From: a virus
Taxonomy: Duplodnaviria; Heunggongvirae; Uroviricota; Caudoviricetes
Virus record (IMG/VR): IMGVR_UViG_2802429253_000003
DNA length: 10,663 nucleotides
Direction: 5' to 3' (one strand)
The notes under the pieces were generated by a model that saw nothing but the letters and a program-made list of their open reading frames with translations, searched no databases and had not been told where the DNA came from. The translations under genes and the position numbers were made by a program. Of the stretch, positions 1 to 10,663 are shown one piece after another. The number at the start of each line of letters is the position of its first letter. Positions within the stretch are counted from its first letter, which is position 1.

Positions 1-818
1 CTATTAATATAGTATACTATTCCTCCGTCAGCCATCAATTGACATGGAATACATTCTACATTAAGACGATAATTTATTTCTGGCTATTACTTCTTGTTTC
101 TTCATGTTTTTTTATTAAAAATTATTCAAAAATATGGTTTTGCATTAGCTTTATCAGCATTGCTCTAGCATGTGATAACTTAATATTATTGCATTTTATG
201 GATTCACGTTATCCTATATGGTATTGGGCCAAAGGGCTTGAACTAGCATCCAGCTTATATATCATATGCACTCTAATGTATTTTATATTTTTGAAATTAA
301 AATATTCAGATTATCTGGCTTCACACGATTTTTTAACTAACACTTATAATAGAGGTGGTTTTTTAAATGCCTTCAAGACAATATTAAAAAATAACAATAA
401 TAATTCCATTTGTGTATTAATGCTCGACATTGATCACTTCAAGAAGATAAATGACCAGCATGGACATCACACTGGAGATATAGTAATAAGCACAGTAACA
501 AAAATTATTGCAAAGACAATCAGGAACAAAGATTTATTCGGCCGACTTGGAGGGGAAGAATTCGCCATTGTATTCAATGATCTTTCATTTTCTCAGATCT
601 CAGCAATCAGCGAAAGAATAAGAAGGAATGTTGAAGTGAAAACACAAAATCTTACTGTTAAATATGGGGTTGAAAGAGTCACTATCAGCATAGGTGGGTT
701 CATCACTCTTTCAAATAAACTCATGCCTTCAGAAATCTTGGCTCAAGCAGATGAATCGCTATATGAAGCCAAAAGAACTGGCAGAAACAAGGTAATCATA
801 CATAGCGAGATATCATAG
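1..818 (+). CDS. Membrane-anchored GGDEF-domain diguanylate cyclase, probably 5'-partial
   Basis: The ORF track starts it at a TTG at nt 39, but the frame has no stop between nt 1 and 39 and no Shine-Dalgarno precedes the TTG, so the gene most likely starts upstream of the window. The N-terminal ~90 aa is hydrophobic (about three predicted TM helices). The C-terminal ~165 aa has GGDEF hallmarks: GGEEF active-site motif (nt 549-563), an RxxD I-site (RNKD) five residues upstream, and an LDIDHFKKIND metal-binding stretch. Very AT-rich, Asn/Lys/Ile-rich codon usage, unlike the adjacent phage genes. Confidence 0.85.
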   Translation, partial: INIVYYSSVSHQLTWNTFYIKTIIYFWLLLLVSSCFFIKNYSKIWFCISFISIALACDNLILLHFMDSRYPIWYWAKGLELASSLYIICTLMYFIFLKLKYSDYLASHDFLTNTYNRGGFLNAFKTILKNNNNNSICVLMLDIDHFKKINDQHGHHTGDIVISTVTKIIAKTIRNKDLFGRLGGEEFAIVFNDLSFSQISAISERIRRNVEVKTQNLTVKYGVERVTISIGGFITLSNKLMPSEILAQADESLYEAKRTGRNKVIIHSEIS

Positions 819-862
819 CTATTTAGTGGCAACAGACGATATTATACTTACTGATCATTAAA

Positions 863-894
863 CCGCAGCATATTACCAGTATAATTTGCTGCGG
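863..894. terminator. Perfect 8-bp inverted repeat (ccgcagca / tgctgcgg) with a 16-nt AT-rich loop between two convergent coding regions; possible weak terminator
   Basis: Seen directly in sequence. It lies 45 nt after the stop of the GGDEF gene and 19 nt after the stop of the tfa-like remnant. On the minus strand it is followed by TTTAAT. The loop is long and the U-tract poor, so termination is uncertain. Confidence 0.3.
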
Positions 895-912
895 AATATA
901 ATTAACTAGTTT

Positions 913-1041
913 TCAATTAGCTGCAGGAATGAGAGGCCACTCAGTATCCGGTGCAGTTGATGTATCAACACGGTTCAGCAACACCCGATACTTCTTCCAG
1001 GCTTCCAGCAACGAGGTTTCGCCCTCCGTTGCATATACAGC
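913..1041 (-). pseudogene. tfa: 3'-terminal remnant of a tail fibre assembly gene (Tfa C-terminal domain only, no start codon)
   Basis: The minus-strand frame translates to [42 protein letters not shown] then stop (TGA at 913-915). This matches the conserved C-terminus of lambda-type Tfa proteins as I remember them (..[29 protein letters not shown]..). It is bounded upstream by an in-frame stop at 1042-1044 and has no start codon or RBS. Confidence 0.6.
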
Positions 1042-1050
1042 TCACCTTTT

Positions 1051-1374
1051 TCACCCGCGATTAACCAACAGCCAGACCAGCAGACACGCCACCACCGGCA
1101 CAGCAAAATCCATCAGGCTTGCCACATCCCATGCACGTGGATCAAAACCGCCCCACCACGGCATGTTAATCCGCTTGCCATGCCCGAACATTTCAATCCA
1201 GCGATATTCTGCCTGGGTGTGTTCCCGCGCAATGAAGAATGTACAACCGGCTATCGCCCCGTAAGCCCAGTTTCCGGTAAAAAGACCAACCAGTACCTGC
1301 GCAGCCACAGCACAAAGCGCATGAAGAAAAGGTGTTATATCCATTTTCATCCTACCCAATAAAACGGGGCGCAT
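1051..1374 (-). CDS. Small hypothetical inner-membrane protein (about 97-107 aa, two predicted TM helices, Trp-rich connecting loop)
   Basis: ORF with two hydrophobic helices (ITPFLHALCAVAAQVLVGLF and FAVPVVACLLVWLLV). It starts 11 nt after the stop of the upstream 346-aa gene, preceded by an AAGGG Shine-Dalgarno-like element. Alternative internal starts exist at codons 9 and 11. GC near 55 percent. The plus-strand ORFs overlapping it have implausible composition. No family recognised. Confidence 0.6.
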   Translation of the reverse strand: MRPVLLGRMKMDITPFLHALCAVAAQVLVGLFTGNWAYGAIAGCTFFIAREHTQAEYRWIEMFGHGKRINMPWWGGFDPRAWDVASLMDFAVPVVACLLVWLLVNRG

Positions 1375-1385
1375 AGCCCTTAATA

Positions 1386-2426
1386 TTATTTAGACGCAAG
1401 CGTCGCCTCAATTGCAGATAATCTTTGCCTTAATTCTGCGTTTTCTTCTTCCAGTACTGTTATTCTGTCGTCTGACTCTCTGGCTACCTGAACAAGCAAG
1501 CCAGTAACACCAGAATAATCTACTGTGTAATAACGTTCACCTTCTTCACCTTCCGATCCGCTTGCACCGTCCTGATATTTCATTGCGGAACCTACAACTT
1601 CTGGGATTGCTTCCAGAGCTTCCTGTGCAATGACACCTGCATAGGGCATACCGTTTTCTTTAAGCGTGTATGTATAGCCGTTCATTTTACGGATGCGGTC
1701 GGTTGCATTATCGATCACCTGAATGTTGTCTTTCAGATCCCGGTCAGAATGCTGGTTAAATGCGGTGGCATGACATGCACCATTAACGCTTAACATATAG
1801 GTGTTATCGGTATTTTTCTGCGCATAGAACATATACGCGCCACCATCAGCACCAACTTCATATACAACCGGACGGGTAGAGTTACCCCACAAACTAGTAG
1901 TAGCGCCAGAATGAGCGGTCCCCTGTGTGTTTAATGTCATGGTTGACCCATGATTGGCATATTTGATTTGTAATGTGTCTGTGCAGTCAAACTTAATAAG
2001 CGCGTTACTTCCCCGCACACCATACGACATGAGACAGTTCCCCATCTTAAGGTAACCATCACTGCCTGGAAAAATTAATGTTCCGCCGTAAAGATCGCTA
2101 AAATCCCAAAAGATACCTTTTGTTCCATTGTGTGTGACAATCCTTGTCATTGTATCTTTTGTACCGTCAATATTTTTTCTGGTGTACATCTCACTATAAG
2201 CGTTTTCGGTTTCTCCTGTCTTATTTGACAAGTGAATCTTACCGCTAAATATAGTTCCAGTGGTCGGCAATGTCTTTTGATCATAGATTACATTGCAATA
2301 ACTATTCCATGTTGTTTTATTGTCTACATATGATTTTGTTGCGTAGCTCCCTTGATCGTTTTTTAATTTGCTAACGTCGGATTTTAGCGTTTTGATATCA
2401 TCAGGAATTACTGTCGATGTAGCCAT
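1386..2426 (-). CDS. Tail fibre / fibre-tip protein with C-terminal peptidase-S74-type intramolecular chaperone (autoproteolytic) domain
   Basis: The C-terminal ~120 aa (HSDRDLKDNIQVIDNATDRIRKMNGYTYTLKENG...GVIAQEALEAIPEVV...YTVDYSGVTGLLVQVARE...LEEENAELRQRLSAIEATL) has the hallmarks of the endosialidase-type chaperone domain: an S-D-x-x-x-K Ser/Lys dyad context (Ser227 codon at nt 1746-1748, Lys232) and a terminal coiled-coil. The N-terminal ~225 aa is Gly/Thr/Asn-rich and beta-like, consistent with a receptor-binding domain. Strong RBS (GAGGAAGG) 9 nt spacing from the upstream ORF; GC lower than the core phage genes. Confidence 0.8.
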   Translation of the reverse strand: MATSTVIPDDIKTLKSDVSKLKNDQGSYATKSYVDNKTTWNSYCNVIYDQKTLPTTGTIFSGKIHLSNKTGETENAYSEMYTRKNIDGTKDTMTRIVTHNGTKGIFWDFSDLYGGTLIFPGSDGYLKMGNCLMSYGVRGSNALIKFDCTDTLQIKYANHGSTMTLNTQGTAHSGATTSLWGNSTRPVVYEVGADGGAYMFYAQKNTDNTYMLSVNGACHATAFNQHSDRDLKDNIQVIDNATDRIRKMNGYTYTLKENGMPYAGVIAQEALEAIPEVVGSAMKYQDGASGSEGEEGERYYTVDYSGVTGLLVQVARESDDRITVLEEENAELRQRLSAIEATLASK

Positions 2427-2435
2427 TTTCCTTCC

Positions 2436-2717
2436 TCACATCCAGCCACGAAGTTGATGCTCAACAGCAACCGCGTATTCATCGAATAATGACGATATTT
2501 GCGAATCATTAATGATGCGCACGTTTACAAAATATCCGTCCTCCTTAACACATACCGGCTCGCCATCTTCAGTAAGTTCTCCGGTTTCTTTGTACACATT
2601 ACCTATCACGTCAATAAGAATATCATCCTGCATCGACTCGTCATCATAATAGCCAATACTCTCCATAAAGGCCGAAAAGTCGGCCCTGTCGGCAAATTTG
2701 AGTGTTAAATCTTTCAT
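2436..2717 (-). CDS. Small, highly acidic hypothetical protein (93 aa) translationally coupled to stf
   Basis: Its ATG (2715-2717) overlaps the stf TAA stop (2717-2719) as TAATG. By my count it has about 21 Asp/Glu against 7 Lys/Arg. It sits where tfa is found in lambda but has no Tfa-like motifs. No family recognised. Confidence 0.55.
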   Translation of the reverse strand: MKDLTLKFADRADFSAFMESIGYYDDESMQDDILIDVIGNVYKETGELTEDGEPVCVKEDGYFVNVRIINDSQISSLFDEYAVAVEHQLRGWM

Positions 2718-5092
2718 TAGATTGACTCCCCCATCTGAGCATCAGTCAATGCCTTGTGCCATATTCTGAAATTCCTGACATGACCAAATAAATGACGTAA
2801 CCCGGCTGTAGTCTGGCCTCCAATACGGATAATTGCGGTGTTCTGAATACAGGACCATGTGGTTTTTGTTTCGCTGGATATATGCCCGTTACTTACTGAG
2901 CACGTAGACTGCTCTGACTTTACACGCATCCCCATAACCATTTTTTCAAGCGATGCGTTTTCGTTTACCCGTCTGTTAGCTCCTCCAATATCGCAATAAG
3001 GAAATCCGTCATAATCTGTTGAACGACCGAAGCCAAGAATAATAGCCGCTCCGGTTTGATGACCGCCGGTATCAAAAACACGCGGTGCTGCATTTGGCGT
3101 TTTATACCAGTTCTTATGTACCTCACAAAGAACTGTAAAAGGAAGATTATAAAGGTTATTCTTGATTGGGACTGTCACCATATCGCTTGCGCGAGTGCTT
3201 GCAGTTATATCAGTTACAATAAATGACGAAGCACTTGATCCACCTTCCACTTGTGGAGTTGCGATATCCAGATAGTCTCCAGATGCTGTGCCTGAACCTT
3301 TTACTGGAGCATATTGAACCATCGCACCAATCATGCTCTCTGTATCTAGTGCATTAATTGTAGCCTGATAGAAAATCCAACCAGTAGCCTCATCTTTTAC
3401 AGCTTTTGCAATAATACGATTTGCTGCACCACCAGTCTTATCAATTACAAGTGTTGATAAATTGAGGTAAGCATCTCCCAAAAAAGTGTAAGTAGAACCA
3501 TCATGATGTTCAAATCTTAAACGACACCTTATATTTTCAACATCACTTCTGACACGGCATGAAATGGTCACATATTTTTCATCACCTGTGACATCAAATC
3601 CTTTACTGCCAGAAACCGTTACGATATTAATCGCACTTGTCTGATCAATAAGAGTATCTTTTACAGTAAATCTCCCATAAGTAAAATTAAAAGAATCCGT
3701 GGATATTTCTGTGAGTTCCAGATTGCCTGACTTATTCCATTTAGATGGATTTGTTGAATTAAGCAGAAGATTAGTTCTTTGCCCCTCAATAAGCAGGCCA
3801 TCACGTTCAAATCGCGGCTCGTCAATGGCAGCCTCTGTCAGTACACCAGATTTATTAATATAGGTTGCTTTCGATGCGCGTTTAAACTTTACAATCTTGT
3901 CGCCAGGCATTGTTATTTCATCGTCGCCAATAACAATTTTTTTATATGATGGCGAAAAGCCCGTAATCATATCCAGTGAATCGTTAAACGGTATCCACAC
4001 ATCAGGAAGCGGCTGTAAGACATATTTATACGGCTCTGCTGCCTGGCTTGCGTACTCCCTGGCTGCGTCTTCGCTTGCTTTAGCTGCCGTCTGGCTTGCT
4101 GCCGATGCTTTCGCTGAGTTATCCGCCGCAGTCTCGCTCGCCTTTGCGTTGGTTTCACTGGTTTTTGCAGCTTTTTGACTGTTGGCTGATGCAGTGGCAG
4201 AAGAAGCCGCCGCACTTGCAGAACTGGCTGCGGCACTCTCGCTTTCAGCTGCTGCATCCTGACTGCTTTTCGCCGCAGTTTCACTGGCTTTGGCATTCGT
4301 TTCGCTGGTCTTCGCTGCCGTCTGGCTGGACTTTGCGTTAGTTTCACTCGTCTTCGCAGCTTTCTGGTTGTTAGCCGCAGCAGTTGCTGATCCAGCTGCT
4401 GAAGTCGCAGAACCGGCTGCCGCGCTCTCGCTTTGGGCTGCTGCAACCTGGCTGTTTTTTGCCGCAGTTTCACTGGCTTTAGCATTCGTTTCGCTGGTCT
4501 TCGCTGCCGTCTGGCTGGACTTTGCGTTGGTTTCGCTCGTCTTTGCGGCTGTCTCGCTATTTTTCGCGTTGGTTTCTGATTTTTTGGCTGCTGTCGCGGA
4601 GTTTGCTGATGCAGTCTGTGAGGCCGCTGCCGCCTGTGCACTATTAGCTGCATTCGTTTCTGAGGTTTTCGCCGCGTTCTTCGATGATGCCGCTGCAGTT
4701 TCTGATTTCTTTGCCGCCGCTGCGCTCTGAGAGGCGGCTTCAGCGTTGCGTGCCGCTTCTTCCACCATTTCCTCAAAACGACGCAATGCCTCCGGCATGA
4801 CATCATCTTCCGTCATGGCACCGAGAAAATCATTCAGCGTACCTGGTCTGGAACCTTCATAGACGGTAATGGTCCCGGCATGTGAAGGCGGAAAACCTTC
4901 AACCAGCAGGATGACGCTGTACTGGCCATACTCAACATCCATGCTGTAACGCCCGGCTTCATCCGGATTTTCAGAGGCCACCGTGTTCACCAGTACCGTG
5001 GTGCTGTTACGTTTTGCTTTCAGCTGGATTGTGCAGTTCTGTACCGGTTTTCCTGTGCCGTCTTTCAGTACACCTGAAATCTTTACTGCCAT
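2717..5092 (-). CDS. stf: Side tail fibre protein Stf: lambda-like N-terminal domain, Ala/Ser/Thr-rich repeat shaft, divergent distal domains ending in a putative LamG-like lectin fold
   Basis: N-terminus MAVKISGVLKDGTGKPVQNCTIQLKA... matches lambda Stf as remembered. The ORF track begins at GTG 5098, but the ATG at 5092 gives the lambda-like MAVK start with GGGGTGA upstream. The central region is repeats of the type AAKTSETNAKSSQTAAKTSETNAKASETAAK. The last ~110 aa end in ...GHVRNFRIWHKALTDAQM, resembling the C-terminal signature of LamG/concanavalin-like jellyroll domains. Confidence 0.9.
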   Translation of the reverse strand: MAVKISGVLKDGTGKPVQNCTIQLKAKRNSTTVLVNTVASENPDEAGRYSMDVEYGQYSVILLVEGFPPSHAGTITVYEGSRPGTLNDFLGAMTEDDVMPEALRRFEEMVEEAARNAEAASQSAAAAKKSETAAASSKNAAKTSETNAANSAQAAAASQTASANSATAAKKSETNAKNSETAAKTSETNAKSSQTAAKTSETNAKASETAAKNSQVAAAQSESAAAGSATSAAGSATAAANNQKAAKTSETNAKSSQTAAKTSETNAKASETAAKSSQDAAAESESAAASSASAAASSATASANSQKAAKTSETNAKASETAADNSAKASAASQTAAKASEDAAREYASQAAEPYKYVLQPLPDVWIPFNDSLDMITGFSPSYKKIVIGDDEITMPGDKIVKFKRASKATYINKSGVLTEAAIDEPRFERDGLLIEGQRTNLLLNSTNPSKWNKSGNLELTEISTDSFNFTYGRFTVKDTLIDQTSAINIVTVSGSKGFDVTGDEKYVTISCRVRSDVENIRCRLRFEHHDGSTYTFLGDAYLNLSTLVIDKTGGAANRIIAKAVKDEATGWIFYQATINALDTESMIGAMVQYAPVKGSGTASGDYLDIATPQVEGGSSASSFIVTDITASTRASDMVTVPIKNNLYNLPFTVLCEVHKNWYKTPNAAPRVFDTGGHQTGAAIILGFGRSTDYDGFPYCDIGGANRRVNENASLEKMVMGMRVKSEQSTCSVSNGHISSETKTTWSCIQNTAIIRIGGQTTAGLRHLFGHVRNFRIWHKALTDAQMGESI
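4083..4740. repeat. In-frame tandem direct repeats inside stf (189-bp period, at least two full copies, within a broader degenerate short-unit repeat region)
   Basis: Near-identical DNA at 4276-4340 and 4465-4530 (offset 189 nt, 63 codons), and again at about 4143 versus 4332. These encode the Ala/Ser/Thr-rich shaft repeats of Stf. Confidence 0.8.
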
Positions 5093-5103
5093 ATTCACCC
5101 CAC

Positions 5104-5130
5104 AAAAAAGCCCGCCTGAACCGGCGGGCT
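5104..5130 (-). terminator. Intrinsic terminator between lom and stf
   Basis: Minus strand reads AGCCCGCC-GGTTCA-GGCGGGCT followed by TTTTTT: an 8-bp GC-rich stem, 6-nt loop and U-tract. The U-tract runs directly into the stf ribosome-binding region (GTGGGGTGAATATG). Confidence 0.6.
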
Positions 5131-5156
5131 GTCATAACACTGTGTTACCTGGCTAA

Positions 5157-5756
5157 TCAGAACTTATAACCGACACCCACGATGAAACCGTCAGTGCGCC
5201 AGTCGCCACTGCCGGAGCCTTCATAAGCAATATCAATGGCCACGGATTCGGTCGGGTTAAACTGCACGCCAGCTCCCCACGCCAGAGACGTGTTGCTGTG
5301 GCGACCGTCATCACTTCCGGTCAGCACATCGTGCGTTTTCCCCTTGTTGTCAGTTACGCGAAGATAATCCCCGGAGAAAGTCGACACACGGCTGTAAGCC
5401 ACACCCGCCATCGCATACGCGCTGAACCATTCATTCACGCGCACAGACGGCCCCGCCATCACGCTGAACCAGCGGTTACGCACGGAATCTTCATGCCAGC
5501 GGGTATCGCTGTAATGGGTTTTTTGCTCATCTTTGGCATTGGCATAACTGAATGACGTCACCAGCCCCAGCGTGTCCGTAAATTCATAACGGTATTTCAC
5601 GTTAATGCCCTTCAGGTCATCACTGCCTGGCATATCAGTATGGGTCTGAAGATACCCGGCGCTTAGTGTGGACTGATGCTCTGCTGCGCTCGCTGGCGTA
5701 CCAGCGGCAACCAGCCAGACTACTGCGGACAGAATAACAGCACATAATTTACGCAT
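5157..5756 (-). CDS. lom: Lom outer-membrane protein (Ail/Lom/PagC/OmpX family beta-barrel)
   Basis: 199 aa with an N-terminal signal peptide ([24 protein letters not shown]) and the typical C-terminal ...[10 protein letters not shown]. Near-identical to lambda Lom as remembered. RBS GAGAGGT upstream of the ATG. Confidence 0.93.
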
Positions 5757-5780
5757 AATTACCTCTCGCTTTTCTGCAAT

Positions 5781-5804
5781 AAAAAAGGCGTCATTTCTGA
5801 CGCC
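5781..5804 (-). terminator. Intrinsic terminator downstream of J (position corresponds to lambda tJ)
   Basis: Minus strand reads GGCGTCA-GAAA-TGACGCC followed by TTTTTTATT: a 7-bp stem, GNRA-type tetraloop and U6 tract. It lies between the J stop (5824) and the lom RBS. Confidence 0.6.
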
Positions 5805-5823
5805 CGTATTGGGGTTATAAAAT

Positions 5824-8800
5824 TCAGCTGATACTGATGCCTGCGGTGGCTTTCTTCATCACCACAACCAGCAAATCGCTGATACTTGCTGTGGGATACC
5901 AGTTATTTACCAGCCATGCTGACACCGAAAACTCCAGTGTCATGTGACCGTGACCGGCAGGCATATCAATAACGCCACTGTAAATCAGCGTATTATCCAG
6001 CGCGGTACGGTTATAAATTTCAGCACCGTTTTTCCGCACTATCAGACGGCATGAGGAGTAAATATCAGTATGCTCTCTCTCATGCTTAGCGCCACTGAAT
6101 GCCACCGCCGGAATAACAATTTGCCGGTCAAACGGCTGATCGTCATAAACCCTGACGGTAATGGTCCCTGATGGCCACCGCTCCGGTGCTCGGGAGTCAC
6201 GGGGGAAAGCTTTGCCCACTGTTTTAACGAGATCGCCTTCAATCTGGTTCGCGGACAGTTTTCCCAGAACCCGACAGTTCTCGTTAATCGTGACGTTGTT
6301 GAGCGTCCCGGAGTTCGCATTCACGTTACCGCTGATATCGGCATTTTTCGCCGTCAGCCGCCCGTCCGGCGTCAGGGAAAATGCAGGAGGATTACCGCCG
6401 CTGGTGATGGTCGGGGCCGTCAGACGCTTCAGGAACACGTCGTTCATGAATATCTGATCGCCCTGACCAACAAACATCGGCTTTGTGTTGCCATTCGCAG
6501 GATTAATCATCGCAATCCTGTCCGCCGCCAGCAGCACCTGACTCTGCATACCGTCAGGAGTATTCTCAATACCGGCACCAATACCCGCGATATAAAGGCG
6601 TCCGTCCTGCATCTGCTGCAGCTTCACAGCCCACATGCTGTTCAGGTTATTATTTGTATCAACCTGAACCTTCTGTATCTGCTGGATCGCTGCACTCTGG
6701 TCTTCCAGTTTCTTATTGACGGTCTGCGTGATTTCATTGCTGACACCCGTAATGGACGTCCTGATTTCAGCCAGGTCAGGCGCAAGCTGACCGTTATCAA
6801 TCTGCGTCCACAACTCCTGAGCCAGATGGGTTTTCCCTATCTCTCCTTTGAAAAAATTCAGATAGCCGGATGCATCATCACTCGGCTGGCCAACAGCCTC
6901 CACAAATGCCGATTTGCCAACGGTGTTCACACTGCGGATGTAAAAATAATAATCATGGCCCGGTTTGATATTGATACTGGCGGCTATCCAGTACAGCGCC
7001 GTGCCAAGATAGCGTGCTGTGGTTTCAACCTGCCTGATATCCGCAATCCGCTTTTCCGAGAACCAGAACTCAAACTGTACCGTCGGGTCATAAACCGCAA
7101 GATGCGGCGTGGCGGTTATCTGAAAATAGCCCGGAGTCAGCTCAATCTGTGACGGCGCTGCCGGTGCGGCAATCCGGAACGATACCGACGCCGGGTCTCC
7201 CTGCTGCCCCCAGGCATTTACTGCCCGGACTGTCAGCCTGTAGTTCCCCAGCGCCAGCTGCCTGAAGCGGTATGTTGTTTCCGTCGTCCGGGCCGTGCTG
7301 ACCAGCCGCTCACTGCCGTCGTCCGCTGTTACGGTCAGACGGAGCAGGAAGCTCACGCCCTTCACCACCTTCGGTGTGTCCCATCGCGCCAGCACCTGAT
7401 ATTCCCCGCTGTCTGCATTGACTTCTGCGGTCAGGTGCTGCACCGCGGGCGGCGTGACACCGTTCACCGTTCCGCTCTGGTCGCCGTCAAAGTGCGCCCC
7501 GTTATCCACGATGGCTTCTTTCTCCGGTACATGCTGCACGGCAGTGATGGCATACGTGCCGTCATCGTTCTCACGGATACTCACGCAGCGGAACAGGCGC
7601 TGGCGCAGCGTCGGCAGCTTCAGCCCCCACACGCTGTATTCTGCAACGCCGTCAGGAACACGACTCACTTTCACCTTCACGCCGTCGGTGACGGACTGAA
7701 CCTCCACGCTGACCGGATTACCACTTCCGTCAACCAGGCTTATCAGCGTGGTACCGGAGGATGGCAGCGTGATTTCACGGTCGAGCGTCAGCGTCCGGGT
7801 CTGGCTGTTCACCGCCAGCACGCGACCACCGGTGCTGATACCGGCATAGTCATCATCGCAGATTTCAATAACATCGCCCGGCACATGGCGAAGCCCTTCT
7901 GCGCCCACGCTGAAATCCACGGTCTGCGTCTCCAGCAGTTCCGTTTTAATCAGCCACAGCCCGGCGCGGTGTGCCTGCCCCCGGCTGGTACAGCCAAAGG
8001 CATCCATCTTCGTGACATTACGACCGTAACGGGCAATGGCCTGCGTATCTTCAACAAGCTCTGTCGCCGTCTCCCAGCCGTTATTCGGGTCAATCCAGTT
8101 CACCTCAACGGCATTATGGCGGTCCTTCAGGGCGCTGAAGCTGTAGCGGAACGGCGCGCCATCATCCGGCATCACCACATTACTGCGGTTATAGGTCCAC
8201 ACCTTATCCGACGGTCGGTCCTGCACGAACGTCAGCGTCTGCCCGTTCCATACCGGCATACAGCGCATCGCCGAGCAGAAATCGCTGAGAACATCCCACG
8301 CCTTACGCTGCGTGGTCAGGTAAGCGTTACAGGTGATGCGCGGCTCCGTGCCACCAAAGCCATCCGGCACCGACTGGTCGCAATTCTGGCCGATGACATA
8401 CAGCGCCCATTTATCCACATCCGCTGCACCAAGACGTTTCCCCATGCCGTAGCGCGGATGGGTCAGCATATCCCACAGACACCAGGCCATGTTGTTGCTG
8501 TATGCCGGTTTAAACGTTCCGTCCCAGATACCGCTGTATTGTCGCGTCTGCGGGTTATAGTTCGACGGCACCTGCAGAATGCGCCCGCGCAGATGATAAT
8601 TACGGCTCACCTGCTGGCTGCCGAACTGCTCCGAATCCACCTGCACGCCGACCAGTGCCGTGTTCGGGTAGCACTGTTTCACATCGATGATTTCGGTGTA
8701 TGACGACCAGAGCGTTTTGTTCTGCAGCTGGTCTGTGGTGCTGTCCGGCGTCATCCTGCGCATCCGGATATTAAACGGGCGCGGCGGCAGGTTACCCACC

Positions 8801-9303
8801 ACCACCGAGGCCAGATACTGCGAGGTGGTTTTGCCCTTAATGGTGATGTCTTTTTCCGTCACCCAGCCACCGTTACGTTGTATCTGAACCAGCAGGCGGA
8901 CTTCCGATGGATTCCTGTCCCCCTTTGAGGTGGTTTCCACCAGTGCCTGCACACCGAAGGTAAAACGCAGACGGTCGATGTTTGCCGACGTGATGGTCCG
9001 GGTGATCGGCGTGTCGTATTTCACTTCCGTACCCAGTACCGTCTCGGAACCTGATGATTCAAATCCCTCCGGCGGTGTCTGCTCCTGCTCACCTGCCCGG
9101 AACACCACCGTGACACCGGAGATGTTGGTATTCCCCTCACTGTCCAGCACCGGTGTACTGTTCAGCAACACGCTTTTTAATCCATCCCCCGGACCTTCAA
9201 TCGGCCCTTCGCTGATGGCATCGATCACACTCAGCAACTGCGTGGATTTCAGGTTGTCCTTCGCTTCGCGCGGGGTATGCCCCTTACTGCTGCCTTTACC
9301 CAT
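5824..9303 (-). CDS. J: Tail tip / host specificity protein J (central tail fibre)
   Basis: 1159 aa. The N-terminal ~800 aa ([38 protein letters not shown]...) is recognisably lambda J. GGAG Shine-Dalgarno about 9 nt upstream of the ATG. The C-terminal part appears more divergent from lambda J as I remember it. Confidence 0.95.
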
Positions 9304-9325
9304 TCGTCATGCTCCATAAACGACA

Positions 9326-9345
9326 AAACCGCCCGGAGGCGGTTT
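9326..9345 (-). promoter_or_regulatory. GC-rich hairpin in the I-J intergenic region (AAACCGCC-CGGA-GGCGGTTT)
   Basis: Seen in sequence: 8-bp stem, 4-nt loop. On the minus strand it is followed by TGTCGTTTAT and then the J Shine-Dalgarno. It lies inside the late operon, so it is more likely an RNA structural or attenuating element than a full terminator. Confidence 0.3.
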
Positions 9346-9363
9346 CACATAAAATATTTTGCA

Positions 9364-10011
9364 TCATCGACCAATCACCACAACCTGACCACCATCCCCT
9401 TCGTCTGCCGTGCTGATCTCCTGAGATACCACGCGTGACCCCACGCGCATTTCACCGTACAGAACGGGCAGAACATTCCCCTGGGCAACCATGTTATCCA
9501 GTGAGGAGAAATACGTGTTCTGTTTGCCGTTATCCGTTGTCTGTGTGCGGGGAGTTCTGGCTTTCGGTGCCAGCATCTGCGCCACACCGCCCAGGATCAT
9601 ACTGGCCCCTACCGCATACATACCCGATACAGCCGCGACACCCAGCCAGCCCACAGGGTTCCACCATGCCACCGCAATCAGCGCAGCCCCCAGCACTGCC
9701 TGAAAAACACCGCCACTTTTGGCACCCGCCAGACGCGGTACGATGTGGATCACGGCACCATTTGCCAGCGGCTCATTAAGACGGGCAGATAATTCGTTTT
9801 CGCCTGCATCACGCCCGGCAATGCGCACCTGATACCAGCCCTCATTCAGTTTCTGACGAAACGCCGGGAGCTGCGTGGCCAGCGCCCGGATAGCTTCGGC
9901 TCCCGTTTTCACACGAAGGTCGATGCGGTGGCCAAATCGTTGCAAATCCCCGTAAAGGCAGATGCGTGCCATGCCCGGTGACGCCAGAGGGAGTGTGTGC
10001 GTCGCTGCCAT
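9364..10011 (-). CDS. I: Tail assembly protein I
   Basis: 215 aa. N-terminus MAATHTLPLASPGMARICLYGDLQRFG... and C-terminus ...VLPVLYGEMRVGSRVVSQEISTADEGDGGQVVVIGR match lambda gpI as remembered. The start lies inside the 3' end of K. Confidence 0.9.
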   Translation of the reverse strand: MAATHTLPLASPGMARICLYGDLQRFGHRIDLRVKTGAEAIRALATQLPAFRQKLNEGWYQVRIAGRDAGENELSARLNEPLANGAVIHIVPRLAGAKSGGVFQAVLGAALIAVAWWNPVGWLGVAAVSGMYAVGASMILGGVAQMLAPKARTPRTQTTDNGKQNTYFSSLDNMVAQGNVLPVLYGEMRVGSRVVSQEISTADEGDGGQVVVIGR

Positions 10012-10652
10012 TTGTCGGTATACCTCTCTCGTTTGCTCAGTTGTTCAGGAATATGGTGCAGCAGCTCGCCGTCGCCGCAGTAAATGGCGGCATGATTCGG
10101 CACCGATGAACCAAAGCAGCACAGCAGCACATCGCCCGGCTGCGCCTCTGTCAGTGCGGCACGGTAAAAACCAGTCGCCTCCATATTGTCAAGATAGAGA
10201 TTCTGGCCGTTACGCCACCAGTCATCCCCGCGATGAAAATCCGGCATCTCAATTCCCGCCAGATGGTAAGCGTCCCGGAACAGCGTGTAACAGTCCGTCA
10301 CCCCGTGCTCAAAGCGCCGCCCGGTGAGATGCGGCACACAGCGGAACTTATGAATCGCCCCCCGGCAGACCAGCCACCACGGCAAATCACTCTGCACCTG
10401 CAGCCGCCGGTCGGCCTCACTCAGCCAGGGCAGACCACCGGGATGACTGTGGACCAGCGCCACAATCTCACCCTGCATTTCTGCCTGCAGCCAGTCCTCC
10501 GGCGACATCCGGAAATAATCCTCCGGCTCACCGGAAATATTCACGCAGGGAAAATATCTTTCCCCCTCCGGCGTTCTCACCACGAAGCCGCACGACTCCG
10601 CTGGCGCACATCGCCGGGCGTGCGCCAGAATCGCTGATTCTGTCTCTGTCAT
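9909..10652 (-). CDS. K: Tail assembly protein K (MPN/JAMM domain plus NlpC/P60-like domain)
   Basis: 247 aa. JAMM motif HSHPGGLPWLSEAD (H-x-H-x7-S-x2-D) and a C-terminal NlpC/P60-like Cys/His context (GVTDCYTLF ... NHAAIY). It overlaps I by 103 nt in another frame, the same overlap length as I recall for lambda. Confidence 0.9.
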   Translation of the reverse strand: MTETESAILAHARRCAPAESCGFVVRTPEGERYFPCVNISGEPEDYFRMSPEDWLQAEMQGEIVALVHSHPGGLPWLSEADRRLQVQSDLPWWLVCRGAIHKFRCVPHLTGRRFEHGVTDCYTLFRDAYHLAGIEMPDFHRGDDWWRNGQNLYLDNMEATGFYRAALTEAQPGDVLLCCFGSSVPNHAAIYCGDGELLHHIPEQLSKRERYTDKWQRRTHSLWRHRAWHASAFTGICNDLATASTFV

Positions 10653-10663
10653 GGGATTTATAT

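Follow-up and report, generated by a model that had tools for sequence, protein, structure and literature searches.

Does the AT-rich reading frame that runs into one end of a viral sequence, beside its tail fibre genes, belong to a working diguanylate cyclase carried by a prophage as cargo, and is that cyclase DgcX? The question is raised by the window, by which we mean the whole 10,663-nt stretch of tailed-virus DNA analysed here (IMG/VR record IMGVR_UViG_2802429253_000003). We consider it very probable that positions 1–818 belong to the gene of a 447-residue inner-membrane cyclase of a sister clade of DgcX, which would make c-di-GMP and lies as attR-proximal cargo in a lambdoid prophage at the Rac site (ttcA/uspF).

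The cyclase fragment and its missing 5′ part

The plus-strand frame at 1–818 opens at nt 3, runs off the left edge of the window and meets its first stop at the TAG at 816–818. Its 816 nt form the 3′ part of a diguanylate cyclase gene and correspond to codons 177–447 of a 447-codon MASE4–GGDEF gene, that is, to the C-terminal 271 residues or about the last two thirds of the protein; the lack of any stop from nt 3 agrees with the preliminary description, in which the frame was called open to the edge and its N-terminus incomplete. Profile searches revealed a complete GGDEF catalytic domain at 318–791 (PF00990 positions 1–161 of 161, E = 2.3e-42; fragment residues 106–263) and a match to TIGR00254 with 145.9 bits against a cut-off of 37.4 (E = 8.9e-43). 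None of the NCBIfam equivalog models reached its own cut-off with the fragment. Within the domain, the I-site RNKD (RxxD; 522–533) stands five residues before the A-site GGEEF (549–563) in the stretch RNKD-LFGRL-GGEEF, and the two sites align with R359–D362 and G368–F372 of PleD, respectively. Two further early claims, that of a GGDEF protein with intact GGEEF and RxxD motifs and that of a GC content far below that of the phage genes, were thus borne out, the former by Pfam, NCBIfam and the motif positions and the latter by values of 0.323 for 1–818 and 0.519 for 935–10663. The frame is not a product of chance, since it stays open over 272 codons in DNA of 32% GC and reaches the profile scores given above.

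Upstream of the catalytic domain, the C-terminal third of a MASE4 domain was recognized at 6–290 (PF17158, E = 2.7e-08 with a score above the gathering value; the match covers profile positions 142–236, the final 95 of 239, and fragment residues 2–96), with predicted helices 6, 7 and 8 at approximately nt 51–113, 129–197 and 216–299. PHROGs contains families with GGDEF domains, none of which spans the MASE4 part of the protein. The preliminary description had seen a membrane domain at the N-terminus and no large sensor domain. The hydrophobic part does exist, but it consists of the last three of eight MASE4 helices in a domain that is cut by the window edge; the large sensor domain only appears to be absent because of this cut, and full-length homologues possess a MASE4 of roughly 270 residues with eight helices.

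The part outside the window can be read from close relatives. The protein cluster nearest to the fragment comprises proteins of 446–447 residues, and P0122, annotated in E. marmotae, is identical to the fragment at 269 of 271 residues (two differences). At the nucleotide level, 11 loci (L098–L107 and L109), one of them an IMG/VR contig, were 98.4–98.9% identical to window 1–1361. Nucleotide 1 of the window corresponds to position 10527 of L098, which is nt 527 of the cyclase gene in that locus (10001–11344), and 176 codons therefore fall outside the window. As the full-length relatives have 447 aa and eight membrane helices, the membrane part seen in the window represents the last portion of a large MASE4 sensor domain. 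Eight hydrophobic segments were found in the full-length homologue, and its AlphaFold model (mean pLDDT 81) exhibited eight membrane helices, the last three at residues 193–213, 219–241 and 248–284, followed by a long linker helix and a GGDEF fold. Foldseek comparison of the model with isolated GGDEF domains gave target-normalised TM-scores of 0.76–0.88, and the GGDEF fold deviated from solved GGDEF domains with an rmsd of 1.7–3 Å. Because the first 176 codons and the promoter lie outside the window, we infer the intactness of this copy from its relatives; the fragment itself is real and, judged by its sequence, looks functional.

The PDB sequence matches of the GGDEF domain were PleD, DosC, WspR and DgcZ. 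All catalytic residues and the primary I-site of PleD (PDB 1w25, 2v0n) align with the window protein: the equivalents of D327, K332, N335, D344, E370, K442 and R446 were all kept, as were those of R359xxD362 (RAID) and G368GEEF. The window protein lacks equivalents of the secondary I-site residues of PleD, which are located outside its GGDEF domain, and the two proteins differ in their input, which consists of receiver domains in PleD and of the membrane domain MASE4 in the window-type protein. The catalytic and I-site columns were invariant in an alignment of 11 family sequences, and dN/dS among the E. marmotae, E. coli and E. albertii alleles was 0.08–0.25 in both halves of the gene. Purifying selection of this strength in both halves provides evidence that the cyclase protein was kept functional. 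GGDEF enzymes work as dimers. In a lysogen, the MASE4–GGDEF protein would dimerise in the membrane and convert two GTP to c-di-GMP; MASE4 would presumably supply both the dimerisation and the input signal that tunes cyclase output, and c-di-GMP binding at the I-site would cap that output.

Few expression signals were recognized around the gene. The 3′ flank of the cargo module (819–934) is AT-rich (GC 0.34) and contains a hairpin at 863–894 (CCGCAGCATATTA/TAATTTGCTGCGG) between the convergent genes, which has no T-run after it and a fold z-score of −1.4 and is at most a weak candidate for a terminator, not a canonical one. Scans for consensus promoters and terminators near the cyclase gene gave nothing above chance. 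The window-type homologues share a conserved TGGTATACT, resembling an extended −10 element, approximately 75 nt upstream of the ATG and, nearer to the ATG, an AGGTGG ribosome-binding site by the start codon.

Relation to DgcX and mosaicism of alleles

DgcX is regarded as a horizontally mobile c-di-GMP booster in enteroaggregative and O104:H4 E. coli. We pinned DgcX down by its length of 443 aa, by the GGEEF glutamates at 359/360 and by its location between argW and dsdC; the DgcX mutants and location described for strain Fec101 fit this 443-aa argW–dsdC protein (PMC10459773). The window protein was 51–54% identical to the DgcX proteins encoded at argW and attB (approximately 64% at the nucleotide level), whereas DgcX copies are 94% identical among themselves. 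It was 52–54% identical to a further type, P0010, which itself shares 67% with DgcX, and 80–99% identical to the rest of its own clade. The preliminary description had suggested a comparison with characterised E. coli cyclases, and apart from DgcX this gave 38–40% identity to DgcT and CdgI of K-12. On these identity values, the window gene is placed as a member of a sister clade of DgcX and not as DgcX. The lead to DgcX in the preliminary description thus ended at a paralogue that shares the architecture of DgcX and its type of location, and DgcX was ruled out as the identity of the gene.

The two clades are alike in combining an eight-helix MASE4 with a GGDEF domain, in GGEEF and RxxD motifs and in a GC content of approximately 30%, and members of both directly adjoin lambdoid prophage DNA, within the att boundary and facing a convergent tfa remnant. 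They differ in length (443 aa in DgcX, 447 aa in the window-type clade) and in the upstream region, which is conserved only over a 73-bp stretch with 78% identity. DgcX has been reported from E. coli O104:H4, EAEC, ETEC, SE11 and Fec101 (Richter et al. 2014, PMC4287979; PMC10459773), and the uspF site at which it was reported in SE11 is the one used by the window-type gene (PMC4287979). Its expression is very high and depends on RpoD and RpoS (PMC4287979), a property that should not be assumed for the window clade, because so little of the upstream region is conserved. Overexpression of DgcX raises cellulose production in a manner that depends on the GGEEF glutamates (PMC10459773). The K-12 proteins DgcT (YcdT) and CdgI (YeaI) have the same MASE4–GGDEF architecture, and DgcT also has GGEEF and RxxD; unlike the window gene, however, their genes are chromosomal core or near-core genes with no prophage association (dgcT adjoins pgaA).

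P0010 (444 aa), the third DgcX-like type, was observed in four loci (L114–L117; gene at 8001–9335 in each), where the gene is chromosomal and stands directly after nfrB–nfrA–ybcH and before folD or ompT/envY. NfrB is a c-di-GMP-binding polysaccharide synthase, and phage N4 needs the NfrB exopolysaccharide. P0010 could be a dedicated cyclase of the NfrB system or the relic of a DLP12-type prophage end.

Comparison of alleles by sliding identity and dS revealed an intragenic recombination breakpoint at 500–530, near window nt 510 and just upstream of the I-site. On its 5′ side, the window was 98–100% identical to the E. coli allele P0001 (locus L002); on its 3′ side, within the gene, identity to P0001 was 60–85%, and P0001 was there nearly identical to the E. 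albertii allele. Accordingly, dS between the E. marmotae-type allele and P0001 was 0.03 over residues 1–345 and about 2 from residue 346 to the end, whereas dS between P0001 and the E. albertii allele over the latter part was 0.015. P0001 is thus a mosaic whose 5′ part is of E. marmotae type and whose 3′ part is of E. albertii type (L002 and L111 equivalents), and the dS contrast across residue 345 indicates that the part of the gene with the I-site, the A-site and the C-terminus was exchanged between alleles. Among the E. coli carriers of P0001, many have a split cyclase gene; split copies were observed at 6256–7618 in L121–L124.

Prophage setting and distribution

The tail genes in the rest of the window lie on the minus strand. 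A small membrane ORF at 1051–1374 (107 aa, called as 95–97 aa elsewhere) matched phrog_1443 (E = 8.5e-59) and had no match in Pfam or NCBIfam; it contains three hydrophobic stretches, has homologues also in L007–L017 and always follows an S74-type tail fibre gene, at many integration sites. The side tail fibre is split over three ORFs (1386–5098), namely a 793-aa N-terminal ORF (2717–5098) with phage_tail_N and Ala/Ser/Thr-rich repeats, a 93-aa ORF (2436–2717) and a 346-aa tail fibre ORF with a C-terminal intramolecular chaperone domain (1386–2426; Peptidase_S74, Pfam and PHROGs). The gene for the 793-aa protein contains 189-nt tandem repeats at 4124–4554. In the collection, 308 blocks encode a protein identical to the 346-aa tail fibre, and several integration sites are represented among them; in otherwise near-identical E. 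marmotae-type loci, the 346-aa gene is replaced by a version of 227–234 aa. These genes are followed by lom (5157–5756; Ail_Lom, E = 1.5e-128) and by J (5824–9303), I (9364–10011) and K (9909–10652), the last three assigned from gene calls and from the Pfam families of homologous loci. A search of the window with Rfam gave no match at the gathering threshold. The sole sub-threshold match, IS009 (RF02111; 956–1053, minus strand; 66 bits against a gathering value of 117), probably reflects just conserved prophage sequence, since it coincides with the 3′ remnant of tfa.

This remnant, the last 42 codons of tfa on the minus strand at 913–1041, matches the C-terminus of K-12 TfaR and is convergent with the cyclase gene, as had been described earlier. 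Nucleotide homology to K-12 tfaR and to other E. coli prophages starts abruptly at nt 934/935. In loci of the L098 type, the gene order is ydbH, ldhA, ydbK, ompN, uspF and the cyclase gene, followed on the opposite strand by a 97-aa ORF, the tail fibre genes, lom, J, I, K and L. When L098 was compared with K-12, uspF and the cyclase gene proved to be separated by the Rac attR (ttcC fragment) and by 180 bp of Rac-end sequence. The comparison also revealed an AT-rich module of approximately 2.4 kb (9044–11460; GC 0.35, and 0.31 in the dgc gene within it) that stands where K-12 has pinR–ynaE–ynaM, with tfaR homology resuming at the equivalent of window position 935. Because the Rac-type attR lies beyond the gene, beside uspF, the cyclase gene of L098-type loci is inside the prophage boundary. 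The window ends before attR, and the position between the tail fibre genes and the attachment site was shown in these loci, which are 98–99% identical to it. By this comparison, the cyclase gene is situated in the place of the b region of lambda, which upholds the position proposed in the preliminary description.

The likeness to the b-region genes of lambda and to other tail-end morons of lambdoid prophages (e.g. lom) extends further. Those are non-structural genes of distinct composition that stand beyond or among the tail fibre genes near attR and are freely swapped between related prophages, and the window gene resembles them in this, the alternatives at the same spot being pinR–ynaE–ynaM or a metallo-beta-lactamase-fold gene; unlike them, it encodes a second-messenger synthase. 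All dgcX loci examined had a convergent tfa remnant immediately downstream, and the same dgcX–tfa junction was present at argW and at lambda attB. At the latter site, the att core TTAGTATAAAAAAGC stands between ybhB and dgcX, with dgcX inside the att boundary. In E. albertii and some E. coli, the cyclase gene faces a full stf–tfa operon plus one metallo-beta-lactamase-fold gene. Since the tfa junction is common to two clades that are only approximately 50% identical, we argue that the tfa-convergent arrangement of these cyclase genes is old.

Two neighbouring genes deserve mention. The metallo-beta-lactamase-fold gene (266–290 aa) between the cyclase gene and full-length tfa in E. albertii and some E. 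coli (L111, 9533–10336; L121, 8052–8852; L123 and L124, 8052–8855) matches PF00753 and, faintly, the anti-Pycsar Apyc1 family, and is absent from the window. Its product might be a hydrolase of cyclic nucleotides encoded beside a cyclase. A ykgJ-like CxxCxxCC gene (PF03692, 109 aa) lies upstream of the cyclase gene (L098, 9167–9499; L111, 7168–7497); it is intact only in E. albertii and carries a frameshift and a stop in the E. marmotae-type and E. coli loci.

The two clades differ in where they were found. Of 5,426 complete E. coli genomes, 767 carried dgcX, whereas none gave a megablast match to the window gene and none had window 1–934 at >80% nucleotide identity; the window-type clade was seen in E. 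marmotae, E. albertii and draft assemblies of E. coli. The allele type of the window (RNKD...HSE[IL]S) was seen only in intact form, as the 447-aa proteins P0122, encoded by at least 24 contigs, and P0123. A search of 50,697 phage records gave no DNA match to the window-type gene and no protein match that exceeded 60% identity or spanned 80% or more of the cyclase protein, and the isolated phages were without DgcX as well. Searches of window 1–930 DNA against phage and plasmid collections gave nothing relevant. Two predicted proviruses in IMG/VR hold the window-type gene, at or near the contig end.

Alternative explanations and meaning of the cyclase gene

The other ways of reading the protein fare poorly. 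That the gene is DgcX itself, the cyclase of O104:H4/EAEC, would fit its architecture, its prophage-end location and the report of dgcX at the same uspF site in SE11, but copies of DgcX are far closer to one another than the window protein is to any of them, and we give this explanation next to no credence. The protein might also be a c-di-GMP-binding effector or a scaffold with no cyclase activity, in the manner of CdgI (YeaI), which has the MASE4–GGDEF architecture too, retains just the I-site and binds c-di-GMP (PMC5635695), and to which the window protein is 38–39% identical. Such a role is highly improbable and is rejected on sequence grounds, because the window protein, unlike CdgI, retains GGEEF together with all residues that bind substrate and metal. 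A pseudogene broken in its 5′ part, outside the window, and yielding no functional enzyme is a less far-fetched thought, though still an unlikely one. Many E. coli assemblies contain split copies, in which a MASE4 ORF (154 or 221 aa) is separate from a GGDEF ORF of 205 aa (P0003, P0124); this indicates that the cargo gene decays recurrently in E. coli. The adjacent ykgJ-like gene has already become a pseudogene in every E. marmotae-type or E. coli locus examined. However, the split copies whose sequences were compared all bear the other 3′ allele (RRRD...IYTSD), the intact P0122 and P0123 represent the allele type of the window, and the 271 codons within the window exhibit no defect and a dN/dS indicative of constraint.

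The main rival concerns the origin of the gene, which could be the leftover of an older element or of a small island that used the same att site and became fused to the tail fibre end. In the E. coli locus L002, two 195-bp copies of Rac-end sequence (8834–9028 and 11435–11629), a direct repeat that includes part of the att core, bracket a 2.4-kb cyclase module, and ynaM–ynaE–pinR–tfa of the resident prophage come after the inner copy; this repeat suggests tandem or sequential use of one att site. The absence of the window-type gene from all isolated phage genomes searched, and its presence on just two IMG/VR contigs, there at or near the contig end, also fit such an origin. So does the fact that many prophages at other sites have the window's tail fibre module but no cyclase gene: none of ten prophage contigs encoding the 346-aa tail fibre, all at other sites, had a cyclase. 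On the other hand, window-type loci exhibited a single att copy, which lies outside the cyclase gene, the junction with the last tfa codons is common to dgcX at two other att sites, and the gene of E. albertii and of some E. coli stands behind a full-length stf–tfa operon. A search for a Rac integrase-side arm next to the inner repeat of L002, as a test for a tandem prophage, gave no significant match. We regard an origin as a leftover as possible but improbable, and keep to the reading of an attR-proximal cargo gene of a lambdoid prophage.

As such a cargo gene, the window-type cyclase would, by analogy with DgcX, provide extra c-di-GMP that steers the host to matrix production (cellulose, PGA and curli) and away from motility, and thereby would act as a lysogenic-conversion or cargo gene. 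A much wider reading, which we put forward as speculative and rather doubtful, is that DgcX-like MASE4–GGDEF cyclases form a dedicated cargo family of the lambdoid b region, with three clades or more (DgcX, the P0010 type linked to nfrBA and the window clade), several att sites (at least three or four: lambda attB, Rac/ttcA, argW and possibly the DLP12 end), swapped catalytic halves and a benefit in phage interplay. If this were true, the value to the phage would lie in phage–host or phage–phage interplay through c-di-GMP-dependent surface polysaccharides, and general biofilm promotion would not be the sole benefit; the NfrB exopolysaccharide used by phage N4 is one such polysaccharide, and its synthase gene adjoins the P0010 member of the family.

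Prophage-associated cyclases of the DgcX type have been described since 2014, and the general picture is left unchanged by our analysis. What is new is a second, clearly distinct clade with the architecture of DgcX in the same prophage-end niche, its spread outside mainstream E. coli and its intragenic mosaicism. Surveys of c-di-GMP genes that target dgcX alone would miss this clade; if active, it would give lysogens an extra cyclase, which could alter biofilm formation, motility and perhaps phage susceptibility.

Follow-up and report, generated by a model that had tools for sequence, protein, structure and literature searches.

The question that this locus raises is how a short stretch of DNA that reads like the end of a tail fiber assembly gene (tfa) came to lie behind a membrane-protein gene at the end of a prophage tail module, and whether it still has a function there. 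The whole stretch of DNA that was analyzed, hereafter the window, is 10,663 nucleotides long (IMG/VR virus record IMGVR_UViG_2802429253_000003). Based on open reading frames (ORFs), Pfam and PHROG, it is the tail end of a lambdoid prophage in which the tail genes are all found on the minus strand. Its features are:

1-818, plus strand: MASE4-GGDEF gene, which enters from the left edge and has its stop at 818; low GC (27-37%)
794-934: 141-nt stretch limited to the window and locus L161
863-894, minus strand: hairpin after the remnant, by folding and comparison with intact tfa loci
913-1041, minus strand: tfa remnant, 42 sense codons and TGA at 913-915, by translation, Caudo_TAP and lambda tfa homology
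934-1033, minus strand: conserved 100-nt core of the remnant, 85-97% identical to intact tfa genes and other remnants
1042-1046, minus strand: 5' junction of the remnant, with the breakpoint at 1044-1046
1051-1350 (ORF 1051-1374), minus strand: small membrane-protein gene; phrog_1443 (E 8.5e-59), function unassigned
1386-2426, minus strand: tail-fiber protein, 346 aa; PF13884 Peptidase_S74 (E 6.4e-14, residues 227-278) and phrog_4563 'tail fiber protein' (E 3e-208)
2436-2717, minus strand: 93-aa protein; phrog_1361
2717-5098, minus strand: side tail fiber Stf, 793 aa, phage_tail_N domain
5157-5756, minus strand: lom
5824-9303, minus strand: J
9364-10011, minus strand: I
9909-10652, minus strand: K

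The remnant is the 3' end of a tfa gene

On the minus strand, positions 913-1056 contain the TGA at 913-915, 42 sense codons (916-1041) and, in the same frame, TGA codons at 1042-1044 and 1051-1053, of which the latter is the stop of the membrane-protein ORF (1051-1374). That these stops lie in the frame of the membrane-protein ORF was noticed in the initial annotation of this DNA and is seen in the translation. The 42 codons had also been recognized there as the C-terminal end of Tfa, and the Pfam, PHROG, blastn, tblastn and Mu Tfa matches all agree with this assignment. The Pfam family Caudo_TAP (PF02413) matches with 54.9 bits (cut-off 22.1; E 1.3e-14) at profile positions 95-130 of 131, and four PHROG families of tail-fiber assembly or chaperone proteins match with E values of 1.8e-13 to 3.2e-10. 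The two comparisons with lambda that had been proposed gave 31 identical residues out of 36 (86%) by tblastn, at Tfa residues 156-191, and 95% nucleotide identity by blastn between lambda tfa (codons 156-188) and window positions 934-1033, with the edge of the lambda homology at 1033. As a whole, the remnant corresponds to lambda Tfa residues 156-194. It also matches residues 142-174 of Mu Tfa (PDB 5YVQ_B; E 4.9e-4). The closest intact allele (L237) differs at 4 of 99 nt, which results in one amino acid change, I185T. No NCBIfam or PADLOC match was found for the remnant or for the 93-aa protein.

Intact genes encode 194 aa, and what is found here is 42 codons only, without an ATG and without the N-terminal fiber-binding domain; judging from the sequence, Tfa chaperone activity without this domain would be implausible. 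The initial annotation had described the remnant as having no start codon, which is correct for ATG but not for other starts, since in-frame TTG and GTG codons are present and give a 32-aa TTG ORF at 913-1011. The remnant is truncated relative to its full-length homologues at a definable breakpoint (1044-1046), as a pseudogene would be. Positions 913-1046 are very probably a non-coding tfa relic, which keeps the last ~43 codons and the natural hairpin, and which is the right-hand scar of an old cassette replacement.

On the other side of the remnant the similarity to other copies drops at 934. Intact tfa genes diverge there too, and a natural tfa-type 3' end and hairpin are kept, so that this break is the variable Tfa tail and not a second scar. 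The hairpin (863-894) is formed by CCGCAGCA..TGCTGCGG followed by UUUAAU (-20 kcal/mol, z -3.4), and hairpins with a CCGCAG..CTGCGG outer stem and a T-run are found behind many of the 80 intact tfa loci and behind lambda tfa. A simple terminator scan of the window did not flag the 863-894 hairpin. Based on the folding and on these loci, the transcript of the tail operon probably ends here.

The 5' junction and the replaced segment

Lambda homology reaches 1033, and the tfa-derived DNA then continues for about 11 nt more, to about 1044, with a 1-nt deletion near 1034. This continuation can be followed by comparison with locus L085, which has a tfa remnant of its own, and with intact alleles. 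GAGCTG (1038-1043) is common to the L085 remnant and the intact alleles. The L085 remnant has GAGCTGGAAATCGCAACG where the window has GAGCTGTATAT-GCAACG, and at this position L085 and the intact tfa alleles read GA(G/T)CTGGA(A/G)AT(C/T)GCAACG. The last tfa-derived bases, at 1042-1046, are the GTGAG of ..GGTGAGCTG.., which is out of frame; due to the 1-nt deletion, what looks like a stop at 1042-1044 is T-GAG from the former reading frame, shifted out of phase.

From the cassette side, the breakpoint can be located by relatives that have the membrane gene but not the tfa remnant. These diverge from the window at 1046 (L112 type, which shares TGAAAAAG with the window up to this position), at 1057 (L133) and at 1066 (L162 type). 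Since tfa homology extends to 1044 and cassette homology to 1046, the breakpoint lies at 1044-1046, inside the interval of about 1042-1055 that was first proposed.

It was also proposed that tfa was truncated when the upstream cassette was inserted. The truncation holds, but a replacement of the 3' part of stf and most of tfa describes the change better than a simple insertion does. By blastn, lambda homology resumes only at 4743-5284, which is the stf 5' region and the end of lom, and thus ~3.7 kb replaced the distal stf and the first ~150 tfa codons. The event was probably an old replacement in which the stf 3' part and these ~150 tfa codons were exchanged for a different host-range cassette. 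The incoming cassette would have brought a new Stf distal part, the 93-aa accessory protein, the 346-aa S74 fiber and the small membrane protein, whose gene is the last one of the replacing cassette.

In 43 of 45 related loci the membrane-gene stop is followed by a run of six A, and in the window and L161 by five. The extra A puts the membrane ORF and the remnant in different frames, so that the frame which they share in the window is an accident of this lineage. A read-through fusion with the membrane protein was rejected on this ground, the frame being common in only 2 of the 45 loci.

Several smaller observations can be made around the junction. The last codons of the membrane gene form a hot spot of mosaicism. 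Joints are found at 1046, 1057 and 1066, L143 has an IS3-family element inserted there, and in L163 the stop TGA of this gene is changed to CGA. An out-of-frame ORF of 19 aa is located at 975-1034 on the minus strand; its ATG (1032-1034) was created at the junction, 7 nt after AAGGTGA. This ORF is present in most related loci with a length of 12-30 aa and is probably a by-product of conserved tfa nucleotides.

Spread and age of the junction

Phage 21, phage 2G7b and E. coli A33 all have exactly the joint AAAAAAGGTGAGCTGTATATGCAACGG, and the same joint is found in most of the 80 IMG/VR loci having sequence downstream of the membrane gene. Of 5426 complete E. coli genomes, 1733 cover at least 80% of a 121-nt query that spans the junction; T7Express, which derives from E. 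coli B, is one of them. An event found in so many genomes and in several phages is not specific to this prophage, and the comparison indicates that the joint is old and was inherited, not made here. In both A33 (AOY86_RS03835) and T7Express (HO400_RS14390) PGAP labels the fragment as 'tail fiber assembly protein, incomplete, missing N-terminus'. The remnant is thus already known as an ordinary, widespread and annotated pseudogene fragment at a type of boundary that is well known from mosaic phage genomes.

The membrane gene and the fiber cassette

PGAP places the start of the membrane gene at its second ATG (1344), and the phage 21 copy is annotated as 'putative membrane protein, 2 TMDs'. The protein gave no Pfam, NCBIfam or PADLOC match, and its involvement in superinfection exclusion is only a guess. 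The junction query, which includes the 3' end of this gene, is found in about one third of the complete E. coli genomes, and in every case this is where the fiber module ends.

The metagenomic contig L161 shares window positions 1-1361 at 98.4% identity, which covers the GGDEF gene, the tfa remnant and the membrane gene. The 5' part of stf is 89% identical between the two, and window positions 1361-3904 (distal Stf, the 93-aa gene and most of the 346-aa fiber gene) have no close counterpart in L161 (1799-3981). The membrane gene is therefore in closer linkage with the remnant than with the fiber genes. From the alignment, the difference between the window and L161 looks like a recent host-range cassette swap with its boundary just upstream of the membrane gene.

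The module apparently has two fiber systems: Stf with the 93-aa protein, whose gene start overlaps the Stf stop by one base, and the separate 346-aa fiber. The 93-aa protein is possibly the chaperone of Stf itself. As is known from endosialidases and certain phage tail fibers, S74 domains act as intramolecular chaperones. In the 346-aa fiber the start of this domain is at ..NQHSDRDLKDNI, a sequence similar to the motif at which such chaperone domains cleave themselves, and the fiber would be predicted to fold without a separate Tfa. That it carries its own chaperone domain could account for the toleration of the loss of tfa. A lambda-type Tfa is lacking in the fiber set here. No complete tfa is found within the window; together with the putative chaperones of the cassette, this suggests that the remnant is not needed as a protein and is drifting.

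The Stf shaft (4109-4561, minus strand) is rich in Ala, Ser and Thr and contains internal direct repeats with KTSETNAK.. units. Due to these repeats, blastn aligns different loci in several offset ways, and it is probably here that the length varies.

Decay in sister copies of the remnant

By comparing remnants with intact genes it can be asked whether the coding sequence is still maintained. In 80 intact lambda-type tfa genes a core of 15 residues is essentially invariant, the sole change being A166V in two loci, and W167 is kept in all 80. Among 44 remnants we found L164R (11 loci), W167R (four), W167L (three), V172M (four) and D184H (one), as well as I185T in the window and L161. Replacements at positions that are invariant in the 80 intact genes occur in 23 of the 44 remnant loci and in 0 of the 80 intact ones, a test that is partly circular in the way an invariant position is defined. 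Disrupted copies are also found: the L107-109 copy, which is 54% identical to lambda Tfa by tblastn, has an in-frame TAG; the L110 and L132 copies have a frameshift and a TAG; and the remnants of phage 21 and L163 have a second cut at 976, by the sitABCD cargo.

The ratio of nonsynonymous to synonymous changes is 17:20 in the remnants and 12:17 in the intact genes (p 0.8). As there is no global difference, the signal of relaxed constraint comes from the specific radical changes and the disrupted copies. Only 4 of 99 nt in the window copy are unlike those of the best intact allele, and the two ratios are alike; thus most of the variation was inherited from working genes. Such a near-intact copy fits a recent exchange, and it also fits any constraint on DNA or RNA. 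Taken together, the sister copies suggest that the remnant is dead.

Exchange within the 100-nt core

Behind the one 5' junction at least nine different 3' tails are found among related loci (PALP, PTNPVRE, PTVPIIE, LIQP, PVIPEV, PAAPIG, PVQPE, PSQP and, in the window, PLIPAAN, each followed by the stop), and PALP, PTNPVRE and PTVPIIE are also found at the end of intact tfa genes. Since a repeated origin of the same joint is implausible, this diversity argues for crossovers inside the ~100-nt core after the junction was formed. Between L161 and the window, the remnant is identical at 138 of 138 positions, whereas the membrane gene is only 95.7% identical. Recombination of lambda with Rac and Qin through stf-tfa homology, with crossovers inside tfa, was shown experimentally (De Paepe et al., 2014; PMC3945230), and in lambda x Rac one third of the sequenced recombinants crossed over in the region of tfa with 95% identity (PMC3945230).

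A mechanism that fits these data is that the core keeps recombining homologously with the tfa genes of co-resident prophages and of infecting lambdoid phages. Such ongoing exchange may be the reason for the high identity of the core to working tfa genes. It would also shuffle the content downstream, such as pin, sitABCD, a methyltransferase or, in the window, the GGDEF island. Indeed, the DNA beyond the remnant is pinR-ydfK-ynaM in A33 and T7Express, a SAM methyltransferase and a second tfa fragment in 2G7b, sitABCD in phage 21 and the GGDEF island in the window.

One may go further and propose that the tfa relic and its hairpin are kept as a portable right-hand homology arm, a 'linker' between modules, although we consider this step doubtful and rather improbable. 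If it were true, lambdoid phages and prophages could use this arm, along with the conserved 5' end of stf, to swap Tfa-independent fiber cassettes and downstream cargo. It would also account for one joint in a third of the E. coli genomes, a core with 85-97% identity and many 3' continuations.

The downstream flank

The 141 nt at 794-934 run from the last 8 GGDEF codons across the spacer and hairpin into the final 7 codons of the remnant, and it is in this stretch that the GGDEF island, with its low GC, meets the 3' end of tfa. This stretch has no match in complete E. coli genomes or phages, and its sole match is L161 (99.3%). Likewise, megablast and blastn searches with the left flank (1-940, 780-945 and 820-960) found nothing in complete E. 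coli genomes or phages. When the GGDEF protein was compared with the genome contigs, only relatives with at most 42% identity were found; by protein look-ups, the closest full-length relatives are 446-aa proteins of E. coli (90% identical) and E. albertii (79%).

The order at the K-12 Rac right end is stfR-tfaR-pinR-ynaE-ynaM-attR(ttcC)-uspF, and L085 has the same site. In L085 the flanks of GGDEF and of the tfa remnant are separated by ynaM-ynaE-pin. In L161 pin-ynaE-ynaM is absent and the GGDEF island abuts the hairpin of the tfa remnant through the 141 nt. The island itself spans 4410-6843 in L161. In L085 (7028-9435) it has a size of 2.4 kb, and 195 bp of the Rac right end are present on both sides of it as a direct repeat, which points to a second element at this attachment site. 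The GGDEF gene of E. albertii likewise lies beside a phage tfa, with a Lactamase_B gene between them that has a faint match to the anti-Pycsar protein Apyc1.

Alternative explanations

The breakpoint by itself could also have been made in two steps: the cassette landed upstream of a complete tfa, and a separate, later deletion made the joint at 1044-1046. Independent truncations of tfa do occur; in L085, residues 147-191 are retained immediately behind an S74-type stf, phage 21 was cut again at 976, and K-12 DLP12 has tfaD and tfaX fragments. Moreover, the 3' end of the membrane gene is a hot spot, as the joints at 1046, 1057 and 1066 and the IS insertion indicate. However, no longer tfa was found behind the membrane gene in the 80 IMG/VR loci or in the phage and E. 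coli loci examined. In addition, the membrane gene of L162-type loci is followed immediately by the terminator that lies behind tfa, which is what outright replacement of tfa predicts, and we thus regard the two-step history as unlikely.

Another hypothesis is that the fragment is expressed and functional, either as the 32-aa peptide from the TTG at 1011 or as an extension that read-through adds to the membrane protein. A Tfa oligomerization segment in free form could, for instance, interfere with the fiber assembly of competing phages. The TTG (1009-1011) is in frame and has a GGAGG 11 nt upstream, the remnant is in frame with the membrane ORF in the window, and what is left matches the C-terminal end of Mu Tfa (5YVQ_B 142-174). 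In the Mu Tfa structure paper, the C-terminal domain is reportedly the conserved one, which mediates assembly. Yet, read-through must cross two TGA codons, in a frame that only 2 of 45 loci share, and sister copies have stops, frameshifts and the W167R/L and L164R changes at residues that are invariant in intact genes. Phage 21 lacks the distal half, and the PADLOC search of the remnant gave no match. A working product is, in our view, very improbable. Even less credible is that the region encodes a small RNA of the Rfam family IS009 (RF02111), which cmscan reports at 956-1053 on the minus strand with 66.2 bits (E 1.4e-14). This score falls below the gathering threshold, which is 117; the 122 positions in the middle of the model are largely missing, and only the first 7 and the last ~70 positions align, in columns without base pairs. 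Full-length matches to IS009 lie inside intact coding sequence, with 220.9 bits in tfaR and 217.7 bits in lambda tfa, and thus the family amounts to part of the tfa coding region and the match of the remnant restates its tfa homology. The coordinates of these full-length matches are 5755-5953 in L253 (K-12 tfaR) and 3417-3615 in L002 (lambda tfa).

An invertible tail-fiber segment of the Mu G, P1 C or e14 P type was also considered and rejected, as there is no recombinase ORF in the window. No inverted repeats that bracket the fiber genes were found in the window. The remnant is co-directional with stf, and relatives do have pinR beside the remnant.

Comparison with known systems

The non-coding relic can be compared with the known Tfa proteins, lambda Tfa (orf-194, Caudo_TAP) and Mu Tfa/U. 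It matches the last ~36 residues of their C-terminal domain and is followed by a hairpin of the same kind. Unlike lambda tfa, it lacks the ATG and the first ~150 codons, which encode the N-terminal fiber-binding domain, and is preceded by two stops; unlike in intact tfa loci, a membrane-protein gene separates it from the fiber gene. The PGAP pseudogene of E. coli B, in a Rac-type prophage, and of A33 has the same 5' junction, membrane gene and core and is the same element. The window differs from it by one A fewer in the spacer, the PLIPAAN tail, I185T and the downstream DNA, which is the GGDEF island and not pinR-ydfK-ynaM.

In several other cases partial tfa genes are found, as in the window, at the boundary between a fiber module and variable cargo: TfaX and TfaD of K-12 DLP12, the second fragment of 2G7b and the 39-codon remnant of L085. 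The breakpoints are not those of the window, as TfaX is an internal fragment ending in ..SLLEA and the stop, TfaD has a foreign N-terminus and L085 starts from residue 147, and these are independent events. The arrangement also resembles the exchange of fiber modules in lambdoid, P2, Mu and P1 phages, where the stf 5' part on the left and the tfa 3' part on the right bracket the swapped host-range segment. In contrast to the lambda x Rac exchange, the right-hand homology arm in the window is a dead fragment and not a working gene.

No element or mechanism of a new type emerges from the tfa remnant, which may serve as a clean example of a dead gene end that is still a crossover site between phages. 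For annotation the fragment is useful, as it marks the end of the fiber module and the start of variable cargo in Rac-type and other lambdoid prophages. It also explains the recurrent sub-threshold matches to Rfam IS009, a family that in prophages flags tfa genes or their fragments.

Two further loci have a parallel order. In 2G7b (L003 3900-5120) the tfa remnant is followed by the SAM methyltransferase, a second, frameshifted tfa fragment, a hydrolase, an omptin and an integrase, and in K-12 DLP12 (L255 3535-7634) tfaD is followed by ybcY (a methyltransferase pseudogene), tfaX, appY and ompT. In both, it looks as if cargo was trapped between a pair of tfa 3' ends.

Follow-up and report, generated by a model that had tools for sequence, protein, structure and literature searches.

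The prophage tail region analysed here carries a side-fibre module grafted onto a lambda-like tail, an exchange that is real yet very common in E. coli prophages. The low-GC graft occupies positions 1386-4033 of the window (the whole 10,663-nt stretch of DNA, IMG/VR record IMGVR_UViG_2802429253_000003) and consists of the distal part of Stf together with orf93 and orf346. Taken as a whole, our explanation, which we consider reasonably probable, is that the graft encodes a bipartite side fibre, branched or serial, in which orf93 substitutes for Tfa, and that orf107 stands apart. The principle of a multi-protein lateral fibre is already known, for example from LtfA/LtfB of phage DT57C, and on the best reading the version in the window is a variant of it. 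The features are as follows.

9909-10652, minus strand: K, lambda-like
9364-10011, minus strand: I, lambda-like
5824-9303, minus strand: J, lambda-like, with the C-terminal third non-lambda at the nucleotide level
5157-5756, minus strand: lom, mostly non-lambda at the nucleotide level
5109-5130, minus strand: terminator-like hairpin in the lom/stf gap (8-bp stem with 7 GC pairs, then a T run)
2717-5098, minus strand: stf, 793 aa
4743-5098, minus strand: 5' part of stf, residues 1-118, lambda-like attachment domain (phage_tail_N)
4034-4742, minus strand: Stf shaft, residues ~119-355, GC-rich Ala/Ser/Thr-rich repeats without a lambda nucleotide match
3764-4033, minus strand: conserved Stf junction, residues 356-445, start of the low-GC graft
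3188-3793, minus strand: Stf head, residues 436-637, GTA head-spike-fibre type with a CBM-like jelly roll, allelically variable
2717-3187, minus strand: Stf residues 638-793 and stop, second variable region with the last ~33 residues conserved
2436-2717, minus strand: orf93, 93 aa, acidic
1386-2426, minus strand: orf346, 346 aa, Peptidase_S74 fibre protein
2346-2426, minus strand: orf346 residues 1-27, conserved N-terminal peptide MATSTVIPDDIKTLKSDVSKLKND, proposed docking element
1761-2345, minus strand: orf346 residues 28-222, variable putative receptor-binding part of the second fibre
1386-1760, minus strand: orf346 residues 223-346 and stop, intramolecular chaperone (Peptidase_S74) with a Ser227/Lys232 dyad
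1051-1374, minus strand, as an ORF (1051-1344 from the probable start, 97 aa): orf107, small membrane protein
913-1041, minus strand: 3' remnant of tfa, 42 codons and stop, scar of the replaced assembly gene

All tail genes lie on the minus strand in the order K, I, J, lom, stf, orf93, orf346, orf107, followed by the tfa remnant. The stf stop codon and the orf93 ATG overlap by one base (TAATG), and as the ORFs were called, orf93 and orf346 are separated by 9 nt and orf346 and orf107 by 11 nt. The prophage tail region borders an unrelated AT-rich GGDEF gene, and no integrase is found within the window.

Comparison with lambda by blastn gave matches at 6807-10660 (92% identity), at 4743-5284 in stf/lom (87%) and at 934-1033, the 3' end of lambda tfa (95%), with no lambda match between 1034 and 4742. 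Nucleotide identity ends at 4743, equivalent to Stf residue ~118 and just past the N-terminal domain, and returns only at 1033-934; the gap at 1034-4742 contradicts the alternative that identity to lambda runs through the region uninterrupted. An earlier sequence-only reading had described the core tail genes as lambda-like, which holds for K, I, J and the stf N-terminus but, at the nucleotide level, not for most of lom or the C-terminal third of J. Composition changes at a different point. Both GC and GC3 fall within distal stf, in agreement with the AT-rich shift noted in that reading: GC drops from 0.56 in the shaft to 0.41, and GC3 from 0.68 to 0.31. Across the core, GC is 0.41-0.42 compared with 0.51-0.60 in the flanks, and GC3 is 0.31-0.44 compared with 0.53-0.68. 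With a GC content of 0.54, both orf107 and the tfa remnant fall outside the low-GC graft. The break previously placed at 3900-4000 is therefore compositional, at Stf residue ~355, and the break in lambda identity is at 4743. The proposed modular replacement itself stands, with distal stf and tfa replaced as a module and a tfa scar left behind.

The start-less tfa remnant that had been noticed downstream was confirmed as 42 codons at 913-1041. It lacks a start codon, has a stop codon directly upstream, and shows 86% amino acid identity to residues 156-191 of the 194-residue lambda Tfa. The same scar is annotated by PGAP as a pseudogene in E. coli IAI39, and a tfa remnant follows orf107 in 29 of 80 IMG/VR loci. 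Searches of orf93, orf346 and orf107 against Tfa families returned no matches, and Tfa residues 156-191 alone survive, three genes downstream, which agrees with the view that this is not a Stf-Tfa arrangement.

The Stf N-terminus matches PF08400 (E 3.8e-68, 228 bits against a cut-off of 26.6), and its alignment profile matches the solved tail fibre N-terminal chain 9e7m (E 1.5e-18). Internal repeat matches occur in the shaft at 4070-4651, and residues 3-330 are 59% identical in amino acid sequence to lambda orf-401. Beyond the shaft, the junction at residues 356-445 is 72-100% identical in fibres of lambda-, T5-, T1- and 9g-like phages, and the sequences flanking it are variable. Residues 436-637 score 59.2 bits with NF048003 (GTA_spike_fiber; curated cut-off 36), their profile matches the RcGTA head spike fibre 6tb9 (E 1.5e-8), and Foldseek neighbours of the head include CBM4/6/22/28 and the Pa193/E217 tail fibres. 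In an AlphaFold2 model of the Stf monomer, pLDDT reached 70-95 within the head part only and was below 50 on residues 356-445 and 621-793. Identity to homologues ranges from 22 to 100% over the head and from 20 to 100% over residues 641-760, and rises to 67-97% over residues 761-793. A Laminin_G_3 match to the last ~50 residues scored 17.3 bits against a cut-off of 27.6 in a part modelled with pLDDT below 50, and the confidently modelled domain beside this C-terminal end is CBM-like rather than LamG. The description of the tip as lectin-like fits these matches to a GTA_spike_fiber domain with a CBM-like jelly-roll fold. The tip shares homology with the head-spike fibre of RcGTA and is predicted to bind polysaccharide.

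The small acidic partner postulated next to Stf corresponds to orf93, an alpha/beta protein with a predicted pI of 4.05. Its start overlaps the stop of the fibre gene in every case compared, and it follows this type of Stf tip with or without ORF346; phage 21, ev243 and rV5-like phages keep orf93 and lack the S74 gene. Across informative IMG/VR loci the identity of orf93 stays at 94-99%, and that of the Stf tip ranges from 40 to 100%. Adaptor proteins, MecA for example, are among the weak structural neighbours of orf93. A comparison of orf93 and orf107 with PADLOC models, aimed at known anti-phage defence or superinfection-exclusion proteins, gave no match at E <= 0.01. The orf93 product is probably a tip-specific assembly factor or adaptor standing in for Tfa.

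ORF346 had been read as a fibre protein carrying its own intramolecular chaperone, and the presence of a Peptidase_S74 domain was confirmed (PF13884 on residues 227-278, 52.4 bits against a cut-off of 22, E 6e-14). Such domains are known to act within their own polypeptide as chaperones that cleave themselves off, and the S-x4-K spacing of the Ser-Lys dyad is taken from the endosialidase literature; in ORF346 it is represented by SDRDLK at residues 227-232. The S74 part has a weak PDB match to the T4-type long tail fibre tip 6f45, and the whole protein matches phrog_4563 ('tail fiber protein', E 3e-208). The PF08400 anchor is present in Stf and absent from ORF346. A comparison of seven S74 fibre proteins (234-581 aa, four phage groups) showed conservation in just two parts, the N-terminal ~27 residues and the C-terminal chaperone domain, and the N-terminal peptide is located 13 nt past orf93 in all 78 informative IMG/VR loci. 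The middle of orf346, in contrast, shows 37-100% identity or no match among IMG/VR loci in which orf93 is 94-99% identical. The best reading of ORF346 is a second, self-maturing receptor-binding fibre, predicted from these domains and probably docking via its N-terminal peptide of ~27 aa.

The fourth gene seems to stand apart as an accessory ('moron') gene that temperate phages carry. Homologues of orf107 (95-97 aa) all begin at its Met11 (ATG at 1344, with a good RBS), as does the match to phrog_1443 (E 8.5e-59), which starts at residue 11; because all homologues start there, the real orf346/orf107 spacer is ~41 nt. Of the tight gene packing described before, the ATG-stop overlap and the 9-nt spacer stand but the 11-nt spacer does not. 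The orf107 product is strongly hydrophobic in two 19-residue stretches (hydrophobic segments at residues 3-24 and 74-95) and gave no Pfam or PADLOC match. It occurs in 70 phage records, nearly all from temperate phages, and is also found behind the tailspikes of P22-like podoviruses.

The same set of four genes is present in plaque-forming or induced phages, among them the plaque-forming Tritos, 2G7b, PhiR63_1 and HannyBb, which carry the tfa scar too. The four genes were found in all 78 informative IMG/VR loci and in at least 89 complete E. coli genomes that match over 90% of the window. The conserved junction block is present in 1034 of 5426 complete E. coli genomes (19%), and the identical ORF346 sequence occurs in 308 blocks of the assembly collection. 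The three-gene core of distal stf, orf93 and orf346 extends to virulent T5-, T1- and 9g-like phages, with gene order kept in a T5-like Salmonella phage (92.8% nucleotide identity across the Stf tip), a Nonagvirus and a Drexlerviridae phage. The Stf tip is also found on P2-type fibre N-termini (PF03406/PF12571) and, at 46% identity, on a fibre of an rV5-like myovirus. The claim that the arrangement is unusual is thus contradicted, since the four genes occur in isolated phages, in complete E. coli genomes and in every informative IMG/VR locus and the junction block occurs in 19% of complete genomes. The notion of a four-gene cassette also has to be revised: distal stf, orf93 and orf346 travel together, and orf107 belongs to the temperate-phage backbone. 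The sequence-only reading had further allowed that the arrangement might prove common and well annotated with known functions; it is common, but orf93 and orf107 are labelled only 'hypothetical' in every record, and to that extent the system is indeed uncharacterised. A literature search found no paper on this fibre module.

Multi-protein lateral fibres have been published for DT57C (PMC4728585) and are noted in the BASEL papers (PMC8594841). In DT57C and DT571/2, LtfA and LtfB form branched, L-shaped fibres (Golomidova 2016, PMC4728585; Ayala 2023, PMC10713586). As in the window, a long tail-anchored protein is followed by a shorter second protein encoded by the next gene downstream, each has a receptor-binding part, and a Peptidase_S74 chaperone forms the end of the second. 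FGS017, a T5-like phage, has the module seen in the window at the ltfA/ltfB position, after ltfC; compared with the receptor-binding regions of the DT57C proteins, its second fibre shows 47% identity to that of LtfA and 44% to that of LtfB. The two systems differ in that LtfA ends in an S74 domain whereas Stf ends in a GTA-spike-type head, and in that no orf93 lies between the two DT57C fibre genes. Blastp of distal Stf and ORF346 against LtfA/LtfB gave no significant similarity, except weakly in the ORF346 chaperone domain. The conserved N-terminal peptide of ORF346 was not found in LtfA or LtfB; the LtfB N-terminus is unrelated to this peptide (MATSTVIP) and therefore the docking chemistry cannot be transferred from DT57C.

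The arrangement shares with the Stf-Tfa system of lambda (Ur-lambda) the PF08400 N-terminus, the 87% nucleotide identity and the location after lom and a terminator. It differs in that replacement of the distal fibre starts at residue ~119 (nucleotide identity) or ~356 (composition), Tfa is cut to 42 codons, and orf93 and a separate S74 fibre are added. Rcc01080 of RcGTA (PDB 6tb9/6tsu), which binds capsule polysaccharide (PMC7296036), has a distal domain homologous to the Stf head and attaches by a short N-terminal peptide; it is a single chain at capsid vertices, whereas the Stf head would form the tip of a trimeric side fibre on a siphovirus, and orf93 comes next. ORF346 resembles K1F endosialidase and T5 pb1 in its C-terminal S74 domain with a Ser-x4-Lys dyad but is short (346 aa) and lacks a virion-attachment domain, having just a 27-residue conserved N-terminus. 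The same dual-receptor logic is proposed here as in anchor-branch systems (G7C gp63.1/gp66, CBA120 tailspikes, Klebsiella KP32-type), in which a short conserved N-terminal element of the second receptor-binding protein plugs into the first, making the heads exchangeable (PMC13579863). These are podovirus and myovirus systems that rely on tailspikes with T4gp10-like docking domains, and no sequence relationship to the window was detected.

We propose that a low-GC, three-gene lateral-fibre module entered a lambda-like phage by recombination, displacing its distal stf and all of tfa but the last 42 codons, which remain as a scar. The lambda-like N-terminal domain of Stf would, because of its homology, fix the fibre to the tail tip, and a globular polysaccharide-binding head at the end of each Stf chain would be one host-range determinant, its ligand predicted from the homologues. 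ORF346 would form a shorter, trimeric second fibre, folded by its own S74 chaperone and then cut at Ser227, whose 27-residue N-terminal peptide may plug onto the conserved part of the Stf tip, onto orf93, or onto both. From the pattern of conservation, the fibre would be either branched or extended in series, and would have two receptor specificities. Translationally coupled to stf, orf93 would replace Tfa as a tip-specific assembly factor or adaptor, and orf107 would lie outside the fibre as a small membrane protein at the end of the tail operon, probably with a prophage accessory ('moron') function.

How orf93 and ORF346 act can be construed differently. That orf93 is a structural virion adaptor bridging the Stf tip and the ORF346 N-terminal peptide, rather than a non-structural chaperone, is fairly unlikely in our judgement. 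Of all elements of the locus, orf93 and this peptide are the most conserved and always adjacent, MecA is among the weak structural neighbours of orf93, and conservation of orf93 at 94-99% while the Stf tip falls to 40% suits a socket more than a client-specific chaperone; against this, phage 21, ev243 and rV5-like phages keep orf93 coupled to the fibre gene although no S74 fibre is encoded downstream. A broader version, that a universal plug-and-socket is made up of the Stf C-terminus (~33 residues), orf93 and the N-terminus of the S74 fibre (~27 residues), with orf93 representing a new class of adaptor/chaperone replacing Tfa and secondary fibres exchangeable on a sugar-binding tip among lambda-, T1-, T5-, 9g-, Dhillon- and rV5-like phages, we put forward tentatively, as a possibility somewhat short of even. 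With respect to the proposed bipartite fibre as well, the ~460-nt conserved block (Stf C-terminus, orf93 and ORF346 N-terminus) could partly be a recombination handle rather than a protein interface.

ORF346 might instead be an independent fibre that attaches at another site on the tail tip, for example J or the collar, or it might be secreted free or act as a decoy; it would then be linked to Stf only in the genome. Docking to Stf is deduced from the conservation pattern, the products of clustered tail fibre genes often do not interact, and low-contour density in DT57C suggests that LtfB can fold back onto the tail tip (PMC10713586). We regard independent attachment as improbable, however, as the N-terminal peptide is common to lambda-, T5-, T1- and 9g-like phages with differing tail tips, whose sole shared partners are the Stf-type tip and orf93, and it adjoins both in 78 of 78 loci. 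Annotations in VogelGryff and ESCO3 ('putative lateral tail fiber chaperone', 'endosialidase chaperone') would cast ORF346 as a trans-acting chaperone of Stf rather than a receptor-binding fibre, and Stf has no chaperone domain of its own in a locus where tfa is destroyed. This is highly improbable, because S74 domains are intramolecular and serve their own protein, the region of ORF346 upstream of S74 is long and allelically variable, its FGS017 equivalent is homologous to the LtfA/LtfB receptor-binding regions, and Stf of this type is made by phage 21 and ev243, which have no S74 gene. That the cassette is no more than the inert remains of a decaying prophage and specifies no working fibre seems very unlikely. 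A tfa pseudogene is present, the tail region abuts the GGDEF gene with no integrase in the window, and stf is marked as broken by PGAP in several E. coli genomes; yet all four ORFs are intact in the window, the cassette and the tfa scar occur in the viable phages Tritos, 2G7b, HannyBb and PhiR63_1, and the exact ORF346 sequence recurs in the 308 assembly-collection blocks.

Side or lateral tail fibres determine which O-antigen or capsule types a siphovirus gets past, and engineering of lambda-derived particles to deliver into wild E. coli exchanges the same fibre parts. Should orf93 and the N-terminal peptide indeed form a conserved socket, the module would offer a ready-made, Tfa-independent route for adding or exchanging a second receptor-binding head, and the socket would account for the movement of heads between unrelated phage families. 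The module is present in about one fifth of complete E. coli genomes and in several virulent coliphage families, phages of the BASEL collection included, and this window is one more copy of a very common mosaic.

Apart from a convergent GGDEF gene that runs off its left edge, the window contains the distal tail genes of a lambda-like prophage, which all lie on the minus strand.

Genes of the window, with Pfam matches
9909-10652, minus strand, K
9364-10011, minus strand, I
5824-9303, minus strand, J
5157-5756, minus strand, lom (Ail_Lom)
2717-5098, minus strand, stf, 793 aa (phage_tail_N at residues 3-133)
2436-2717, minus strand, orf93, small acidic protein (no Pfam match)
1386-2426, minus strand, orf346, 346-aa fibre protein (Peptidase_S74 at residues 227-278)
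1051-1374, minus strand, orf107 as called, small membrane protein (no Pfam match)
1-818, plus strand, GGDEF gene, convergent with the tail genes and continuing off the left window edge

The last four tail genes are as tightly packed as the sequence-only reading had described, with one base common to the stf stop and the orf93 ATG, followed by spacers of 9 and 11 nt. Their products are full-length members of PHROG families 1419 (Stf), 1361 (orf93), 4563 (ORF346) and 1443 (orf107). At 5109-5130 on the minus strand, lom and stf are separated by a strong terminator-like hairpin (7 GC pairs and a T run), so the fibre genes should need read-through (late antitermination) to be expressed. A promoter and terminator scan returned no more sites than shuffled sequence and was uninformative on independent transcription of orf107. 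The window gave no hits to tRNAs or Rfam families, so no RNA feature or tRNA attachment site marks the prophage edge. The stf gene is intact in the window, where the Ala/Ser/Thr-rich repeats of its shaft give rise to spurious long overlapping ORFs at 3967-4806 (minus strand, 279 aa; plus strand, 146 aa). PGAP splits stf into pseudogene pieces at this shaft in several RefSeq E. coli genomes (loci L002 and L011).

The arrangement noticed in the sequence is confirmed, with corrected boundaries, and its interpretation as a modular replacement of the host-range determinant is right. In a blastn comparison with lambda nucleotides 13000-24500, the window matched at 6807-10660 (92%; K, I and most of J), 6274-6637 (76%), 4743-5284 (87%; the end of lom and stf codons 1-118) and 934-1033 (95%; the final 100 nt of tfa), with no match within 1034-4742. 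The start-less tfa remnant reported earlier is real: the translation of the scar at 913-1041, 42 residues long, is 86% identical to residues 156-191 of the 194-residue Tfa and has a stop codon immediately before it, and the same remnant in E. coli IAI39 is a pseudogene in the PGAP annotation. A second boundary, one of composition, falls at about 4033, corresponding to Stf residue 355. GC and GC3 are 0.56 and 0.68 in the shaft, 0.41 and 0.31 in distal stf, 0.42 and 0.44 in orf93, 0.42 and 0.38 in orf346, and 0.54 and 0.53 in orf107; the GC of the tfa scar is 0.54. The low values from distal stf through orf346 define a compositional graft at 1386-4033 that leaves orf107 outside. Over the 3' third of J (5824-6806), nucleotide identity to the lambda gene is low or absent, indicating that the receptor-binding end of the central fibre was swapped too, independently of the stf graft. 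Lom (5285-5756 region) has just 46% identity to its lambda counterpart.

By its composition, and because the virulent phages with this fibre module lack it, orf107 is not a member of the cassette in which it had been placed. It occurs in 70 phage records, mostly temperate, including P22-like podoviruses where its homologue follows the tailspike and O-antigen acetylase genes (L102, 3501-3788; L103, 3486-3785). All homologues begin at its codon 11 (ATG at 1344, with AGGA upstream), so the real protein has 97 aa and starts about 41 nt past orf346. Judged by sequence and distribution, orf107 is probably a temperate-phage backbone accessory gene ("moron") and no fibre component, and it may have a role in lysogenic conversion or exclusion. 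Between the end of orf346 and the probable start of orf107, at 1366-1380, a short GC hairpin precedes a T-rich run; the two may act as a weak terminator setting orf107 apart from the fibre operon. orf107 and the tfa remnant share a reading frame, with only Lys-Arg-stop between them.

Alignment of nine fibres resolved the Stf tip, the distal part of the protein, into a conserved junction (residues 361-440, 72-100% identity), two variable blocks (441-640, 22-100%; 641-760, 20-100%) and a conserved end (761-793, 67-97%). The first variable block is a GTA_spike_fiber domain (NF048003, 59 bits; cut-off 36), and a profile of 53 homologues matched the RcGTA head spike fibre Rcc01080 at E 1.5e-8. Rcc01080 binds host capsule polysaccharide and uses a short N-terminal peptide as its anchor (PMC7296036). 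AF2 prediction of distal Stf was confident for residues 446-620 only (pLDDT 70-95; <50 elsewhere), and Foldseek searches with this domain returned, at modest scores, CBM4/6/22/28 and the tail fibres of Pseudomonas phages Pa193 and E217. The suggestion of a lectin-like tip is thus supported for the middle domain. The extreme C-terminus, where a Laminin_G_3 signal was sub-threshold, may or may not be lectin-like.

ORF346 carries an S74 chaperone with a Ser-x4-Lys dyad (SDRDLK at residue 227). An alignment with the equivalent proteins of six other phages, 234 to 581 aa in length, shows conservation of the first ~27 residues (MATSTVIPDDIKTLKSDVSKLKND) and of the chaperone alone, the middle being unrelated from allele to allele. 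In the T5-like phage FGS017, the middle of the second fibre has 47% and 44% identity to the receptor-binding parts of LtfA and LtfB, respectively, which form the branched lateral fibre of DT57C, and this homology begins only past the N-terminal peptide. Among 80 IMG/VR loci retrieved with orf93, the Stf tip lies upstream of orf93 in all 80, and the N-terminal peptide follows 13 nt after it in all 78 that extend far enough. Identity across these loci is 94-99% for orf93, 62-100% for the peptide and 40-100% for the Stf tip, while the middle of ORF346 changes alleles. Such a pattern is what would be expected of a conserved docking element between exchangeable heads. It would also be expected if the conserved block were a recombination handle, an explanation compatible with docking.

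For orf93, a role as a tip-specific assembly factor is favoured by its translational coupling to the fibre gene, its strict co-occurrence with the Stf tip and the loss of Tfa in the lambda context. A serious alternative is that it serves in the virion as an adaptor for the second fibre. An orf93-like gene, together with stf and an orf107-like gene, is also present in phage 21 and ev243, which have no S74 gene; orf93 is therefore tied to the tip type and not to a second fibre.

The three-gene core (distal stf, orf93 and orf346) is shared with unrelated phages. Its order is kept in a T5-like Salmonella phage, where it follows ltfC and the tip has 92.8% nucleotide identity, in Nonagvirus ESCO3 and in Drexlerviridae XY3/swan01, and Seuratvirus VogelGryff also has it. 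The Stf tip is borne on P2-type fibre N-termini as well, and in an rV5-like myovirus fibre it comes before an orf93 homologue, the stop and start again overlapping. Some records labelled as Listeria or Campylobacter phages (H91, H95-H97, H136, H158) contain near-identical coliphage orf93 or LtfB-like genes; many are very short, which points to mislabelled or contaminating entries in the public collection.

The arrangement was thought to be unusual, and it is not. Phages Tritos, 2G7b, PhiR63_1, HannyBb and PhiR46_1 have the same four genes in the same order, and 89 complete E. coli genomes match the window over 90% of its length with 95-96% identity. An identical ORF346 turns up in 308 blocks of the assembly collection and invariably has K-I-J-lom-Stf-orf93 before it and the 95-97-aa protein after it. 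Of 5426 complete E. coli genomes, 1034 contain a 481-nt junction block (Stf C-terminus, orf93 and ORF346 N-terminus), and a single genome may have as many as five copies. The sequence-only reading had named a common arrangement of known function as evidence against itself: common it is, and known functions were not found. Database records label the module genes "tail fiber", "tail protein" or "hypothetical" only, and a literature search, itself not exhaustive, found no paper describing or characterising the module.

Among characterised systems, the branched LtfA/LtfB fibre of DT57C comes nearest (PMC4728585, PMC10713586), and the BASEL papers describe lateral fibres of one, two or more proteins in T5-like and small siphoviruses (PMC8594841). 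The module shares this multi-protein logic. However, DT57C LtfA ends in an S74 domain of its own, unlike Stf of the window, DT57C has no orf93, and the LtfB N-terminus is unrelated to that of ORF346. Direct homology to LtfA/LtfB was rejected for the docking parts, and the module therefore represents a different variant of the same kind of device. In the best-supported reading, which we regard as reasonably probable, the module would encode a bipartite side fibre that bears two heads for receptor binding, together with an assembly factor or adaptor that works independently of Tfa. Its interest comes mainly from its being so common while two of its proteins still have no assigned role.

The flanking gene encodes a MASE4-GGDEF diguanylate cyclase and is AT-rich (GC 0.32), with the intergenic stretch 819-912 next to it. 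It is not DgcX or another known E. coli cyclase: megablast against the 5426 complete E. coli genomes found no match, and at the protein level DgcT comes closest with only ~40-42% identity. A GTDB scan returned only distant GGDEF proteins. The gene could belong to a host of another species, to an island, or to the cargo of the prophage b-region. Related lambda-like phages carry diverse opposite-strand cargo beyond orf107 (phage 21, L007, 1-2485; ev243, L008; PhiR46_1, L009), namely SitBCD metal transporter genes, a methyltransferase with a hydrolase, or ParAB, which would be consistent with the GGDEF gene being cargo of this slot too.

Follow-up and report, generated by a model that had tools for sequence, protein, structure and literature searches.

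A separately encoded S74-chaperone protein as the probable distal subunit of a multi-protein side tail fibre in a lambdoid prophage

Analysis of a 10,663-nucleotide stretch of DNA from a virus of the Caudoviricetes (IMG/VR record IMGVR_UViG_2802429253_000003; hereafter the window) leads us to conclude that the 346-residue protein encoded by its minus-strand open reading frame 1386–2426 is probably the distal subunit of a side tail fibre that a lambdoid prophage builds from several proteins. The protein terminates in a domain (residues 227–346) that sequence comparison confirms as belonging to the self-cleaving intramolecular chaperones of the S74 family and that carries a conserved Ser-Lys dyad. 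It starts with a motif conserved in the corresponding proteins of several phage lineages, and its gene occupies the third position of a conserved cassette, behind the genes of the proximal fibre protein Stf and of an acidic protein of 93 residues. The window itself represents the tail-fibre end of the prophage, read on the minus strand, and contains the following elements:

9909–10652, minus strand: gene K
9364–10011, minus strand: gene I
5824–9303, minus strand: gene J (1,159 residues)
5157–5756, minus strand: lom
2717–5098, minus strand: stf, proximal side tail fibre (793 residues)
2720–3991, minus strand: C-terminal module of Stf (residues 370–793), a socket into which the distal subunit is proposed to fit
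2436–2717, minus strand: gene of the 93-residue acidic protein, second gene of the cassette
1386–2426, minus strand: gene of the 346-residue S74 protein, third gene of the cassette, probable distal subunit of the side tail fibre
1051–1374, minus strand: gene of a membrane protein of 107 residues
935–1050: tfa remnant (3' part), downstream of the 346-residue gene
beyond the tfa remnant, plus strand: AT-rich diguanylate cyclase gene

The stop codon of the 346-residue open reading frame is found at 1386–1388 and a Shine-Dalgarno sequence, AGGAAGGA, at 5 nt 5' of its ATG; the span 1386–1763, to which the original prediction was attached, comprises the codons for residues 222–346 and the stop codon. 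This gene had been described as lying next to stf. It does belong to the same cassette, but the two are not directly adjacent, the gene of the 93-residue protein (2436–2717) being inserted between them; the latter shares 1 nt with the stop codon of stf, and its end lies 10 nt ahead of the S74 gene. Scanning of the region 700–2800 for promoters and terminators gave nothing beyond the expectation from shuffled sequences. The 346-residue protein is covered over its full length by phrog_4563, 'tail fiber protein' (E 3e-208). RefSeq names it 'tail fiber domain-containing protein'; E. coli W46 and others carry the gene at 99.9% nucleotide identity, and of 5,426 complete E. coli genomes 250 contain it at a coverage of at least 80%. 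No model of NCBIfam matches the 346-, 93- or 107-residue proteins. Within the 346-residue protein the following parts can be distinguished:

2331–2426, minus strand: residues 1–32, conserved N-terminal motif MATSTVIPDDIKTLKSDVSKLK, shared across cassettes, and a short helix (residues 10–24, AlphaFold2)
2097–2324, minus strand: residues 35–110, β-rich variable domain with the highest column entropy (strands with pLDDT of about 70–78)
1749–1955, minus strand: residues 158–226, fibre tip domain just before the predicted cleavage site, with relatives in T4 gp34 and in the tips of long fibres
1389–1748, minus strand: residues 227–346, S74 chaperone domain (Pfam core, residues 227–278, at 1593–1748)
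1731–1748, minus strand: predicted catalytic Ser-Lys dyad (codons read from the sequence: Ser227 at 1746–1748, Lys232 at 1731–1733)
1392–1517, minus strand: residues 304–345, C-terminal helix (AlphaFold2)

The presence of an intramolecular chaperone at the C-terminus, which the original prediction had put forward, was checked with a profile HMM search. Pfam entry PF13884 (Peptidase_S74) matches residues 227–278 over profile positions 1–57 of 58 with an E value of 6.4e-14 and a score of 52.4 bits, the gathering cut-off of this entry being 22 bits, and the same entry is precomputed in about 115 of the 120 homologues listed. The motif HSDRDLK, in which the dyad had been recognised, corresponds to residues 226–232 (H226-S227-D-R-D-L-K232). 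In an alignment of 32 homologues, 36–93% identical, each of the residues S227, D228, R229, D230, L231 and K232 is kept in at least 90% of the sequences, and downstream of the dyad a large share of the chaperone is invariant. Indeed, column entropies calculated for 49 distinct family members identify the chaperone as the best-conserved part of the whole protein. Among solved structures, the top sequence match is found in Salmonella phage S16 gp37, at the C-terminus with its chaperone (PDB 6f45; profile E 9.3e-8), where SSDRRIK aligns with HSDRDLK, and T5-like L-shaped tail fibres match residues 136–346 (tblastn, E 4e-7).

In T5 pb1 the Thr1263-Ser1264 bond is cut, with Ser1264 as the nucleophile and Lys1269, at position +5, activating it (PMC4690869). 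The spacing of Ser227 and Lys232 is the same, in support of the dyad and of the cleavage site at Ser227 as first predicted. Based on this analogy with pb1, the scissile bond is predicted to lie between His226 and Ser227. Cleavage at this position would release a chaperone with a computed mass of 13.2 kDa (residues 227–346), in line with the C-terminal fragment of 'about 13 kDa' that had been announced, and would leave a mature protein of 24.8 kDa (residues 1–226), the length of about 226 residues given at the outset being that obtained by prediction here. The S74 domain consists of the 120 residues at the extreme C-terminus. AlphaFold2 predicts a long helix for its residues 304–345, the distal part of which reaches pLDDT values of 76–84, and a coiled-coil-type tail as originally described is consistent with this helix; in T5 pb1 it is a trimeric coiled coil that terminates the chaperone (PMC4690869).

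The N-terminus follows the consensus MATxTVIPxDIxxLK, common to third-gene products of lambdoid, T1-like, T5-like, 9g-like and Dhillonvirus cassettes, and in the alignment of homologues this motif is followed by coiled-coil-like repeats in variable number. We propose that residues 1–32 constitute a docking peptide and the start of a coiled-coil stalk. Residues 35–110 are the most variable part of the protein among the 49 distinct family members, and a search of 1.84 billion cluster representatives left this domain almost without relatives beyond the E. coli family; it is our candidate for the specificity determinant. The segment formed by residues 116–157 is missing from several homologues in the alignment.

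The domain immediately preceding the predicted cleavage site has relatives among known fibres. Through this tip domain the alignment profile matches the T4 gp34 structures 4uxe, 5nxf and 5nxh (E of about 2e-7), which contain a repeated gp34 domain. Long fibres of 621–1358 residues carry counterparts of residues 110–219 at their C-termini, and phrog_6578 and phrog_5668 also match the tip region. A Foldseek search of the PDB with the monomer model retrieved weak matches to T4 gp34 only, the top one being 4uxe with an E value of 0.028, and gave no confirmation of the chaperone fold. This AlphaFold2 model, calculated for the monomer from the 32-sequence alignment, has a pLDDT of 56.8; residues 225–300 are of low confidence and values below 50 are obtained across residues 225–280. 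Such a poor monomer model would fit an obligate oligomer, without proving one.

S74 is the sole Pfam/NCBIfam match of the 346-residue protein, in which no enzymatic domain was found, and we therefore take it for a fibre and not for a depolymerase spike. A spike of the endosialidase type was rejected as a candidate in view of the part upstream of the chaperone, which measures just 226 residues, is devoid of a catalytic domain and has T4 gp34 fibre domains as its only structural relatives. As no depolymerase domain was found, any specificity for capsule or O-antigen would be one of binding only.

The two preceding genes of the cassette provide the likely partners. Stf is built from an N-terminal anchor, identified as PF08400 (prophage tail fibre N-terminal, phage_tail_N; E 3.8e-68), a shaft of Ala-rich repeats and, at the C-terminus, a conserved lectin-like module of about 420 residues. 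This module matches NF048003 (GTA_spike_fiber) and the Rhodobacter RcGTA head spike fibre 6tb9 (E 8.8e-5), and residues 370–793 are 45–72% identical to the C-termini of six proximal fibres from other phage families. The 93-residue protein corresponds to phrog_1361, which is present in 181 phage records, always directly after a lateral or side fibre gene, and may serve the C-terminal module of Stf as adaptor or as assembly factor.

The order proximal fibre, protein of about 92 residues, third gene is found again in Nonagvirus ESCO3, Drexlerviridae PeterMerian, Dhillonvirus KarlBarth, Vequintavirus JeffSchatz and Tequintavirus VSe12. Where blastp comparisons were made, identities are 51–72% for the proximal module and 39–52% for the small protein. 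The proximal fibres of the different phages have differing N-terminal anchors and shafts and the C-terminal module of about 420 residues in common, and the third-gene products of the window, ESCO3, PeterMerian and KarlBarth combine the same N-terminal motif with different bodies. Moreover, four distant S74 proteins from T5-like, 9g-like and T1-like genomes (326–348 residues, about 40% identity) are each encoded behind a homologue of 91–92 residues, and three of the four, all those whose contigs reach that far, are in turn preceded by a proximal fibre having the same C-terminal module. The constant third place in the cassette and the occurrence of the N-terminal motif in five phage lineages thus support the original idea of a side-fibre tip subunit that is separately encoded.

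Since the motif is conserved across lineages with unrelated tail tips, its partner should travel inside the cassette, and judging from the sequences compared the only co-travelling candidates are the proximal-fibre module and the 93-residue protein. The same observation bears on another reading of the protein, namely an independent short fibre that is attached not to Stf but elsewhere on the virion, to the tail tip, to J or to another tail protein. Branched or separately anchored fibres are known from other phages, for instance ManiWeber gp114 with its own baseplate anchor (PMC11990801), the third gene can be dispensed with in the ev203-type cassettes described below, and docking on Stf is deduced by comparison. 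We nevertheless consider an independent fibre unlikely, given that the five groups of phages sharing the motif differ in their tail tips, that the gene always stands behind the same proximal-fibre module and a gene of about 92 residues, and that no N-terminal anchor domain was detected in the protein, for which Pfam gives S74 only.

IMG/VR loci were gathered with the 93-residue protein and its ev203 homologue, and as some contigs were found by both queries the following counts include some duplicates. The third gene encodes the 346-residue S74 protein in 44 loci (modal length exactly 346 residues) and, in another 40, a protein of 234 residues with the same N-terminus, a largely coiled-coil body and an S74-like end that has diverged (SSIRYK); it is absent in about 45 loci of the ev203 type, where the 93-residue gene is directly followed by a homologue of the 107-residue membrane-protein gene. 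In Lambda_ev203 the third position of the cassette is occupied by a membrane-protein gene. The T1-like homologue of the 234-residue protein, from PeterMerian, scores at the Pfam threshold. Third proteins of 576 and 586 residues were found in T5-like contigs; they combine the N-terminal motif with a collar-like domain and the chaperone, and are orthologues of IrisVonRoten gp24 (83.5% identity). The distal subunit is dispensable, because Stf and the 93-residue gene persist without the third gene in some 45 prophage loci of the ev203 type. This retention also suggests that the 93-residue protein is linked with Stf rather than with the S74 protein, either helping Stf to fold or contributing to the socket.

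The 346- and 234-residue third genes interchange beside near-identical 93-residue genes. Together with a variation that peaks at residues 35–110, between conserved arms, this fits a cassette-type exchange of alleles, and the succession of conserved N-terminus, variable middle and conserved chaperone is compatible with homologous recombination as the means by which the receptor-binding part is exchanged. Short S74 proteins (230–350 residues) are the norm in this cassette. The original prediction had regarded a short protein of this type as unusual; it is instead the standard third gene, and its family is already annotated, homologues being named 'endosialidase chaperone' (ESCO3), 'putative lateral tail fiber chaperone' (PeterMerian) or 'peptidase S74 domain-containing protein'. 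The clusters to which the 346-residue protein belongs hold thousands of member sequences. In the literature we found no experimental study of the lambdoid 346-residue protein. The original prediction thus identified the domain correctly and came broadly close as to the function of the protein. The protein and the three-gene cassette are common and already catalogued in RefSeq, in PHROGs and in the BASEL phage papers, and the finding is correct but ordinary; the sole loose end of some novelty concerns the nature of the joint and the 93-residue protein.

Two of the annotations just cited, those of PeterMerian and ESCO3, would suit a protein that is not part of the virion but assists the assembly of Stf in trans, as a chaperone, as would the 234-residue variant, in which just about 115 residues, mostly coiled coil, precede the S74-like domain. 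Such a role appears very unlikely to us. Every characterised S74 domain acts in cis on its own polypeptide (PMC4690869), the part before the chaperone holds a fibre tip domain with homologues in T4 gp34 and at the ends of long fibres, and the hypervariability of residues 35–110 is that expected of a receptor-binding domain, not of a chaperone; moreover, Stf with the same C-terminal module occurs without the third gene. Finally, tip and chaperone also terminate long fibres, the tfa remnant lies just downstream and truncated or frameshifted copies of the third gene exist (189, 323 and 309 residues), but that the gene is a decaying C-terminal piece of a former long single-chain fibre, produced by recombination in a defective prophage, is highly improbable and was rejected on account of its modal length of exactly 346 residues in the 44 IMG/VR loci, its coverage of at least 80% in 250 genomes of E. 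coli, the Shine-Dalgarno sequence and ATG of its own, its conserved N-terminal motif, missing from long fibres, and its presence in isolated, viable phages such as Tritos, 2G7b, HannyBb and ESCO3. All three alternatives are thus disfavoured.

For a distal subunit of the side tail fibre, we infer self-cleavage, trimerisation, attachment to Stf and the class of receptor as follows. Three chains would join via their C-terminal S74 chaperones (residues 227–346), which would then template the folding of the trimeric tip domain (residues ~158–226). Once the correct trimer is formed, Lys232 would activate Ser227 and the His226-Ser227 bond would be cut, freeing the 13.2 kDa chaperone, while the mature fibre of 226 residues and 24.8 kDa would remain. 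The mature trimer would plug via its N-terminus, consisting of MATSTVIPDDIKTLK and a short coiled coil, into the module of about 420 residues of Stf, a joint in which the 93-residue protein may participate. The variable domain (residues 35–110) and the tip would then face the cell-surface receptor, most likely a glycan.

Which O-antigen or capsule types are accessible to a phage depends on the tips of its side or lateral fibres, and the recognition of a probably exchangeable, self-processing distal subunit helps to predict host range from sequence. Furthermore, its three parts, the conserved plug at the N-terminus, the variable middle and the chaperone, likewise conserved, represent a compact module for the retargeting of lambda-based delivery particles.

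Comparison with known systems allows the window cassette to be placed among phage fibres. Lambda Stf needs a separate chaperone, Tfa, and bears its own receptor-binding tip. The Stf of the window resembles it by its PF08400 N-terminal anchor and by its genome position after J and lom, whereas of tfa just a 3' remnant is present and the fibre ends in the lectin-like module, followed by the 93-residue and S74 genes. The chaperone of the K1F endosialidase tailspike endoNF is the founding member of MEROPS family S74; it shares with the window protein the Pfam family and the Ser-Lys logic of self-cleavage, but endoNF has a sialidase catalytic domain and none is detectable in the 346-residue protein. 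T5 pb1 (PDB 4UW7/4UW8; PMC4690869) is similar to the window protein in its C-terminal S74 chaperone, its Ser/Lys(+5) dyad and its long terminal helix. It is, however, a single polypeptide of 1,396 residues anchored directly to the tail, whereas in the window tip and chaperone form a separate protein of 346 residues, and binding of O-antigen (polymannose) has been shown for pb1 only.

Lateral fibres of siphoviruses are made of one polypeptide or of two or more proteins (PMC8594841). In DT57C, the attachment of a second fibre protein, LtfB, on a first one, LtfA, is supported genetically, and O-antigen specificity resides in the fibre proteins (PMC4728585, PMC10713586). The LtfA-LtfB pair of DT57C and DT571/2 is comparable to the window cassette by its architecture, with two separately encoded fibre proteins of which the second is attached via the first; it differs in that no intervening gene of about 92 residues is reported for DT57C and in that the LtfB site on LtfA was deduced from genetics and not from an N-terminal motif. 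The same three-gene order as in the window is found in IrisVonRoten (Bas32, Tequintavirus) with gp22, gp23 and gp24. There, the proximal fibre gp22 ends in a galectin-like domain according to AlphaFold-Multimer, which also places on it gp24, a 'T-shaped' fibre with an intramolecular chaperone (PMC11990801). The C-terminal module of Stf is 64.6% identical to the C-terminus of gp22 and the 93-residue protein 39% identical to gp23. gp24 and the window protein have in common the N-terminal MxTxTVIPxDIxxLK motif and the C-terminal S74 chaperone, but their variable domains (residues 35–110 in the window protein) are unrelated and the overall identity is 24%. With 574 residues gp24 contains an additional gp12/collar-like lateral domain (RBD1), absent from the 346-residue protein. 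The anchors differ as well, the proximal fibre of the window having an N-terminus of the lambda Stf type and that of IrisVonRoten one of the T5 LtfA type.

The third gene of the fibre cassette, which in the window encodes the 346-aa distal side-tail-fibre subunit, is found in other loci as an alternative allele and as broken copies:

6292-6996 (L022, L037, L070 and some 40 further loci of IMG/VR), alternative 234-aa allele
4770-5649 of KarlBarth (L004), split gene, in which a 98-aa N-terminal piece precedes a distinct 196-aa Phage_tail_C_2 protein
5398-6231 of VSe12 (L006), copy that has lost both the N-terminal motif and the chaperone

The 234-aa allele begins with the same N-terminal motif (MATxTVIPxDIxxLK), continues with about 60 residues of coiled-coil repeats and a tip about 45 aa long, and ends in a divergent S74-like domain (SSIRYK). 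The predicted mature fibre would comprise only about 115 aa. The 93-aa genes that adjoin this allele, the second of the cassette, are near-identical. Splitting, frameshifts or truncation affect a number of third-gene copies; besides KarlBarth and VSe12, this concerns L033, L055 and L065, with truncated copies of 189, 323 and 309 aa in other prophages.

Beyond the third gene, three features occupy the edge of the window:

1051-1374, minus strand, gene of a 107-aa predicted membrane protein (phrog_1443)
935-1050, minus strand, 3'-end remnant of tfa (tail fibre assembly)
1-934, AT-rich stretch with a gene at 39-818 on the plus strand

The 107-aa gene starts 11 nt past the S74 gene; in ev203-type prophages, which have Stf and the 93-aa gene without the third gene, its homologue lies directly 3' of the 93-aa gene instead. 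Located at the prophage end, it may serve lysogenic conversion or exclusion. The tfa remnant, whose counterpart in E. coli A33 is an annotated pseudogene with an adjoining invertase gene, seems to be left over from an earlier Stf/Tfa invertible module pushed out by the present cassette. The GC content of the AT-rich stretch is 29-38%, whereas that of the prophage is about 45-53%, and the product of its gene joins a GGDEF diguanylate cyclase to the C-terminal portion of a MASE4 sensor. Megablast of this stretch against 5,426 complete E. coli genomes yielded no match, and comparison with an E. coli diguanylate cyclase gave only about 64.5% nucleotide identity. Either the host is something other than typical E. 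coli, or the stretch carries an accessory gene bordering the prophage.

Within the cassette, one region of the proximal fibre Stf complicates gene prediction:

aa ~110-350 of Stf (2717-5098, minus strand), shaft of Ala/Ser/Thr-rich repeats (KTSETNAK.S.TAA...)

These repeats give rise to long ORFs in other frames, among them those at 3967-4806 (minus strand) and 4290-4730 (plus strand), which are spurious and are not to be counted as genes.

The fibre module was also compared with that of E. coli W46, which contains an additional gene:

15849-16307 of W46 (L001), IS200/IS605 transposase gene between lom and stf

The W46 module is otherwise near-identical to that of the window; its prophage adjoins zinT, whereas the prophage of the window adjoins the diguanylate cyclase gene.

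Follow-up and report, generated by a model that had tools for sequence, protein, structure and literature searches.

A small acidic protein paired with the StfC tail fibre tip: a putative mobile lateral tail fibre module of coliphages and their relatives

We analysed a 10,663-nt stretch of DNA from a virus of the Caudoviricetes (IMG/VR record IMGVR_UViG_2802429253_000003; the whole stretch is called the window below) and found that ORF93, a small acidic gene product encoded directly 3' of a side tail fibre gene, most likely forms, together with the C-terminal StfC module of that fibre, a horizontally mobile tip module of lateral tail fibres, in which ORF93 would be a late-expressed cytoplasmic accessory protein. 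From comparison across phage lineages, we give a little better than an even chance to ORF93 being an assembly factor, or a cap, dedicated to the StfC tip of the fibre.

The fibre locus and the ORF93 gene

The window corresponds to the right end of a lambdoid prophage, and its genes are given here in the order of the minus strand. The genes K (9909-10652), I (9364-10011), J (5824-9303) and lom (5157-5756) come before the gene of a Stf-like protein of 793 aa (2717-5098), which is followed by ORF93 (93 aa, 2436-2717), by a 346-aa distal fibre with a Peptidase_S74 domain (1386-2426), by the last member of the cassette, a predicted membrane protein of 107 aa from phrog_1443, a PHROG of unknown function (1051-1374), and by a remnant of tfa, the lambda-type tail fibre assembly gene (922-1032). 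A terminator-like hairpin lies between lom and stf (5109-5130, minus strand). From stf through ORF93 to the 346-aa gene we detected neither a terminator-like hairpin nor a promoter-like site above chance, so that these three genes would form one late transcription unit. On the plus strand there is, at 39-818, a GGDEF diguanylate cyclase ORF with a TTG start, in which no more than the final third of a MASE4 membrane sensor domain is left; the prophage boundary has probably cut a host gene short here. The window contains no tRNA gene.

The stop codon of stf (TAA, 2719-2717) and the start codon of ORF93 (ATG, 2717-2715) overlap by 1 nt as TAATG, and a Shine-Dalgarno-like GGGGGAG (2732-2726) stands 8 nt 5' of the ATG, the whole coupling signal spanning 2715-2732 on the minus strand. 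An earlier note on this DNA had placed the 93-aa ORF and its overlap with stf exactly. It had also read the overlap as a sign of stoichiometric co-expression, of which coupled translation is supported and a 1:1 ratio, by the overlap itself, is not. At the 3' end, ORF93 stops with TGA (2438-2436), and nine bases, GGAAGGAAA (including GGAAGG), lead to the ATG of the 346-aa ORF at 2426.

The Stf-like protein has a lambda-type N-terminal anchor (Pfam phage_tail_N, residues 3-133) and an Ala-rich repetitive shaft, together at 4010-5098, followed by StfC, a C-terminal module of 430 aa (residues 364-793; 2720-4009, minus strand as well) recognised by our own profile, by NCBIfam and by PDB comparison. 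The listed GTG start of stf (MNMAVKISG; 5092-5098, minus strand) is probably two codons too early, since the Pfam match starts at residue 3, which is an ATG (MAVKISG...). Within the shaft, positions 4124-4576 are made of tandem repeats of 189 nt (2.3 copies) and 42 nt, of the KTSETNAKxSETAAK type, and two ORFs lying over the shaft (3967-4806, minus strand in another frame, and 4290-4730, plus strand) were discarded as repeat artefacts. As for the 107-aa protein, the PGAP version has 97 aa, so its second Met is probably the true start. Members of its family (97-107 aa) lie directly 3' of the small gene in phage 21 and ev243, the phage 21 copy being annotated with 2 transmembrane domains, and its gene may be either a moron or one for superinfection exclusion.

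ORF93 is a genuine gene, as follows from a full-length family match, from purifying selection and from its presence in many genomes. Its residues 1-93 match positions 1-92 of the 92 positions of phrog_1361 (E = 5e-46), a PHROG of unknown function; tblastn finds relatives in 181 phage records, and its allele group is present in 988 of 5,426 complete E. coli genomes (~18%), where it is always called 'hypothetical protein'. Across 41 distinct alleles of 282 nt, the median pairwise dN/dS is 0.20. An antisense ORF of 69 aa (2499-2708, plus strand) was rejected as a real gene, being without homologues and with all the protein-level conservation residing in the minus-strand frame; that stops interrupt it in only 5 of the 41 alleles weighs little.

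Members of the family have 85-110 aa and share a signature, MxDxxLKF at the start, then DxIG and G[YW]x[VI]NxR, and R-x-W-x at the C-terminal end (QLRGWM in the window), with length and motifs retained down to about 30% identity. The family reaches prophages of Buttiauxella and Cupriavidus, and in prophages of Betaproteobacteria, found by a genome scan with a single distant family protein as query, the motifs persist at 25-30% identity. An exhaustive profile search of 1.84 billion cluster representatives matched no more than 92 clusters, which makes the family a small one, if well defined. None of these 92 representatives is a fusion to a fibre protein, suggesting that the small protein works as a separate polypeptide. 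Longer members that could have passed for domain fusions turned out to carry loop insertions or to be frameshift products, and the long multi-stretch matches P0216, P0224 and P0246 are PKD-like or TPR repeat proteins, which we discarded as compositional or strand-motif artefacts. One divergent member stands out: the small protein of phage EmilHeitz (locus L006, 5001-5333) has a 14-residue insertion, ends in ...STLEAL and is without the otherwise invariant C-terminal R-x-W, and the StfC of this phage is still 46% identical to that of the window.

ORF93 resembles no characterised protein by any of the searches performed. It matches no Pfam family at E <= 1, Caudo_TAP (PF02413) included, no NCBIfam family at E <= 0.1, tail fibre assembly models included, and no PADLOC model of anti-phage defence at E <= 0.1, which bears out the absence of Tfa-like motifs remarked on in the earlier note. 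Among PDB sequences only GAPDH appeared, at E = 0.04, a chance match. AF2 was uninformative from the single sequence (pLDDT 55); with an alignment of 45 sequences it predicted a compact beta-alpha-alpha-beta4-alpha fold, a four-stranded sheet packed with helices (pLDDT 84, pTM 0.71). The last ten residues of this model, which hold the invariant R and W, are disordered or of low confidence, and a disordered R-x-W tail of the kind predicted would be typical of a partner-binding peptide. With the model as query, Foldseek returned nothing at E <= 1e-3 among all PDB chains and only uncharacterised proteins of uncultured phages in BFVD; no likeness to Tfa, gp38, S74 domains or DNA mimics emerged from the fold searches. 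The remote homology check that had been proposed, by sequence and by Foldseek on the predicted structure, therefore gave no characterised relative, and no description or characterisation of a protein of this family was found in the literature. A receptor-blocking or superinfection-exclusion role was also considered and rejected, as inspection of ORF93 revealed no signal peptide or hydrophobic segment.

Linkage of the small gene to StfC

StfC combines a beta-sandwich like that of the RcGTA head-spike fibre with further, variable domains on its C-terminal side. NCBIfam GTA_spike_fiber matches Stf residues 436-637, the module resembles the RcGTA head-spike fibre Rcc01080 (PDB 6tb9, E = 8e-5), and the C-terminal part of Stf has no Pfam match. 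In Gp22 of IrisVonRoten (Bas32), whose C-terminus is a StfC homologue, a protruding galectin-like domain was described in the second BASEL paper (PMC11990801). We built a StfC profile from Stf residues 364-793, iterated on a small sequence set, and applied it to seven annotated phage loci of different families and to about 100 IMG/VR and genome loci. In this sample, which is redundant and dominated by near-identical E. coli prophages, the upstream ORF ended C-terminally in StfC, reaching the last profile positions, in every one of the 106 loci where it was readable, the proteins concerned ranging from 336 to 1478 aa. Four further loci, checked separately, again have the small gene directly 3' of a StfC fibre. 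The pair is found in the lambdoid phages 21 and ev243, in KarlJaspers (T1-like), IrisVonRoten (T5-like), KarlBarth (Dhillonvirus), JenP2 (Nonagvirus; Queuovirinae) and EmilHeitz (rV5-like, with a 1478-aa fibre), and also in Cupriavidus prophages and metagenomic relatives at about 30% identity. StfC itself occurs in 218 phage records. Phages with a divergent StfC that the first tblastn search had missed, namely AKFV33, phiG7, HMD-P3 and the Aeromonas phage AhSzq-1, have a divergent member of the small family directly 3' of StfC (E = 1e-12 to 1e-30). In Lambda_4C10 (L123, LR595861.1), an insertion element carrying three genes annotated 'mobile element protein' (4243-6659) interrupts the end of StfC and separates it from the small gene, so that the side fibre is probably inactivated.

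The coupling seen in the window is general in the family. Stop and start codons overlap at 97 of 110 scorable junctions, by 1 nt in 61 and by 4 nt (ATGA or GTGA) in 36, and at the remaining junctions the gap is of 0-45 nt, never larger. What changes between lineages is the surroundings of the pair: the N-terminal anchor of the fibre is that of lambda Stf in lambdoids and that of T5 Ltf in IrisVonRoten, others are found in the T1-like, Dhillonvirus and Nonagvirus fibres, and EmilHeitz has an unrelated N-terminal part of 1060 aa. The downstream gene changes as well, and the StfC and small-protein pair stays constant. At the same position rV5 has an S74-type fibre (gp41) and no small protein, which fits a small protein tied to the StfC-type alternative.

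The replacement of tfa can be read from the window. The earlier note had observed that ORF93 occupies the place where the fibre assembly chaperone normally sits, and the tfa fragment at 922-1032 agrees with this, as does the homologous locus of E. coli 7CC, where a truncated tail fiber assembly protein is annotated at the position of the tfa remnant. The fragment shows that the StfC cassette replaced the original 3' end of stf and 5' end of tfa by recombination. That ORF93 could be a novel fibre chaperone or adaptor, as had been suggested, is favoured by the linkage to StfC and by the lack of any known chaperone family among its matches. The 346-aa protein had been put forward next to Stf as a partner, and here our results differ: the partner would be StfC, since fibres of the 346-aa type are absent in phage 21, ev243, rV5-like phages and distant prophages.

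The same linkage bears on a second suggestion, that ORF93 is an anti-defence protein riding in the late operon, whose acidic surface would imitate DNA and inhibit restriction or another DNA-binding defence. The acidity is real: 12 Asp and 9 Glu against 4 Lys and 3 Arg, the same 21 against 7 counted before, give ORF93 a pI of 4.05 and a net charge of about -14, and acidity is kept across the family (net charge -5 to -16.5, pI 4.05-4.8). T7 Ocr, ArdA and T4 Arn are likewise small and very acidic, and Ocr and Arn are similar to ORF93 in size. Only about 7 columns of the family alignment, however, are consistently acidic, the remaining charge lying in a variable loop, and neither the PDB sequence search nor Foldseek against PDB shows likeness to known mimics. 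Of a mimic like Ocr, ArdA or Arn one would expect early or pre-early expression, independent of structural genes. The small gene lies in what reads as a late transcription unit, where no promoter-like site above chance precedes it, and in every lineage it is coupled to the fibre gene in the lateral-fibre locus and never occurs away from StfC. This includes T1-, T5- and rV5-like phages, which are strictly lytic and express their anti-defence genes early and at other loci. We regard DNA mimicry as very improbable.

Conservation pattern and candidate roles at the fibre tip

Divergence of the small protein tracks that of StfC (Spearman about 0.8), and splitting StfC into sub-regions revealed no preferred region, with values of 0.77-0.80 throughout. 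Between pairs whose small proteins are at least 90% identical, the first 100 residues of StfC have a mean identity of 83% and the remaining three quarters of 59-63%. Conservation within StfC, as judged from 21 lineage representatives, is concentrated in the first ~80 residues, in a short stretch near residue 270 and in the last ~30 residues. In this way the small gene forms a conserved island between the variable distal domains of StfC on its 5' side and the variable body of a distal fibre on its 3' side. Since the small protein is conserved while the distal domains of StfC vary, its binding target would have to be a conserved element of StfC.

A gene so placed, between two cassettes that often recombine, and more conserved in sequence than its neighbours, could also have a passive role or one unrelated to the fibre, either as a homology anchor at a recombination hot spot or as a regulator of downstream translation. 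Hybrid alleles such as P0163, which joins a KarlJaspers-like N-terminal part to a window-like C-terminal part, are compatible with such a role. Conservation, however, is at the level of the protein and not of the DNA, with a dN/dS of 0.2 and motifs kept at 25-30% identity, and AF2 confidently predicts a compact fold; across lineages so far apart, an anchor would not have preserved reading frame, length and C-terminal motif. A role of this kind therefore appears unlikely to us.

Trimeric phage fibres generally need an aid for folding of their C-terminus, which comes as a protein of its own (Tfa, gp38, gp57A) or as an intramolecular S74 domain. Peptidase_S74 (PF13884) was absent from both ORF93 and Stf in Pfam searches, and of a Tfa partner the window has only the fragment; as Stf has neither, a role of ORF93 as assembly factor or cap is the one that we favour. 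We hypothesise that ribosomes finishing Stf re-initiate at the overlapping ATG, so that the small protein would be made beside the newly released C-terminus of Stf. It could then bind conserved elements of the fibre tip, the first ~80 and the last ~30 residues of StfC being the candidates, probably via its invariant unstructured R-x-W tail, and would serve as the assembly factor or cap needed by a fibre that has no Tfa-type partner or S74 domain. ORF93 would thus take the place of Tfa in function and stand outside the Tfa family. Both the physical binding of ORF93 to StfC and its chaperone or cap activity are what we infer from these patterns of sequence. Two observations count against an assembly factor. 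In E. coli prophages the small protein is at least 90% identical where distal StfC is only ~60% identical, and a chaperone for a variable tip would be expected to vary with it, which implies that ORF93 acts on the conserved parts or is structural; moreover, StfC is about neutral in net charge and offers no obvious electrostatic match for a partner of -14.

The possibility that the small protein is structural is best considered together with the gene that follows it. This gene differs among loci, making the 346-aa protein an optional third component of the cassette: phage 21 and ev243 have the 97-107-aa membrane protein here, the window, JenP2, KarlJaspers and IrisVonRoten have S74 fibres that vary in length, rV5-like phages have a conserved protein of the baseplate region, and Cupriavidus has unrelated small ORFs. 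In the window, the 346-aa protein has Peptidase_S74 at residues 227-278 (nt 1593-1748), a variable body and the N-terminal peptide TSTVIPDDIKTLK (nt 2382-2420). A peptide of this type, T-x-T-x-IP-x-DI-x-x-LK, opens the downstream protein, whose gene starts 9-18 nt behind the small one, in 81 of 111 loci, and is followed by at least five different bodies, among them the 346-aa S74 fibre, one of about 232 aa (these two both found in E. coli prophages) and a T-shaped RBP of 572 aa. It is also carried by the differently built distal fibres of JenP2, IrisVonRoten (gp24), KarlJaspers, KarlBarth, AKFV33 (orf135) and phiG7, and among the records examined it was seen only next to StfC and small-protein pairs. 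The peptide looks like a conserved docking plug of distal fibres.

A structural role would accordingly be one in which the small protein remains part of the virion, at the end of the proximal fibre, and makes up, with the conserved start of StfC, the socket for this plug in a branched or two-segment fibre, much as T4 gp35 is a monomeric hinge. As a universal joint, it would allow one proximal fibre to carry interchangeable distal fibres. In favour of a joint are the frequency of the peptide in front of variable bodies and its confinement to these loci, as well as the conservation of small protein and peptide alike, as islands between two cassettes that vary. The GenBank label of bas32_0023, the 92-aa family member of IrisVonRoten, is 'tail fiber protein', and Gp24 of this phage is said to attach to the StfC-bearing proximal fibre Gp22, in a description that does not identify the joint or discuss gp23 (PMC11990801). 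As to names, the proximal fibre is 'Gp22' in the legend of Fig 12 of that paper and 'Gp23' in its main text, and bas32_0023 is the 92-aa small protein despite the latter usage. Against a joint, the small protein is equally conserved where no distal fibre follows, as in phage 21, ev243, two IMG/VR prophage loci and rV5-like phages, and likewise in Cupriavidus, Buttiauxella and metagenomic relatives, so that docking of a distal fibre cannot be its core function. Furthermore, the peptide is missing from the downstream fibres of HMD-P3 and AhSzq-1 and was not found in rV5-like myoviruses. We consider the joint the main rival of the assembly factor or cap, possible if on balance doubtful; were it real, this plug-and-socket would be common to sipho-type coliphages (lambdoid, T1-like, T5-like, Dhillonvirus, Queuovirinae). 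Assembly factor or cap and structural joint are compatible roles and do not exclude each other.

Comparison with known fibre systems and significance

The closest functional counterparts are lambda Tfa, P2 gpG and Mu gpU (Caudo_TAP, PF02413), which like ORF93 are small and encoded directly 3' of the side-tail-fibre gene in the late operon. ORF93 physically replaces tfa here and would, like Tfa, be expected to act on the C-terminus of the fibre. Unlike Tfa, it has no Caudo_TAP match, is about half the size, and is conserved instead of co-varying with the receptor-binding part; its partner tip is RcGTA head-spike-fibre-like, not lambda/T4 gp37-like as for Tfa. As it fails to match the family HMM, ORF93 should not be filed under the Tfa family. 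Peptidase_S74, as in T5 pb1 and the K1F endosialidase, is another answer found at this locus: it terminates rV5 gp41 and T5 Ltf, where the fibres of EmilHeitz and IrisVonRoten end in StfC and are followed by the small protein. The S74 domain is covalently attached and self-cleaving, whereas ORF93 is a separate polypeptide.

For Alteromonas phages V22 and A5, separate fibre chaperones were proposed to be transient caps (Gonzalez-Serrano et al. 2023, PMC10579305). As here, a fibre and its cognate chaperone make up one host-recognition module that moves between morphologically unrelated families (PMC10579305). By analogy, this mobile module of fibre plus chaperone is the nearest published concept to what we describe. 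The hosts differ, there is no detectable homology to ORF93, and the V22 and A5 chaperones were reported to be similar to intramolecular chaperone domains, a likeness that ORF93 did not show in fold searches.

Branched fibres, in which a proximal fibre carries a separately encoded distal fibre via the conserved N-terminal peptide of the latter, have been described before (PMC4728585). LtfA-LtfB of DT57C, gp14-gp15 of phiEco32 and gp34-gp35-gp36 of T4 resemble the StfC loci in being branched or two-protein lateral fibres. The fusion product of DT57C ltfAB and phiEco32 gp14, however, gave no match to the StfC profile, a search of the fibre region of phiEco32 revealed no gene for the small protein, and phiEco32 gp15, reported to be similar to the LtfB N-terminus (Golomidova et al.), starts with a different peptide. 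On these three grounds we consider DT57C and phiEco32 a separate system. In AKFV33, orf137/orf135 had already been described as a two-protein fibre, with orf136 between them not discussed, and the virion proteomics covered four large gel bands (PMC3326045). Proteomics of rV5 does not bear on the small protein, since rV5 has the S74 allele. The published fibre descriptions of AKFV33 (PMC3326045) and of IrisVonRoten (PMC11990801) thus both skip the small gene.

The PHROG 1361 gene is common and catalogued but unstudied, and its product, if a fibre accessory protein, would lengthen the short list of such phage proteins by a new family, known in functional kind but unrelated in structure. StfC with its small partner is present in about 18% of complete E. 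coli genomes and in model collections in wide use, among them the BASEL phages Bas06, Bas32 and Bas49. The O-antigen types that a coliphage can get through depend on its lateral tail fibres, which are the principal target when host range is engineered; T5-like and T1-like phages need them only on hosts bearing O-antigen. The role proposed here is expected to be easily testable, and it would be useful for host-range engineering and not surprising in principle: if the small protein is required for assembly of the fibre or for attachment of its distal part, then transplanted fibre modules would have to carry the small gene with them.
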